Origin: Mycoplasmatota bacterium
GTDB taxonomy: Bacteria; Bacillota_I; Bacilli_A; RF39; UBA660
Assembly (NCBI GenBank): GCA_022774645.1
Contig: JALFKQ010000032.1
Span: 94,253-158,252 of the forward strand
Length of the DNA stretch: 64,000 bases
Direction: 5' to 3'
Part shown: in pieces, positions 1 to 64,000 of the stretch
How positions within the stretch are numbered: the stretch's first letter is position 1
Layout of the letters: each line of letters starts with the position of its first letter
Translations under genes and position numbers: made by a program
Notes under the pieces: model-generated
What the model saw: the letters and a program-made list of their open reading frames with translations, nothing else
Database searches by the model: none
What the model was told of the DNA's origin: nothing

Positions 1-728
1 TTTATTTTTACTGTTATTGGATTTGGATCTTTTACAGTAACTATTATTGTATATGTTTTTGTACTTCCATTTTCAGCTGTTACTGATACCTTTATTTTGT
101 TATCTCCTTCAGTTACAGAATGTTCTCCTGTTCCAGAAATACTTGCTTTTGAGTCTTCTTTAGTTGCATTTACTTTTATTTTTTCTGTATTTGAATTGGC
201 TTCTGCTTTATATTCAGTTGTATTCTTATTGAAAGTAGGAGATAGTTTTAATCCATCAATTGATAAGCTTTTTAAATTATTATTTTTTGAATATGAAGCT
301 TCTAGTTGTGCTTGAGTTATTATATTTATATTTTTAGTACCTTTTGTAAGTGACATTGTTTTTTCGGTTTTATAGTCATATACTGCGGCTGATTTAACAG
401 TTACTGATGCATTACCTGTTGCGATAGCTTTAAATTTATATGTATATGTTTTTGATTTGATTTTACTATCACCATAATCTTTTACTGTTGATGGACCAGA
501 TACTAATTTTAATTTTTTAGTATCATAGCTCATTGTCCATTCCCAAGTACCTATTGTATTTGATGATGATACTTTAACATTAACTGTAAATGTTTTACCT
601 ACGACTATTCTGTTTGTGCTTGATGATACATGTATTGATGCGGAAGCAGCAGATACTTTACTTACACTTGTGAATAAAAGTAGTAGGGTAAACATTATTG
701 TAAATAATCTGTTTATTTTTTTATTCAT
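1..728 (-). CDS. secreted cohesin-like plus cadherin-like beta-sandwich domain protein (3' end runs off the window)
   Basis: Absent from the ORF track because it is truncated. ATG is at complement 726-728, just downstream of an AAGGAGGA RBS. My translation is MNKKINRLFTIMFTLLLLFTSVSKVSAASASIHVSSSTNRIVVGKTFTVNVKVSSSNTIGTWEWTMSYDTKKLKLVSG... This shows a signal peptide and a cohesin-type pattern, followed by LKSLSIDGLKLSPTFNKNTTEYKA, which is the cadherin-like repeat signature. Confidence 0.6.
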   Translation of the reverse strand, partial: MNKKINRLFTIMFTLLLLFTSVSKVSAASASIHVSSSTNRIVVGKTFTVNVKVSSSNTIGTWEWTMSYDTKKLKLVSGPSTVKDYGDSKIKSKTYTYKFKAIATGNASVTVKSAAVYDYKTEKTMSLTKGTKNINIITQAQLEASYSKNNNLKSLSIDGLKLSPTFNKNTTEYKAEANSNTEKIKVNATKEDSKASISGTGEHSVTEGDNKIKVSVTAENGSTKTYTIIVTVKDPNPITVKI

Positions 729-738
729 TTTATCCTCC

Positions 739-2928
739 TTATAGTTCTTTATCTCCTAGTAAATATTTTTGTACTTGTAATAAATCTAATATTGTTACTT
801 TTCCATCTCCTGATGTATCAGCAGCAAGAGTAGATTCTTTCGTTAGTTTTTTATCTCCTAGTAAATATTTTTGTATTTGTAGTAAATCTAATATTGTAAT
901 GGCTCCATCTCCTGATAGATCACCATTAACAATCATTGTGAAACTTTTTGTTTCCATAGCTGTTACTATTTTTATTTTTGTACCAGTTGTTATATATGAC
1001 TTATCTGTTAATTCTTTATTGTTACTATCTGTTATTGATATTGATAGAGCTTTTGCTGATAAAAGTTTTTCTTTTATAAGACTTACATTTGTTTTATTTT
1101 TAATCTTCAATATGTAATTTCCATCACTAGTTAATCCTGAATTTTGAAGTGCATCATTTACTGTTGTATTATCTTCAACTCTAATAATTGTTACTACATA
1201 TTTCTTTTCTTCTTGTGTTTCAGATAACACTGTTATTGTTATATCTGTTTCTTTATCTTTAAGTTCATATTTTCCAGTACCAGAAATACTTGCTTTTGAA
1301 CTTTGTGTTGTAGCTTTTATATTAACTTCATTTACTGTGTTTGGAATGTATGTTTCATAAGTTAGTACATCTTCATCAAATGTTGGAGTTATATGATATC
1401 CTTCAACTTCAAGTGTTTTTAAGTTATTATTCATATCTCCACTTTTAGGAAGAGAAGTATATTCAGGCATATCTAAATATACAGGGATTTCAAATGTAAA
1501 TTTTTGATTTAATTGATTTGCTTTTTTTAAAGCATCGTAAGTTTTATTTCCTTCTGTTGCTGGTGCTTGTATGTTTGTTTGATATTGATGAGTATATTTA
1601 TCGTAATAAGCATTTGGTCCAACATTAAATTTTTGATAGTATAATGTACCTTGTCCTGCATTTACATATCCTTTTGCTAGAAGACTACTTCCTTCTAATA
1701 TTGAAGTTTCAATGTTATCCCATTTATTACCATCTCTATTTATTAATTTAGCAGCATAGGCAAGACCTCTTGTTATTGCAGAATATTTAACTCCATCTAT
1801 TGTTGTTTCATAGGCACCAATATTGAAGAAGTTGTAATATCCACTATATGTTTTACCTTTCCAAGTGAATTTTGTTCCATTTGTTGAATCACTTCCATTT
1901 GGTCCAACTTCTAGTCTTATTCTTGTTGCAATATGTAATGGACTGATTTTATGACTTTTCGCTGCATTAAACATTGGAACAGTATATTTATCATCTGCTA
2001 GTTTTCCGCCACTAAATACTGATTTTATAAGTGCTGGATATTCTTTTTCTAATGTTTGATCGTAATTTAAATCTTCAAACATAAATATTCTTTCTTCTGT
2101 AAGCCAGTTTCTTGGGTCAAGATAAAATGCAATTACTCCTGAATTTACTTTAAACCAACTTGAACCTTCTGCAGGTTTACTAGATGTTCTATAGTTATCA
2201 TTTTTGGTTTGCATATAATTTTTACCTTCTTCACCACTTACTGAAGAAGCAAATCTTTTTTTTGTAATACCTGGTTTAAATTGCCAATTTGGATATTTAT
2301 TATGTAAGTATGTTAAATAGGGAATATAGCTATCTGGAAAACCAGCCGATTTTAATGTTTTGGCATATTCAGCATCTTCTAAAATTGTATCTTTTTTTTC
2401 AGTAACATAATTTTTACATATATAACCAGTTTTATTTCCATAATATGATATTTGATGCCATTTACCACCTGAACAACCACTTGTACTTCCTGATACAGTT
2501 TTTAATATTGTTACATTTGCTCCAAGACTTAAAGTATCAAGAAGAGAACCTTTTGTTGCTGCTTTATTTCTTACTGCAACATTATTAGCATTGACTCTTG
2601 CTGTCCAATCAATTACATTTATTCCTGTAAAAGTATTATCTATAAAATTAACATATTTACTACAAACATAAGCTTCTTGCTCTTTATAAATTATTTTATA
2701 CCATTTATTTGAACAACCGCTTCCTGTATATAATGTTTTGTCTACTACTGTTATTGATGTACCTGCATTAACTGTTGCTATTATTGAATTATCACTATTT
2801 GCATTATGTTCTTTTCTAATTCTAACTGAAGTTCCTTTTATTTCAGCTGCAAAGCTTGCTTTTATATTTAGTGGTACAAATAAGAATAGTGTAATTAATA
2901 GTGTAAATAAAATATTCTTCTTATTCAT
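739..2928 (-). CDS. secreted peptidoglycan hydrolase: 2x SH3b, GH73-like N-acetylglucosaminidase, cadherin-like module, C-terminal dockerin
   Basis: Signal peptide. Two SH3b-like segments (GTSVRIRKEHNANSD...WYKI and VAVRNKAATKGS...WHQI). Glucosaminidase-like core (ISPLHIATRIRLEVG, YNFFNIGA, TLYYQKFNV). LKTLEVEGYHITPTFDEDVLTYETY cadherin-like repeat. Duplicated dockerin segments DLSGDGAITILDLLQIQKYLLG and DTSGDGKVTILDLLQVQKYLLG. Confidence 0.7.
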   Translation of the reverse strand: MNKKNILFTLLITLFLFVPLNIKASFAAEIKGTSVRIRKEHNANSDNSIIATVNAGTSITVVDKTLYTGSGCSNKWYKIIYKEQEAYVCSKYVNFIDNTFTGINVIDWTARVNANNVAVRNKAATKGSLLDTLSLGANVTILKTVSGSTSGCSGGKWHQISYYGNKTGYICKNYVTEKKDTILEDAEYAKTLKSAGFPDSYIPYLTYLHNKYPNWQFKPGITKKRFASSVSGEEGKNYMQTKNDNYRTSSKPAEGSSWFKVNSGVIAFYLDPRNWLTEERIFMFEDLNYDQTLEKEYPALIKSVFSGGKLADDKYTVPMFNAAKSHKISPLHIATRIRLEVGPNGSDSTNGTKFTWKGKTYSGYYNFFNIGAYETTIDGVKYSAITRGLAYAAKLINRDGNKWDNIETSILEGSSLLAKGYVNAGQGTLYYQKFNVGPNAYYDKYTHQYQTNIQAPATEGNKTYDALKKANQLNQKFTFEIPVYLDMPEYTSLPKSGDMNNNLKTLEVEGYHITPTFDEDVLTYETYIPNTVNEVNIKATTQSSKASISGTGKYELKDKETDITITVLSETQEEKKYVVTIIRVEDNTTVNDALQNSGLTSDGNYILKIKNKTNVSLIKEKLLSAKALSISITDSNNKELTDKSYITTGTKIKIVTAMETKSFTMIVNGDLSGDGAITILDLLQIQKYLLGDKKLTKESTLAADTSGDGKVTILDLLQVQKYLLGDKEL

Positions 2929-3049
2929 ATATACTCCTTATCATTCTCATTATTAATAATTATAACAAAATTCTACATATTTTTCATTATAAATAGGGGA
3001 ATTTTACATATAAAAAACTAAATAATTTTTGATTATTTAGTTTAAAAAG

Positions 3050-3679
3050 CTAATTTCTTTCTTTATATGTATCAACAACTAATTTATTATTGTATTTTTT
3101 AAAGGTAAATTCATATATTTCATTAATACTTTTATCATTGTAATCAGTGGCCGTTACATCGACAGTGTAAGATAAATCTTTAATTTTCGTGATTTTATTT
3201 ATTTTATATTCAGGATATTCACCGCCACCTTGTCCTTTTCTAATGTAGCCATTTTCATCTTTTATATATTTGTCACCATATTCTTTATTAAAATAATCTT
3301 CTGTCATATAATTTAAAATTTTATTTTTAAAGTCATCATATTTAACATTAGTTATGATAAAATCACTTTTTTCATCATATACTTCTTTACTTTCATCATA
3401 TCCAATATTTAAATAGTTTAAAATACTATCTGTATGTCCTTTGCCATCAATAATTAGAAACTCTGAGATTATTTTTCTTAATTCTTCTTCTGTTGGTTCA
3501 TTAGTAATATTCTTTGTTGTAGTTGTCAATTTGTTGTTATTGCTATTATTATTGTTTTTGCTTTCATTATTGAATTTAAATATAATTACTCCCAAAAAAA
3601 TTATGACTATTAATGCAATAACTAATAATATTGTCAATATTGTTGTTTTCTTTTTTTCTTTAATATCTATTCTCTTCAT
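3050..3679 (-). CDS. membrane-anchored hypothetical protein with Asn-rich linker
   Basis: Long ORF with an N-terminal TM helix (TILTILLVIALIVIIFLGVIIF). I recognise no family. Confidence 0.55.
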   Translation of the reverse strand: MKRIDIKEKKKTTILTILLVIALIVIIFLGVIIFKFNNESKNNNNSNNNKLTTTTKNITNEPTEEELRKIISEFLIIDGKGHTDSILNYLNIGYDESKEVYDEKSDFIITNVKYDDFKNKILNYMTEDYFNKEYGDKYIKDENGYIRKGQGGGEYPEYKINKITKIKDLSYTVDVTATDYNDKSINEIYEFTFKKYNNKLVVDTYKERN

Positions 3680-3791
3680 AATGTTATTCTATCATTTTTC
3701 TTATTTTAGTGCAATTCTTTTAGTATTTTATTAAATTTATTGAAAAAAATGTTGTTATTAGTTTATAATAATTACTAGGGAGTTGAAATAT

Positions 3792-4865
3792 ATGAATTTT
3801 GAAGTTAATGGTTATAATATATTTTTAATTGTTTCAGTATGTTTCTTATCTTCATTAATATTTGTACAGATAATGAAGAAGGTTGCTATATTTTTAAAAA
3901 TATTAGATATACCAAATGATCCTAGAAAGATTCATAAGAAGCCAGTTCCATTACTTGGAGGTCTTGGAATATTCTTTGCATTTTTGTTAGGATATATGAT
4001 TTTTGCACCTAAAAATAATCTTATGATTGCTGTTTTAATAGGTTCGTTCTTAATTATGCTTTTAGGTCTATTTGATGATATGACTAAGAGTGAGACACCC
4101 ATGCCTAATAAATATAAGGTTATTGTTCAATTAATAGTTGCTGCTATTGTTGTATTTTATGGTGGACTTGAACTTACAAAGGTTACTTTATTTGGAATAA
4201 CAATTAAATTTAATACAGTACCGCTTTTAAGTGAATTACTATCTATACTTGTCATAGTTGCTACAATAAATGCTATTAATTTAATTGATGGTTTAGATGG
4301 GCTTTGTGCTGGAATTAGTTCTATATATTTTTTAACAATTGCTGTTATTGGATTTATATTAAATAAATTTGGTGGTTTAGATGTAATTTTATCTTTGATT
4401 ATGTTAGGATCAACACTTGGATATTTAGTACATAATTTTCCACCAGCTAGAATATATCAAGGTGATGCGGGAAGTACATTCTTAGGTTTTATGATTGCTG
4501 TTATATTCTTACTTGGATTTAAGACTACAACATTAACTTCACTTATTATTCCTATGCTAATACTTGCAATTCCAATTATGGATACTTTATTTGCTATAAT
4601 AAGAAGAAAATTAAAAGGACAAAGTATTGATCATGCTGATAAAGAACATCTTCATCATCAATTACTAAAACATTTTTCTAAGAAAAGTTCTTTACTTGTT
4701 ATATATGCTATAAATATATTATTTTCAGTTACAACAATATTCTATGTATTAGGTAATAAGAAAACAGTTATTTGTTGTTATGTAGTACTTATGTTTATTG
4801 TATTATTCTTAATACTTAAAACAGATATTGTATTTGATTGGACTAGTAAAAAGAATAAGAAGTAA
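3792..4865 (+). CDS. tagO: undecaprenyl-phosphate N-acetylhexosamine 1-phosphate transferase (GT4, MraY/WecA/TagO family)
   Basis: Polytopic membrane protein with the family motifs LFDDM, NAINLIDGLDGL and YQGDAGS. ATG 3792 sits about 10 nt after GGGAG. The track start at TTG 3783 is less likely. Confidence 0.85.
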   Translation: MNFEVNGYNIFLIVSVCFLSSLIFVQIMKKVAIFLKILDIPNDPRKIHKKPVPLLGGLGIFFAFLLGYMIFAPKNNLMIAVLIGSFLIMLLGLFDDMTKSETPMPNKYKVIVQLIVAAIVVFYGGLELTKVTLFGITIKFNTVPLLSELLSILVIVATINAINLIDGLDGLCAGISSIYFLTIAVIGFILNKFGGLDVILSLIMLGSTLGYLVHNFPPARIYQGDAGSTFLGFMIAVIFLLGFKTTTLTSLIIPMLILAIPIMDTLFAIIRRKLKGQSIDHADKEHLHHQLLKHFSKKSSLLVIYAINILFSVTTIFYVLGNKKTVICCYVVLMFIVLFLILKTDIVFDWTSKKNKK

Positions 4866-5018
4866 TTAATACCCATTTCAATGTTGAAATGGGATTTATA
4901 ATGTTTAAATGTTAATTAAATGTAAATAACTCGTATTATTTACTATAATTTAACAAATATATTGTTGATATTTTGAAATATCGGTAAATTTTGCTATAAT
5001 AATTTTAGAGGTGAATAG

Positions 5019-5987
5019 ATGAAAGTAGGTGTTTTAGGTGCTGGTGCTTATGGTTTGGCACTTTCACACATATTAGTTAATAATAAAGTTTATGTAACTG
5101 CTTGGACTCATGATGAAAATGAAGCCAAGATTTTAGATAAAGATAGAATAAGTAAAAAGTTAAATGATTATAAAGTTCCGAGTGAAATTAAATTTACAAC
5201 TTCTTTAAAAGATGCAGTTGTAAATATGGATTTAATTGTTATGGCAATACCAGCTTTTGCTTTTGAAGAGGTAACTGTTAAACTTAGTAAATATATTAAA
5301 AGAAAACAACCTGTTTTAATTGCAACAAAAGGTATTCAACAAAATACTTGTTTATTTTTAAATGATGTATTTTCTAAATATTTAAAAAATAGCATTGCTG
5401 TTATAAGTGGTCCTACATTTGCAGTTGATATGATTAAAGATGCTCCAATAGGATTTAGTTTAGCAACTAAGAGTCATAAAACTGAAATGATTATTAGAAA
5501 ATGTTTTGAAAACTCTACAACTAAATTTAGAAGAACTAAGGATATAGTAGGTATAGAAATATGTGGAAGTATTAAAAATGTTATGGCTATTGCTTCTGGT
5601 ATGCTTGAAGGTATGGGTGTAACAGATTCTACAAGAGCATTATTCTTAACTGAAAGTATGAATGATATAAAAGAATTAATTGATGCTTTAGGTGGTAAAA
5701 AGAAATCAATATTATCTTTTGCTGGTTTTGGTGATATTTTAATGACTTGTACTAGTAAAAACTCAAGAAACTTTAGTTTTGGTTATTTAATCGGAAAGGG
5801 TGCGAGTACTAAAGAAATAAATGATTATTTAGAAAATACTACTGTTGAAGGTATGTATACATTAAAATCTATTCATAAACTTGTTAGAAAAAAGAAAGTT
5901 AAAATGCCAATAATAAATTTAATACATGATATTATTGAAGGTAAAAAAGATAAAGAAGAGATGTTGAAATTTTTAATTTTAAAATAA
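5019..5987 (+). CDS. gpsA: NAD(P)H-dependent glycerol-3-phosphate dehydrogenase
   Basis: MKVGVLGAGAYGLAL Rossmann motif, plus ATKGI, ISGPTFA, GSIKNV and FGDILMTCTSKNSRN, collinear with GpsA. Confidence 0.9.
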   Translation: MKVGVLGAGAYGLALSHILVNNKVYVTAWTHDENEAKILDKDRISKKLNDYKVPSEIKFTTSLKDAVVNMDLIVMAIPAFAFEEVTVKLSKYIKRKQPVLIATKGIQQNTCLFLNDVFSKYLKNSIAVISGPTFAVDMIKDAPIGFSLATKSHKTEMIIRKCFENSTTKFRRTKDIVGIEICGSIKNVMAIASGMLEGMGVTDSTRALFLTESMNDIKELIDALGGKKKSILSFAGFGDILMTCTSKNSRNFSFGYLIGKGASTKEINDYLENTTVEGMYTLKSIHKLVRKKKVKMPIINLIHDIIEGKKDKEEMLKFLILK

Positions 5988-6000
5988 TTGAGGTATAAAT

Positions 6001-7179
6001 ATGAGAAAAATAAAGAATATAATTTTAATAATATTACTTTGGCTATTTAAATGGCATTTAAGAATTATATATTTCTTTATTAAGTTATTTACTATTAGAA
6101 AGAAAAGAGTGTTTTTCTTAAGTAGACAGTTTGATAGTGTTCCTTATAATTATCAAAGATTAATGGATGAACTTACAAAAGATGGTTATGATGTTAAAGT
6201 AATATGTAAGAAAGTTTCTTCTGGTGTTAATTCGGCTGTTAGAAATGAAAAGAAGAATAGAAAAGGTAATAAAGAATTATCTTCTACTATTAAATATTAT
6301 TTTAATCTTTATAAACAAATGGTTTATGCAGCTACATCTAAAGTAATTATAGTAGATGGTTATAATATTGTTAGTAGTTTGTTAAAACATAAAAAGGGTA
6401 CAACTATTATTCAATTATGGCATTCACTTGCAGCTATTAAGAAATTTGGTTATCAAACAATAGGTTATCCAGATGGATTAAATCCTAAAATAGCTAAGAT
6501 GTTATGTATGCATTATAATTATGATTATGTAATTAGTGGTTCAAAAGCAATGAATAAATATTTTGCTGAAGCATTTAATGTGGACATTAATAAAGTCTTA
6601 GAAATAGGTACACCAACAATTGATTTCTTGCTTGAAAAGAATGATAAAATTGTAAATCAAATATATAAAGAATATCCAAGATTAAAAAAGAAAATTAATT
6701 TATTGTATGCTCCAACATTTAGAAGTGATGGAAGAAATAATGCAGATGAATTAATTAAGAATATTGATAGTGATAAATATAATTTAATTATATCTTTACA
6801 TCCAAAAGATATAGCTAAGAAAGATGATAAAGTAATATGTATTGATAGAGATAAATATACTACTTTTGATTTTATTAGAGTTTCTGATTATGTTATAACT
6901 GATTATTCAGCTGTAGCAGTTGATTCTTGTATTCTTAATAAAAAAGTTATATTCTATGTTTATGATTATGATCAATATAATAAAGAAAATGGTATTAATA
7001 TTGATTTATTTAAAGAATTACCAGGATGTACATTTAGGAATGTAAAAGATATGGTTAATATGCTTGATAATAATAAATATAATGAACAAGCATTTCAAAA
7101 ATTTAGAAAAAAATATGTAACTAATTTAAATGGTGGAAGCACTAATAAATTAATTAAATTGATAGAGGAGAACTTATGA
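6001..7179 (+). CDS. CDP-glycerol glycerophosphotransferase (TagB/TagF family)
   Basis: N-terminal membrane-associated helix. QLWHSLAAIKKFG and YAPTFR motifs, and VITDYSAV, typical of the TagB/F family. Confidence 0.85.
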   Translation: MRKIKNIILIILLWLFKWHLRIIYFFIKLFTIRKKRVFFLSRQFDSVPYNYQRLMDELTKDGYDVKVICKKVSSGVNSAVRNEKKNRKGNKELSSTIKYYFNLYKQMVYAATSKVIIVDGYNIVSSLLKHKKGTTIIQLWHSLAAIKKFGYQTIGYPDGLNPKIAKMLCMHYNYDYVISGSKAMNKYFAEAFNVDINKVLEIGTPTIDFLLEKNDKIVNQIYKEYPRLKKKINLLYAPTFRSDGRNNADELIKNIDSDKYNLIISLHPKDIAKKDDKVICIDRDKYTTFDFIRVSDYVITDYSAVAVDSCILNKKVIFYVYDYDQYNKENGINIDLFKELPGCTFRNVKDMVNMLDNNKYNEQAFQKFRKKYVTNLNGGSTNKLIKLIEENL

Positions 7180-8435
7180 AAAAGATAAAAGCAATGATTA
7201 TAGACATTTGTAAAAAGAATGTTGTATTTCGTAAAATGATAAGATTTTTCAGACTATTTTTTAAAAAATTAAATTATTTAAAATATAAATTAAAATATAA
7301 AGTTGATGATAAAACTATATTTTTTGAAGTTTATGATGGAAGAAATTATACTTGTTCTCCTAAAGCAATATATGAAAAAATGCTTACTATGAAAGAATTT
7401 AAGGATTTTAAGTTTATATGGGCATTTAATGATCCTAGTAAACATGATGTTATGAAAGATAAAAGATTAGTGATTGTTAAAACTAATACTAAGGATTATT
7501 ATAAATATATTTCTAGTTCTAAGTATTGGATTGTTAATTCAATTATGGATGAATGTATAACGAAGAAAAAAGGACAAGTTTATGTTCAATGTTGGCATGG
7601 AACACCACTTAAGAGATTAAGATATGATATTGAAGTAAATGGAGCAGTATTAAATACTATAGAAGAAATAAGAAAAAGAAATGATAGAGATGCGGTTAAA
7701 TTTGATTATTTTATTTCACCAAGTAAATATTGTACTGAAAAGTTTACTTCTGCATTTAATTTAATTGCTTTAGGTAAAAAGAATATTATAATTGAAGAGG
7801 GGTATCCTAGAAATGATTCTTTATTTAATAGAGGTAAAAAAGATATTGATAAAATAAAAGATAAGTTAGGTATTCCTAAAGATAAAAAAGTTATTTGTTA
7901 TTTACCAACATTTAGAGATAATCAACATACTTCTGGTGTTGGATATACTTATAATTTAGCAATAGATTTTGACTCTTTAAAAAAGAGATTTGGTAAAGAC
8001 TATGTTATATTATTTAAACCACATTATTTTATTGCTAATAAGATAGATTTATCTAAATATAAAAACTTTGTTTATAATGTTGCAAATTACGATGAAATAA
8101 ATGATATTTATTTAGCTAGTGATTTATTAATCACTGATTATTCTAGTGTATTTTTTGATTATGCTAATTTAAATAGACCAGTTATGTTTTATATGTATGA
8201 TTTTGATGATTATAAGAATAATTTAAGAGATTTTTATATTTCATTAGATGAATTACCTGGTCCAATAGCTAAAACTCAAAAAGAATTAGAAGATTATATT
8301 GTTAATATTGATAAGAGTATTTCTAAGTATAAGAAGACTTATGATAAGTTTAATGATAAATATAATTATTTAGATGATGGAAATGCTAGTGAAAGAGTTA
8401 TAAGGGTAGTGTTTGATAATTTATTCAAAAAATAA
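7176..8435 (+). CDS. CDP-glycerol glycerophosphotransferase (TagF family)
   Basis: QCWHGTPLKRL, YLPTFRD and LITDYSSVFFDY motifs. ATGA overlap with the upstream gene. Confidence 0.85.
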   Translation: MKKIKAMIIDICKKNVVFRKMIRFFRLFFKKLNYLKYKLKYKVDDKTIFFEVYDGRNYTCSPKAIYEKMLTMKEFKDFKFIWAFNDPSKHDVMKDKRLVIVKTNTKDYYKYISSSKYWIVNSIMDECITKKKGQVYVQCWHGTPLKRLRYDIEVNGAVLNTIEEIRKRNDRDAVKFDYFISPSKYCTEKFTSAFNLIALGKKNIIIEEGYPRNDSLFNRGKKDIDKIKDKLGIPKDKKVICYLPTFRDNQHTSGVGYTYNLAIDFDSLKKRFGKDYVILFKPHYFIANKIDLSKYKNFVYNVANYDEINDIYLASDLLITDYSSVFFDYANLNRPVMFYMYDFDDYKNNLRDFYISLDELPGPIAKTQKELEDYIVNIDKSISKYKKTYDKFNDKYNYLDDGNASERVIRVVFDNLFKK

Positions 8436-8461
8436 TTTTTTCTCATGAAAGGTTGTGTTAT

Positions 8462-11400
8462 ATGAATGATATTAAGAAAAAAGTTGTTTTGATTCCATCT
8501 GCTTATAATAGTAAAGTTATGGGAGACATAGAAAATTTTATAAAATATTATAAAGATATTTTTGATTTATATGTTTTATATGATAAAAATAATAAAGAAG
8601 AAAATGGTATTAAATATTATAATAAGGATGATAAATATGCTAATTATTTAATTTATGTTGCTGATTATATTATTGATGCAGGATCTATTAATGGTAAAAC
8701 AAGAGTATGCAACACTCAAAAAAGAATTAGTGTATGGCATGGTATTCCATACAAGAAAATGTTTATTGATTTAGATAAAAGTTATGTAGAAGAAGCTCTT
8801 GAATATGATTATGGTGTTGATTTAATGGTTTCTCCTTCAAAATTTTATACTGAAGAGTTTTTAAGAAAATCAATGTTATATAACGGTGAAGTTCTTGAGA
8901 CAGCTGTTTCTAGAACAGATAGTTTATTTAAAAATAATGAAGAGAAAAATACTATTAAAGAAAACTTGGGAATACCATTAAATAAAAAGGTATTGTTATA
9001 TGCTCCAACATATAGAACTAGTGGAAACTTTGAGTTACCTTTTAATCCAAACAAATTATTAGAAAAGTTAAATTCAAAGGGAAAAGATGAATGGATATTG
9101 GTAGTTAAATTACATTATTTAAATAAATTATCTAATGTAAGTAGTAGTATTGTTGATTGTACTTCTTATCCGATTGTTAATGATATTTTAGCTGTTTCTG
9201 ATATGCTTATTACTGATTATTCAAGTTTGTTTTTTGATTATTCCATTTTAGATAAACCTGCATTATTTTATCAATATGATAAAGAATCTTATGAAAAAGA
9301 TCGTGGTTTTATGTTTTTGTTAGATTCATATGTTGATAAAAAATATATTATTACAAAAGAAGATGAATTAATTAATAATATTTCTAAGTTTGTTGGTGTT
9401 AAGAATTTATCAAAAGTTAAAAAGGAATTTTATCCATATCAAAAACCTGATTCTACAAAAGAATTGGTTAAAAAAATAAATTTGGATTCTAGTCCTAGAA
9501 AGATAAAAGATATAATTTTTTTAGTCAATGATTTGAATCAAGGTGGAGGGGTTCATAATTTTATAATGAATCTTGCTCATGAATTTAAAGAAAAATATAA
9601 TTCTAGAATATTTGTTTTTGGTATTAATGAATTTGCGAATTCAAATGAAGTATTACAAATATTTGATAAAGATAATTATATTGATGTTAAATTGTCTAAA
9701 GAAAATGATTTGAAGGCTATTGAGTCTATTTTAAGAAATACTGATGGTTATATTATATCTTGTCAGTTTGGAGCACATAAATCATTTGAAAGATATTTAA
9801 AGGATAAAAATAGTTTCTTAATGTTTCATGGAGATATTAAAGATGTTGTTAGTAAAAATATGTATAAATGGCAGCTTAATGCTTTAAATAATTTTGATTT
9901 ATATAATTATAAGGAATTATTATTATTAACAGAGGGTAATGCTGAAATATTAAAGAAGCATTTAAATAATAAAATTATTGATAAAGTTGGTTATGTTGAA
10001 AATTCATTTAGCTTTGGAGAGCATAAAAATTATTATAAGAAGAATGGTGAATTTGCTTTAATATCTAGATTAGACGATGATAAGAATGTTTTTGATGCGA
10101 TTAAAGTATTTGCTAGTAAAAATATTAATAAGTCTTATAAATTACATGTTTATGGTGATGGTAAATTAAGAAATGAATTTGAAGCTGAGATTAAAAAATT
10201 AAAATTAGAAAAGAAGATAATTGTACATGGATATTGTAATGATAAAGATGAAATGTATAAAGATAAACAAGGAATAATACTTACTAGTTTAAGCGAAGGT
10301 TTTGCATTAATATTACTTGAAAGTACTAATTATGGAATACCAACTTATTTATATAATTCGTTTACAGCTTTAAAGGAATTTAAAGATTATAGTACTATTA
10401 AACTTGTTAAAACATCAGATATAGAAGGATTTGTTGATAAGTTAAATAATGATACAAAGTTTGATACTAAAGATTTTTATTCAATAGAAGAAAAATTTTC
10501 TAATGATACTATTGTTAATAAATGGTTAGGTTTGTTTGATAAGATTGAGAATGAAGATTATGTTAGATCAAGTTTTAAAAATAGATTAAAAGATTTTATA
10601 AAGAATTCTATTTCTTTTGCTAAAAAGAAACTTGGTGTTATTTATAGAAATTATTTTAAGGAATATCTTTTAAGACATAAAAAAGCAATTTTTGATGTGA
10701 TAATAAATTTGAAATATATAAAAGTTAAACTAAAGACTTTATTTTCTAGTAATAAACCTTTAGTAAGTATTATTGTACCTTTTTATAATAATTTGGATAC
10801 AATTGATAATTTATTAAAATCAATAAAAAAATCTGGTTATAAGAATTATGAAGTAATATTAGTTAATGATGGTTCAGATGAAGATCCAAAAGATATTATT
10901 AGTAAATATGATAGAGTTAAATATTTTTATAAGAAGAATGAGGGTCCTGGATTAACTAGAAACTTTGCTTTAAAGAATGCAAGTGGTAAATATGTTTTCT
11001 TTATTGATTCAGATGATAGAATGTGTAAAGGTGCTTTAAATAATTTAGTTTATTTTGCTGAAAAAAATAAACTGGATATGGTTAGTGGTTTATGTAGAAG
11101 AATAAATAATGATACAAAAAAAGCTACTTTTTGGAATAGAGGATTATATAAAAAGAATTATATTAATCAAAGAAATAAGAGATATGTGTTATTTAATGAT
11201 ACTATTAGTACTGCTAAATTATATAATTTAAAAGAATTAAAAAAATCAAAAATTGAATTTGTAAGTGGTTTATATGAAGATAAACTATTTATGGCAAGAA
11301 TTTATAAGTATTTTGATAAAATTGGTATTATAAATACTCCTGTTTATGATTGGTATGTTTATGGTGAGAATACATCTATAACTACAACTTTTGATTATAA

Positions 11401-11728
11401 TAATGTTTTAGATAGAATTAAAAAAATAAATGAAATATTAGAAGTAATTGAAGAGAAATATAAAACTTATTATATAATATTTGCTATAACTCATGATTTA
11501 TTTACATTTATAAATAATTATAATTATTATGAAGATGGTGTTAAAAGGAAAATATATAATTTATATAGAGAATTTTTAATGAATAATATTAATTATGTTT
11601 ATTTAAAGAATATTAAATTACCTGTTAAGAAAGAAATATTGAATTGTATTATAAATGATAAATTTGAAAGATTTGATATTATTTCTAGTTGTGTATCTTA
11701 TAAAATAATTAATGATAAATTGAAATAA
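8462..11728 (+). CDS. triple-domain teichoic-acid enzyme: TagF-like glycerophosphotransferase, GT4 glycosyltransferase and GT2 glycosyltransferase
   Basis: N-terminal part has VWHGIPYKKM, YAPTYRT and LITDYSSLFFDY (TagF-like). Middle part has SEGFALILLES, an E-x7-E motif of GT-B/GT4. C-terminal part has VSIIVPFYNN...VILVNDGSDED and FIDSDD (GT-A/GT2). ATG 8462 lies 9 nt after GAAAGG and is preferred over TTG 8453. Confidence 0.8.
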   Translation: MNDIKKKVVLIPSAYNSKVMGDIENFIKYYKDIFDLYVLYDKNNKEENGIKYYNKDDKYANYLIYVADYIIDAGSINGKTRVCNTQKRISVWHGIPYKKMFIDLDKSYVEEALEYDYGVDLMVSPSKFYTEEFLRKSMLYNGEVLETAVSRTDSLFKNNEEKNTIKENLGIPLNKKVLLYAPTYRTSGNFELPFNPNKLLEKLNSKGKDEWILVVKLHYLNKLSNVSSSIVDCTSYPIVNDILAVSDMLITDYSSLFFDYSILDKPALFYQYDKESYEKDRGFMFLLDSYVDKKYIITKEDELINNISKFVGVKNLSKVKKEFYPYQKPDSTKELVKKINLDSSPRKIKDIIFLVNDLNQGGGVHNFIMNLAHEFKEKYNSRIFVFGINEFANSNEVLQIFDKDNYIDVKLSKENDLKAIESILRNTDGYIISCQFGAHKSFERYLKDKNSFLMFHGDIKDVVSKNMYKWQLNALNNFDLYNYKELLLLTEGNAEILKKHLNNKIIDKVGYVENSFSFGEHKNYYKKNGEFALISRLDDDKNVFDAIKVFASKNINKSYKLHVYGDGKLRNEFEAEIKKLKLEKKIIVHGYCNDKDEMYKDKQGIILTSLSEGFALILLESTNYGIPTYLYNSFTALKEFKDYSTIKLVKTSDIEGFVDKLNNDTKFDTKDFYSIEEKFSNDTIVNKWLGLFDKIENEDYVRSSFKNRLKDFIKNSISFAKKKLGVIYRNYFKEYLLRHKKAIFDVIINLKYIKVKLKTLFSSNKPLVSIIVPFYNNLDTIDNLLKSIKKSGYKNYEVILVNDGSDEDPKDIISKYDRVKYFYKKNEGPGLTRNFALKNASGKYVFFIDSDDRMCKGALNNLVYFAEKNKLDMVSGLCRRINNDTKKATFWNRGLYKKNYINQRNKRYVLFNDTISTAKLYNLKELKKSKIEFVSGLYEDKLFMARIYKYFDKIGIINTPVYDWYVYGENTSITTTFDYNNVLDRIKKINEILEVIEEKYKTYYIIFAITHDLFTFINNYNYYEDGVKRKIYNLYREFLMNNINYVYLKNIKLPVKKEILNCIINDKFERFDIISSCVSYKIINDKLK

Positions 11729-11764
11729 AATATAATAAATGTTAGAATGTAAATGGAGGTATAG

Positions 11765-12202
11765 ATGAAAAGAATTTTAACATATGGAACATTTGATTTA
11801 TTGCATTATGGACATATCAGATTATTACAGAGAGCTAAGGCATTAGGGGACTATTTAATTGTGGCATTATCTACTGATGAGTTTAATGAAATTAAGGGTA
11901 AAAAAGCTTATCATAATTATGAAACTAGAAAAAAAATGTTAGAAGCAGTTAGATATGTTGATTTAGTTATTCCTGAAGAAAATTGGGAACAAAAAATTAA
12001 TGATGTTAAAGAATATCATGTTGATGTTGTAGTTATGGGAAGTGACTGGGCTGGAAGTGATAGATTCGATTATTTGAAAGATTACTGTGAAGTTGTTTAT
12101 TTAGATAGAACAGAAGGCGTTTCAACAACAAAAATAAAAAAAGATTTAGGACTTCAAGAACCAAAAAATGATATTAATCAAATTCCAACACCATCAAAGT
12201 AG
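11765..12202 (+). CDS. tagD: glycerol-3-phosphate cytidylyltransferase
   Basis: TYGTFDLLHYGHIRLLQRAKALGDYLIVALSTDEFN is nearly collinear with B. subtilis TagD, and RTEGVSTTKIK is also present. Confidence 0.95.
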   Translation: MKRILTYGTFDLLHYGHIRLLQRAKALGDYLIVALSTDEFNEIKGKKAYHNYETRKKMLEAVRYVDLVIPEENWEQKINDVKEYHVDVVVMGSDWAGSDRFDYLKDYCEVVYLDRTEGVSTTKIKKDLGLQEPKNDINQIPTPSK

Positions 12203-12301
12203 TAATGATATTAAATTGATACTAAGACACATCATGTGATGTGTCTTTATTGATGTTATTTTAAATATATGTTAAAATATATATGAACTTGAGGAGAGAT
12301 A

Positions 12302-13090
12302 ATGAAAAGATTTTTTAATGATTTAAAGAAGTATAAAAATTATATTATGTATGCAACATGGGCTGAACTTAAAACAGAAGTGATAAATTCATATTTAGGA
12401 TTTTTATGGATGATACTTGAACCACTTGCTTTTATGCTTATTTATACTTTTATAGCAACAATAGTATTTAAATCAAGTGTTGATTATTTTCCAGTATTTG
12501 TTTTTATTGGACTTTCTATATGGAATTTCTTTAATAAGATGGTTACTACATCTGTTAAATTAGTCGCATCAAATAGGGATACTGTTACAAAGGTTTATTT
12601 ACCAAAGTTTGTATTATTATTAATAAAGATGGGTGTTAATACTTTTAAGATGGCAGTTTCATTTTTATTAGTTGTTATATTTATGATTATATATAAAGTA
12701 CCAATAACATGGAATGTACTTTGGTTTTTTCCAATTATTATTACTACAATGGTATTTACTTTTGGTGTTTGTACATTAGTAATGCATTTTGGTGTTTTCG
12801 CTGAGGATTTAACTAATTTAGTTAATATTGGACTTAGAATGGTATTTTATTTAACAGGTATATTTTATGATATAAGTACTAGAATACATAATGCTGTATA
12901 TAGAACAATATTACTTGATTTAAATCCACTTGCTAATTTCATTTATAATATGAGAAATGTATTAATTTATAAGAGTGCTCCAGTAGGTATGTGGACTCTT
13001 ATATGGTTCCTTGCTGGTATATTATTATCAATGCTTGGAATTCATACTATTTATAAATATGAAAATACATATGTAAAGGTGATGAGATAA
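12302..13090 (+). CDS. tagG: teichoic-acid ABC exporter permease (ABC-2 type)
   Basis: Six-TM ABC-2 permease directly followed by a TagH-like ATPase inside the tag locus. Confidence 0.85.
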   Translation: MKRFFNDLKKYKNYIMYATWAELKTEVINSYLGFLWMILEPLAFMLIYTFIATIVFKSSVDYFPVFVFIGLSIWNFFNKMVTTSVKLVASNRDTVTKVYLPKFVLLLIKMGVNTFKMAVSFLLVVIFMIIYKVPITWNVLWFFPIIITTMVFTFGVCTLVMHFGVFAEDLTNLVNIGLRMVFYLTGIFYDISTRIHNAVYRTILLDLNPLANFIYNMRNVLIYKSAPVGMWTLIWFLAGILLSMLGIHTIYKYENTYVKVMR

Positions 13091-13830
13091 TGAAAAAGGA
13101 AGAAATAGCAATAAGTGTAAAAGATTTACATGTGTATTATAGGGATATGAATAGATTTTCTTTGAAAAAAGGAGGTCTTAAAGCTAGAGGTTCTGGAAAA
13201 ATATTTAAGGCAGTAAAAGGTGTATCTTTTGAAGTACCAAAGGGTCAAATACTTGGTATTTGTGGTAGAAATGGTAGTGGAAAAAGTACATTATTAAGAG
13301 CTATATCTGGTATATTTAGTGCTGATTCTGGTAGTATTAATTTACATGGAAATAGTATATCTTTACTTTCAATCGGAGTTGGTTTTCAAAAACAATTAAC
13401 TGGATATGAAAATATATTCTTATCTGGTATGTTACTTGGATATTCTAAAGAACAAATTGAAACAAAAATAAATGATATTATAGAATTTAGTGAACTTGGA
13501 GATTTTATATATAAACCAGTAAGAAGTTATTCTAGTGGCATGTATTCTAAGTTAGCATTTTCAATAACTGCAATACTTGAAACAGATATTATGCTTATAG
13601 ATGAAGTTCTTAGTGTTGGAGATATTCATTTTAAAGAAAAAAGTTATAATAAAATGAAAGAACTTATAAGTGATGATAAGAGAACAGTTGTTATAGTTTC
13701 ACATAATAGTAAGACAATTGAAGAACTTTGTGATAAAGTTATATGGCTTCATGATGGTCTTATTAAGGATGAAGGAGATCCAAAGATCATAATGGAAAAA
13801 TATGAAACATTTATGAGAAGTGAAGGTTAA
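13090..13830 (+). CDS. tagH: teichoic-acid ABC exporter ATP-binding protein
   Basis: Walker A GRNGSGKST, signature YSSGMYSKL and Walker B MLIDEVLSVGD. ATGA overlap with tagG. Confidence 0.9.
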   Translation: MKKEEIAISVKDLHVYYRDMNRFSLKKGGLKARGSGKIFKAVKGVSFEVPKGQILGICGRNGSGKSTLLRAISGIFSADSGSINLHGNSISLLSIGVGFQKQLTGYENIFLSGMLLGYSKEQIETKINDIIEFSELGDFIYKPVRSYSSGMYSKLAFSITAILETDIMLIDEVLSVGDIHFKEKSYNKMKELISDDKRTVVIVSHNSKTIEELCDKVIWLHDGLIKDEGDPKIIMEKYETFMRSEG

Positions 13831-13832
13831 TA

Positions 13833-13857
13833 AAGAGATAATTATCTCTTTTTTTTA
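13833..13857 (+). terminator. intrinsic terminator after tagH
   Basis: AAGAGAT-aatt-ATCTCTT followed by TTTTTTT. Confidence 0.7.
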
Positions 13858-13895
13858 ATTATTATTTTTGATACAATTATAAAGTAGGTGATTAT

Positions 13896-14480
13896 ATGAA
13901 TATATATGATTTTGATGATACAATTTATGATGGTGATACTAATAGAGATATAATTTTATATGGATTTAAGAAACATCCTTTTTTAGTAATGAAAGCTCTT
14001 AAGAAAGCAAAGAATCTTGAAAAGGAATATAAAAGAGGTATGGTTGAATTTGAGAGAGTTAAAGAAACTATGTTGTCTTTCATATTTAAAATTAAAAATT
14101 ATCCTAAGTTTATAAATGATTTTGTTGATTCACATATGAAAAAGATTAAACCTTGGTATATGAGTAGAAGAAGTGTTAATGATATTATTATTAGTGCTTC
14201 TTATGAATTATGGGTTTCTCAATTTTGTAAAAGACTTGGTATTAAATATGTTATAGCAACTAAAACAGATGGTGAAGGAAAGATAATTGGTAAGAATTGT
14301 AAAGGACCAGAAAAGTTAAGGAGACTTGCCACTGTAATTCCTAATGCTGTTATTGTTAGTGCTTATAGTGATTCATCTTGTGATATTCCAATTCTTGATG
14401 TAGCTAAAACTGCTTATGTTGTTGAAGGTGATAAATTAATAACATATACTAAGGGATATAAATTTAAGAATAATAATTAG
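13896..14480 (+). CDS. HAD-superfamily (HAD-IB-like) phosphatase
   Basis: N-terminal IYDFDDTIYDGD, which is the DxDxT nucleophile motif. C-terminal YSDSSCDIP motif. Confidence 0.6.
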   Translation: MNIYDFDDTIYDGDTNRDIILYGFKKHPFLVMKALKKAKNLEKEYKRGMVEFERVKETMLSFIFKIKNYPKFINDFVDSHMKKIKPWYMSRRSVNDIIISASYELWVSQFCKRLGIKYVIATKTDGEGKIIGKNCKGPEKLRRLATVIPNAVIVSAYSDSSCDIPILDVAKTAYVVEGDKLITYTKGYKFKNNN

Positions 14481-14494
14481 TTAACCAAAAAAGG

Positions 14495-14523
14495 TTGACT
14501 TCTTTTTTATATTGTAGTATATT
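14495..14523 (+). promoter_or_regulatory. candidate rpsP promoter
   Basis: TTGACT (14495-500), 17 nt of spacer, then TATATT (14518-23). Confidence 0.5.
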
Positions 14524-14547
14524 ATAAAGCACAAAGGAGGAATTAAA

Positions 14548-14814
14548 ATGGCAGTTAAGATTAGACTTAAAAGAATGGGTGCTAAGAAGAGACCTTATTA
14601 TCGTTTAGTAGTAGCTGATTCAAGAGCTAGAAGAGATGGTAATGTTATTGAATCTATCGGTACTTATATGCCACTTGAAGCAGAAAAATATAATGTTAAT
14701 AAAGAATCTGCTTTAAAATGGTTAAAGGAAGGAGCTCAACCTACTGATACAGCTAAAAATATTTTAAGTGAAGTAGGTGTTATGGAAGAATTCCATAATT
14801 CAAAAAGAAAATAA
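14548..14814 (+). CDS. rpsP: 30S ribosomal protein S16
   Basis: [31 protein letters not shown] is the canonical S16 N-terminus. Confidence 0.95.
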
Positions 14815-15057
14815 ATGAGTTTAGTAGAATTTTCTGAATTAATCGTTAAAAGACTTGTTAAAGAACCAGATTTAGTAAAAGTTCAAGAGTTTGAATCTGA
14901 TAATGATAAAACAATTGAAATACTTGTTGCTGAAGCTGATATGGGAAGAATTATTGGTAAAGGTGGTAAGATTGCTACTAGTGTAAAAACATTAATTCAA
15001 GCAAAAGCTTATAATGATGGTGTTAAAAAAGTAAGAGTAAATATAGATTCATTTTAA
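14815..15057 (+). CDS. khpA: KH-domain RNA-binding protein (YlqC/KhpA family)
   Basis: GRIIGKGGKIATSVKTLI is a GXXG KH motif. The gene directly follows rpsP, as in Bacillus. Confidence 0.9.
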   Translation: MSLVEFSELIVKRLVKEPDLVKVQEFESDNDKTIEILVAEADMGRIIGKGGKIATSVKTLIQAKAYNDGVKKVRVNIDSF

Positions 15058-15082
15058 GAAATAGGAAACTATTTCTTTTTTG
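15057..15082 (+). terminator. intrinsic terminator after khpA
   Basis: AGAAATAG-gaaa-CTATTTCT followed by TTTTT. Confidence 0.75.
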
Positions 15083-15131
15083 ATGAATATGTGTTATAAT
15101 ATGTGGACTAAGTGGGAGGATAGGTTAAATT

Positions 15132-15599
15132 ATGGATATTAAAGATGAACTAGCTTATGAATTATATTTTAGATATCAAAATCTAAGTAAAGAAGAAGGA
15201 GACTTCTATTTAGATGTTTTAAGAAGATGTAAAGAAGTTTCTGATAGTGAATACGGACCAAACGGAAGCTATGATATAGTAGAAATGTTAATAGCTCGTG
15301 ATGAACAAGGAGTAATATTCAATGGTTCTATGTCAAATGGTACTGAGAATAGATTTATTCATGGTAGTATTGCTAATAAGCTTGTTAAAACTTATGTAGA
15401 TTTAAATGTTGAAAGATTATGTGATGTACCTGAAAGAGAATTTAATGTTCTTGAAGTATTTAATTTTAAACATAGTGAAGTAAAAAGAGATACATATTAT
15501 AGAGATGGAAGATATTTTGAAGCTACATTTAAACCTTTTGATAAAGAAGAGATGGAAGCTTATAAATTAACTAAAGTATATAGAAAAGGGAATAATTAA
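15132..15599 (+). CDS. hypothetical cytoplasmic protein
   Basis: ORF with an RBS (GGGAGGA). No family recognised. Confidence 0.5.
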   Translation: MDIKDELAYELYFRYQNLSKEEGDFYLDVLRRCKEVSDSEYGPNGSYDIVEMLIARDEQGVIFNGSMSNGTENRFIHGSIANKLVKTYVDLNVERLCDVPEREFNVLEVFNFKHSEVKRDTYYRDGRYFEATFKPFDKEEMEAYKLTKVYRKGNN

Positions 15600-15601
15600 A
15601 T

Positions 15602-16693
15602 TTATTCCCTTTTAAATTTCAAAATAATTGTTGTTATGGTAATAATTATTAATAATGCTATAGTTAAAATAATTGGTATTTTTATATAACTAAATGTTTC
15701 AGTATAACTGTTATTAGTAAATAAAAATTTTGGTATTATTAATATTATTATTGTTGGTATTATTTTATAAATAATATTTTTATTTGATAGATTAAATGTT
15801 TCTTTTATATTATTGAATATAGCTAAATTTAATATTGAACAAGCTGTTATAGTAAAGAATATCCAAAGAGATGCGGTTATGTTTTCTATTGAATCTATAA
15901 ATGAAAATATTTGTATTTTTTTAAGAACTGTATATAATGGATAATCAAACATATTTACTAGGTTTGAACCAAATATACCAAGTGTTACGAATATAGTTCC
16001 GAATACTAATAAGAACGATATAGTATAAAAGATAAAATAATATTTATTAAATCTATTTTTATCAACTAATAAATCTTTTTTACAAGTTGTAATGAAGAAG
16101 AGAGGCATTGTTGAAAATAAAGCATATATTATTCCTGATATTAATATATTTTTATAATCTACTGTTATAAGTGGTAAATAGTTTTTAATATCTATATATT
16201 GAATTAAGTTAATAAAATCAAATATAAACATAATAAGTGATGTATAGAATGTTATAAGTGATACTCTTGTAATTGTTTCTATACCTTTATTAGCCGTATA
16301 TGTTGTTAGAAATAATATCATTATATAAAAGTATATACTTGGTGTTTCGATTAGATATTGACTTGATAAGAAATTAGATAATCTATATGCTAAAAAAATA
16401 TATATAAATATTGATATAACTAATATTATAAAGTTTATAGGTATTGATAACTTTTTATATACTTTTTTAATTTTATTAGTAAGTGATAAATCTGGAAATT
16501 TATTATAAAAAGATAATAGTATTTTTGACATTATTAATCCTAAGATAAAACCAATAAACATTGAAATAATAGTTGCATTTTTAGATTTACTTAACATATA
16601 TGATGTTAATATTCCCCAGAATGCTGAACCACTTAATGATATTATTAATGTTGAAAGGCCTAAACTATTTATTTTTTCATTTTTATCTCTCAT
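15602..16693 (-). CDS. spore germinant receptor subunit B (GerAB/GerKB permease type)
   Basis: Roughly 10-TM permease-like protein. It is the last gene of the A-C-B operon and overlaps the GerC stop. Confidence 0.85.
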   Translation of the reverse strand: MRDKNEKINSLGLSTLIISLSGSAFWGILTSYMLSKSKNATIISMFIGFILGLIMSKILLSFYNKFPDLSLTNKIKKVYKKLSIPINFIILVISIFIYIFLAYRLSNFLSSQYLIETPSIYFYIMILFLTTYTANKGIETITRVSLITFYTSLIMFIFDFINLIQYIDIKNYLPLITVDYKNILISGIIYALFSTMPLFFITTCKKDLLVDKNRFNKYYFIFYTISFLLVFGTIFVTLGIFGSNLVNMFDYPLYTVLKKIQIFSFIDSIENITASLWIFFTITACSILNLAIFNNIKETFNLSNKNIIYKIIPTIIILIIPKFLFTNNSYTETFSYIKIPIILTIALLIIITITTIILKFKRE

Positions 16694-17733
16694 TTTCTTA
16701 TTTCTCCTGTTGATATAATGTTAACTGTTATATCATTTTTATTTTTTATATTGTTTAAATTAAATGTTTTTTTGTTATAATTTTTATCATGTTTATAAAT
16801 ATAGTTTTCAATACCTAATATGTCATTGTTATATTTTTTGGTTTTATTAATTAAATTATTTATTTCATCATTCATATAATCTTTGCTTAACTTTTCTAAT
16901 TTTTTTAATGAGTTTATATCACTTAAATCGTATTTACATTCATAATCTGTTATTTTAGCATTTAAATTTGTATTTATATTAAATATATTATTTTTCCATT
17001 TATATTTAGTTTTTATATCTTGTATTTGCATTGTGAATTTTTCATTATCACATTTAACTGTTATTGAACTTTTATCTATTGTATTTGTTAATATGTTGTA
17101 TGTTATTGATTCGTTTTCTGTAAATTCTATTATTTTGTTATTTTGATAACTTATTTGATTAGATAAATAAAGTATATCTTTTTCATTATTGTTAACTATT
17201 TCTATTCTAGGATATATTATATCTATACCTGGTTCTAGTTTTTTATAAACCAAATCTATAAATGAAAGTGGTGTAGAGGAAGAAAATATTTGTTTATTAA
17301 ATTCTAACATCTTTTCTATATGTAATGCTGTTTTATCATTTATTCTAAATATTTTATCTTTTATATTTGAATTTATATAATAAACAAAGAAGTTCATAGA
17401 TGATTTTGAATTTCTAAGAAAATAATCATAATAATCAATATCACTTTTTAATATATTATCTGTTATTATTAATATTTTTAAGTGTGGTATGAATACTTTT
17501 TTGTTAGTTAGTTTTGACATTTCTTTTATTGCTTCATCTATTGAAGTTGATTTTGTTGTTAGAATTTGTAGTTCACTTTCTTTATCATTTATAATTAGTT
17601 CACTTGTTATTTCATATTTATTATCAACATAATCTATTATTATTCCACTTACTATTGCTAAATCATTTATTTCTGTATAGTCTTTACATCCAGTTAAAGT
17701 AAGAAGTAAGAGTATAAGTATTATTTTTTTCAT
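16690..17733 (-). CDS. spore germinant receptor subunit C lipoprotein (Ger(x)C)
   Basis: Lipobox LLTLTGC followed by KDYTEINDLAIVSGIIIDY, typical of the Ger(x)C N-terminus. Confidence 0.85.
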   Translation of the reverse strand: MKKIILILLLLTLTGCKDYTEINDLAIVSGIIIDYVDNKYEITSELIINDKESELQILTTKSTSIDEAIKEMSKLTNKKVFIPHLKILIITDNILKSDIDYYDYFLRNSKSSMNFFVYYINSNIKDKIFRINDKTALHIEKMLEFNKQIFSSSTPLSFIDLVYKKLEPGIDIIYPRIEIVNNNEKDILYLSNQISYQNNKIIEFTENESITYNILTNTIDKSSITVKCDNEKFTMQIQDIKTKYKWKNNIFNINTNLNAKITDYECKYDLSDINSLKKLEKLSKDYMNDEINNLINKTKKYNNDILGIENYIYKHDKNYNKKTFNLNNIKNKNDITVNIISTGEIRK

Positions 17734-19127
17734 AGATTCTCCTTATCTGTATTTTGTAATATTAAACCTTGTTTTATTAATTTCTTTTTATTTTTAATAT
17801 TTAGATTAGGACTTATTGGTATCATAAATGGTTTACCAAATGATTTAATACTGCATAGATTAGTTATTATAAATATGAATCCAAATAATACTCCGACTAT
17901 GCCTAAGAAGGAAGCTAAGAACATAAGTAAATATCTATAAAATCTTATGAATGATTGAAAATCATAATATACAAAGAATATTGAACTTATCGCGGTTACT
18001 GCAATTATTATTACCATAATAGGGGAAACTACTCCAGCATTAACAGCTGAATCTCCTAATATTAAGGCTCCAAGTATTGAAAGAGATGTACCTCTTGATG
18101 ATGGGGTTAATGCATCTCCCTCATATAGAAGTTCAAAAGTAAACATTAAAATAAATGCTTCAATTAAAGCTGGAAATGGGACAGAAGCTCTTTGAAGTGA
18201 AAAGTTTATTAATAAATTAGTTGGTAATATCTGTTGATCATAAGTAATTATTGCTAAATATATAGCTGGCATAAATATAGTTATAAATAATGCTATAATT
18301 CTTATTATTTTAACAAATCTAATATATATTTTTTTTTGATAATTATCTTCATCATTATAGAAATAATCCATAAAGAATGTAGGTATTATTAAAGCATTAC
18401 AAGAGTTTTCTGATATTATACATATTTTTCCTTCTGTTAAACATTTACTTATTGTATCTGGTTTTTCAGTTGATTTTATAGATGGAAATGTTGATTTATT
18501 TTCGTTTGCTATAAGAGATTTTATATAATAAGTATCTAATATTTTATCGGATTTAATACTTTCTATTTTAGTTATGGTTTCTTCTAGTAATTCTTTATCA
18601 ACCATATCTTCTAAATACATTATACTTACTTTTGTTTTGGTTTTAGCACCAAGTGTTAATTCTTTTATATGAAGTGAATCAGTCTTTAATCTTTTTCTTA
18701 TAAGACCTATATTTGTGTTATAATTTTCATTAAATGAATCTTTTGGTCCTTTGAGGGTTGGTTCACTTGAAGGTTCATTAATGCCTCTATCTAAATTAGC
18801 TTTTGTTTCGAATGCAATTACTTCATTTTTATATATTAATACAGTAAATCCATTATATAAATATTCTGTTATATCTTTTTCTTCTATTTCTATAAAACTT
18901 ATTGATGGTATATGATTTTGTATATCATTTTTTAATGTAGAAATAACTTCACTTTTTATTAAACTTCTTTTTGCTAGATAATCTAATATAAAATGATTTG
19001 ATAGTGTAGAAGAAGATACAGTTTGTATATTTATTATATAAATTTTAGACATTCCAAAAGATTCTTCTTTTATTTGAAGATCAGGAGCATGTTCTTTCAT
19101 TTTATATAATTTATCAATATTTATCAT
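17730..19127 (-). CDS. spore germinant receptor subunit A (GerA family)
   Basis: GLIRKRLKTDSLHIKEL, SIKSTEKPDT and a C-terminal 5-TM block (VPFPALIEAFILMFTFELLYE) match the GerA family. Confidence 0.9.
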   Translation of the reverse strand: MINIDKLYKMKEHAPDLQIKEESFGMSKIYIINIQTVSSSTLSNHFILDYLAKRSLIKSEVISTLKNDIQNHIPSISFIEIEEKDITEYLYNGFTVLIYKNEVIAFETKANLDRGINEPSSEPTLKGPKDSFNENYNTNIGLIRKRLKTDSLHIKELTLGAKTKTKVSIMYLEDMVDKELLEETITKIESIKSDKILDTYYIKSLIANENKSTFPSIKSTEKPDTISKCLTEGKICIISENSCNALIIPTFFMDYFYNDEDNYQKKIYIRFVKIIRIIALFITIFMPAIYLAIITYDQQILPTNLLINFSLQRASVPFPALIEAFILMFTFELLYEGDALTPSSRGTSLSILGALILGDSAVNAGVVSPIMVIIIAVTAISSIFFVYYDFQSFIRFYRYLLMFLASFLGIVGVLFGFIFIITNLCSIKSFGKPFMIPISPNLNIKNKKKLIKQGLILQNTDKENL

Positions 19128-19350
19128 ATTTTTATTATGAGTAATATTTTATTTTTTATTCTTTTAAATATATAGTAGATTTTTGTCTAATTGTTATTGT
19201 TATAAATATAGTTTTTAATACATAAAATATAGTTAGAAAGAAAGGAGAAAAAAGATTGACAATAATTAAATTTTATAGTAGTACACAGAGCTATAAAAGG
19301 AAAATAGTTGATAATTTTTCTTTATAATTCAATTTTGGAAGGGTTTTGGA

Positions 19351-19925
19351 ATGAGTAAGAAATTACTTGTAGTTCTTATGTCTTTCGGGCTTGTTTTTTT
19401 TAGTGTTAAAGCAGATGTTAAAGATGCTCTAAGAGAAGAATATGTTGGATCTGATATTAAAACTGTAGTTGATGCTTTTAAAAATTTAACATTAGAAGAA
19501 GCAAATCAAAAGAAATTAGAACTAGAAAAAGATAATCATTATACTAAGGTTACTATTAAGATTAAACCTTATATGATTGATAGTGGTAGAGATGAAGCTA
19601 TAAACATTACTAAAAGTTTTTCTAGTAAGTAATAGTTAGATATGTTGATACAAAATGTAATGAATTAAAAGAAAGTATTAGTACTATTGATAAAGTAGGA
19701 GCTAAATATGAAACTACATATCTAAAGTATTGGTAAATATGATTTTGTTTATGTAGATAAAGATAGTGATGCAACGGCTGGTGAATATGAATATGCTGTT
19801 AAAACAGTTACATATGTATATGAGTATGTTGGTGGAACAGGTGTTACAACTAATTATTATTTAGAAATTATATTTGTAGTAAGTTTACTAGCATTAATAA
19901 CTGTAATTAAACTTAAAAACAATTA
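19351..19925 (+). pseudogene. frameshifted small surface protein (signal peptide ... C-terminal TM anchor)
   Basis: Frame 1 ORF 19351-19632 carries a signal peptide. The reading continues in frame 3 at 19629-19736 (VIVRYVDTKCNELKESISTIDKVGAKYETTYLKYW). It then returns to frame 1 at 19726-19925 (..KYDFVYVDKDSDATAGEYEYAVKTVTYVYEYVGGTGVTTNYYLEIIFVVSLLALITVIKLKNN). Two compensating frame changes are required. Confidence 0.4.
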
Positions 19926-19955
19926 AAAAATATGGATTTTAAATCCATATTTTTA
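19926..19955. terminator. bidirectional intrinsic terminator
   Basis: ATATGGAT-tttaa-ATCCATAT flanked by A-run and T-run. It lies between convergent genes. Confidence 0.7.
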
Positions 19956-19960
19956 TTTGA

Positions 19961-21523
19961 CTAAATAATTAATGTAAATAACAATATTATAAGTATTATA
20001 TATATTGATAAAGATAAACCATATGTTAATATTTTTTTAGTTTTTGAATCAACTGTGTATTCATATATTTCTACATATGGTACAGGATTTCTTCTATACC
20101 AGCCTTTAACCATAACTGTTTTTCCAAAATATTGTTCACTCTTAAATATAGCAAATAATTTATTAACAAAGTGAATGGGTTGATTATAATCTAAGAATAT
20201 AATGCCAGTTTCATCTTTAATTACAAAGTCTTCATTAAATATACATCCAGGATTTCCTCTTCCGATTATTTCTCCTTTTAATATACAAGGTATTGCTGTT
20301 ACATTTGATACTTTAACTTCGCTTAATAATTCTGAAACAGTTGTTTCTTTATAATTATTTCTATGTCTTCTTTTAAATTTAATAAATGATGTTATCACTG
20401 TAAATAATAAACAAGTAGCAATAACTTTTAAACTTTTATCACAGAAATATAATATTATACTTATTATTCCTAAAATAGATGGCATAAAGTTTACAATTAA
20501 TTCTAATAAGAAATCATCTACATAAGATTCAGGCTTTACTAAATCAAATACTATATAAGGTTCTTGATTAAATTCTTTAGATCTTTTAGATATAGCTAAT
20601 AATCTTTTAGAAATAAGAGGGTGAGTAGAGTTAAGTTCTGCCCATTTTCCCCAAGGGTTCCACATTTCCCATTTCATTGCTGATTTTATTTTATCTTTAC
20701 AAACTGTATTATTTTCTATACAATTTATAGCCATAGCTTTTGATTCTTTAACATCACTAATACCAAGAGTACTATTTTTAGATGGATTATGTTTTCCATT
20801 CTTTTTAGCTGTACTAAGTCCAAATCCTATTTTAACAAGTGCCTCTGCTAAACCATTTGGATTTTTAGTTTCATCAATAGAGAAACTATCAGCATAATAT
20901 TCTCTTGTTCTAGATAACCATAATACAATATATTCAGATATTATATAAAGAATATAAGCAATTACTGAAAACACTACTTTAACAATTGCATCATTTTTAT
21001 CATCAACATCAGAATTAGCAAACATTTCATATATTGCATAAAGTACTAATGGTATTATTTGTACTGCTGTCATAAATAACATATCATAATGTACAATATG
21101 TCCTATTTCATGAGCAACTACTGTTTTGATTTCCTCTTCATTTAGTAAATTAAATATTCCATCAGTAAGAACAATTCTTGCATCTTTTTTAGTTCTTCCA
21201 TATGTAAATGCATTTGGAGCTCCATCATGAATTATTCCTATTTTTGGATATTTAACATTATATTTATTACATAACTCTGTAATAAATGTTTTTAAATATT
21301 CTGGAATTTCTTCATTGAACTTTGCTTTATAGAACCATTTCATTGATAAATCAGTGAAGAATGGAGCTAGTAAGAATTGTAAAACTATTATACCAATAGT
21401 AATATAAATTCCTATTATTGTGTCAACTCCAGCCATATAAGTTATAGGTATAATTATGATACCAAGTAAACCATATAGACAAGTTATTGTTAGTAAAGAT
21501 ATTCCAAGTAAACTTTTTTTCAT
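19961..21523 (-). CDS. M48-family (HtpX-like) zinc metalloprotease with C-terminal extension
   Basis: HEIGHIVHYD is an HExxH motif. The protein has multiple TMs, a THPLISKRL motif, an additional soluble domain of about 130 aa, and a terminal TM. Confidence 0.8.
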   Translation of the reverse strand: MKKSLLGISLLTITCLYGLLGIIIIPITYMAGVDTIIGIYITIGIIVLQFLLAPFFTDLSMKWFYKAKFNEEIPEYLKTFITELCNKYNVKYPKIGIIHDGAPNAFTYGRTKKDARIVLTDGIFNLLNEEEIKTVVAHEIGHIVHYDMLFMTAVQIIPLVLYAIYEMFANSDVDDKNDAIVKVVFSVIAYILYIISEYIVLWLSRTREYYADSFSIDETKNPNGLAEALVKIGFGLSTAKKNGKHNPSKNSTLGISDVKESKAMAINCIENNTVCKDKIKSAMKWEMWNPWGKWAELNSTHPLISKRLLAISKRSKEFNQEPYIVFDLVKPESYVDDFLLELIVNFMPSILGIISIILYFCDKSLKVIATCLLFTVITSFIKFKRRHRNNYKETTVSELLSEVKVSNVTAIPCILKGEIIGRGNPGCIFNEDFVIKDETGIIFLDYNQPIHFVNKLFAIFKSEQYFGKTVMVKGWYRRNPVPYVEIYEYTVDSKTKKILTYGLSLSIYIILIILLFTLII

Positions 21524-21580
21524 TTTATCACTTCCTTATAATAATAATAACATAAATTTCCTTTTATTTTAAATGTATAT

Positions 21581-21609
21581 TTGACTTTGTGAAAAATTTG
21601 TGATATATT
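21581..21609 (+). promoter_or_regulatory. sigma-A type promoter for the leader-ABC transcript
   Basis: TTGACT (21581-86), a 17-nt spacer, then TGaTATATT, an extended -10 (21601-09). Confidence 0.6.
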
Positions 21610-21643
21610 CTTGTTGAATTTAAAGAGAAAGGAGTGGAGAAAA

Positions 21644-21736
21644 ATGAAGATTTTAAATTTGAATTTATATGTTTTTAATGATAAGAGTTTTAATAAAGGA
21701 AGTGGGAATCTTCAATGTTTTCCACAAACTTTATAA
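21644..21736 (+). CDS. 30-codon leader peptide ORF (MKILNLNLYVFNDKSFNKGSGNLQCFPQTL)
   Basis: Below the track's size cut-off. Strong RBS AAAGGAGTGGAG 6 nt upstream of the ATG. The ORF lies between a good promoter and an intrinsic terminator that abuts the ABC gene RBS. Confidence 0.45.
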   Translation: MKILNLNLYVFNDKSFNKGSGNLQCFPQTL

Positions 21737-21757
21737 CGGTTAATATTTAATTAGTTA

Positions 21758-21786
21758 GACTACTCTTATTTGAGTAGTCTTTTTTT
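21758..21786 (+). terminator. intrinsic terminator (putative attenuator) immediately upstream of the ABC exporter
   Basis: AGACTACTC-ttattt-GAGTAGTCT stem followed by TTTTTT. The ABC gene RBS GGAGG starts at 21787. Confidence 0.7.
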
Positions 21787-21797
21787 GGAGGTAAGAA

Positions 21798-23528
21798 ATG
21801 AAAGATTTAAAAGAATTTATGCCTCTAATTAAGTTAATGAAAGATGAAAAGGGTAAACTTATCTTAGCAAGTGTAATAGTTGTTATATGTGGTTTTTGTG
21901 AGATATTTACTGGTTATTTAAATGGTAAAAGTATTGAGTGTATTACAGAAATGAATATTAAGTATGCACTTATATATATTGGTATATATTTTCTATTAGA
22001 GATTACTACAGATGGTATACTTTATTTAAAAGCTAAATCAATATTATCAAAATTAGAAAGTGTACTTACAAGAAAATTAGAGTTTTATACATATCAAAAA
22101 GCTCTTAACTTACCAGCAGTAGCATTTGAAAAAATGTCTTCTGGTGAGATAATTAATCGTATAACAAATGATGCTAATACATTAAGTTTTGTATTTTTAA
22201 GATTATTAAATATGGTAACTGTTTTAGTTACATCATTTGTTGTATTGATATACATATTTATAAATTCTTGGATTATAGGTTTAGAAATAATAGTTTGTAT
22301 AGTTATATTATATTTAATAATAAAGAAGTATAATCCAATATTAGAAAAGATACATAAAGATAGGAAAAAGGAACAAGATAAGTTTATATCTTTAACAAAT
22401 GAGTCAATTAGAGGTATAAGAGAGATTAAAACATTAGGTGTTAAGAATAATTTAGTTAATAATGCAATTGAAATTGTAAAAAGAATATTTAATAAGTCAG
22501 CATATGAAATTGATACTAAAAAGAATTTTGATATAGGAACAAGATTTTTAAAATCAGTTCTTGAATGTGGTGTTATAGCTACTAGTATAGTGTTACTATA
22601 CTATAAACAAATTTCATTATCATTTTTAGTTTCTATGACATACTACATTTATAGATTTACTTATTTAATAGAAGATATTAATGAGTTAACTCAAACATAT
22701 CAAAAAGTAAAAGTATCTGTTTCAAGAGTTAATGATATTTTAGAAAATAGACTTTTTGAAGATGAAAAGTTCGGAGGTAAAGAATTAGAAAATGTTAAAG
22801 GGGTAATTGAATTTAAGAATGTATCATTTGCTTATCCTGATGAAGAAGATACACTTAACAACTTTAATTTAAAAGTTGAGCCAAATACAAAGATAGCTAT
22901 TGTAGGTGCTTCTGGTCAAGGTAAGAGTACATTATTTAACTTATTAACTAGAATATTTGATGTAAATAAAGGAAAGATATTTATTGATAATGTTAACATT
23001 AAAGATTTAAAAGAAAGTGAACTTAGAAAAAATATATCTATAATAAGACAAGAGCCTTTTATATTTAATAGAACAATAAAAGAGAATTTCCTTATTGTAG
23101 ATGAGAATCTTACTTTAGATGAGATTCGAAAGTATTGTAAAATGGCATACTTAGATGATTATATAATGTCACTTCCTAAAGGTTATGATACTGTTTTAGG
23201 AGAAGGTGGAGTTAATTTATCAGGTGGTCAAAAACAAAGATTATCTATTGCTAGAACTTTATCAAGAAATAGTAAGATAATATTATTTGATGAAGCTACT
23301 TCTGCTCTTGATAATAATAGTCAAAATTATATTAAGAAAACAATAGATGATTTAGTAAATGATCATACAGTCATAATAGTTGCTCATAGACTTTCCACTA
23401 TTATGGATGCTGATATTATACATGTTGTAGATCATGGTAAAGTTATAGCTACAGGTAAACATAATGAATTGTTAAAAACATGTGAATTTTATAAAAATCT
23501 ATATTTAAATGAGTCTTTAAATTCATAA
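21798..23528 (+). CDS. ABC exporter, fused permease/ATPase (type I, MsbA/LmrA/BmrCD-like half transporter)
   Basis: Six-TM N-terminal domain, Walker A GASGQGKST, signature LSGGQKQR and Walker B ILFDEATSALD. Confidence 0.9.
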   Translation: MKDLKEFMPLIKLMKDEKGKLILASVIVVICGFCEIFTGYLNGKSIECITEMNIKYALIYIGIYFLLEITTDGILYLKAKSILSKLESVLTRKLEFYTYQKALNLPAVAFEKMSSGEIINRITNDANTLSFVFLRLLNMVTVLVTSFVVLIYIFINSWIIGLEIIVCIVILYLIIKKYNPILEKIHKDRKKEQDKFISLTNESIRGIREIKTLGVKNNLVNNAIEIVKRIFNKSAYEIDTKKNFDIGTRFLKSVLECGVIATSIVLLYYKQISLSFLVSMTYYIYRFTYLIEDINELTQTYQKVKVSVSRVNDILENRLFEDEKFGGKELENVKGVIEFKNVSFAYPDEEDTLNNFNLKVEPNTKIAIVGASGQGKSTLFNLLTRIFDVNKGKIFIDNVNIKDLKESELRKNISIIRQEPFIFNRTIKENFLIVDENLTLDEIRKYCKMAYLDDYIMSLPKGYDTVLGEGGVNLSGGQKQRLSIARTLSRNSKIILFDEATSALDNNSQNYIKKTIDDLVNDHTVIIVAHRLSTIMDADIIHVVDHGKVIATGKHNELLKTCEFYKNLYLNESLNS

Positions 23529-23531
23529 TAT

Positions 23532-23557
23532 AAGATACTAGAAATAGTATCTTTTTT
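23532..23557 (+). terminator. intrinsic terminator
   Basis: AAGATACTA-gaaa-TAGTATCTT followed by a T-run. Confidence 0.8.
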
Positions 23558-23590
23558 ATTGTATAATTTTAACAGAGTAGAGGAATGTAT

Positions 23591-24985
23591 ATGAAAGAAA
23601 AAAGAATATTATTTATAACTGGAATTATTATGTTATTTTTTATGTCAGTAGGACTTTCTTATTCTTATTTTACTACAACTGTAAGTGGTAATGAAAATGC
23701 AAAAGATATGGTAGTAGAAGCAGGAACATTAAAGTTAGAATACACAGATGGACCAGAAATTACTGCTAAGAATATTAAACCTGGATGGACAATAACGAAA
23801 ACAGTATCAGTAAAAAATACTGGTACATTAGATGCAATATATAATTTAAAATGGAAAGAATTAACAAATACAATTACAAGTGATGAATTAGTATTTGATT
23901 TAAATTGTGAATCATCAACTGACACTTGTTCATATATAAATTTAGAAAATCAAGTAGTGCCATCTTCTTCTGATTTAATTATGGGAGATATAATAATATA
24001 TCCAGGTGAAATACAAACTCTTTCATTAACATTAACATTTAAGGAACTTAATAAAGATCAAAATTATAATCAAGGTAAAAAGTTAAATGGAGTATTAAAT
24101 ATTGAAGAAACAACAACTACTAATGATAACGAATACACAATGTATGCACAGGTTATAAATAAAAATAATGAACCAATAGCTAATACAACAATAGAATTAC
24201 AAAATGAATCAAAGACAGGAACAACAGATGACTCAGGTTATGTAATGATAGATGCTATTAAACCTGGCTCACATACATTACTTGTAAAAAATAGTAGTGG
24301 AAATGTATTAGATACAAGAAGAGTATCAATACAACAAAAGAAAGAATCTGATGTAATTGATAGCAAAGTAATATATGCAGATATAACATTACCTCAATTT
24401 ACCACAACAATAGTATTAAATGATTCAAATAAAATAGAAGAGATGTCTAACCTAATAACACCACCTGATGAGTGTTTTAGTGTTAGTAATGGGGCTATAA
24501 AAAAATATAATCCTAATAACAATGTTAACTGTCCATTAGAGTTAATAATACCTAGCAAAGTTAATGGAAATGTTATTACAAGTATATCAAAAGTAATGTC
24601 AAGTTGTTCATCTTATGCTGGTGCATTTGAGTCTCTTAATTTAAGAAAAATAATAATACCAAGTACAGTAATAACAATAGAAAATTTTGCATTCAAAGAT
24701 AATCAATTAACTAGTGTAATAATACCGGAAGGTGTGACGACAATAAGAACTAATGCATTTGAATATAATCAAATAACAAGTATTATAATACCTAAAAGTG
24801 TAACATCAATAGAACAATCTGCTTTTGCAAATAATAACTTCAAAATGATAAAAATTAAAGAAAAAGCAAAGAGTAGTGAATTTAGCACATATAAACCTAA
24901 TTGGGGTTGGGCAGATGATGTAACTTGTGTCAAGAATAATACTGAGAATGTAGAAAACGGTTGTATTACTTGGGGAGCTGAATAG
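23591..24985 (+). CDS. surface protein: TasA/camelysin-type (SipW-cognate-like) signal and N-domain, CarboxypepD_reg-like module, BspA-type leucine-rich repeats
   Basis: N-terminus ...GLSYSYFTTTVSGNENAKDMVVEAGTLKLEY resembles the TasA/CalY signal and N-terminal motif. TIELQNESKTGTTDDSGYVMIDAIKPGSHTL is also present. C-terminal repeats are IPSTVITIENFAFKDNQLTSVIIPEGVTTIRTNAFEYNQITSIIIPKSVTSIEQSAFANN. ATG 23591 lies 6 nt after GAGGA. Confidence 0.65.
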   Translation: MKEKRILFITGIIMLFFMSVGLSYSYFTTTVSGNENAKDMVVEAGTLKLEYTDGPEITAKNIKPGWTITKTVSVKNTGTLDAIYNLKWKELTNTITSDELVFDLNCESSTDTCSYINLENQVVPSSSDLIMGDIIIYPGEIQTLSLTLTFKELNKDQNYNQGKKLNGVLNIEETTTTNDNEYTMYAQVINKNNEPIANTTIELQNESKTGTTDDSGYVMIDAIKPGSHTLLVKNSSGNVLDTRRVSIQQKKESDVIDSKVIYADITLPQFTTTIVLNDSNKIEEMSNLITPPDECFSVSNGAIKKYNPNNNVNCPLELIIPSKVNGNVITSISKVMSSCSSYAGAFESLNLRKIIIPSTVITIENFAFKDNQLTSVIIPEGVTTIRTNAFEYNQITSIIIPKSVTSIEQSAFANNNFKMIKIKEKAKSSEFSTYKPNWGWADDVTCVKNNTENVENGCITWGAE

Positions 24986-24994
24986 TTATTTCAT

Positions 24995-25022
24995 AAGAAG
25001 GACGAATGTCTTTCTTTTTTTC
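24995..25022 (+). terminator. intrinsic terminator
   Basis: AAGAAGGAC-gaat-GTCTTTCTT (one G-U pair) followed by a T-run. Confidence 0.6.
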
Positions 25023-25069
25023 TTTTATCAAAAGTGGTTTTATAGCATATTCTATTATAGGAGGATGTC

Positions 25070-25609
25070 ATGTTTAATAATTATAAAGAGATTGTTACTA
25101 AAACTATTATAGGTAAAGGTAAAAAGGTATTTAAAAATGATTATGAAATAGTTGTTGATAAAGATATTAATAATGTACTTGGGTGTTGGGTTATTAATCA
25201 TAACTTAAGGGGTAAGAAAGATAATGATTATATTAAAATAAATGGTAGTTATGATATAAATATTTGGTATAGTTATGATAATAATACTAAAACAGATGTA
25301 GTAAGTAGAAAGATGTTTTATGAAGAAAAGGTTAAAGTTAAAGTAAGAGAGAATACTGAACTAAATGATGAATCAGAAATTATAATAAGAAGTCTTAAGA
25401 ATCCTACTTGTGTAGATGTTAGTAATGAAGATAAAACTATTAAATATACAATATCTAAGGAACTTGGTATAGAAATAGTAGGAGATGAAAAGATAAAGAT
25501 TCCTGTTTCTAATAATGAAGATGATTATGATATTATAGTTGATGAAGATGAAATAAATAATGAAATTGATAAAAGTGTTGATACAAATTATCTAGTGAAT
25601 AAACAGTGA
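25070..25609 (+). CDS. cotE: outer spore coat morphogenetic protein CotE
   Basis: YKEIVTKTIIGKGKK...LGCWVINH...YDINIWYSYDNNTKTDVV is collinear with B. subtilis CotE (YREIITKAVVAKGRK...GGWIINH...YDINVWYSYADNTKTEVV). Acidic C-terminus. Confidence 0.85.
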   Translation: MFNNYKEIVTKTIIGKGKKVFKNDYEIVVDKDINNVLGCWVINHNLRGKKDNDYIKINGSYDINIWYSYDNNTKTDVVSRKMFYEEKVKVKVRENTELNDESEIIIRSLKNPTCVDVSNEDKTIKYTISKELGIEIVGDEKIKIPVSNNEDDYDIIVDEDEINNEIDKSVDTNYLVNKQ

Positions 25610-25660
25610 AAACTGTTTTTTTAATTAATAAAATGTGTTAATATAAATATGGAGGTAGAT

Positions 25661-26152
25661 ATGAAAAAACTATTGTTATTATTAATGTCAATTGTTATGA
25701 TTTTTACTTTAAGTGGTTGTGAAAGTAGTGAGAAAGTAATTAGTATATATGGTGTTGTTAGTAAGAATGAAATTAAAGAAATGAAATATGAATATGATAA
25801 GAATTTAAATATAAGTAAACTTGCTAATGCTTTATCTTTTTGGAGTGGAGCTAATTTTTATTTAGAAACTAGTGAACCAAGTGATAATGTTTTATATGTT
25901 AATTTTTTAGGTAATTCTGATTTTGTTAAGGGTTTAGGTAATGTTAAGAGTAAAAACTTTACTTTTAAAGATGATAATGAACTTAGATTATTTATGTTAA
26001 ATAGTTTAGCATATACTATTAGAAAGAATATTAAAGAGTATGATATATATTTTACTGCTAATGGTAAAAGTATTAATGAATATTTAAGTATTGATGATAT
26101 TGATTTTACTAAAGCTTATAATACTATTGAAAATGAGTTGGTTGTTTACTAA
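25661..26152 (+). CDS. lipoprotein, unknown function
   Basis: Lipobox FTLSGC. ATG 25661 follows GGAGG. The track start 25649 overlaps the RBS. Confidence 0.6.
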   Translation: MKKLLLLLMSIVMIFTLSGCESSEKVISIYGVVSKNEIKEMKYEYDKNLNISKLANALSFWSGANFYLETSEPSDNVLYVNFLGNSDFVKGLGNVKSKNFTFKDDNELRLFMLNSLAYTIRKNIKEYDIYFTANGKSINEYLSIDDIDFTKAYNTIENELVVY

Positions 26153-26199
26153 ACTCTTTTTTGATATTATAATATGCAGTACTGATTAGGGGTGTTAAT

Positions 26200-26697
26200 A
26201 TGAAAGATAGAATAAAAGCTACTTGTTTTTTAATGGCAATGTTAACAGTATTAAATATGAGTGGTTGTGCTAAAAAAGTTAAATGTAGTGAAACTGCTAA
26301 TCATTCTCATTTATATGAATGTTCTATAGATGATGTTACCGTTAAAAGATACTTTACTTCTGAATATGAAGAGAAGAAAGAAGGGGATTTAGTTTTTGAT
26401 AGAACTAAATATTATAGTTTTAGTACTAAAAGATTAAATTTAATAATTGATAATGATCTTGCTAATATGAATGATAATTTTGAATATTTAGCTTATTTAG
26501 AAGAAAATGGATATAAAAATTCTAAGAATAAATGGATTTGTTATTGTATAGATATAGAAGATAATATTTTATGTGATGAGTTTGATGATATTGAAACTGC
26601 TGTTTCTAGTGGTTATTGTTATTTTAAATGTACTGGTAATATTGATGATATAATTTCATTAGAAAAAGGTAAAACATTGACTAAGAGTATTGGATAA
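26200..26697 (+). CDS. lipoprotein, unknown function (Cys-rich)
   Basis: Lipobox LNMSGC. No family recognised. Confidence 0.6.
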   Translation: MKDRIKATCFLMAMLTVLNMSGCAKKVKCSETANHSHLYECSIDDVTVKRYFTSEYEEKKEGDLVFDRTKYYSFSTKRLNLIIDNDLANMNDNFEYLAYLEENGYKNSKNKWICYCIDIEDNILCDEFDDIETAVSSGYCYFKCTGNIDDIISLEKGKTLTKSIG

Positions 26698-26707
26698 TAC
26701 TCTTTTT
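26683..26707 (+). terminator. intrinsic terminator
   Basis: AAGAGTATT-ggat-AATACTCTT followed by TTT. It overlaps the stop codon of the lipoprotein gene. Confidence 0.7.
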
Positions 26708-26709
26708 AA

Positions 26710-26738
26710 TTGACTTTGTGTATCAAATATGATATAAT
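26710..26738 (+). promoter_or_regulatory. near-consensus sigma-A promoter of the J-domain/repeat-protein operon
   Basis: TTGACT (26710-15), exactly 17 nt of spacer, then TATAAT (26733-38). Confidence 0.7.
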
Positions 26739-26768
26739 GTACTAAGTTTATATGGGGGATTGGTTATA

Positions 26769-28385
26769 ATGACAAATAAACAAGCAAGATTGATGTTGAA
26801 AATGGATCTCAATAAACCATTTACTAAGGAAGAATTAACATCAAAATATAGAAAGTTAATTAAAGAATGTCATCCTGATATGCATGCATCTGAGGATGAA
26901 AAAAGCATAGAATTTTATAATAAAAAGGCCACATTATTAAATGAAGCTTTTGCAGTGTTGAAATCTAGTTTAAACAATACTGATTTTATTAATAGAAAAA
27001 GTACTGTTTTAAGTATGATGAAAAGTAGATTTGAGAATTGTAAGGATTCAACTTTAAAAAGACAAATAGTTGATATTTTTTCAACAGTTGTTTTTATTGA
27101 TAGATGTAATGATGATAGTGAATTAGATAAAATGGTTAAAGCATTTAATACTTCTGTTTATGCTTGTTATCAAAAATATGAAACTGACTTTAAAATTAGA
27201 AATAGAATTCCTAGTAATTATTCTAACAATCTTAATTATGATTGTTCTTGTGATGAGTTTATTACTAGTTTAAATGAATTACAATTTTCTTATGATCGTT
27301 TAGTTCAAAATAAAATAAATGGTTCTATATACACATATTTTTCACCTTTTGATTCAGTTTTGTCATCACCTTATCTTGATAATGTAATTGATGATGTTAA
27401 ATATAAACTTCATAATTATAATTTGTCTGTAGCTTTAGAAGAAAATACTTTTGATGGTTTTACATCTTATTTAAGAAGTGTAAAAAAATATTTTGAAAGT
27501 GTTAATCTTGAATATTTTAAAATAAAAAAATTAATTAGTAAGTTACCTGGTAGTTATACTGATAGTGGTACTTTAAAATGTAGATTATTATCTAAATTAA
27601 ATGATTCAATATTTATAGGTAATTTTGATACTGTTAAGGATGAAATTGTAAATTCTGTATACAGTAAGCAAGATGAAATAGTTGCAATTAAAAAGATACA
27701 AAATTATTTAAAATTAAAATCAAGTATAGCTAGTATAAGATGTAAAACTAATCTTAAGTCTGCTGATTTAAATTATGTAAGAAAGATGACTGATAAATGT
27801 GATAATTTAATTAAAATGGCTCTTGATGGTAAATATTGTTTAGAAGATATTTCTATTCTTGAAAATATTACTTTTAGTGATCCTGTTAAGGATAAAATGA
27901 TTTTATCTTTACTTGATAATCAAAGTTTTTCTGTTTATATTAAAGCAAATGATAGATTAGAAAATGATCCTTTTGTATTAAAATCTTCTAATGATGAGTT
28001 TTTATCTGTTGATGAAGATTCTAATGTAGTTATGTCTTCATCTGAGGAAATATCTAAAGATAATGATATGCTATCATTAAATGAATTTGTTAGCTATGGT
28101 AAACCTGTGTTTAGATATATTAGTGATGGTGAAAATGTAGATGGTATTTTATATGAGTATCAAGGTTATGAACTTGTATATAGTTATAATGAAAGAACTG
28201 GTATTATTGAAAGTGTATATGTAAGACCAGTTACTAATCATTTTGGATATAATTATGGTGAGAAGTTTGATATTACTAGTATAATAAATTATCATGTTAA
28301 GAAAATGTTTAAACCATATGTTAGAAAAATACAAAAGAAAAGTAATAATTATAAAACATTGAAAATACAAAAAGTGGGGAAATAA
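26769..28385 (+). CDS. J-domain (DnaJ-like) protein with a large uncharacterised C-terminal region
   Basis: Residues of about 20-70, ELTSKYRKLIKECHPDMH...ATLLNEAFAVLKS, form J-domain helices II/III with the HPD tripeptide. There is no Gly/Phe or zinc-finger region as in true DnaJ. ATG 26769 lies 10 nt after GGGGGA. Confidence 0.8.
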   Translation: MTNKQARLMLKMDLNKPFTKEELTSKYRKLIKECHPDMHASEDEKSIEFYNKKATLLNEAFAVLKSSLNNTDFINRKSTVLSMMKSRFENCKDSTLKRQIVDIFSTVVFIDRCNDDSELDKMVKAFNTSVYACYQKYETDFKIRNRIPSNYSNNLNYDCSCDEFITSLNELQFSYDRLVQNKINGSIYTYFSPFDSVLSSPYLDNVIDDVKYKLHNYNLSVALEENTFDGFTSYLRSVKKYFESVNLEYFKIKKLISKLPGSYTDSGTLKCRLLSKLNDSIFIGNFDTVKDEIVNSVYSKQDEIVAIKKIQNYLKLKSSIASIRCKTNLKSADLNYVRKMTDKCDNLIKMALDGKYCLEDISILENITFSDPVKDKMILSLLDNQSFSVYIKANDRLENDPFVLKSSNDEFLSVDEDSNVVMSSSEEISKDNDMLSLNEFVSYGKPVFRYISDGENVDGILYEYQGYELVYSYNERTGIIESVYVRPVTNHFGYNYGEKFDITSIINYHVKKMFKPYVRKIQKKSNNYKTLKIQKVGK

Positions 28386-30649
28386 TGATGAATGAGTTAG
28401 TGTTAGAAAAGTTATTAAATAGATATGGTATAGATGGTAAAACATTTGTTAAGAATAATCCTAAGGTTGTATCTAGATGTAAGTATGATGATGTAGTTTC
28501 TGCTTTGGATTTTTTAATAGATGAACTTTCTGTATCACCTAGAAATATTTTAAAAACTCCTAGTGTATTGTATTATGGTGTTAATAATTTAAGAGAAAAT
28601 TATAAATATTTAATTGATAATGGTTTTAAACCTTTTGAAATAATAAGAACTTTACATATATTAAATACTGATTCAAATGAATTAAAAAGAACTTTTGAAT
28701 ATTTAAGAGAAAACTATGGTATTAAGCTTGTTAAAAGAACAGCTTCGGTATTAAAAATATCTGTCGGAAGAATTAAAAAAGTTGAAGAGTTATTGGATGA
28801 TAAGTCATTAGTTTTATCAGCAGCTATTTCTAGTTTAAGTATAGATGAAATGAAAAAGACTATTGATTTATGTAATAAAAATGGAATACCTTTAAGAGGA
28901 ATAATATTTAGAAAAAAAGAAAATGAAATTCAAGATATTATTAATGTATGTAAAAAGTATGAAATAAAACCTGTAGGTACAGTATTTCAAAGAACTGCAG
29001 ATGAAGTAGAGAGAATAATATTTATGTGTAGAAAAAATGGGGTAAAACCAGAAGGAAACATATTTTTAAGATCTGCTGATTCTGTTAGTGAGGTTATAGA
29101 TGTATGTAAGAAACATGGAATTAAAATAACTGGCTCTGTGTTTCAAAGAGAAGCTTCTGAAATAGAAGAGATTAAATTATTATGTGATAAGTATGGTATA
29201 AAACCTAATGGTAATGTTTATAGAAGACCAGCTGTTGAAATAGAAGAAATAATTAATACTTGTTTAAAATATGGTATTAAACCAGTAGGTATTGCTTTTT
29301 ATAAAACAGCTGATGAAATAGAAAAAATAGTTTCTGTTTGTAAAAAATATAATATTAAAATGACTAAGAATGTTTTACTTAGAAAGGCTAGTGAACTTGA
29401 GGATATAGTTATTTATTGCCTTAATAATGGTATTAAACCTGAGGGTACGATATTTCAAAGAAAATTTGATGAAATAAAATCTATGAAACAAATTTGTGAT
29501 AAATATGGTATTAATGCTGGAGGAACTGTTTTCTTAAAGAAACCTCGTGATTTAGAACAAGTAATATTATTATGTAGAAAACTTGGTATAAAATGTGAAG
29601 GTGATATATTCTTAAGAACTAAAGATGAAATATCTTCAATAAAGTCTATTTGTGATAAGTATGGTGTTGTTGCGGACGGAATGGTATTTAGAAGAACTCC
29701 AGAAGAAGTAGAAGGTATTTTTGAATTATGTCAGGAAACAGGAATTAAACCAGAAGGAATGATATTTTTAAGAACTAAAGATGAAATAATTGATATTATT
29801 GAAGTTTGTAAAAAATATGGTATTAAAGCGGAAGGTTCAGTATTTTTAAAAACTGCTCCTGAACTTGAAAATATATTATTATTGTGTGCTAAATATAATT
29901 TAAAACCACAAGGAATGATATTTAAAAGAACTGAAGATGAGATTTTAGAATTATTGGATATATGTAGAGAAAATGGAATTAAACCAGAAGGAAACACTTT
30001 CAAATGTTCTCCAGATAAATTAAGAAGATTAATTTCTATAACTAGTGTGCATGGAATTAAATTAGAGGGAACTATATTTGATAAAACATGTGATGAAGTA
30101 ATAAAAATAAAAGAAATATGTGATAGATATGGAGTTGTTCCGTATGGAGTAGTATTTCAAAGGTCATCAGAAGATTTAGAAAATACAATTAAAGTATGTG
30201 AGAAATATGGTTTAAAGAAAGAAGGTTCCGTTTTTAGAAGAACTGCTCCTGAACTTGAAGAAACTTTGAGATTATGTAGAGAAAACAATATAGAAATTTC
30301 AGGTAGTATATTTAAAGTTAAACCTTCAAAGTTATCTAAAACAATTGATTATGTTAAAAGTAATTATGGAGAACAATATTTAACAAGTTTAATATTAAGT
30401 AAGAATATTGAACATCTTAAAGTGGTTTTACCTTATCTTGAAAAAGAGGGATTACTTCCTTATGTTATAAATAGTTCATCAATATTAGATTTAAGATTAG
30501 ATGAAATTATTGAAAGAAAAGAATATATAGAATCTATTGGTGAAGATTTAATAGTTAATGGTAAATTTAATATTATATTTGGTAAAACAAGAAGAAATTA
30601 TGAAAAGTTAAAAAATAATCAAAAACAATTAAAAATGAATATGGAGTAA
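28385..30649 (+). CDS. tandem-repeat protein, 19 x 26-aa units, mTERF-like flanking regions; function unknown
   Basis: The start overlaps the J-protein stop (TAATG). Residues 163-656 are 19 contiguous 26-aa units with consensus C-[KR]-K-Y-G-I-K-P-E-G-x-[IV]-F-x-R-T-x-x-E-[IV]-E-x-I-I-x-[VLI]. Confidence 0.8.
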   Translation: MMNELVLEKLLNRYGIDGKTFVKNNPKVVSRCKYDDVVSALDFLIDELSVSPRNILKTPSVLYYGVNNLRENYKYLIDNGFKPFEIIRTLHILNTDSNELKRTFEYLRENYGIKLVKRTASVLKISVGRIKKVEELLDDKSLVLSAAISSLSIDEMKKTIDLCNKNGIPLRGIIFRKKENEIQDIINVCKKYEIKPVGTVFQRTADEVERIIFMCRKNGVKPEGNIFLRSADSVSEVIDVCKKHGIKITGSVFQREASEIEEIKLLCDKYGIKPNGNVYRRPAVEIEEIINTCLKYGIKPVGIAFYKTADEIEKIVSVCKKYNIKMTKNVLLRKASELEDIVIYCLNNGIKPEGTIFQRKFDEIKSMKQICDKYGINAGGTVFLKKPRDLEQVILLCRKLGIKCEGDIFLRTKDEISSIKSICDKYGVVADGMVFRRTPEEVEGIFELCQETGIKPEGMIFLRTKDEIIDIIEVCKKYGIKAEGSVFLKTAPELENILLLCAKYNLKPQGMIFKRTEDEILELLDICRENGIKPEGNTFKCSPDKLRRLISITSVHGIKLEGTIFDKTCDEVIKIKEICDRYGVVPYGVVFQRSSEDLENTIKVCEKYGLKKEGSVFRRTAPELEETLRLCRENNIEISGSIFKVKPSKLSKTIDYVKSNYGEQYLTSLILSKNIEHLKVVLPYLEKEGLLPYVINSSSILDLRLDEIIERKEYIESIGEDLIVNGKFNIIFGKTRRNYEKLKNNQKQLKMNME
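28871..30352 (+). repeat. 19 in-frame tandem 78-bp coding repeats (diverged)
   Basis: Counted unit by unit from Cys163 (TGT 28871-73) to ...KTIDY (30352). 18 of the 19 units begin with Cys. Confidence 0.85.
30509..30638 (+). repeat. 130-bp segment identical to 32153-32282 (3' ends of the two repeat-protein genes)
   Basis: Base-by-base comparison of the two 3' ends. Flanking sequence is similar but diverged. Confidence 0.85.
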
Positions 30650-30652
30650 GTT

Positions 30653-32293
30653 ATGATTGATGTATTTGATTTAAGTGAGTTGTTGACTGAATATGGAGTT
30701 GATCCTAAAAGAGTATTAAAGAATAATCAAAAAATATTATCAAGAGGTGAATATTTTGGTATTAAAAATATGCTTGATTATTTAATAGGTGAACTTAATG
30801 TTTCAGCTAGAAATATTGAAAAGTGTCCAAGTATTTTATATTCTGATTTGTTTAGTGTTAAAGAAAATTATAACTTTTTAAAGAATTCTGTTATTAAAAA
30901 TAAAGATGTTGTTTCAACTCTTCATATGTTAGGAGTTGATCCTAATGAATTAAAGAAAACTTATGAATATGTTTTAAATAAATATGGTAAAAAGTGTTTA
31001 AGTAATATAACATCTATATTAAGGGTACCGGTTGAAAGAATTAAAGCGATAGAGAGTATGCTTGATGATGAGAGGTTAATAACATCTGCTGCTATATCAT
31101 CTTTAAGTATTAATGATATTGAAAAGGATATACTTATATGTAGAGAAAATGGTGTTAATATTGTTAGAAGTGTTTTCAAGTCATCTCCTAGAGATTTAGA
31201 AGATATAGTTATTACTTGTAAAAAATATGGTATTAAACCTGAAGGAACTATGTTTTTAAGAAATGCAAAAGAACTTGAGAAAATATTTGAAATATGTAAA
31301 GAAAATAGTATAGAACCAAAAGGTACGATATTTTTAAGAAGTCCTTTAGAAATTGAAAAGATTATTAATTTATGTAAAGAACATAATATTAAACCAAAAG
31401 GTAGTGTTTTTTCAAAAACTTCAGATGAAATTCAAAGAACTATTGATATTTGTAAAAAATATAATGTTAAATTAACAAGTACTGTTTTTTTAGGTAGTTC
31501 AAGTGAAGTAGAAAAAATAATCTTGTTATGTAGAAAATATGATATAGAGCCAGAAGGAGCAGTTTTTCAATCATCTGTTGGTAGTTTAGAAAAAGTAATT
31601 TATTTATGTAAAGAAAATAATATTGAACTTAAAGGTATTTTGACGCAGAGACCTATTGAAGATATAATTAGTGTTATTGATTTATGTAATAATAATGGAA
31701 TTAAGCCAGAAGGTAATATATTTAGAAGAACTAAAGAAGAAATATTAGATTTAATAGTTGTATGTAGAAAATATGGAATTAAGTTAAAAGGAACAGTATT
31801 TCAAAGAACAGCAAAAGAAGTAAAAGACATTGTTGAAATATGTAATCGATTTAATGTTTCACCAATAGATAGTATGTTTTGTAAGAAACCTAGTGAAGTG
31901 AAACAAATATTAGAAATATGTAAACAATATAATCTAAAAATTAGTGGAAGTATGTTTGTTATGAAATCTAAATCTATACTAGAATCAATTGATTATGTAA
32001 AAGATAATTATGGTATAGAATATGTTACAGATTTAATAATAAGTAAAAGAGTAAGTTATTTAAAAACAGTTCTTCCATATTTAAAAAGTGAGGGTTTACT
32101 TCCATATGTAATTAATAGTTCATCAATACTTAGTTTAAGATTAGAAGAAATAATTGAAAGAAAAGAATATATAGAATCTATTGGTGAAGATTTAATAGTT
32201 AATGGTAAATTTAATATTATATTTGGTAAAACAAGAAGAAATTATGAAAAGTTAAAAAATAATCAAAAACAATTAAAAATGAGTACGGAGTAA
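30653..32293 (+). CDS. tandem-repeat protein paralog, 11 x 26-aa units; function unknown
   Basis: Same architecture as the upstream gene: a 162-aa N-terminal region, 11 units (residues 163-448) and a 98-aa C-terminal region. GGAG RBS lies in the tail of the upstream gene. Confidence 0.8.
   Translation: MIDVFDLSELLTEYGVDPKRVLKNNQKILSRGEYFGIKNMLDYLIGELNVSARNIEKCPSILYSDLFSVKENYNFLKNSVIKNKDVVSTLHMLGVDPNELKKTYEYVLNKYGKKCLSNITSILRVPVERIKAIESMLDDERLITSAAISSLSINDIEKDILICRENGVNIVRSVFKSSPRDLEDIVITCKKYGIKPEGTMFLRNAKELEKIFEICKENSIEPKGTIFLRSPLEIEKIINLCKEHNIKPKGSVFSKTSDEIQRTIDICKKYNVKLTSTVFLGSSSEVEKIILLCRKYDIEPEGAVFQSSVGSLEKVIYLCKENNIELKGILTQRPIEDIISVIDLCNNNGIKPEGNIFRRTKEEILDLIVVCRKYGIKLKGTVFQRTAKEVKDIVEICNRFNVSPIDSMFCKKPSEVKQILEICKQYNLKISGSMFVMKSKSILESIDYVKDNYGIEYVTDLIISKRVSYLKTVLPYLKSEGLLPYVINSSSILSLRLEEIIERKEYIESIGEDLIVNGKFNIIFGKTRRNYEKLKNNQKQLKMSTE
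31139..31996 (+). repeat. 11 in-frame tandem 78-bp coding repeats (diverged)
   Basis: Runs from TGT 31139-41 (Cys163) through ...ESIDY. All 11 units begin with Cys. Confidence 0.85.
32153..32282 (+). repeat. 130-bp segment identical to 30509-30638
   Basis: Same comparison as for 30509-30638. Confidence 0.85.
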
Positions 32294-32296
32294 ACT

Positions 32297-32569
32297 ATGG
32301 ATATTGATTATGATAAAATAAAAGAAATATATGGAAATGATATACTTTCTGAAATAATATCTAATAAAGAAGATATAATTAAAAATTTATATTATTTTTA
32401 TCAACTTGGTTTTGAAGATGTAGAAGATATATTTGAAAGACAAGTTATGATATTTATTTGTTCTAATGATGAATTTATTAATAAAATAAATAATCTTATT
32501 AATAAAATAGGTAATAATTACATAGATGAAATAGAAAATAATATTGAACTTTTAGATGAATTAAATTAG
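32297..32569 (+). CDS. small acidic protein (90 aa), single mTERF-like motif; function unknown
   Basis: Translationally coupled (GGAG in the tail of the upstream gene, 3-nt gap). NLYYFYQLGFEDVEDIFERQVMIFICSNDEFINKINNLINKIG resembles the flanks of the repeat proteins. Confidence 0.65.
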   Translation: MDIDYDKIKEIYGNDILSEIISNKEDIIKNLYYFYQLGFEDVEDIFERQVMIFICSNDEFINKINNLINKIGNNYIDEIENNIELLDELN

Positions 32570-32591
32570 AAATACGAAAGTATTTCTTTTT
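32568..32591 (+). terminator. intrinsic terminator ending the J-domain/repeat operon
   Basis: AGAAATAC-gaaa-GTATTTCT followed by TTTT. Confidence 0.8.
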
Positions 32592-32619
32592 ATGTTATAA
32601 TATTTTTGAAGGAGTAAAT

Positions 32620-33306
32620 ATGAATCAAGAAAAGATTGGAAAATTTATTAGAGAACTTAGGAAAAATAATAATTTAACACAAGCAGACTTAGCTAATAAA
32701 TATAATGTTACTTATCAAGCTGTTAGCAAATGGGAAAATGGTAAGAATATTCCTGATATATCAATACTAAAACAAATGAGTAAAGATTTTAATATTGATA
32801 TAAATGATTTACTTGATGGAGAAGAAAATAAGAAAAAAGTAAAACCATATTATTTTATTATTGGTTTTGTTATAGTTTTATTTATAATTTTACTTATTAT
32901 AATATTTACTCATAATGAAGATTTTGAATTTAAAACATTAACTACTACTTGTGATGATTTTACTATTAAAGGAAGTATATCTTATAATAAAGATAAATCA
33001 TCTATATATGTATCTAATATTAAATATTGTGGTAAAGAAGATAAAGTTTTATATGACTCTATTAGTAGTACTTTATATGAAAGCCATAATAATATTATTA
33101 AGAAGATAGATGAATATAAGAGTGAAAGTAAGAAATTAATTACATTAGATGATTATTTAAGTGAATTAGAATTTGCAGTTGATAATTATGAATCTAGTTG
33201 TAAAACATTTAGTAGTAATGATTTATATATAGAAATATTAGCAAGTAAAGATGGTAAAACTATTACTTATAAAATACCTTTAACTCTTACTAGTTGTCCA
33301 AAGTAA
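32620..33306 (+). CDS. membrane-tethered XRE-family HTH regulator with extracytoplasmic C-terminal domain
   Basis: IGKFIRELRKNNNLTQADLANKYNVTYQAVSKWENGKNIP is an XRE HTH. A single TM follows (YYFIIGFVIVLFIILLIIIF), then an outer domain of about 125 aa containing Cys. Confidence 0.8.
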   Translation: MNQEKIGKFIRELRKNNNLTQADLANKYNVTYQAVSKWENGKNIPDISILKQMSKDFNIDINDLLDGEENKKKVKPYYFIIGFVIVLFIILLIIIFTHNEDFEFKTLTTTCDDFTIKGSISYNKDKSSIYVSNIKYCGKEDKVLYDSISSTLYESHNNIIKKIDEYKSESKKLITLDDYLSELEFAVDNYESSCKTFSSNDLYIEILASKDGKTITYKIPLTLTSCPK

Positions 33307-33332
33307 ACTTATATATGAAGTTTACTTTTTTT
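33301..33332 (+). terminator. intrinsic terminator
   Basis: AAGTAAACTT-atatatg-AAGTTTACTT followed by TTTTT. Confidence 0.8.
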
Positions 33333-33358
33333 ATGTTAAAATTAATATGGTGAGATAT

Positions 33359-35191
33359 ATGACAATTGAAGAGATAATAGAAAAGAATTTTAGTTCAAGT
33401 TTTTATGATAGTAATAATTTTGAAGATATATATAATTTTGTAGAAAGTTGTGAGTCTAAACTTACATTAAAAAAATTAGGTATTGAGACTAGTAACATTG
33501 TAAGTTATGTAAAAGGTGAAAAGACTCCCCAATATACTGTTAAATGTGAAAATGATACAGTTACTTATTTATATGATTTTGATAGATTTAAAGAAGGTTT
33601 AACATCACATATATCTAGAAATGTAAGTGAGCTTTCTTTACCAAGTACTTTTTTAAGAGATAATTTTGATTTTTTAAAAGAATTACCAAATTTAAAAAGC
33701 TTAAATATTAATAATTATGGTTCTTTGTCTTTAGAAGAACTTGATTTTCTTTCAGAACAAACAACAGTAAGTAATGTTGAAATGGGATTTTTTCCTTTAG
33801 ATGGTAAAAATAATCCAAAATATATTGGAATAGTAAAAGATGGAAAAACTTATGGTTTTTATGGAAATATTAAATTATCACAGAGTAAATTGCCATCTTT
33901 GAATCCTGATTTTGATTTACTTATGTCATCAAATGAATCTGAAAAGAGTAGAAATATTAAGGTAACAGCTGGTAAATTAACAATTCAGAGTCTTGAAAAG
34001 ATATTTGATTCTTTTGATGAAGATATGCAAACTTGTGATAGACTTGTTGAAGTAAATTGTGATAATGCTAAATATTCTTTTAATATTATTGATGGAATAG
34101 TTAATATTAATATTGAAGATAGTAATGTTGATATAGCAAATGATTTATATGATTTTTTTATAAAAAGAGGTTTAAAAGTAGAAAGTATTATTATGAATTT
34201 GTCTATTAATTATAAAGAACCATTTAATTATATAGATAGAGATTATTCTAAACTTGATAAACTTAATGAAAAAGTTTCACTTAGTGTGAGGGAAAAATAT
34301 ATGTCTATGTCTAATTGGGAAGATTTTAGAAGTCTTGTAGAATCAATGAAGTGGTATAGAAAAATTATTAATGATTATCCATTGTCTCCAGTAGAAAAAT
34401 TAGCTTTTGCCTATGATATATTAAAAACATTTAATTATAACGAGTCACCTGTTAACACTGATGAATCTAGAAATCCAACTAAAATAATAAAGACAGGTCA
34501 TATTGTTTGTGCTGGATATACAAATATGCTTGAAGAAATATTTAGAGAATTAGATTCTAATATTAATATAGGAGAATTTGGTGTCACCTGTTATGAAGAT
34601 GATGATAAAACATTACTTGGTTATCATAGTAGATCAATGGCTTATGTAGAAGATGAGAAGTATGGTATAAAAGGTCTTTATGCTTTGGATCCTACATGGG
34701 ATAGTGTAAAAAGCAAGGGAAATAAAGTTATTGATAAAGATTATACAGCTCTTGATTTATATAGATATTTTATGATTCCATTTAGTGATTATAAAACTGT
34801 GTTTGAACATGATTCTGATATTAGCTTTTTTAAAGGAGATTTATCATATTTAAATAAAGATGTAAGTGATAAATCTATAGATAGAGCAATTGTGACTGTT
34901 TCTAATTCTAGTGAATCTCCAAAAGATGGTACATTACCTCAAGAAATGAGAGATAAAGAAATATTTAATTATGATTTTCGTAATATGTTTGAAGGAAAAA
35001 GTGAAGTAGAAATGTTAAATATGTTTAAAGCTAAAAGAATTCCTAAAGAACAATTAATGGAAATTATAAAAAATGTTAGACAAGCAGAAGGTTATAGTAT
35101 GGATTTGGTTGATGCTGAAATGGAAAAAGTATCTAGAATATATGATAAATATAATACACCACTTGATCCATTAACTGGCAAGATGTTATAG
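33359..35191 (+). CDS. cytoplasmic protein with LRR-like segment and transglutaminase-like cysteine-protease core
   Basis: LPSTFLRDNFDFLKELPNLKSLNINNYGSLSLEELDFL is LRR-like. GHIVCAGYTNML ... GYHSRSMAYVED ... LYALDPTWD matches the Cys-His-Asp transglutaminase-like core pattern. No signal peptide. ATG 33359 follows GGTGAG. Confidence 0.6.
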   Translation: MTIEEIIEKNFSSSFYDSNNFEDIYNFVESCESKLTLKKLGIETSNIVSYVKGEKTPQYTVKCENDTVTYLYDFDRFKEGLTSHISRNVSELSLPSTFLRDNFDFLKELPNLKSLNINNYGSLSLEELDFLSEQTTVSNVEMGFFPLDGKNNPKYIGIVKDGKTYGFYGNIKLSQSKLPSLNPDFDLLMSSNESEKSRNIKVTAGKLTIQSLEKIFDSFDEDMQTCDRLVEVNCDNAKYSFNIIDGIVNINIEDSNVDIANDLYDFFIKRGLKVESIIMNLSINYKEPFNYIDRDYSKLDKLNEKVSLSVREKYMSMSNWEDFRSLVESMKWYRKIINDYPLSPVEKLAFAYDILKTFNYNESPVNTDESRNPTKIIKTGHIVCAGYTNMLEEIFRELDSNINIGEFGVTCYEDDDKTLLGYHSRSMAYVEDEKYGIKGLYALDPTWDSVKSKGNKVIDKDYTALDLYRYFMIPFSDYKTVFEHDSDISFFKGDLSYLNKDVSDKSIDRAIVTVSNSSESPKDGTLPQEMRDKEIFNYDFRNMFEGKSEVEMLNMFKAKRIPKEQLMEIIKNVRQAEGYSMDLVDAEMEKVSRIYDKYNTPLDPLTGKML

Positions 35192-35201
35192 CTATTTATT
35201 A

Positions 35202-35230
35202 TTGACAAACAACAGTTTGTAATATATATT
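35202..35230 (+). promoter_or_regulatory. candidate uvrB promoter
   Basis: TTGACA (35202-07), 17 nt of spacer, then TATATT (35225-30). Confidence 0.5.
35206..35219. promoter_or_regulatory. putative LexA/SOS operator (CAAACAACAGTTTG)
   Basis: 14-bp inverted repeat CAAAC-N4-GTTTG overlapping the -35 of uvrB. The same motif is found at recA. Confidence 0.55.
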
Positions 35231-35275
35231 GTATTTGTGGGAAAAATAGTAGTATAATATGTGAAGGGTGATATT

Positions 35276-37228
35276 ATGTTTAAACTTGTAAGTAATTATA
35301 AACCTAGTGGAGATCAACCAGAAGCAATTAAGGAACTTGTAGATGGATTAAATGAAGGAAAAAAGAATCAAGTTTTGCTTGGAGCTACTGGTACTGGTAA
35401 AACTTTTACTATTGCTAATATTATTGCAGAAACTAATAAGCCAACATTAATACTTGCTCATAATAAAACACTTGCTGGACAATTATATGCTGAATTTAAA
35501 GAGTTATTTCCAGAGAACAAGGTTGAATATTTTGTATCATATTATGATTATTATCAACCAGAAGCTTATGTACCAAGTAAAGATTTATATATAGAAAAAG
35601 ATTCATCTATTAATGATGAGATTGATGAACTTAGACATGCAGCTGTTGCAGCTGTTATAGATAGAAGAGACACTATTATTGTATCAAGTGTTTCTTGTAT
35701 ATATAGTATTGGTGAAAAAGAAGAATATGTTAATAAAATGTTAAATCTTTCAGTAGGGGACTCTATTGATAGAGATGTTATTCTTGAAAAGCTAGTAGGT
35801 ATGCAATATGAAAGAAATGAACTTGATTTTAAAAGAGGTACTTTTAGAGTTAAGGGAGATACTATTGAACTTATACCTATTGGTGAAAAGAAAAGTGGAA
35901 TTAGAATAAGTATGTTTGGTGATGACATTGAAACTATATCATTCTTTGATCCATTAACTGGTAAAGTAAGTTCTAATGTAAGAACTGTTAGTATATTCCC
36001 AGCTTCATTATTTGTAACAAGTGATGAAAAAATGATTGAAGCAACTAAGAGAATTGAAGCTGAATTAAATGATAGACTTAAAGAATTACATGATAATGGT
36101 AAATTATTAGAAGAACAAAGACTTAAGGAAAGAACTATGTATGATTTAGAAATGCTTAGGGAAACTGGTTTTTGTCATGGTATTGAAAATTATAGTAGGC
36201 ATTTATCATTAAGAGATAAAGGGGAAACACCAACTACATTAATTGATTTCTTTCCAGATGATTTTTTGCTTGTTATTGATGAAAGTCATGTAACACTTCC
36301 ACAAGTTAGAGGTATGTATAATGGAGATCATATGAGAAAACAAACTCTTGTTGATTATGGTTTTAGATTACCTAGTGCGATGGATAATAGGCCTTTAAAA
36401 TTTGAAGAATTTAAAGAAAAGTTAAATCAAGTAATATATGTTTCAGCAACACCAGGGGATTATGAACTCTCTCTTGTTAATAATAAATGTGTAGAACAAA
36501 TAATCAGACCAACTGGACTTTTAGATCCAATTATTGAAGTTAAAAGTACTAAGAATCAAATCGATGATATTATTAATGAGATAAATGAAAGAATTAAAAA
36601 TAATGAAAGAGTTTTAATAACAACATTAACAATAAGAATGAGTGAAGAATTAACTTCGTATTTGAAAGAACTTGGTTATAAGGTGACTTATTTACATAAT
36701 GAAATTAAAACTCTTGAAAGACTTAATATTATTAGAAATTTAAGGCTTGGTAAGATTGATGTTATCGTAGGTATAAATCTTTTAAGAGAAGGTATAGATA
36801 TACCAGAAGTATCTTTAATATGTATAATGGATGCGGATAAGCAAGGATTCTTAAGAAGTGATAGAAGTTTAATTCAAACAATTGGTAGAGCAGCTCGTAA
36901 CAGTAATGGTAAAGTTATAATGTATGCTGATATTATGAGTGATGCGATGAAAACTGCAATATCAGAAACTGCTAGAAGAAGAGCTATTCAAGAAAAATAT
37001 AATAAAGAACATAATATTATACCTAAGACAATTCAAAAAGAGATTAAAGAAGCAATTAGTAATTCAGTAGAAGAAGAAAAGATAGAAAAAAATAAATATT
37101 CTAAGAGGGAACTTAATGAAATGATTCATAGACTTGAAGTTGAAATGAAAGAAGCTGCTTCTAGACTTGACTTTGAAAGAGCTACTGAATTAAGAGATGT
37201 AATATTCGAACTTAAAGATTTAAAGTAA
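35276..37228 (+). CDS. uvrB: excinuclease ABC subunit B
   Basis: [31 protein letters not shown] and a C-terminal UVR domain (FERATELRD). ATG 35276 follows GAAGGGTGA. Confidence 0.95.
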
Positions 37229-37243
37229 TTTAAATCTTTTTTT
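37214..37243 (+). terminator. intrinsic terminator
   Basis: AAAGATTTAAA-gtaa-TTTAAATCTTT followed by a T-run. It overlaps the uvrB stop. Confidence 0.75.
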
Positions 37244-37302
37244 ATTAATAATTGTAATTTTATACTTTTTTATTTATAATGTTTATAGTAGGAGTTGATC
37301 AT

Positions 37303-38214
37303 ATGATTAAATGTAATAAATGTGGTTCATCAAATAAAGATGGATCTAAATATTGTGGAAATTGTGGTAATGATTTAAATAGTAGTGTAAATGTAACTAA
37401 TAATGGTAATGGTCATGAAAAAACATTATTTTGTATATTAGGTTTTTTATTTCCAATCATTGGTATAATTGTTGGATGTATTTATTCTAAAAAGGATAAA
37501 GCTTTATCTAAGTCGATTATTATTTCTTCTGTTGTGGCTATTGGGTTACAAGCAATATTATTTATAGTATTATTTATTTTATTTATGATAGGTAGTATTA
37601 CTGAAGGAACGGATTTCGCTAATAAGGTAAACAGTTGTCGTAATTATTGTGGGTATAATTATCGAGTTGTAAATAATACTTGTACTTGTAAAGATGGTAC
37701 AAAATATGATTTAGAAACAGGTAAAAAAATAGAAGGTAATCATGGCGATAATGGTAGCATGAATGATAATCATGGAGATAGTGGTAACTTAGATGATAAC
37801 ATTATTCCTGAAAAAGAAATAATTATTGATGATGAAGTTACTGATGTTAATATGTCTAATTGGAAGAGAGACATTAATGAAGGAAAAGAAGTTGTTACAG
37901 TAATAGCAAGTTCAAGATGTCCACATTGTATAGCATATAAACCAGTTATTGAAGATATTGCTAGAAAATATAATATTAGATTATATTTCTTTGAATCAGA
38001 TCTTTTATCAAATAATGATTATGATGTTTTAACTGATATTGATAGTGATAAATTTAGATTTTCTGGTAGTGTTCCATTTACATTTATTGTTAGAAAGAAT
38101 GAATATATTAATGATACAGTTGGTTATTCTGATGCTCAAGATGTAGTTAATTTTTTAAATAGTAATGGATTTAAAATTGATGAAAATTATACTTATGAAA
38201 GCAATGGTATTTAA
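37303..38214 (+). CDS. zinc-ribbon / TM / extracytoplasmic thioredoxin-like protein
   Basis: MIKCNKCGSSNKDGSKYCGNCGN is a CxxC...CxxC zinc ribbon. Two TM helices follow. The C-terminus has CPHCIAYKPVIEDIARKY, a thioredoxin-fold CxxC. ATG 37303 follows AGGAG. Confidence 0.65.
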   Translation: MIKCNKCGSSNKDGSKYCGNCGNDLNSSVNVTNNGNGHEKTLFCILGFLFPIIGIIVGCIYSKKDKALSKSIIISSVVAIGLQAILFIVLFILFMIGSITEGTDFANKVNSCRNYCGYNYRVVNNTCTCKDGTKYDLETGKKIEGNHGDNGSMNDNHGDSGNLDDNIIPEKEIIIDDEVTDVNMSNWKRDINEGKEVVTVIASSRCPHCIAYKPVIEDIARKYNIRLYFFESDLLSNNDYDVLTDIDSDKFRFSGSVPFTFIVRKNEYINDTVGYSDAQDVVNFLNSNGFKIDENYTYESNGI

Positions 38215-38262
38215 ACTATTGTTTTCTTTTATTTTATGTTATAATACTTTCGGAGTTGATGA

Positions 38263-39678
38263 GTGATGAAAACACCTAATATGTTAGATGCTAAAAAGAG
38301 AAATCAAAATGATATAAAATATGTTAAATATAATAAAGAGTTTGATAAATTTGGTAATGGTAAAAAGTTTTTTGTAAGAACTTATGGTTGTCAAATGAAC
38401 GAACACGATTCTGAAAAAATTAAAGGTATGCTTAAAAGTGTTGACTTTAGTGAAGGAACAAGTGTTGATGATGCTGATATTGTTATTTTAAATACTTGTG
38501 CGATAAGAGAAAATGCTCATGATAAGGTATTTGGTTTTTTAGGAGTTCTTAAGCATTTAAAACAAAGTAAACCTGATTTATTAATTGGTTTATGTGGATG
38601 TATGGCTCAAGAAGAAGTTGTAGTTAATGACATTTTAAATAAATATAAATATGTTGATTTTGTATGTGGAACTCATAATCTTGATAATATGCTTTCAATA
38701 ATTAAGAATAAGATTGATACTGATAAAAGACAAATTGAAGTTCTTAGTTATGAAGGAGATGTTGTTGAAGGGGTACCAGTTGTAAGAGATAGTAAATACT
38801 CTGCTTGGATAGATATTATTTATGGCTGTGATAAATTCTGTACTTATTGCATAGTTCCATATACTAGGGGTACTCAAAGAAGTAGAAAACATGAAGATAT
38901 AGTAGAAGAAGTAAAGAAACTTGTTAGTGATGGTTATAAAGAAGTAACATTACTTGGTCAAAATGTTAATGCTTATGGTAAGGATTTGTATAAAGATTAT
39001 GATCTTTCTAATTTATTAAGTGATGTTAGTGATACAGGAATAGAAAGAATAAGATTTGTTACAAGCCATCCTTGGGATTTTACTGATAAGATGATAGATG
39101 TTATTGCTTCAAGAGATAATATTATGCCTTATATACATTTACCGCTTCAATCTGGTAGTAATAAAATTCTTAAACTTATGAATAGAAAGTATACAAGCGA
39201 AGAATATTTAAAACTATATAATAGTATTAGAGAAAAGGTTGCTGATTCTAGTGTGACAACTGATATTATTGTTGGTTTTCCAGGGGAAACAGAAGAAGAC
39301 TTTCTTGAAACTTTAAATCTTGTAGAAGAGTGTAAATTTGACGGAGCTTTTACATTTGCTTACAGTCCAAGAGAAAATACACCTGCTGCTTTAATGAAGG
39401 ATGCTATACCGGAAGAAGTTAAAATGGATAGATTACATAGATTAAATGAAGTAGTTAATAAATATAGTAATCTTAGAAATCAAAAGTTACTAGGTACTAC
39501 TGTTAAATGCTTAGTAATAGGTGAAAGTGAAAAAGATAAAAATAAGGTTTGTGGTTATACTGAAAATATGAAATTAGTTAATATTGAAGGGCCTAAATCT
39601 TTAATTGGAAATATTGTATCTGTTAAAATAACTGATACTAAGAGCTTTTCTCTTGATGGGGAATATATAAAGGAATAA
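38263..39678 (+). CDS. miaB: tRNA-2-methylthio-N6-dimethylallyladenosine synthase
   Basis: FFVRTYGCQMNEHDSE, the radical-SAM motif CDKFCTYCIVP and a TRAM C-terminus. The start may instead be ATG 38266. Confidence 0.9.
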   Translation: MMKTPNMLDAKKRNQNDIKYVKYNKEFDKFGNGKKFFVRTYGCQMNEHDSEKIKGMLKSVDFSEGTSVDDADIVILNTCAIRENAHDKVFGFLGVLKHLKQSKPDLLIGLCGCMAQEEVVVNDILNKYKYVDFVCGTHNLDNMLSIIKNKIDTDKRQIEVLSYEGDVVEGVPVVRDSKYSAWIDIIYGCDKFCTYCIVPYTRGTQRSRKHEDIVEEVKKLVSDGYKEVTLLGQNVNAYGKDLYKDYDLSNLLSDVSDTGIERIRFVTSHPWDFTDKMIDVIASRDNIMPYIHLPLQSGSNKILKLMNRKYTSEEYLKLYNSIREKVADSSVTTDIIVGFPGETEEDFLETLNLVEECKFDGAFTFAYSPRENTPAALMKDAIPEEVKMDRLHRLNEVVNKYSNLRNQKLLGTTVKCLVIGESEKDKNKVCGYTENMKLVNIEGPKSLIGNIVSVKITDTKSFSLDGEYIKE

Positions 39679-40260
39679 ATGGTGGTTATGAAAAAGATTT
39701 TGATATATGTATTTTTAATAATATTGGTTATTGGTAGTATTTATTTTTATAAAGATGAAAAGGGTAAAACTAATAATGCTGTTGATAATAATAAAACAAC
39801 TAATAAGGTAAAAGAAGAAATTAAATGTATAGCTGATTATGAGTGTACTATTAAAGATAATAAAAAATATTATTTTAGTAATAGAATAAGTGTTAATGTT
39901 AATGATATGTATAATTATGTAAATGATGAAGCTGAAGCTGGAATACTAAAAATTGATGATAATAAATTAGAGTTTGTTGGTCTTGATGGAAAAGTGATTA
40001 AAGAATTTAATGAAATAAATGATCCTATGTATATTGAGTCTAATGATAAATGTAATGAAAAATATTTTGTTGTTTTAACAAAAGATGGTAAAGTATATAG
40101 AACTGATTTACAGGAAGGTTTATTTGTTGAATCTGCATTTTATCAAGTAGAACTTGATTATGTTGTTAAAGGAATTTCTCTTACTGATGGAAATAATACT
40201 TGTATAAATAATCTTACTGTTTTAGATAGTGAAGGTAATATTAAGGAACTAAGTAATTAG
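39679..40260 (+). CDS. membrane-anchored hypothetical protein
   Basis: N-terminal TM helix. No family recognised. Confidence 0.5.
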   Translation: MVVMKKILIYVFLIILVIGSIYFYKDEKGKTNNAVDNNKTTNKVKEEIKCIADYECTIKDNKKYYFSNRISVNVNDMYNYVNDEAEAGILKIDDNKLEFVGLDGKVIKEFNEINDPMYIESNDKCNEKYFVVLTKDGKVYRTDLQEGLFVESAFYQVELDYVVKGISLTDGNNTCINNLTVLDSEGNIKELSN

Positions 40261-40282
40261 TTTCTTTTTTTGATAATATATA

Positions 40283-40296
40283 CAAACAAACATTTG
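40283..40296. promoter_or_regulatory. putative SOS-like operator, one mismatch (CAAACAAACATTTG)
   Basis: It lies 11 nt upstream of the -35 hexamer, the same spacing as at recA. Confidence 0.4.
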
Positions 40297-40307
40297 TATA
40301 TATTTTA

Positions 40308-40336
40308 TTGACATTTTGCTAATTAAATATTATATT
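40308..40336 (+). promoter_or_regulatory. candidate promoter of the HAD-MBL-priA-fmt operon
   Basis: TTGACA (40308-13), 17 nt of spacer, then TATATT (40331-36). Confidence 0.55.
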
Positions 40337-40355
40337 GTTATAGAGAGGTAGTATT

Positions 40356-40862
40356 ATGAAAAGATTGTATATAGATTTTGATGGAGTAGTAATGGATACT
40401 ATTCCTGAACTTTATGATGCACTTGAAAAAAGTGGAGCTGATGTAACTAGTCAAAGAGAGATAACTATATTTTTCTCTTCTTATGATTTTACTAAAGTTG
40501 TTAATGATAAAAATATTTTAAATGATTCAATTGAATGTATTAAGAAGTTACAAAATAGTGGTTTATTTGAAATATCTTTTTTAACTCATATTAATTCTTT
40601 AACAGAGGGTATTGTTAAAGTAGATTATTTAAGAAGATATTTTGATGATATAAATATTATAATGGTTCCAAAAGAGATATCTAAAACTAAAGTCGTGCAT
40701 AGTAAAGGAGCTATACTTGTGGATGATTATTCTGGTAATTTAAAAGAATGGGAAGATAATGGTGGTATAGCTGTTAGATTTTCTAAGGAAATGGAATCAC
40801 ATGGATATAAAGTTATTAATAAACTCGATCAATTAATTGATATGTTTGAAAGTGAGGAATAA
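40356..40862 (+). CDS. HAD-superfamily hydrolase (5'(3')-deoxyribonucleotidase-like)
   Basis: LYIDFDGVVMDT is a DxDxV motif. The size and the VDDY motif resemble YorS/NT5C-type nucleotidases. Confidence 0.6.
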   Translation: MKRLYIDFDGVVMDTIPELYDALEKSGADVTSQREITIFFSSYDFTKVVNDKNILNDSIECIKKLQNSGLFEISFLTHINSLTEGIVKVDYLRRYFDDINIIMVPKEISKTKVVHSKGAILVDDYSGNLKEWEDNGGIAVRFSKEMESHGYKVINKLDQLIDMFESEE

Positions 40863-40863
40863 T

Positions 40864-41394
40864 ATGGTTGATGTTATTAGAGTTGTTACAGGATTTTTAA
40901 AAGAAAACTGTTATATAATACATAATGGTATTGATTGTTTAGTGGTTGATCCAGGTAGTGATCAAGAAAAAATACTTACTGAAATTAATAAAAAAGGATT
41001 AAAAGTTAAAGGAATATTAATAACTCATTATCATTTTGATCATGTTGGTTGTTTGGAAGCTTTTAAAGAAATATATCCTACTGCTAGAATAGTTGATTAT
41101 AAAACAAAAGGTGATGTTAAAATAAATACTTTTGAATTTAAAGTAATTGAAACTTATGGTCATACTATGGATAGTGTTTCTTTCTATTTTGATAAAAATG
41201 ATATATTATTTACAGGCGATTTTGTATTTAAAGGCACTATTGGTAATTTTGAAGAGGATAATGAATCAAGTATGTTTAATAGTTTAAAAATATTTAAATA
41301 TATGTCTACTAATGTAAAAATATATCCAGGTCACGATGAAGAAACAACAGTAGAAGCAGAGCTTAAAAATAATCCTTTTTTGAAAGGAATATAA
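40864..41394 (+). CDS. MBL-fold metallo-hydrolase
   Basis: ITHYHFDHVG is an HxHxDH motif, with later GH and HD motifs. ATG 40864 follows GAGGA. The track start 40837 overlaps the previous gene. Confidence 0.8.
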   Translation: MVDVIRVVTGFLKENCYIIHNGIDCLVVDPGSDQEKILTEINKKGLKVKGILITHYHFDHVGCLEAFKEIYPTARIVDYKTKGDVKINTFEFKVIETYGHTMDSVSFYFDKNDILFTGDFVFKGTIGNFEEDNESSMFNSLKIFKYMSTNVKIYPGHDEETTVEAELKNNPFLKGI

Positions 41395-43550
41395 TGCTTG
41401 CTAGTGTATTAATACAATATTCAGTTAAATCACTTAATAAAGTATTTGATTACATTGTTCCAGATGAATTAAAAGATATTATTAGAGTTGGTCATAAAGT
41501 AATAGTTTCTTTTGGAAATAGTGAAGTAGAAGGATTTGTGCTAAAACTTCATAATAATAAAGAAAAAAATGTTAATTATAAATCTGTTATTAAGATACAA
41601 GAAAGTGATTTTTATTTAAATGATGAATTACTTGAATTAGGAAAAAGTTTAAGTAATTCTTTATTATGTAATTTAATAAGTTGTTATCAAGTAATGTTAC
41701 CAAAAGCTTTAAAAGCTTCTTATAAAACAAATATTAATAGAAAATATGAGACTATTATTTCTCTTAATAAAGAAACTGATATTGATAAATATGTTTTAGA
41801 ACATAAAAGAAGTAAAAAAGAAATTGAAATTATAGAATTATTAAAGAAAAATGATATTAATAAGAAAAAAATTAATTCTAGTTCATTAAAGAATTTAATT
41901 TTGAATAATGTTGTTTTAGAAAATAAAATAGAGGTTAATAGAGAAGTATCATTTTTAGATGAAAAAGCGAAGGATATAAAGCTTACTGATTTTCAAGAGA
42001 GTGCTGTTAATGAAATACTTTTATCAAATGATAATAGGTTTTTATTATATGGTGTTACTGGTAGTGGTAAAACAGAAGTATATATTGAATTATTAAAAAG
42101 AACAATTAGTAATGGTAAAACAGGAATTGTTCTTGTCCCTGAAATATCATTAACACCACAAATTGTATCTAGGTTTAAATCAGTGTTTGGAAATAGTGTT
42201 GCTGTATTTCATAGTTCACTTAGTGAAGGAGAAAAATATGATGAATATAGAAGAATTATGAATCATGAAGTATCCTTAGTAGTTGGTGCTAGAAGTGCTA
42301 TATTTGTACCTCTTAATAATATTGGTCTTATAATTGTTGATGAATGTCAAAGTACGACTTATAAACAAGAGAATACTCCTAAATATAATGCAATTGATGT
42401 TGCTTTTCTAAGAGGTGAATATAATAATGCTAAGGTTGTACTTGGAAGTGCAACACCTAGTCTTGAACAATATATTAGAGCTAAAAAGAATGTTTATCAT
42501 TTAGTTAATTTAAATAAAAGAATAAGTGGGAAATTTCCTAGTATTGAAATAGTTGATATGGAAAAAGAATCACATAAGCATAATTATATTATTAGTGATA
42601 AACTTGATAAAGAAATTAAAAATTGTATAAGTAGGGATGAACAAGTAATTCTTCTTTTGAATAGAAGAGGTTTTAGTACATTTTTATCTTGTACTAATTG
42701 TGGATATGTTTATAAATGTCCTAACTGTGATATATCACTTATATATCATAAAAGTAGTAATTCTTATTCTTGTCATTATTGTGGATATAGAGTTGTTAAA
42801 AGTGATATATGTCCTAAGTGTCATGAAGATGCGATAAGAGATCTTGGTCTTGGAACAGAAAAGCTTGAAGAAATGATATCTAAAAAATATAATGTTCTAG
42901 TTCTTAGAATGGATGCTGATACTACTAGTACTAAAAATTCTCATCAAAAATTAATAAGTGAATTTGGTAGTGGTAAATATAATATTTTAGTTGGTACTCA
43001 AATGATCTCAAAAGGACTTAACTTTGAAAATGTTAGTTTAGTTGGTGTTATTAATAGTGATTCTGCATTACTTATGCCAGATTTTAGAAGTAGTGAAAGA
43101 GCTTACGAATTATTAAGTCAGACTGCTGGTAGAGTTGGTAGATTTAATTTACCAGGGAAAGTTATTATTCAAACATATAATCCTACTAATTATGTTTATA
43201 CTGCTGTTACTAAGAATGATTACGAATATTTTTTTAATTATGAAATGAACATTAGAAAACAGTTAATGTATCCACCATATTATTATATTTGCAACCTTAC
43301 TATGATTAGTGATTCATTTGAAAAATCAAGAGATACCGCTAATACTATTAAAAAGTATCTTGATAGTAATTTAGATTCTAGTTATATAGTTTTAGGTCCA
43401 AGTGTGGCATCTATTGTTAAACTAAAAAATAAATATAGATTTAATATTATGATTAAATACAAGAAAAATGATTTACTTATGAAAGTTTTAAAAGAGATAA
43501 ATGAAAATAATTATGGTAGTGTCACTATTGATATAAATGTAAATATTTAA
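41394..43550 (+). CDS. priA: primosomal replication-restart helicase PriA
   Basis: GVTGSGKTEVY, DECQ and the four CxxC zinc motifs (CTNCGY..CPNCD..CHYCGY..CPKC). Confidence 0.9.
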   Translation: MLASVLIQYSVKSLNKVFDYIVPDELKDIIRVGHKVIVSFGNSEVEGFVLKLHNNKEKNVNYKSVIKIQESDFYLNDELLELGKSLSNSLLCNLISCYQVMLPKALKASYKTNINRKYETIISLNKETDIDKYVLEHKRSKKEIEIIELLKKNDINKKKINSSSLKNLILNNVVLENKIEVNREVSFLDEKAKDIKLTDFQESAVNEILLSNDNRFLLYGVTGSGKTEVYIELLKRTISNGKTGIVLVPEISLTPQIVSRFKSVFGNSVAVFHSSLSEGEKYDEYRRIMNHEVSLVVGARSAIFVPLNNIGLIIVDECQSTTYKQENTPKYNAIDVAFLRGEYNNAKVVLGSATPSLEQYIRAKKNVYHLVNLNKRISGKFPSIEIVDMEKESHKHNYIISDKLDKEIKNCISRDEQVILLLNRRGFSTFLSCTNCGYVYKCPNCDISLIYHKSSNSYSCHYCGYRVVKSDICPKCHEDAIRDLGLGTEKLEEMISKKYNVLVLRMDADTTSTKNSHQKLISEFGSGKYNILVGTQMISKGLNFENVSLVGVINSDSALLMPDFRSSERAYELLSQTAGRVGRFNLPGKVIIQTYNPTNYVYTAVTKNDYEYFFNYEMNIRKQLMYPPYYYICNLTMISDSFEKSRDTANTIKKYLDSNLDSSYIVLGPSVASIVKLKNKYRFNIMIKYKKNDLLMKVLKEINENNYGSVTIDINVNI

Positions 43551-43571
43551 TATAATTTAGGTGGTGAAAAG

Positions 43572-44504
43572 ATGAAAAATAAAAAAGTTGTTTTTATGGG
43601 TACTCCTTTGTTTAGTGTGCCAGTACTTGAAATGTTAATAGAAAATACAAATGTTGTTTTGGTAGTTACTCAACCTGATAGTTTTGTTGGAAGAAAAAAG
43701 GAATTAAAATATCCACCTGTTAAAGAGTGTGCAATTAAACATAATATTCCTGTATTTCAGCCAACAAAGATTAGAAATGAATATGAAGAAATTCTTAAAT
43801 ATAATCCAGATATTATTATTACTTGTGCTTATGGTCAAATAATACCTAGTATTTTACTTGATACTCCTAAATATAAGGCTGTTAATGTTCATGCATCATT
43901 ACTTCCTAAATTAAGAGGTGGAAGTCCACTTCATAAGTGTATAATTGATGGATACTCAGAAACTGGTGTTACAATTATGTATATGGCACCAGGAATGGAT
44001 GATGGAGATATTATCACTCAAAAGAAAATTAATATAGAAGATAGTGATAATGTTGGAACTATTCATGATAAATTAAGTGTTATGGGTAGAGATTTATTGC
44101 TTCTAACTCTTCCTTCTATATTTGATGGTACTTGTAATAGAACTAAGCAAAATGAAAGTGAAGTTACATTCGCATATAATATTAAAAGAGAAGAAGAAAA
44201 ACTTGACTTTAATAAAACTGCAAGAGAGGTATTCAATCAAATAAGAGGTATGTATCCTTTTCCAATAGCATATACAACATTAAATGATGAAATAATTAAA
44301 ATATGTGAAAGCAAAATAGGCGATAAAACTACCGGTAAAATAGGTGAAATAATTGCTTTATATGATAATGGTATTGGGGTTAAATGTAGTGATAAGGAAA
44401 TTATTATTACTAAATTAAAACCTAGTGGTAAAAAAGAAATGCAAGCAAAAGATTTTATTAATGGTAGAGGAAAAGATAAACTTTTAGGAGAAAAATTATG
44501 TTAG
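43572..44504 (+). CDS. fmt: methionyl-tRNA formyltransferase
   Basis: VFMGTP.F, NVHASLLPKLRGGSPL and LKPSGKKEM. Confidence 0.9.
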   Translation: MKNKKVVFMGTPLFSVPVLEMLIENTNVVLVVTQPDSFVGRKKELKYPPVKECAIKHNIPVFQPTKIRNEYEEILKYNPDIIITCAYGQIIPSILLDTPKYKAVNVHASLLPKLRGGSPLHKCIIDGYSETGVTIMYMAPGMDDGDIITQKKINIEDSDNVGTIHDKLSVMGRDLLLLTLPSIFDGTCNRTKQNESEVTFAYNIKREEEKLDFNKTAREVFNQIRGMYPFPIAYTTLNDEIIKICESKIGDKTTGKIGEIIALYDNGIGVKCSDKEIIITKLKPSGKKEMQAKDFINGRGKDKLLGEKLC

Positions 44505-45274
44505 AAAAAATATTAGAGTTTGAAGAAAAAAGAAAAGAAAAGAAAAAAGCAAGATCTCCTAAAATGTTAGAAGTATATCTAATAATATTAGGTATTGCTA
44601 TAATATTTGTTTTAATTAATTCTATTTTTTCAGATGGAAGTTCAAGAAGAAAAAATGCTGATATTAAACCAAACATATCAGTTGAGAATGTAAATGAATA
44701 TTTTAGTAATATAAAAAATAATTATAATTTATCTGTAAAAGTTTCTAGTGATTTAAGTGATTTTGAATTTATTTATGAAACTGATGGTAAATTTGAAGGA
44801 TTTGAAATTGATAAATATAATTTGAAATATTTTAAATATAATAATAAGTTTTATACTATAAATAAAAATCAAACAAATATTGTCAAATATACTGATAATG
44901 TTTATAGTGATACATATATAAATAGTAAGTTTTATGATTTTGAATTTATTAAAAATATTTTTAATAAATGTGAATATAAATATAAAAGTAGAAATATAAC
45001 TGAATGTAATATAAAATTTAATGATTTATTAAGTATTTATAATAATTTATATAATTCAAGTTATAGTGTGTATGATGATAAAACTACTGTTACTATGTTA
45101 GTATATAATAGTGGAAAACATGTTACTAATTTTAAAATGGATTATAAATTACTTAATAATATTATTAATGAAAATAGATATAATAGTCTTATATATAATA
45201 TTTATATATCTAATATTGATAAAATTGATAATACTGATATATATAATCAATTTTCTGATATATTTGAAAAATAA
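44498..45274 (+). CDS. membrane-anchored hypothetical protein (Asn/Tyr-rich)
   Basis: Single N-terminal TM. No family recognised. Confidence 0.5.
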   Translation: MLEKILEFEEKRKEKKKARSPKMLEVYLIILGIAIIFVLINSIFSDGSSRRKNADIKPNISVENVNEYFSNIKNNYNLSVKVSSDLSDFEFIYETDGKFEGFEIDKYNLKYFKYNNKFYTINKNQTNIVKYTDNVYSDTYINSKFYDFEFIKNIFNKCEYKYKSRNITECNIKFNDLLSIYNNLYNSSYSVYDDKTTVTMLVYNSGKHVTNFKMDYKLLNNIINENRYNSLIYNIYISNIDKIDNTDIYNQFSDIFEK

Positions 45275-45407
45275 AACTAGTTTTGTCGAATCTAATGAAA
45301 TAGTATTTTAATTGTTTTATCATATATATGGAGGTGGAACAATAGATATAAATACTTATTTTAAAAGATTAGATGAAGATATTAACTTATGTATATTAGC
45401 TTATGCT

Positions 45408-45436
45408 GAACAAGTCAACTGACTTGTTTTTTCTTT
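45408..45436 (+). terminator. intrinsic terminator
   Basis: GAACAAGTC-aact-GACTTGTT(T) followed by a T-run. Confidence 0.6.
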
Positions 45437-45439
45437 GAA

Positions 45440-45469
45440 TTGACAAACATATATTTTTTGATGTAAAAT
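45440..45469 (+). promoter_or_regulatory. candidate gpsB/rnpB promoter
   Basis: TTGACA (45440-45), 18 nt of spacer, then TAAAAT (45464-69). Confidence 0.55.
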
Positions 45470-45494
45470 TATATTGGAAGAGAGGCTAAAAAGT

Positions 45495-45809
45495 ATGTAT
45501 GATGATAAGAGATTTCTAACTGCTAGAGAAATACTAGAAAAGGATTTTAAAATAGATGCTAGAGGTTATAGACCACAAGAAGTAGATCAATTTTTAGATT
45601 TAGTTATTAAAGATTATGTTGACTTTGAAGCTACTACTAAAAGGTTAGTAACTGAAATTAAAGCTCTTGAATCTGATAATGCTAAGTTAAAAGCGGAAAT
45701 TAGAAATTTAAAGGCATCACTTGAAATAGCTAACTCTAATAAAGGTGTCACTAATGTTGATTTATTAAAGAGAATTAGTGATTTAGAAAAAGTAGTATAT
45801 GGTGAATAA
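45495..45809 (+). CDS. gpsB: cell-cycle protein GpsB (DivIVA-domain)
   Basis: LTAREILEKDFKIDARGYRPQEVDQFLDLVIKDY is collinear with B. subtilis GpsB, and a coiled coil follows. The track's TTG 45474 lies at the predicted transcription start, so ATG 45495 is preferred. Confidence 0.85.
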   Translation: MYDDKRFLTAREILEKDFKIDARGYRPQEVDQFLDLVIKDYVDFEATTKRLVTEIKALESDNAKLKAEIRNLKASLEIANSNKGVTNVDLLKRISDLEKVVYGE

Positions 45810-46153
45810 TTTTTTAGACAAACGCTGCATTTAAAATGTAGAGGAAAGTCCATGCTCACTCATTCTGGAATGAATGAAAGTGTTCGTGCTAGGGGAATAA
45901 ATAACCCTAGGTAGTACTTTTAGTACTAACGGCGGCGAGGTAATCAAGAACTGATTATATTAGCCATAAAGTGCCATAGAGACGAGATAGTTAGGAATAA
46001 CTATTGTGGAACGCGGTAAACCCCACGAGTGAGAAACCCAAATTTGGTAGGGGAGTGCTTACGAATGAATTAATAAAGGAGTAAGTGAAGGAGAAATCCT
46101 TAGATAAATGTTTGTCACCTTTTAGGTACAGAACATGGCTTATTAAAAATTAT
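45806..46153 (+). ncRNA. rnpB: RNase P RNA, type B (Firmicutes)
   Basis: Universally conserved GAGGAAAGTCCATGCTC, GGAACGCGGTAAACCCC, GAGAAACCCAAATTTGGTAGGGG and ACAGAACATGGCTTA. P2 pairs GACAAAC (45817-23) with GTTTGTC (46110-16). P1 pairs ATAATTTTTTA with TAAAAATTAT. Ends are approximate to about 5 nt. Confidence 0.9.
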
Positions 46154-46172
46154 CATTATTAACAGGAGAAAT

Positions 46173-46664
46173 ATGAAAGAAATAGGAGAAAGTTTTAAAG
46201 AAGCTAGAGAAACTATTGGTATTTCTAAGAGTGAAGTTATAAAAGATTTAAATATTACAGAAAGCCAACTTGATAATTTAGAAGATGGTAATGCTAATGC
46301 ATTTAAAGATGTTTTTTTCTTGAAAGAAACTATTAAGAAATATGCAAAATATTTAAATTTAGATGAAGATGAAATTGTTGATAAATTTAATGATTTTATT
46401 TTCGGTTATACATCTAGAATACCTATTAGTGAGATTTTAGAACAAACTAGAGAATTTAAAAATTTAGAGAAACAAAAAGAAGATAATAAAATAGTTTCTC
46501 CATATACAATTAAAAGAAAAAATAATAATATCAAATATATAATTATTTATACTGCTTCTATCATAATACTTATATTACTTGTATTTATGATTATTAAATT
46601 TATTACTGATAGAAAAGTGGAAATAAATAATTTACGAGAAAATTTAATTGAAAGGAGATTTTAA
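46173..46664 (+). CDS. rodZ: short RodZ-like HTH membrane protein
   Basis: N-terminal XRE-type HTH (IGESFKEARETIGISKSEV) and a single TM. It sits upstream of pgsA, as ymfM/rodZ does in Bacillus. It lacks the long extracytoplasmic domain. Confidence 0.65.
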   Translation: MKEIGESFKEARETIGISKSEVIKDLNITESQLDNLEDGNANAFKDVFFLKETIKKYAKYLNLDEDEIVDKFNDFIFGYTSRIPISEILEQTREFKNLEKQKEDNKIVSPYTIKRKNNNIKYIIIYTASIIILILLVFMIIKFITDRKVEINNLRENLIERRF

Positions 46665-46667
46665 TTT

Positions 46668-47264
46668 ATGAATGTACCTAATAAGATTACTTTATGTAGA
46701 ATTATTTTATCTATTTTCTTACTAGTTTTGATAATATTTCCATTAGATAAAATTGGTGTTGATTTTCCAGAGTTTAAGATAGCTAATGTAATTATTAATA
46801 GTAAATATTTAATATGTGGTATTATATTTATGATAGCTTCTCTTACAGATTTCTTAGATGGCTATTTAGCAAGAAAATACAACTTGGTTACTGATCTTGG
46901 AAAAGTTATGGATGCTATTGCTGATAAAGTACTAGTTAATGGTGTTTTAATAGTTTTAGCAGTTGAAGGATACATAAGTGTAGTTGTTCCAGTTGTTATA
47001 GTTTCAAGAGATATATTCGTCGATTCTATTAAAATGGTAGCAGGACAAAAATCTGGTGCTGTTGGTGCTAGTAAAGCAGGTAAATTTAAAACAGCATTTA
47101 TGTTAGTTGGTATAACATTATTATTCTTCTATGATTTACCATTTTCACTTTTAGGAGTTAATTGGGTATCAAGAGTTATAATAATGATTGCTACCGTATT
47201 ATCAGTTATTAGTGGTATTCAATATTATGTTAAGAATAAAAAATATTTATTTGATGTAAAATAA
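46668..47264 (+). CDS. pgsA: CDP-diacylglycerol--glycerol-3-phosphate 3-phosphatidyltransferase
   Basis: CDP-alcohol phosphatidyltransferase motif DGYLARKYNLVTDLGKVMDAIADK. Confidence 0.9.
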   Translation: MNVPNKITLCRIILSIFLLVLIIFPLDKIGVDFPEFKIANVIINSKYLICGIIFMIASLTDFLDGYLARKYNLVTDLGKVMDAIADKVLVNGVLIVLAVEGYISVVVPVVIVSRDIFVDSIKMVAGQKSGAVGASKAGKFKTAFMLVGITLLFFYDLPFSLLGVNWVSRVIIMIATVLSVISGIQYYVKNKKYLFDVK

Positions 47265-47393
47265 ATATTTTTTTATTTTCTTAAAATTCAATTTTTATAT
47301 AGGTATTTACTGGTAAAATTTAGTTTTCAAGTATACTAGAAGTACTATAATTTAATTATCAAATAGTATTAAAATTAATAATTAAATTTTAGT

Positions 47394-47407
47394 CAAACAA
47401 TTGTTTG
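47394..47407. promoter_or_regulatory. putative LexA/SOS operator (CAAACAATTGTTTG)
   Basis: Perfect 14-bp palindrome 11 nt upstream of the recA -35. Confidence 0.6.
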
Positions 47408-47418
47408 TAAAAAAAGTG

Positions 47419-47447
47419 TTGACAAAGCATTTTTTTTATTTTACAAT
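47419..47447 (+). promoter_or_regulatory. recA promoter
   Basis: TTGACA (47419-24), 17 nt of spacer, then TACAAT (47442-47). Confidence 0.7.
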
Positions 47448-47471
47448 TAAATTACTGAAGGAGAAAAACTT

Positions 47472-48494
47472 ATGAAAAAAGAAAAAGATAAAACTTTAGA
47501 TCAAGTACTTGCTGATATTGAAAAACAATTCGGTAAGGGTGCTATTATGAAATTAGGAGAAAGAGGAGTTAAAAATATAGATGTTGTATCAAGTGGTTCA
47601 TTATTACTTGATCAAGCCCTTGGTGTTGGTGGTTTTCCAAAAGGAAGAATTATTGAAATATTTGGACCTGAATCAAGTGGTAAAACTACTATTGCTTTAC
47701 ATGCTATTGCAGAAGTACAAAAGACAGGAGGAAGAGCTGCTTTTATTGATGCAGAGCATGCACTAGATCCAGTTTATGCTAGAAAGCTTGGTGTAGATAT
47801 TGATGAATTATTATTATCTCAACCTGATACAGGAGAACAAGCTTTAGAAATAGTTGAAGCATTAGTTAGAAGTGAAGCTATGAGTATTATAGTTATAGAT
47901 TCAGTTGCTGCATTAGTTCCACAAGCTGAGATAGAAGGAGAAATGGGAGATTCTCATGTAGGTCTTCAAGCAAGACTTATGAGTCAAGCACTTAGAAAAC
48001 TTAGTGGTGTTATAAATAAAACAAATACTATTTGTATATTCATTAATCAATTAAGAGAAAAAGTTGGAGTTATGTTTGGTAATCCTGAAACAACACCTGG
48101 TGGAAGAGCATTAAAGTTTTATTCAACAGTTAGACTTGATGTAAGAAGAGGAGAACAAATAAAAGTAGGTGGAGATGTTCTTGGTAATAAAACAAATATT
48201 AAAGTAGTTAAAAATAAAGTAGCTCCTCCATTTAAGACTGCTGAAGTTGAAATTATGTATGGAGAAGGAATTTCTAAGACTGGAGAAATAATTGATTTAG
48301 CTTCTAACATTGGTATTATTGATAAGAGTGGAGCTTGGTTTAGTTATAAAGGTGAAAAGATTGGACAAGGTAAAGAAAATGTTAAGCTTGTTCTTAAAAA
48401 CAATCCAGCTATGTATAAAGAAATAGAAGAAAAAGTTAGAAAGAGTTTATTTAGTAATACAGAAGATATAAAAAAAGCTGATGATAAAAAATAA
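47472..48494 (+). CDS. recA: recombinase RecA
   Basis: [18 protein letters not shown] and IVIDSVAAL. The protein is collinear with RecA over its full length. Confidence 0.97.
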
Positions 48495-48495
48495 T

Positions 48496-48523
48496 AAAGA
48501 TTGAATATTCTCAATCTTTTTTG
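48496..48523 (+). terminator. intrinsic terminator
   Basis: AAAGATTGA-atattc-TCAATCTTT followed by a T-run. Confidence 0.8.
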
Positions 48524-48588
48524 TTTTATATCATAGAATATTATTATAAAATGTGTTAAAATCATTGTTAAAGGAAGAGGTGAAACAT

Positions 48589-49983
48589 ATGTCATTAATG
48601 ATATATAACACAGCTAGTCATAAAGAAGAGGAATTTAAACCTTGGAATGATAAGCTTGTTACTATGTATACTTGTGGTCCTACAGTATATCATTTTGCTC
48701 ATATTGGGAATTTAAGGACTTATATTATGGAAGATATCTTAGAAAAGACATTAAGATATTTAGGGTATAATGTTAAACGATGTATGAATATCACTGATGT
48801 AGGTCATTTAACTAGTGATGCTGATAGTGGCGATGATAAGATGGTTAGTTCTGCTAAAAAAGAACATAAAACTGTGCTTGAAATTGCTAAATTCTATACA
48901 GATAAGTTTTTTGAAGATTTTGAAAAATTAAATATTAAAAAACCAGAGTTAGTTTGTCCTGCTACACAAAATATTGATGAATATATTAAAATAATAGAAA
49001 AGTTACTAGAAAACGGTTATGCTTACGAAGCTGGTGGCAATGTTTATTTTGATACTAGTAAATTAGATAAATATTATGTTCTTACAAATCATGAAGAAGA
49101 AAATTTATTAGAAGGAGTAAGAGATTCTGTTGATGTTGATACAAATAAGAAGAATAAAACTGATTTTGTTTTATGGTTTACTAAATCTAAATTTGATTCT
49201 CAAGATTTGAAATGGGAAAGCCCATTTGGATTAGGATATCCAGGATGGCATATTGAATGTACTGGAATTAGTATTAAATATTTGGGTGAACATTTAGATA
49301 TACATTGTGGTGGTGTTGATAATATATTTCCACATCATACTAATGAGATTGCTCAATCAGAAAGTTTTTTAGGACATCATTGGTGTAATTATTGGGTTCA
49401 TGGTGAACATTTAAATGATGAGAGTGGAAAGATGAGTAAGAGTCATGGTAAGACATTAACTGTTGATACATTAGTAGAAAATGGTTATGATCCACTTAGT
49501 TATCGTTTCTTATGTTTACAAAGTCATTATAGAAAACAATTAACATTTAGTTATCCTTCATTAGATGGTGCAGAAACTGCTTATAAGAAACTTAAAAATA
49601 GGGTTTTAAGTCTTAAAAAGGATGAAGAAATTGATAATGATGTTTATAATAAATATGATTTAAAGTTTAAGGAATGTTTAGAAGATGATTTGAATACTGC
49701 TAATGCATTAACTCTTGTATTTGAAGTATTAAAGTTAGATACTAATGAAAGTACTAAATATAAACTTATTTCTGATTTTGATAAGGTTCTTAGTTTATCA
49801 TTAACTGAAAGTAATAATACAAGTGATGAGTCTAACGAAGAAATTCTAAAATTAATAGAAGAAAGAAATGAAGCTAAGAAGAACAAGAATTATGAATTAG
49901 CTGATAAAATTCGTAATGATTTGTTAGAAATGGGTATTATTCTTAAGGATACAAGAGAAGGTACAACATTTGAAAGAAAATAA
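48589..49983 (+). CDS. cysS: cysteine--tRNA ligase
   Basis: HIGNLRTY (HIGH motif), KMSKSHG (KMSKS motif) and WHIECT. ATG 48589 follows GGAAGAGGTGA. Confidence 0.93.
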   Translation: MSLMIYNTASHKEEEFKPWNDKLVTMYTCGPTVYHFAHIGNLRTYIMEDILEKTLRYLGYNVKRCMNITDVGHLTSDADSGDDKMVSSAKKEHKTVLEIAKFYTDKFFEDFEKLNIKKPELVCPATQNIDEYIKIIEKLLENGYAYEAGGNVYFDTSKLDKYYVLTNHEEENLLEGVRDSVDVDTNKKNKTDFVLWFTKSKFDSQDLKWESPFGLGYPGWHIECTGISIKYLGEHLDIHCGGVDNIFPHHTNEIAQSESFLGHHWCNYWVHGEHLNDESGKMSKSHGKTLTVDTLVENGYDPLSYRFLCLQSHYRKQLTFSYPSLDGAETAYKKLKNRVLSLKKDEEIDNDVYNKYDLKFKECLEDDLNTANALTLVFEVLKLDTNESTKYKLISDFDKVLSLSLTESNNTSDESNEEILKLIEERNEAKKNKNYELADKIRNDLLEMGIILKDTREGTTFERK

Positions 49984-50008
49984 AAAATTCACAATTGTGA
50001 ATTTTTTT
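49983..50008. terminator. bidirectional intrinsic terminator between convergent genes
   Basis: AAAAATTCAC-aatt-GTGAATTTTT. Confidence 0.8.
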
Positions 50009-50726
50009 ATTGTTGATTATTATTTATATCATTTACTGGTTCTGAATTTGGAATATTAATTTGATTTGAAACAAATTTGTTTTCAGTAACTGTTGTTACT
50101 GGTTCACTTTGAATTTCAGGTTTCATTTCTTCAGCTTCTGGAATTTCTAATGAACTAGTTGTAATTGTTTGTTGTTGTTGCATTACTGGTGTGTCATTTT
50201 GAATAAATGTATTTTGAACAGGTTTTTGTTCAACAACAGTGTTATTTACATTATTTAAATTATTGTTTACAACATTATTTGTATTATTATTTGGAACATT
50301 ATTATTTGTTTCAATAATACTATCTTCATATGTAGCATCACCAAATGCTAACATAGGGAAGAAAATAACACTTAGGAATATTAATCCAACTCCAAATCCA
50401 GTTGATTTGTTGAATTTATGTGCTAATTCAATATAAATTTTAAACATTGCATAAATGTTAGCTATTGGAATCATAAATAATAATAAGTAATAAGTTGGTA
50501 ATTTTGCTATTTGAATCATTGTATAAATATTATAAATAGGTATAATTGATGCCCAACCTGGTTTACCAGCCTTTTTAAATACTTTCCACATAGATATTAA
50601 CATTACTAATCCAACAGCAGAAGATATTAACATCATTGTGCCAAAACTAGCTAATAAAGCTCCTCCTAATAAGCTACTTGAATCCATTGATATGCTGTCT
50701 CCATATACACTATAATCTCCGTACAT
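50007..50726 (-). CDS. small multi-TM membrane protein (DUF5684-like) with Asn/Gln-rich tail
   Basis: WKVFKKAGKPGWASIIPIYNIYTM..AKL motif. ATG at complement 50724-26 follows AAAGGAG. The track start is further upstream. Confidence 0.6.
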   Translation of the reverse strand: MYGDYSVYGDSISMDSSSLLGGALLASFGTMMLISSAVGLVMLISMWKVFKKAGKPGWASIIPIYNIYTMIQIAKLPTYYLLLFMIPIANIYAMFKIYIELAHKFNKSTGFGVGLIFLSVIFFPMLAFGDATYEDSIIETNNNVPNNNTNNVVNNNLNNVNNTVVEQKPVQNTFIQNDTPVMQQQQTITTSSLEIPEAEEMKPEIQSEPVTTVTENKFVSNQINIPNSEPVNDINNNQQ

Positions 50727-50868
50727 ATTTAACTCCTTTCTATGTTTATATCTTGATTTTATCATATATTTTTTATTTATTAAATAATTTGTGTCATATT
50801 TTGTATATATTTGTTATGTTTATATGATTTTTCTTTAATTTTTAGTATAATTATTATGGAGGAATTAA

Positions 50869-51813
50869 ATGGTTGTTAGAAAGTTTAATTATTATAGATT
50901 CTTTGTGTTTATAGTTATATTAGTAAGTATAATTGTTTTTAGTATTAAAATGATAAGTGATTATAATTATAAAAAAACAGATGAATATAAGTTATTAAAT
51001 GTTGGTTATAATGAGGAAGAGATTAAAGTTATAAAAGATAAATTGAGTGATGATAAAATTGAATCTTTATTAAAGGTTAAATATAATAAAAATATTGTTT
51101 TATTTATTAAGGAAAAGTATTTTATATATAAAAATCTTTCTAAATATTTAGATTATAAATCTAAAAATAAAGATGATACTTTTACTCATATTGTTGCTAT
51201 AGTTAATACTGAAGCTGATGTAGAGTGGCTTGATAATGAAAAAGAAACTGATACAAGTAAGAATGAACTTATGCTTGTTAATAGGCTATATGGTTTAAGT
51301 AAAGATTATGAACCAGATGATATTATTGATGTACCTGTATCTATTTCATATAGTGGTGTTAAAATAAGTAAGAGTATACTTAGTAATATCGAAGAGTTAA
51401 TTTCAGCAGCTAAAGATGAAGGATATATTTTTGTGCTTTCTGATGGTTATAGAAGTTATGCTGATCAAGAAAAGATGTTTAATAATTATAAAAATAATTA
51501 TGGATATGAGGAAGCTGATAAGAATGTGGCTAGACCAGGACATTCTGAATATCAAACAGGAATATCTTTTCAAATAGTTCCATATAATAAAGTATTTGAT
51601 AAGCCAAGAGAAAGTGAAGAGTATAAATGGCTTAAAGATAATGCATATAAATATGGATTTATATTTAGATATCCGGAAGATAAGAAAGATATTACATTAT
51701 TTGATTCTTATACTTGGAGACTTAGATTTGTTGGAACAACTGCTGCTTCAATAATTGAAAGTGAAAAGATAAGTTTTGAAGAATATTATGCATATTTTGT
51801 TGACAAGGAGTAG
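50869..51813 (+). CDS. VanY/LdcB-like (M15B) D,D/L,D-carboxypeptidase homolog, probably catalytically inactive
   Basis: N-terminal TM. LVNRLYGLSKDYEPDD, SDGYRSYADQ and PGHSEYQTGISFQI..YGFIFRYP..YTWRLRFVG are collinear with LdcB, but the metal and catalytic residues are replaced. Confidence 0.7.
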   Translation: MVVRKFNYYRFFVFIVILVSIIVFSIKMISDYNYKKTDEYKLLNVGYNEEEIKVIKDKLSDDKIESLLKVKYNKNIVLFIKEKYFIYKNLSKYLDYKSKNKDDTFTHIVAIVNTEADVEWLDNEKETDTSKNELMLVNRLYGLSKDYEPDDIIDVPVSISYSGVKISKSILSNIEELISAAKDEGYIFVLSDGYRSYADQEKMFNNYKNNYGYEEADKNVARPGHSEYQTGISFQIVPYNKVFDKPRESEEYKWLKDNAYKYGFIFRYPEDKKDITLFDSYTWRLRFVGTTAASIIESEKISFEEYYAYFVDKE

Positions 51814-51815
51814 AG

Positions 51816-52754
51816 ATGAATAAAAATGTTGTAGTTTTAGGTGGGGGAACTGGGCAATCAGTGTTGCTTAGTGGCCTAAAAAAATTTCCAGTTAATATTA
51901 CTGCTGTTGTTAGTGTTGCTGATGATGGAAGAAATACTGGAAAATTAAGAGAACAATTTAATATACCAGCAATGGGAGATGTTAGGAGAGTATTAATTGC
52001 TCTTAGTGAAACAGAAGATTTTGTTTCTGAATTATTTAGCTACAGGTTTAAAGGTGATTGTGATTTAAATGGAAATAATATAGGAAATTTATTATTAACA
52101 GCTATGTCTGATATTTGCGGTAATTTAAGTAGTGGTGTTAAAGAAATAAGTAAGATATTAAATCTTAAAGGTGAAGTGTTACCTCTTACTGATGATAATA
52201 TTGTTCTTATGGGTGAAATGGAAGATGGTAGTATTATCGAAGGTGAACATAATATTACGATGTCTCCTAAAAAAATTAAGAAAGTATTTTATAAAGATGA
52301 ACCTAGGGTTAATAGTGCTGTTATAGATAAGATTAAAGAGAGTGATGCAATATTGCTTAGTATGGGTAGTGTCTATACTAGTATTATTCCTAATTTGTTA
52401 TGTAAGGAAGTTATTGATGCTATTGATTCATCTAATTCTAAGATTATTTATGTTTGTAATGTTATGACTCAACCTGGGGAAACTGATGATTTTAAAGTTA
52501 GTGATCATATTAATTTATTAAACAGTTATCTTGGTAAAAGAAAAATTGATATTGTTGTAACTAATAATGAAGAAATAAGTGCTGAAACTCAAAAGATATA
52601 TGAGACAACTGAACAAAAAGATTTAGTATTAATTGATAGTGAAAATATTAAGATTGAAAATATAAGTAAACCATTAATTAAGGTTGAAAATAATGTTATT
52701 AGACATGATAATCTTAAATTAGCTTTAGAAATAGTTAATATTTTATCAAAATAA
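51816..52754 (+). CDS. yvcK: YvcK/CofD-like gluconeogenesis and cell-shape factor
   Basis: VVVLGGGTGQSVLLSGLKKF...VSVADDG and GSVYTSIIPNLL. Confidence 0.88.
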   Translation: MNKNVVVLGGGTGQSVLLSGLKKFPVNITAVVSVADDGRNTGKLREQFNIPAMGDVRRVLIALSETEDFVSELFSYRFKGDCDLNGNNIGNLLLTAMSDICGNLSSGVKEISKILNLKGEVLPLTDDNIVLMGEMEDGSIIEGEHNITMSPKKIKKVFYKDEPRVNSAVIDKIKESDAILLSMGSVYTSIIPNLLCKEVIDAIDSSNSKIIYVCNVMTQPGETDDFKVSDHINLLNSYLGKRKIDIVVTNNEEISAETQKIYETTEQKDLVLIDSENIKIENISKPLIKVENNVIRHDNLKLALEIVNILSK

Positions 52755-52831
52755 TAAATTTATACTTGACTTTTTAAGTATGTATATGGTAGTATTAGTA
52801 TGCTTGATTGTTATCAAGTGCCTACCTATAT

Positions 52832-52908
52832 GGGGAATTGGCTCAGTTGGCTAGAGCATCTGCCTTGCACGCAGAGGGTCACCGGTTCGAGTCCGGTATT
52901 CTCCACCA
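52832..52908 (+). tRNA. tRNA-Ala (anticodon UGC), CCA encoded
   Basis: Cloverleaf folded by hand. Acceptor stem GGGGAAT/ATTCTCC has the G3:U70 pair. D-arm is GCTC..GAGC. Anticodon stem is TCTGC/GCAGA with loop CTTGCAC. T-arm is ACCGG-TTCGAGT-CCGGT. Confidence 0.95.
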
Positions 52909-52918
52909 AATAGGACAT

Positions 52919-52943
52919 AACCACTAGAAATAGTGGTTTTTTG
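52919..52943 (+). terminator. intrinsic terminator after tRNA-Ala
   Basis: AACCACTA-gaaa-TAGTGGTT followed by TTTTT. Confidence 0.75.
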
Positions 52944-53014
52944 TTGTCTTAATTTATTTTGACTTAATGTATCATAAGTGTTATAATATGCAGTACTTGT
53001 GAAGGGGGAGAATT

Positions 53015-54085
53015 ATGAAAGAAATAGATTACAAAGTAAATAAGAATGGTTTTATCAGTTGTGAAAGTGATGATGTTGTTGGTCATAAAATATATGATGG
53101 TGATGTTGAAGACATATTATATGGTATAAAAAATGATATTTCTCTTGGAAAAATTATTTCAATGAATGTAGAAAAAGTTGATAATTTTGAATCTTTTTGT
53201 TCTGTAGATTTTAATTTTTCTATTACAATGTTTGATAAACTTGGGGAAGAATATATTTGTAATTTTGATATGAAAGGTTTAAGTAAGAAACAATATCAAG
53301 AATTTCTTTCTCTTGAAAAGTTTGCTAATTGTAAGAGAATAAAGAGAAGAGTGGAAAAATATAAGCATAAGAATTTTGAAACATTTAGTGGTATATTAAA
53401 GAAAAATCTTTATAAGAATATGAGAGTGCTTTCATCTTTTATACTTAAGACTGCTGTTGCGACTTTGTTATGTTCAATAGCTTGTGCACCATTATCTGAT
53501 TTGTCATTAAATTTATATTTAGGTTCTGTTGCAATTCCTCCTGCTATTTTTACATTAGCTTCTGTTGTATTATCTAGTAAGAGTCTTATTGAAAGTGTTA
53601 GTGAATACAATAAAATAAAAAAGAAAAAAGTAGAAGATGATGAAAAAAATGAATCTGAAAGTAAGGATTTAAGTAAAGATGATAGAGTTAGTTTAAAAAA
53701 TGAAATAGTTGAAAAAGTAAAAGAGATTCGTAGTTTAATGAGTAATTTAGATAATGAATCTGCAACATATTATAGAATGGAATTAGTAGATAGAATTAAT
53801 TCTTATACAAATAATTTAGATGTAAAACCAAAAAATTCTGATGATGTTATATTAAAAATGGATAGTTCTATTAGTTCTGAAATACAATTTTTATTATATT
53901 TAGATACTCTTAAAGATGAAATTCTTAAACAAATTAAAAAAGAAAGTTATAAGAAATCAATTGATGACTTGAAAGAACAAATTATTTTAGATGATAAAGT
54001 GAAGACTGGTGAAGTAGATGATACGGTACTTGATGATATTATTGAAGATATGGGAGGATTTGCTTTATCAAGAAAACAAAAATAA
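53015..54085 (+). CDS. hypothetical membrane protein (two central TMs, acidic coiled C-terminus)
   Basis: ORF with RBS GAAGGGGGAG. No family recognised. Confidence 0.5.
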   Translation: MKEIDYKVNKNGFISCESDDVVGHKIYDGDVEDILYGIKNDISLGKIISMNVEKVDNFESFCSVDFNFSITMFDKLGEEYICNFDMKGLSKKQYQEFLSLEKFANCKRIKRRVEKYKHKNFETFSGILKKNLYKNMRVLSSFILKTAVATLLCSIACAPLSDLSLNLYLGSVAIPPAIFTLASVVLSSKSLIESVSEYNKIKKKKVEDDEKNESESKDLSKDDRVSLKNEIVEKVKEIRSLMSNLDNESATYYRMELVDRINSYTNNLDVKPKNSDDVILKMDSSISSEIQFLLYLDTLKDEILKQIKKESYKKSIDDLKEQIILDDKVKTGEVDDTVLDDIIEDMGGFALSRKQK

Positions 54086-54167
54086 AACTCTGTTTAATTA
54101 TTTAAATAGTGTTTTTATTTACAAAATTATTTATTTGTTATATATTTTATATAGAGGTAAATAAAAT

Positions 54168-54686
54168 ATGACACAAGTTAAGACTAAAAAAGAAATTGTT
54201 AAAATGTTACTTAAAAATAGAGCATTAGAAGATAGAGATGAATCAGAATTAATGGAAATGCTGTTTGATGAAGAAATAGCTGTTGATGTTGATAAATATG
54301 TTGAAGAAAATGCTACTTGGAAAGATAGATTAGCTGATAAAATAACTAAGAGAGCTGGTAGTTGGGGTTTCATAATAGGATTTATTATATTTTTAGCGGT
54401 ATGGATGATAGTAAATGGTATTATTCTTTGTGAAGGTAAAGCTTTTGATGAATATCCGTTTATATTACTTAACTTATTTTTATCTTGTGTAGCAGCTTTA
54501 CAAGCACCAATAATTATGATGAGTCAAAATAGAGCGGCTGAAAAGGATTCGTTAAGAGGTAAAAATGATTATAAAACTGATTTGAAAAGTGAACTTATTT
54601 TAGAAGAATTACATGATCAAATGAGTAAGATTATTTCTAATCAGAATAAAATATTAAAAATTCTTAATGATGAGGATAAAAAATAG
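54168..54686 (+). CDS. DUF1003-family membrane protein
   Basis: FDEYPFILLNLFLSCVAALQAPIIMMSQNRAAEKD is the DUF1003 signature. Confidence 0.75.
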   Translation: MTQVKTKKEIVKMLLKNRALEDRDESELMEMLFDEEIAVDVDKYVEENATWKDRLADKITKRAGSWGFIIGFIIFLAVWMIVNGIILCEGKAFDEYPFILLNLFLSCVAALQAPIIMMSQNRAAEKDSLRGKNDYKTDLKSELILEELHDQMSKIISNQNKILKILNDEDKK

Positions 54687-54693
54687 GTGAATT

Positions 54694-56118
54694 ATGAGAA
54701 AGAATAAAAAGAAGAGAAATATATATTGGTATTTTATATCTATGATTTTTGTATTTATATTTGTAGATATTTTATGTCAATCAATACCAAGTTTAATTGC
54801 TTATGGTATTAATTATAGTAAATATGGAAGTGAATTATTATTTGAAATATTATTTGCTTTTGTTATATTGATTGTTATGCTTTTATTTAAAAATTCTTAT
54901 GTTTTTACTGAGAAGAAAATGAAGTTTAAAGACTCTGTTTTACTTGGAATTCCAATGCTTGTTATTATTGGAATTAGTCTTTATGGAAATATAATGTCTT
55001 TAAGTGAATTTAATATATTTAATTTTATTAATTTATTATTATATTGTACTTTTATAGGTATTGCTGAAGAATTTTTATGTAGAGGTTGGCTTCAAAATGA
55101 ATTTATTGAAAGATTTGGAGATACTAAAAAGAATATTATTTTATCAATAATATTTTCAGCAACTATATTTGGATTTATGCATATAACTAATGTATTTGCT
55201 GGTCTAGGTTTATTTGAAACATTAATGCAAGTATTACAAGCAACATCTATTGGTGTACTTTTTGGTTCAATATATTATAGAAGTAAAAATATATGGTCTG
55301 TTGTATTCTTACATGGATTATATGATTTTTCACTTATGATAGGAGATATAAATTTAGTTAAAGACTGTACTGTTGGCACATTAACAACAGGTATTACAGT
55401 TTATACTATATTTGTATCTATGCTTATTACTTTATATTATATATTTAGTGCTTTATTAGTGCTTAGAACAACTGATTTAAAAGAAAAGAATAAAGAGATA
55501 AAAGATAATAAATTTGTTGTTATTGGTTTAATTACTACATTTATATTAATGATGCTTCCTTTTAATTTATTTGTAGAAGGATATGATGAATATCAAAAGT
55601 GTTATGATTATGAAACTAAATTAGTTAAGAGTTATGATTATGAAATACATTATCCAAATTATAATAGTTATGTTATTAAAAATGAAAGAACTTATGAGGG
55701 TATTGATGAAACTGAATTATTTGAATTTAGTTTTGTAAGAAATGATGATGTTATAACTGTTACTAATAGAAATACTAAGGATAGCATAAAATTAGAATAT
55801 AAGTACTTAAAAAATTTTATTGTTATTAAGAATGCTAAAACTTATTTATTAGTTTTATATACTAATGATGGTATATCTTCTAATGTATATTATAGTAATT
55901 TTATTAGTGATAATAATATGTCTAATGATAAGGGTTATTTAAATGAAATTAAAGACTCATTTAATGATTATTATGAATTACCATCTATTGCTAGTGCTGG
56001 ATATATAACTTTTAAGAATGATGATTATAAATATCCATATTTTTTAGGAAGTACTCCTAATGGATTTATGTTAGATATGAATAACAAATTATATATTTTA
56101 GAGAGTGATAGTAATTAA
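54694..56118 (+). CDS. CPBP (CAAX/Abi) intramembrane glutamic endopeptidase with about 190-aa C-terminal extra domain
   Basis: Motifs AEEFLCRGW, FGFMH and HGLYD. Confidence 0.75.
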   Translation: MRKNKKKRNIYWYFISMIFVFIFVDILCQSIPSLIAYGINYSKYGSELLFEILFAFVILIVMLLFKNSYVFTEKKMKFKDSVLLGIPMLVIIGISLYGNIMSLSEFNIFNFINLLLYCTFIGIAEEFLCRGWLQNEFIERFGDTKKNIILSIIFSATIFGFMHITNVFAGLGLFETLMQVLQATSIGVLFGSIYYRSKNIWSVVFLHGLYDFSLMIGDINLVKDCTVGTLTTGITVYTIFVSMLITLYYIFSALLVLRTTDLKEKNKEIKDNKFVVIGLITTFILMMLPFNLFVEGYDEYQKCYDYETKLVKSYDYEIHYPNYNSYVIKNERTYEGIDETELFEFSFVRNDDVITVTNRNTKDSIKLEYKYLKNFIVIKNAKTYLLVLYTNDGISSNVYYSNFISDNNMSNDKGYLNEIKDSFNDYYELPSIASAGYITFKNDDYKYPYFLGSTPNGFMLDMNNKLYILESDSN

Positions 56119-56144
56119 TCGCTCTCTTTATAATTGGAGGGTTT

Positions 56145-57398
56145 ATGGAAAAAATAAATTATAGTGCTTATGATTTAGTATGTAGTTTAGTGCTTGAAGA
56201 TAAAGATATTGATGAGATATCAAAAGAATTAAATCTAGAAAAAAGCTTTGTTATTACTTTACTTAAAAAGGCTAGAAATGATTATATTTTATCTTGTGAT
56301 CTTAAATTATACATGGTTGTTGGTAAAATTGATAAGCTTTTAAAGAGAAAAAAGAAAAGAAGGATTATTAATAATTTTGGTGGAAGAAAAGATATTATAT
56401 TTAATTTAATATGTGATGGTAAGAGTTGTATAGAAATATGTAATTTACTTGGTATTAGTGTTGAAGCTTATATTAATTTTTTAAAGTTTATGTATTATGA
56501 ATTATATTTATATGGTTTTGATAGTGAAAGAATATATTTATCTGTTGTTAGAAGAGCTTTAATTGAGGGTTATAAGGTATTAAAAAGTAATGTTTTATCT
56601 GATAAGAGAAAAGGTGAAGTTGATATTAGAACTTCTATTATGAGGCTTAGAGGTCTTAATGATGAGATTGTATTTACTGATTCTCCTGTGTCTGCTGTTT
56701 CTTCTATTGATTGTGGTAATACATTTAAATTTATAGTTATATCTGATTTACATATAGGTAGTAGATATGAAAATATGGGTTATGTATGTGATGTATATAA
56801 TGATGCAGTTAAGAATGGTATAAGTGATATATTTGTATCAGGGGATTTTGTTGAAGGATGTCATGCTAATTATAGTAGATGTTTTCCTAAATATTCTTCA
56901 ACTGTATCACAAGTAGAGCATGTTTTAAATGATTATCCATTTGATAAAAATATTAGTAATCATATATTACTTGGTAATCATGAAGCTTTTCCTATAATTG
57001 TTGAAGGTTATGATATGTTTGATGATATGCAAAGTAGAAAAGATTTTGATGTTATTGGATATAGAAGTGGTTATTATAAAATAAAAGATGAATATATATC
57101 TTTAAAGCATGAGATATCTAGGGTTATTAATGAAGTGATTGATAATGTTGTATTATTTAATTTTATAGGTCATAGTCATTTATATAAATGTACTTATGAT
57201 GGTAAGTATGTTACTTTTAGAGTTCCAACTTGTTCTGATTTGATTGGTCATGATTATGAAACTATTATTAATAAAGGATATTTATTATGTGAAGTTCATT
57301 TTAATAATATAGGCAAAGCAGATGAATTAAGTGTTATTTACAAAGATTTTGAAAATGAAAATGTAGAGATTAGTTTTGAAAGAAAACTTACAAAATAA
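56145..57398 (+). CDS. fusion of two HTH-like modules with a calcineurin-like metallophosphoesterase
   Basis: DIDEISKELNLEKSFVITLLKKA and SCIEICNLLGISVEAYINFL are HTH-like. The C-terminal part has SDLHIG, GDFVEG, GNHE and GHSH. Confidence 0.65.
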   Translation: MEKINYSAYDLVCSLVLEDKDIDEISKELNLEKSFVITLLKKARNDYILSCDLKLYMVVGKIDKLLKRKKKRRIINNFGGRKDIIFNLICDGKSCIEICNLLGISVEAYINFLKFMYYELYLYGFDSERIYLSVVRRALIEGYKVLKSNVLSDKRKGEVDIRTSIMRLRGLNDEIVFTDSPVSAVSSIDCGNTFKFIVISDLHIGSRYENMGYVCDVYNDAVKNGISDIFVSGDFVEGCHANYSRCFPKYSSTVSQVEHVLNDYPFDKNISNHILLGNHEAFPIIVEGYDMFDDMQSRKDFDVIGYRSGYYKIKDEYISLKHEISRVINEVIDNVVLFNFIGHSHLYKCTYDGKYVTFRVPTCSDLIGHDYETIINKGYLLCEVHFNNIGKADELSVIYKDFENENVEISFERKLTK

Positions 57399-57421
57399 AA
57401 AAAGACTTTAGAGTCTTTTTT
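57397..57421. terminator. bidirectional intrinsic terminator between convergent genes
   Basis: AAAGACT-ttag-AGTCTTT flanked by A-run and T-run. Confidence 0.7.
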
Positions 57422-59087
57422 AAATGCTTAAAATCATTGGTATGATAATAGGTCTTCTTCCAGTTAGTTCTATTACATATGAATTGATTTCTAATATTAT
57501 TCTATTTTTTAAGTCTGTTAGGTTGAAATTATCTTTTTCAAGTTCATTTAATGTTATTATTGTTGTTTTATCTTGTATCTTTTTAATTAAATCTTGATTA
57601 TCATTTACTACTACAAAACCTCTTGTTGTAATATTTGAATCTATTAACATTTTTTTATTTTGTAAGTCTAGGTTTAATATAACTATTAAGACTCCATCAG
57701 TAGACATTATTTTTCTATCTTTTATGATTGATACTCCAACATCACCAATTCTGCTTCCATCAACATATATATCATTAATAGGAATACTTCCTTTTCTATA
57801 TACTTCGTTATCTTTCATAGCAAGTATATCACCATTTTTGCAGATGAATGTATTTTCTCTTGGAATATCACATTCAACCCCTAAGTCAGTGTGTGAAGCA
57901 AGCATTCTATATTCGCCATGCATTGGCATAAAGTATTTTGGTCTAATAAGTCTTAATAATAATTTTAACTCTTCTTGTTTAGCATGTCCGCTTGTATGAA
58001 CATCATATTCACTAGTATTAGTATATACTTTAGCTCCTTTTAAATACAATTTATTAATTATTCTATTAATTGACATAGCATTTCCTGGAATAGGTGAACT
58101 TGAGAATATAACTGTATCATCTTTCATTAGTGTTATGTTTCTGTCATTTCCATTTGCAATTCTTGATAAGGCAGCAAGTGGTTCTCCTTGACTACCAGTA
58201 CATAGAAGGCAAACTTTTGATGGATCCATTTTATTTGCTTCATCACTACTTATAAATATATCTCTATCTTTAATATATCCACATTCTTTAGCTATTTCTA
58301 TACTTGTGTTCATACTTCTTCCGAACACTACTATTTTTCTATTATTTTCTTTACAAGTTTCAACTATATGAGTAAGTCTATATATATTACTTGCAAATGT
58401 TGCTAATATTATTCTTGATGTAGTGTTCTCTGCAAATATTTCTCCAAGAGCTTCATCAACAACTGATTCACTTGCTGAGAATCCTGGTACTAATGCATTT
58501 GTTGAATCACTTAGAAGTAGTGTAACACCTTCGTTTCCAATAGCTGCCATTTTACCCATATTAGCTACTGGTCCAATAGGTGTTAAATCAAATTTAAAAT
58601 CTCCTGTTTCAACAATTGTTCCATTTGGTGTTTTAATGGCCATACCAAATGAATCTGGTATTGAGTGAGTAGTAGTGAAGAATTCTATATTAAAATATTT
58701 TGTTTTGATATGTAAATCTTCATTTACTGGTATCATTTTAGGCATTTTAACATTTCTTTCTTCTAATTTATTTTTTATTAATTTACCAGCTATATTTGGT
58801 GTATATATTACAGGTATTTCAATATTTTGTAGTAAGAAAGGTATACCACCAATATGATCTTCATGACCATGTGTGATAATTAATCCTTTTATTTTATCTT
58901 GCATTGTTTTTAGAACATTATAATCTGCTAAAACATAATCTATTCCCATTAAATCATCTTCTGGAAACATTACTCCACAATCTATTATAAATAATTCTTC
59001 TTCATGCATTACTACATACATATTTTTACCAATTTCGCCAAGACCACCTAAGGCGCATATTAAAGTTTCTTTATTTTTACTATTCAT
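57420..59087 (-). CDS. rnj: ribonuclease J
   Basis: Beta-CASP MBL protein: LGGLGEIGKNMYV, THGHEDHIGG and the 555-aa length typical of RNase J1/J2. Confidence 0.92.
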   Translation of the reverse strand: MNSKNKETLICALGGLGEIGKNMYVVMHEEELFIIDCGVMFPEDDLMGIDYVLADYNVLKTMQDKIKGLIITHGHEDHIGGIPFLLQNIEIPVIYTPNIAGKLIKNKLEERNVKMPKMIPVNEDLHIKTKYFNIEFFTTTHSIPDSFGMAIKTPNGTIVETGDFKFDLTPIGPVANMGKMAAIGNEGVTLLLSDSTNALVPGFSASESVVDEALGEIFAENTTSRIILATFASNIYRLTHIVETCKENNRKIVVFGRSMNTSIEIAKECGYIKDRDIFISSDEANKMDPSKVCLLCTGSQGEPLAALSRIANGNDRNITLMKDDTVIFSSSPIPGNAMSINRIINKLYLKGAKVYTNTSEYDVHTSGHAKQEELKLLLRLIRPKYFMPMHGEYRMLASHTDLGVECDIPRENTFICKNGDILAMKDNEVYRKGSIPINDIYVDGSRIGDVGVSIIKDRKIMSTDGVLIVILNLDLQNKKMLIDSNITTRGFVVVNDNQDLIKKIQDKTTIITLNELEKDNFNLTDLKNRIILEINSYVIELTGRRPIIIPMILSI

Positions 59088-59217
59088 TATTAATCATCCC
59101 TTCAAAAAAGTTAACTCGTGTTATTAATTATATCAAATTTTATTATTTTTGTCTAGCAATCTGTTTTTTCTCGTAAATATCGAATAAATATAGTATAATA
59201 TCAGGTAGGTGATATAA

Positions 59218-60246
59218 ATGGGATTTTTCAGTAAAATTAAAAATATTTTTAATAAAGAAGTAGAGGAAGATAAAAAAGAAATTAATGTTGAAAATAATGT
59301 TAATGAAGAACAAAAAGAAGAAGTTAAAGAAATAGAAAAATATGTAGAAGGATTATCTAAAAGTCGAGATAATTTTGTTAATAAGTTATCTTTACTTGGT
59401 ATTAAGTATACTAAAATAAGTAATGAGTTTTATGATGAACTTGAAGAAATATTAATTACTGCTGATATTGGTGTTAATACTGTAATGAATTTTGTTGATA
59501 GACTTAAAGATAGAGTTAAACATGAAAACATTACTGATTTTGAATATTTAAAAGAAGTAATTGTTGATGAGCTTTTTATGATTTATGTTGGCAATGATTT
59601 ACTTAGTTCTAAATTAAATATTAAAGATGGTGAAACTAATGTTGTTTTATTTGTTGGTGTTAATGGTGTAGGTAAAACTACTAGTATTGCTAAACTTGCT
59701 AATAAATATAAAAATGAAGGTAAGAAAGTTATGTTAGTAGCTGGTGATACTTTTAGAGCAGGTGCTGTTAATCAATTAAAAGAATGGGCAGACAAACTTA
59801 ATGTTTCGTTTTATGGGGATGATAGAAAAGATCCATCTGCTGTTATTTATGATGGAGTTAAGCAAGCTAAAGATGAAAAATATGATTTAGTTTTAGTTGA
59901 TACTGCTGGTAGACTTCAAAACAAAGCTAATTTAATGAAAGAACTTGAAAAAATGAATAGAGTTATTGGTGAAATATTGCCAGGAAATCCAGTTGAAACT
60001 TTACTTGTTATTGATGCAACTACTGGCCAAAATGGAATAACACAAGCAAAGAGTTTTAAAGAAATAACTAATATTACAGGTATTGTTCTTACTAAATTAG
60101 ATGGTACAGCAAAAGGTGGTATAGTACTTGCTATAAAAGAACTTGTGGATATTCCAGTTAAATTTGTTGGATTAGGTGAAAAAGAAACTGATCTAATACC
60201 ATTTGATATAGAAAAATATATTTATGGTTTATTTAAGGAGTTCTAA
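59218..60246 (+). CDS. ftsY: signal recognition particle receptor FtsY
   Basis: GVNGVGKTTSIAKLA, DTAGRLQNK and TKLDGTAKGG. Confidence 0.95.
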   Translation: MGFFSKIKNIFNKEVEEDKKEINVENNVNEEQKEEVKEIEKYVEGLSKSRDNFVNKLSLLGIKYTKISNEFYDELEEILITADIGVNTVMNFVDRLKDRVKHENITDFEYLKEVIVDELFMIYVGNDLLSSKLNIKDGETNVVLFVGVNGVGKTTSIAKLANKYKNEGKKVMLVAGDTFRAGAVNQLKEWADKLNVSFYGDDRKDPSAVIYDGVKQAKDEKYDLVLVDTAGRLQNKANLMKELEKMNRVIGEILPGNPVETLLVIDATTGQNGITQAKSFKEITNITGIVLTKLDGTAKGGIVLAIKELVDIPVKFVGLGEKETDLIPFDIEKYIYGLFKEF

Positions 60247-60539
60247 TGGATAATAGAGAATATATAACAACTTTATATGAAATATATAAAGAATTATTAA
60301 ATGAAAAAGAAAGAAACTATTTTGAATATTATTATTTTGAAGATTATTCTATGCAGGAAATAGCTGATTTATATTCGGTAAGTAAAGCTTATGCTTCTAA
60401 ATTATTAAATAAAATAAATGATAAGATTATTAATTATGAAAAGATATTAAAGATTAATGATAGAAATTCTAAAATAATTAATTTACTTAATAATATTAAT
60501 GATGAAGATTTAAAAAGTAAAATTGAAGAATTATTATAG
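60246..60539 (+). CDS. ylxM: YlxM/UPF0122 small HTH protein
   Basis: YYYFEDYSMQEIADLYSVSKAYASKLL. It follows ftsY with an ATG/TAA overlap, as in Bacillus. Confidence 0.85.
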   Translation: MDNREYITTLYEIYKELLNEKERNYFEYYYFEDYSMQEIADLYSVSKAYASKLLNKINDKIINYEKILKINDRNSKIINLLNNINDEDLKSKIEELL

Positions 60540-60587
60540 AAAAATTATTTATATTAATATATAATTATTATAGAAAAAGGTGATAAT

Positions 60588-61010
60588 ATGAAGAAAAATG
60601 GATGGGGACTTAGAGTTGAACTTGTAATTATATTATTGTTTCTTATATGTTTAGCTATTGCTTGTATTGGACTTAATAGATTTGGTTTATTAGGTGAAAA
60701 TGATAATCCGCTTATAAAAGAACCTACTACTGAAGATAATACTGTTTATTATACTGGACTTGAAGATAAACTTAGAGTTGCTACAAGGGAGTATTATGAT
60801 GCTAAATATGATGATAATACAGAAGATATGGTTATTATTAAATTATCAACACTATATAATGGTGGTTATATTTCTAAACTTTATAGTAAAAGTAATGTAG
60901 AATGTAGTGGATATTCTAAAGTAATTAATAATGGAGATTCTTCAACAATAGTTCCATATATTAGATGTCTTGGTTATACTACATCTGGTTATGAAAGAAG
61001 TAATGAATAA
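60588..61010 (+). CDS. small membrane-anchored protein
   Basis: One N-terminal TM. No family recognised. Confidence 0.5.
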   Translation: MKKNGWGLRVELVIILLFLICLAIACIGLNRFGLLGENDNPLIKEPTTEDNTVYYTGLEDKLRVATREYYDAKYDDNTEDMVIIKLSTLYNGGYISKLYSKSNVECSGYSKVINNGDSSTIVPYIRCLGYTTSGYERSNE

Positions 61011-61357
61011 TGAATAAAACTATCATGGCTATATGGGGTTCAATTGTTGCACTAATATGCATTTTTCTTATTTTTCTTGCTAAAAAAGATGAAGATAAAG
61101 TATATAAAAATATTGAAAAAGATATTATTGTAGCTACTAAATCTTATATAGATGATAAAGAGTTAATGCCTAAAATTGGTTATTCTGTTGTGGTTAATGT
61201 TGATGAATTAGTTCTTAATAATTATATTCAATATACTGATACAATAGATAAATATTGTTTAAATAATGTAGTTGTGTCAAGAGGGGTAATTGATTCTCAA
61301 TATGAAGTAAAAACAGATTGTGAATATAATGTTCATGATAATGTATATAGTGAATAA
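61010..61357 (+). CDS. small membrane-anchored protein
   Basis: One N-terminal TM. ATGA overlap with the upstream gene. Confidence 0.5.
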   Translation: MNKTIMAIWGSIVALICIFLIFLAKKDEDKVYKNIEKDIIVATKSYIDDKELMPKIGYSVVVNVDELVLNNYIQYTDTIDKYCLNNVVVSRGVIDSQYEVKTDCEYNVHDNVYSE

Positions 61358-61435
61358 ACTTATATCTTATGATATAGGTTTTTATTGTAAAAAAGTATAT
61401 AAAATTATATAATTAAATCATAGGAGGAAGTGTGT

Positions 61436-62020
61436 ATGGGAAAAGTAAAAATTAATAATAATTTAGCTGCTTTAATGTTAGTTGCATCTATTTTTGCAGG
61501 ATGGGGAACATTAATGATTGTAACTATTTTAATGATTATTTTTTGTGATTTAAATGATAAAATTAAACCATTAATTATAAAAGTAGTTTCATTTATGGCT
61601 GGTATTACATTAATACTTTTAGGATGGGATTTAGTATCTAATGGTATTGATTTAATATTTAAATTATTTAATAATATTATTTCTATTATTAATTCATATT
61701 TATCTTATAGTAATAAAATTGATTTAGTAGAATTTCAAGGTAAATTCGTAGTTCCAGTAACAACGGTAGTTGCTTCTATCGGTTCAATTATTAAATACTT
61801 AGTTACATTCTCTAAATTCGGATTTATTATTGCTATTATAAGTGGTAAGGCTATGAAAGAAAATGCTTGGACTAAAAAAGTTAATCAATATGTTTCTAAG
61901 TTTACAAATTTCGCAAATTCTTTTGATGAAAGTGTAAATGTAAATGCAAATAAAGTTGAAAATGTTTCTGCTGTTAATAATATAGAAAATAATATTAATC
62001 AAAACAATAGTATTATGTAG
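61436..62020 (+). CDS. multi-TM hypothetical membrane protein
   Basis: ATG 61436 follows AGGAGGA. About four TM helices. Confidence 0.5.
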   Translation: MGKVKINNNLAALMLVASIFAGWGTLMIVTILMIIFCDLNDKIKPLIIKVVSFMAGITLILLGWDLVSNGIDLIFKLFNNIISIINSYLSYSNKIDLVEFQGKFVVPVTTVVASIGSIIKYLVTFSKFGFIIAIISGKAMKENAWTKKVNQYVSKFTNFANSFDESVNVNANKVENVSAVNNIENNINQNNSIM

Positions 62021-62028
62021 GAGGTTTT

Positions 62029-62814
62029 ATGAATTATTTATTTTTGATCATTGTATTTATAGTTGTAATTATTTTACTTAGAAGTATTGTACAAATTGAT
62101 GAATATGAAAGAGGAGTTAAGTTTTCAAGAGGAAAGTTTAGTAAAATAATGGATCCTGGTTGGAATATAGTTTTACCTATATTTGAATCTTATAAGAAAA
62201 TTGATATAAGAACTAAAGCAGTAGATGTTCCTGAACAAGATGCTATTACTAAAGATAATGTATCTGTTAGAATAAATGCTGTTATCTATTATAAAATTTT
62301 TGATGCTTCAAAAGCTATTCTTGAAGTTGAAAATTTCTATTATGCAGTTAGTCAACTTGCTCAAACTACTATGAGAAATGTAGTAGGTAGTGTATCTTTA
62401 AACGAATTACTTGGTGAACGTGAAAAGATTTCTGTTGAAATATGTAAGATTATTGATGAAGCTACAGATCCATGGGGAATAAAGGTTGAAAATGTTGAAC
62501 TTAAAGATGTAAGTTTACCAGAAGAAATGAAGAGAGTAATTGCTAAGGCTGCAGAAGCTGAAAGAGAAAAGGAAGCAATTTTAACAAAAGCAAAAGGTGA
62601 AGTTGAAGCTTCTAAGAATTTAGCTATTGCTGCTGAAACTATGTCTAGTACACCAGGAGCTATGCATCTAAGAACATTATCAACTATTAATGATATAAGT
62701 AGTGATCAATCAAATACAATTATATTCTGTTTACCAATTGAAGTATTAGAAGCTATAAAAGGTAAAAGTATTAATGAAGATGTAATTAAAAAAATAACTA
62801 AAAAAGATAATTAA
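62029..62814 (+). CDS. SPFH/band-7 (stomatin-like) membrane protein
   Basis: N-terminal TM, then EYERGVKFSRGKF...TKDNVSVRINAVIYY...LPEEMKRVIAKAAEAEREKEA. Confidence 0.85.
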   Translation: MNYLFLIIVFIVVIILLRSIVQIDEYERGVKFSRGKFSKIMDPGWNIVLPIFESYKKIDIRTKAVDVPEQDAITKDNVSVRINAVIYYKIFDASKAILEVENFYYAVSQLAQTTMRNVVGSVSLNELLGEREKISVEICKIIDEATDPWGIKVENVELKDVSLPEEMKRVIAKAAEAEREKEAILTKAKGEVEASKNLAIAAETMSSTPGAMHLRTLSTINDISSDQSNTIIFCLPIEVLEAIKGKSINEDVIKKITKKDN

Positions 62815-62865
62815 AATATTAATATTAAAAGATTTGATTCATATAATTTATTGGTGAAATAATGT

Positions 62866-64000
62866 ATGAAAAAAATCTTTTTATTTTGTTTTATGTTTAT
62901 GTTTTTGTTATTTAATATTAGAGCAACTGATATTGGTCTTGCTAAAAATAGTGAAACAGCAATATTAATTGAGGCAAGTACTGGAAAAATATTATTTGAA
63001 AAAGAGAAAGATAAAAAAATGGTACCAGCATCTATGACTAAGATAATGACGATGTTACTTGCAATGGAAGCTATTGAAAATGGTAAAATTAATTTAGAAG
63101 ATGAAGTTTTAATATCTAAAAGAGCTCAAAGTATGGGTGGAACACAAATATATGTTGAAGCTGGGAGTAATGTTAAAGTTATTGATTTATTAAAAGGAAT
63201 AGGTATTGCTTCTGCTAATGATGCTGCTGTTGCAATTGCTGAAAAGATAGGTGGTACAGTAGAAAATTTCGTTAATATGATGAATGAAAGAGCAAGAGTA
63301 TTAGGTTGTAAAAATACTACTTTTAAAAATCCTCATGGACTTGATGAAGAGGGTCATTTAACAACTGCTTATGATATGGCTCTTATGGCAAGAGAACTTG
63401 TTAAGCATGAACTGGCTGTTAAAATATCAAGTACATTTGAGGAATATATAACGGTTTCTGGTGAAAATCATTGGCTTGTTAATACAAATAAACTTGTTAA
63501 GTTTTATAAAGGCATAGATGGCCTTAAAACAGGTTATACTGATAAAGCAGGTTATTGTTTAACTGCAACTATGAATAAAAATAACATGAGACTTATAAGT
63601 GTTGTTATGAAAAGTAATTCAAAAGATAATAGAAATAGTGATACAATAGGTATGATGGAATATGGATATAGTATGTATGGTAGTGAAACTATATTGAATA
63701 AGAAAGATTATTCTGGAATAATAAATATAAAAGGTAGTGAAAATAGAAATTATAAATATTATTTAGAGAATGATATAAAAATTATTGTTGATAAAGATAG
63801 AAAAGATATAAAATATACTACTGAAGTAAAACTTAATGATGTAAAAGCACCTATAGAAAAAGGAAGTAAAGTAGGAGAGCTAATATTAAAATATGATAAT
63901 AATACTTATACTTATGATTTAGTAATTCACGATGAAGTAAAGAAAGCAACATTTTTAAAGATATTTTTTAGTAATTTAAAAGATGTTGTTACAGGACATC
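62866..64000 (+). CDS. D-alanyl-D-alanine carboxypeptidase (PBP5/DacA/DacF, S11), 3' end beyond window
   Basis: Absent from the track because there is no stop in the window. My reading is MKKIFLFCFMFMFLLFNIRA..., with the motifs PASMTKIMT (SxxK), IASANDAA (SxN) and LKTGYT (KTG). Confidence 0.88.
   Translation, partial: MKKIFLFCFMFMFLLFNIRATDIGLAKNSETAILIEASTGKILFEKEKDKKMVPASMTKIMTMLLAMEAIENGKINLEDEVLISKRAQSMGGTQIYVEAGSNVKVIDLLKGIGIASANDAAVAIAEKIGGTVENFVNMMNERARVLGCKNTTFKNPHGLDEEGHLTTAYDMALMARELVKHELAVKISSTFEEYITVSGENHWLVNTNKLVKFYKGIDGLKTGYTDKAGYCLTATMNKNNMRLISVVMKSNSKDNRNSDTIGMMEYGYSMYGSETILNKKDYSGIINIKGSENRNYKYYLENDIKIIVDKDRKDIKYTTEVKLNDVKAPIEKGSKVGELILKYDNNTYTYDLVIHDEVKKATFLKIFFSNLKDVVTGH

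Follow-up and report, generated by a model that had tools for sequence, protein, structure and literature searches.

Eukaryotic mTERF proteins are built from degenerate, non-tandem motifs of about 30 amino acids, each comprising three helices. In TALE units, which are 33-35 amino acids long, position 12/13 holds the repeat-variable residue, and a single hypervariable residue per unit is the signature behind TALE programmability. Certain mTERF proteins act on RNA rather than DNA: MTERF3 and MTERF4 function in rRNA/ribosome assembly, and the plant proteins mTERF4 and mTERF9 help to assemble ribosomes or process RNA. The mTERF family was still described as absent from prokaryotes in 2026 (PMC12977773); a single study from 2024 reports distant prokaryotic relatives (Nucleic Acids Res 2024, PMC11417379). 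According to that study, pTERF1 (MBQ3414883.1) and pTERF2, both from gut Bacillota metagenome-assembled genomes (MAGs), recognize specific dsDNA motifs with nanomolar Kd, and pTERF1 (identifier TR_35_C32_2) repeats every 35 aa, with 3-11 units of three helices each (PMC11417379).

The window analyzed here, i.e., the whole 64 kb stretch of DNA, contains four tightly joined ORFs on the + strand (g1-g4), as defined by ORF analysis: a J-domain gene is followed by two paralogous genes for long repeat proteins (REP) and by a gene for a 90-aa acidic partner (S90) (Table 1). The last three form a cassette of a large family, as yet unnamed, of mTERF-like prokaryotic proteins with tandem repeats that occurs in uncultured gut Bacillota. 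Compared by description, REPs and pTERFs are alike in several respects: both are cytoplasmic, consist of tandem helical repeats, carry mTERF motif annotation and come from MAGs of uncultured gut Bacillota, their AF2 solenoids resemble MTERF1, and the arrangement of their units varies among homologs (PMC11417379). They differ in unit design, pTERF1 having 3-11 three-helix units of 35 aa and REPs roughly 2-33 two-helix units of 26 (28, 29) aa. Furthermore, the mTERF matches of REPs lie in the N-flank and not in the repeats, unlike those of pTERFs, and the available account of pTERFs describes neither a small acidic partner gene nor tandem paralogs (PMC11417379). The original prediction for this locus, that no bacterial system of this composition had been described, has thus been overtaken by the 2024 report, although the pTERFs have 35-aa units and, in the text available, no small partner.

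Clustered at 90% identity, homologs of REP made up at least 259 groups, none of them named. In species-representative genomes, 71 REP loci were found; these are MAGs of Bacilli, Clostridia and ‘Tenericutes’ from gut and rumen, RGIG MAGs from ruminants among them. The family is thus much larger than the pTERF report indicates, and the shorter units, the tandem paralog expansion and a previously undescribed constant acidic partner are new relative to it. Individual loci carry one to five REP paralogs with arrays of roughly 2-33 units; family-wide, periods of 26, 28 and 29 aa occur. If the relationship holds, such bacterial relatives would bear on the origin of the organellar mTERF family.

Table 1. 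Coordinates, in the window, of the four-gene unit and of the gene downstream of it.
Feature	Position	Strand	Remarks
J gene promoter, sigma-70 type, TTGACT-17-TGnTATAAT	26710..26738	+	best match in region, 11/12
g1, J-domain protein	26769..28385	+	538 aa counted from conserved ATG
g2, REP paralog	28385..30649	+	754 aa, 19 units
g2 subdivisions	N-flank 28385-28870; units 28871-30352; C-flank 30353-30649	+	mTERF-like N-flank
g3, REP paralog	30653..32293	+	546 aa, 11 units
g3 subdivisions	N-flank 30653-31138; units 31139-31996; C-flank 31997-32293	+	repeat phasing
g4, S90	32297..32569	+	90 aa, acidic, pI 4.05
Intrinsic terminator, hairpin GAAATAC-GAAA-GTATTTC then T5	32568..32591	+	RNA fold
HTH regulator, XRE-type, membrane-anchored	32620..33306	+	228 aa; Pfam HTH_3 E 2e-15

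ORF, promoter and RNA-fold analyses confirmed that the four co-oriented genes form a unit running from promoter to terminator, as had been predicted. The gene junctions also proved to be as first described: g1 and g2 overlap by TAATG at 28385, three nucleotides separate each later pair of genes (at 30650 and 32294), and GGAG sequences lie inside the tails of the preceding genes. An alternative g1 start, TTG at 26760, was rejected in favor of the ATG conserved in the J-family alignment. Because 78 promoter sites were found where 73 were expected, one consensus match carries little weight; the hexamers and spacer of the J promoter are, however, retained even where the J proteins are as little as 28% identical (four loci aligned). 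The proposed TTGACT-17-TATAAT promoter was accordingly upheld, both by its 11/12 match and by its conservation at J loci, and the exact TGTATCANNNNTGATA site occurs once in the 64 kb window. A palindrome, TATCA-N4-TGATA, lies within the promoter spacer (26721-26734) and is likely to be an operator. As for the terminator, its presence was corroborated by the fold and by phylogenetic conservation, but the description of it as strong was not: the 8-bp, A/U-rich stem has a modest folding energy of -8.2 kcal/mol (z -3.6). It went undetected in a G+C-based scan.

Both REPs were parsed as proposed originally, into an N-flank of 162 residues, 19 or 11 units of 26 residues and a C-flank of 98 residues. 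Residues C1, G10 and F13 of the unit are almost invariant, the DNA of the arrays has a 78-nt period at 60-72% identity, and the repeat regions carry net charges of +9 and +11. The two paralogs are 38-41% identical to one another, with gene conversion evident at their 3' ends by sequence comparison, and the g2 ortholog at locus L003 is 86% identical to g2 with an unchanged number of units. Searches of full-length g2, g3 and g4 against Pfam and NCBIfam gave no single significant stretch; matches to FAD_binding_4, BKACE, Cas2 and SAP, among others, were rejected as sums of short spurious stretches.

The AF2 model of g3 (pLDDT 91.5) is an all-alpha solenoid in which each unit consists of a 13-residue helix and a 5-residue helix, bearing out the helical solenoid that had been proposed from the repeat pattern; its superhelical geometry is uncertain given a pTM of 0.54. 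When this model was compared with the PDB by Foldseek, TALE-DNA complexes ranked at the top (3ugm, dHax3; E 5e-5 to 1e-3), the MTERF1-DNA complex 3n6s was matched at E 7e-3 with a probability of 1.0 and a TMt of 0.38, and MTERF4 and MTERF3 came next; designed helical repeat proteins were also retrieved. The TM-scores were low (0.2-0.38), such that the likeness concerns the unit and the local superhelix and not the global shape. A fold search of BFVD yielded weak matches only (best E 0.07, probability at most 0.16), mostly to phage tail/tape-measure proteins.

The mTERF-like character that had been noted for the flanks was substantiated by profile comparisons. PF02536 matched 19 of 29 N-flanks (E ≤ 1). 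The g2 N-flank scored 17.1 bits (E 0.0028) against a gathering score of 23.1 and that of g3 gave no match; the gathering score was exceeded by two relatives, P0085 at 25.2 bits and another N-flank at 28.8 bits. An N-flank profile (A3) searched against the PDB matched MTERF3 (3m66, E 4.2e-5) and MTERF4 (0.005-0.065), with MTERF1 weaker; of the 15 matches listed, all were mTERF chains except two weaker, unrelated ones, and all of the top ones were mTERF. Eukaryotic mTERF proteins (PF02536; MTERF1-4 and plant mTERFs) and REPs resemble each other in a helical-repeat fold that is predicted to be superhelical in REPs, in weak but specific matches in the N-flank and in the motif pattern L..xG(I/F)....I......P.(I/L)L. 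REPs depart from the mTERF plan in amplifying a shortened, 26-aa two-helix derivative in perfect phase.

TALE-like proteins (Xanthomonas TALEs, RipTALs, Burkholderia Bats, MOrTLs and STAR) resemble REPs in having two-helix units stacked as a superhelix, and in each unit one hypervariable residue stands beside a conserved basic/polar residue. They differ from REPs in sequence, at 11-14% identity, i.e., no sequence similarity, with TM-scores of 0.2-0.3. In addition, the repeat-variable residues of TALEs lie in a loop, whereas the hypervariable residue 14 of the 26-aa REP unit closes the short helix, and REPs lack the secretion signals and eukaryotic host-targeting features of TALEs.

Position 14 is hypervariable. 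Across 56 self-similar arrays its within-array mismatch was 0.83, i.e., 2.9 times the mean of 0.29, with position 11 at 0.54. Residue 14 ends the short helix, and the residue that follows it, R/K15, is conserved. Between orthologs in the window and at L003, by comparison, positions 11 and 14 had changed in 5 of 60 cells and other variable positions in 38 of 150 (Fisher p = 0.005). In a sister clade, to which a protein at L059 belongs, 29-aa units are near-identical but for two positions, a pattern also known from TALEs.

The conserved unit, judged by gene neighborhood, is REP plus S90. With an S90 HMM, S90 was found to adjoin REP in 57 of 77 loci; among the remaining 20, contig ends truncate 16 and four are complete without S90. 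Nearly all loci have one copy of S90 regardless of the number of REP paralogs, and S90 is 60% identical to its counterpart at L005, compared with 44% for REP. The 90-aa product had been called mTERF-like, and what stands of this is a weak resemblance to the REP N-flank, residues 63-120 of which were aligned by hhalign (E 1e-4, probability 58%). A word-indexed homolog search with S90 returned seven clusters, and the S90 sequence itself occurs unchanged on 170 contigs. A recurrent third partner was rejected, given that clustering of neighbors yielded nothing beyond lineage-specific, unrelated housekeeping genes.

By analogy, the cassette is probably a nucleic-acid-binding variant of the pTERF-type proteins. 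Each REP is a continuous alpha-solenoid in which helix-loop-helix units of 26 residues, read as a shortened mTERF motif, are amplified into an array between an N-flank of mTERF type and a conserved C-flank. Nucleic acid, most likely dsDNA, would be bound along the solenoid, with K/R at unit positions 2, 3, 7 and 15 contacting the backbone and position 14, aided by position 11, setting the specificity of each unit; the paralogs of 19 and 11 units would therefore read different targets. S90 would be a partner common to REPs that binds a conserved REP flank and either caps REP or regulates its binding. The joint reading, in which the unit is composite, REP binds nucleic acid and S90 is its shared partner, is in our estimation somewhat favored overall. 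A more specific version is rather doubtful. It holds that units of 26, 28 or 29 residues constitute a modular code, each reading one nucleotide or base pair via positions 14 and 11, that S90 is an obligate acidic gate or cap, possibly a nucleic-acid mimic, and that REPs are a TALE-like scaffold of independent, mTERF-derived origin. Should such a code exist, the REP scaffold would be more compact than that of TALEs.

Other readings of the cassette were weighed against nucleic-acid binding of the pTERF type. REP might instead bind RNA, i.e., rRNA or structured transcripts, with a role in ribosome assembly or RNA processing. MTERF3 and MTERF4 are indeed the closest sequence relatives of its N-flank, the cassette is often co-directional with translation/RNA housekeeping genes (ileS, miaA, rluA-like), and predicted pTERF targets are enriched for RNA-metabolism terms in the 2024 report (PMC11417379). 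Nevertheless, the top fold matches are protein-dsDNA complexes, the only prokaryotic relatives tested bind dsDNA (PMC11417379), and 1-5 paralogs with 2-33 units would be unusual if REP acted on conserved rRNA, which makes this reading unlikely. That REP binds proteins as a scaffold, like ARM, HEAT, TPR or ankyrin repeats, with a hypervariable peptide-binding surface and S90 as ligand or adaptor, is less probable again. A hypervariable surface position is equally expected of protein-binding helical repeats, S90 is a constant protein partner and designed helical repeats are among the Foldseek matches; however, the specific signals in both sequence and fold point to mTERF and TALE, which are nucleic-acid binders, the basic repeat regions have K/R conserved at certain positions, and the pTERFs provide a DNA-binding precedent (PMC11417379).

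The cassette could also be a mobile or conflict element (such as a defense system, a silencer of plasmids or a selfish element) whose arrays track changing foreign sequences. It is present or absent among close relatives and occupies at least 10 different chromosomal contexts, with a Fic-domain gene immediately upstream in three loci (L005, L007 and L010); tandem amplification of paralogs, variable unit numbers and the 3' gene conversion between g2 and g3 would also fit. Against this, PADLOC and PHROGs gave nothing meaningful for the cassette, and no relatives were found among IMG/VR viral contigs, INPHARED phages or PLSDB plasmids. The cassette is accompanied by no integrase or transposase, the conserved pair contains no enzymatic effector and its GC3 is like that of its neighbors. 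We consider this reading improbable, and slightly more so than the scaffold.

The relation of the cassette to the J gene was approached through the J protein itself. g1 scored 28.5 bits against Pfam DnaJ (PF00226; cut-off 27.8) and contains the HPD tripeptide, which is kept in 15 of 17 J-family members (alignment A5), so that the J-domain signature recognized at the outset is genuine. Its AF2 model (pLDDT 87.3) predicts an HscB-like J domain with further helices, then a long bundle of helices and, at the C-terminus, a beta domain. The best Foldseek match was HscB (4it5, probability 0.96, E 0.07); beyond the HscB-like N-terminus the model had no Foldseek match, leaving some 450 residues without a known relative. 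Like the J-domain co-chaperones (DnaJ, HscB), g1 has a J domain with the HPD tripeptide and, after it, HscB-like helices. Identity with HscB was nonetheless rejected, since the NCBIfam equivalog score was 31.5 bits against a cut-off of 189 and isc context was absent: HscB resides in isc operons, whereas the neighbors of g1 are cotE, lipoprotein-like genes and the HTH gene. The J family has 22 representatives among 1.84 billion proteins.

The unit is composite in origin. A J gene occurs without REP in seven loci from at least four lineages (L001, L002, L079, L080, L081, L082 and L083), and cotE-J-HTH synteny without repeat genes was seen in six loci other than that of the window. In L001, L002 and L080, J is 48% and HTH 81-86% identical to the window proteins and HTH directly follows J, as it also does in L081, L082 and L083; at 28-30% J identity the cotE-J-HTH synteny is still found with REP absent. 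Judged by synteny, the conserved partners of the J gene are cotE and the membrane-anchored HTH regulator and not the repeat proteins, the regulator being its conserved downstream neighbor and lying outside the cassette. The original prediction placed cotE directly upstream, which is inaccurate, cotE being at 25070-25609 with two small genes in between. In the cassette-free loci L001 and L080, the same hairpin is found directly 3' of the J stop codon (alignment A4), where the HTH promoter is also kept. On this alignment, the terminator of the unit is ancestrally that of the J gene.

Because the three extra genes are confined to the window lineage and absent at other J loci, 28385-32569 is most parsimoniously seen as 4.2 kb of DNA inserted after the J stop codon and ahead of the J terminator, as opposed to repeated loss. 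The ancestral state would have been a monocistronic J gene with its own operator-bearing promoter and terminator within cotE ... J - HTH synteny; in the window lineage alone, a cassette of REP, REP and S90 would then have entered between stop codon and terminator. Lying downstream of J, the cassette would now be read from the J promoter. From these comparisons, the J gene is the ancestral resident of the unit and unrelated to the repeat cassette. A composition bias indicative of horizontal transfer was rejected, the GC and GC3 of the cassette matching those of its flanks.

It had been suggested instead that the four genes are one dedicated system, in which the J protein directs DnaK specifically to the repeat proteins or acts jointly with them. 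This we regard as very improbable, the least favored of the readings considered, even though the window lineage does place the genes under one promoter and terminator with a TAATG overlap between J and g2, the arrangement is retained in L003, L004 and L014, and the HPD is intact. No co-occurrence of J and repeat genes was found in the other lineages examined, an outcome that had been named beforehand as contradicting the suggestion: alongside the J genes that lack REP, about 70 loci have REP-S90 without any J gene, and a terminator immediately follows J where the cassette is missing. J also diverges faster than REP (76% and 86% identity to L003, respectively), and no evolutionary link between them was seen. 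For annotation, what appears to be a single operon would accordingly be better described as a cotE-linked J/HTH pair of spore-forming gut Bacilli with an inserted mTERF-like cassette. A point against insertion as opposed to loss is the distant locus L066, where REP-S90 precedes a homolog of that HTH gene, without J; a 689-aa upstream gene there was considered as a REP paralog and rejected by comparison.

All four ORFs of the original prediction were found in the same orientation: a J-domain protein gene (g1, J), two tandem-repeat paralogs (g2 and g3, REP) and a gene for a 90-aa acidic protein (g4, S90). The junctions were likewise as read, i.e., a TAATG overlap at 28385 and 3-nt gaps with GGAG ahead at the other two, as was the array structure, comprising 162 residues, 19 units of 26 and 98 residues in g2, and 162 + 11 x 26 + 98 in g3. 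Cys1, Gly10 and Phe13 were near-invariant within these units, and the DNA of both arrays displayed a 78-nt period (60-72% identity) matching the 26-residue unit. As an observation, the prediction stood with small corrections. At their 3' ends, g2 and g3 were 87% identical across 257 nt, with 146 of the last 150 nt shared, as against approximately 40% protein identity in the remainder, a sign that the two paralogs have recently undergone gene conversion or recombination with each other.

The proposed coupling of the J-domain protein to the repeat proteins, however, was refuted by comparative genomics. Relatives of the J protein were few: an indexed search gave 7 clusters, and a set of 1.84 billion proteins contained 22 representatives. 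Six of these relatives were traced to their genomic positions. Two relatives with 48% identity to g1 (P0127 and P0125) lie in loci consisting of cotE, two small genes, J and then directly HTH, a gene for a membrane-anchored XRE-type regulator that is 81-86% identical to its window counterpart. Two others (P0137 and P0142; 28-29% identity) showed the context cotE - DHH - J - HTH, and one (P0135) sits in another context. REP and S90 were absent from four related loci searched by tblastn (L001, L002, L079, L080) and from the gene tables of four more (L081-L084). Co-occurrence of the J and repeat genes, whose absence from related genomes had been named in the original prediction as grounds for refutation, was found nowhere outside the window lineage among the loci examined, the four-gene arrangement being restricted to that lineage (L014, L003 and L004; J 76-100% identical). 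In junction alignments, the J stop codon of L001 and L080 is followed at once by a hairpin, GAAATAC-N4-GTATTTC-T5, and then the HTH promoter; in the window both come after g4 instead, so that 28385-32569 aligns as a 4.2 kb block separating the J stop codon from the terminator of that gene. The data demonstrate a composite origin of the four-gene unit, for which a single gain of the cassette (REP plus S90) in the window lineage is more parsimonious than multiple losses. At another locus, L066, a REP with 29-aa units and S90 lie downstream of ftsA-ftsZ and are followed by a full-length homolog of the window HTH (41% identity); the J gene is absent there.

At the 24.7% G+C of the window, consensus promoter matches were no commoner than in shuffled sequence (78 versus 73). 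The hexamers and spacer of the predicted promoter are conserved upstream of J genes with 28-30% protein identity, and in this phylogenetic sense the promoter is real. Its spacer, overlapping the extended -10, contains a perfect palindrome, TATCA-AATA-TGATA, which is invariant among J loci whose proteins are as little as 28% identical and is the sole exact site of its kind within the 64-kb window. TATCA-N4-TGATA is probably an operator, with the conserved downstream XRE-type HTH as the obvious candidate binder. The terminator described as strong was present and conserved, but its A/U-rich hairpin is modest (-8.2 kcal/mol, z -3.6) and was not picked up by a G+C-based scan. In the window lineage, the J promoter is predicted to drive the REP-S90 cassette.

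The conserved associates of J are cotE and the membrane-anchored HTH, and any function of J is more likely linked to these than to REP. HPD was conserved across the J protein family. In the AlphaFold2 model (pLDDT 87.3), the J domain carries HscB-like helices; the model further has a long helical bundle and, at the C-terminus, a beta domain. The N-terminus alone had a match (HscB, probability 0.96, E 0.07). The HTH retains 81-86% identity where J retains only 48%, so that the J protein evolves unusually fast. The order cotE - (DHH or small lipoprotein-like genes) - J - HTH was conserved in spore-forming gut Bacilli (window, L001, L080, L081, L083). Between HTH and uvrB, a 614-aa acidic protein with a weak LRR hint and otherwise no family match is encoded; it was found only in the window and in L014, the closest relative, and sister loci carry different genes there. 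Just upstream of cotE is a gene for a secreted protein with a camelysin-like N-terminus, a carboxypeptidase-regulatory-like domain and BspA-type leucine-rich repeats. Only two Rfam matches in the window reached gathering thresholds, RNase P RNA class B (264.6 bits) and one tRNA.

Coordinates of features in the window and in related loci (L handles)
Feature	Locus	Position	Strand	Basis
Secreted protein	window	23585-24985		
Conserved cotE-to-HTH region	window	25070-33306		
J promoter	window	26710-26738		
Palindrome (putative operator)	window	26719-26736		
g1 (J)	window	26760-28385; conserved start, ATG at 26769	+	ORF call
g2 (REP)	window	28385-30649	+	ORF, 754 aa
g3 (REP)	window	30653-32293	+	ORF, 546 aa
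g4 (S90)	window	32297-32569	+	ORF, 90 aa
Similar 3' ends, g2 and g3	window	30414-30670; 32058-32314		
Terminator	window	32568-32591		
614-aa acidic protein	window	33347-35191		
RNase P RNA; tRNA	window	45810-46147; 52832-52905		Rfam
Fic-domain gene	L005	3142-4068		
Fic-domain gene	L007	3634-4569		
Fic-domain gene	L010	2030-2965		
Five REPs + S90	L042	1124-13890		
Five REPs + S90	L052	2563-13899		
29-aa clade	L059	9992-12760		
29-aa clade	L069	3628-5652		
REP (29-aa units) + S90	L066	10001-13023		

Homologs of g3 formed at least 259 clusters (E down to 1e-136, 35-46% identity), all unnamed and nearly all from gut metagenomes. A scan of species-representative genomes yielded 71 loci. The MAGs concerned come from human, ruminant, rabbit and pig guts and belong to uncultured Bacilli, Clostridia, Erysipelotrichaceae and 'Tenericutes'. 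Using an HMM of the 90-aa protein, S90 was found to adjoin REP in 57 of 77 loci; the remaining 20 comprised 16 cut by a contig end and just four complete loci without S90. The order was either S90-REP or REP-S90, with 1-5 REP paralogs and nearly always a single S90. This linkage establishes REP plus S90 as the conserved unit, its other neighbours being lineage-dependent (ileS, holA, ruvB, mutL, miaA, ftsAZ and others). No relatives were detected in IMG/VR, INPHARED or PLSDB, and the cassette had no defence or phage family matches. Three loci, between mutL and miaA, have a Fic-domain gene immediately ahead of the cassette; its product contains the active-site motif HPYTDGNGR and the inhibitory motif S-x-x-x-E-N. 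Two goat-gut Bacilli MAGs carry five tandem REP paralogs, of up to 1115 aa and with mixed 28-aa and 26-aa units, and a single S90.

The predicted solenoid and mTERF-like flanks were supported. AlphaFold2 modelled REP from a 38-sequence alignment as a confident all-alpha solenoid (pLDDT 91.5, pTM 0.54), each unit comprising a 13-residue helix joined through the 6-residue loop YGIKPE to a 5-residue helix (GxIFx), with the T/S-x-x-E box capping the long helix. Foldseek against the PDB returned TALE-DNA complexes at the top (E 5e-5 to 1e-3, probability 1.0) and then MTERF1-DNA (E 7e-3, probability 1.0, TMt 0.38), MTERF4 and MTERF3, all with low global TM-scores. The N-flank profile matched MTERF3 (4.2e-5), MTERF4 (0.005) and MTERF1; the 15 matches listed were mTERF chains except for two weaker unrelated chains. 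Pfam PF02536 matched 19 of 29 N-flanks, with two relatives passing the gathering score of 23.1 bits, the g2 flank reaching 17.1 bits and g3 giving no match. At the profile level, these findings relate the flank to mTERF specifically. The S90 profile aligned weakly to N-flank residues 63-120 (hhalign E 1e-4, probability 58%), so that S90 may consist of two mTERF-like motifs standing alone.

To compare unit positions, 710 units were phased in 56 arrays. Within-array mismatch was 0.83 at position 14 (mostly L, R, K, Q or Y), 2.9x the mean in self-similar arrays, and 0.54 at position 11 (S, T or N); positions 1 and 13 were fixed, and a conserved R/K15 comes right after position 14. Between window and L003 orthologs (REP 86% identical), positions 11 and 14 had changed in 5 of 60 cells, as against 38 of 150 for five other variable positions (Fisher p = 0.005). 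Residues at these positions vary among units yet are preserved in any given unit, the behaviour that specificity determinants should show, and the units possess a hypervariable yet orthologously conserved position. The family also includes clades with 28-aa and 29-aa units. L059 has 23 units of LFTSxTLAxAKLEDIQAILQSQEYKDHPE that, much as in TALEs, are near-identical apart from two positions. The 29-aa sister clade (L059, L069) has the N-flank of REP but differs in the C-flank, and an S90 type of its own is encoded downstream.

With the J coupling set aside, what emerges is a large uncharacterised bacterial mTERF-like family, distinguished by a TALE-like hypervariable residue and the small partner S90. 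According to recent literature, prokaryotes lack mTERF (PMC12977773). 'Prokaryotic mTERF-like' tandem-repeat proteins (pTERF) were described in one 2024 paper from ruminant-gut Bacillota MAGs (PMC11417379). There, pTERF1 is reported to have a Kd of 1.87 nM for ACTNNNAGTC, and pTERF2 to recognise another motif; pTERF1 is listed under a 35-residue period (TR_35_C32_2), its units having three helices each and numbering 3-11. Compared by description, REP differs in its 26-residue units, and the part of that account cited here mentions neither a small partner gene nor tandem paralogs, both of which are present for REP. The cassette probably works like pTERF, mTERF and TALE: REP would bind nucleic acid along the solenoid, dsDNA likelier than RNA, with position 14, together with 11, setting the specificity of each unit, conserved basic residues holding the backbone, and S90 acting as a shared subunit that binds a conserved REP flank. 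By analogy with mTERF1, sequence-specific transcription regulation or roadblocking is the most economical guess for its role. The repeat regions carry net charges of +9 and +11, and S90 has a pI of 4.05.
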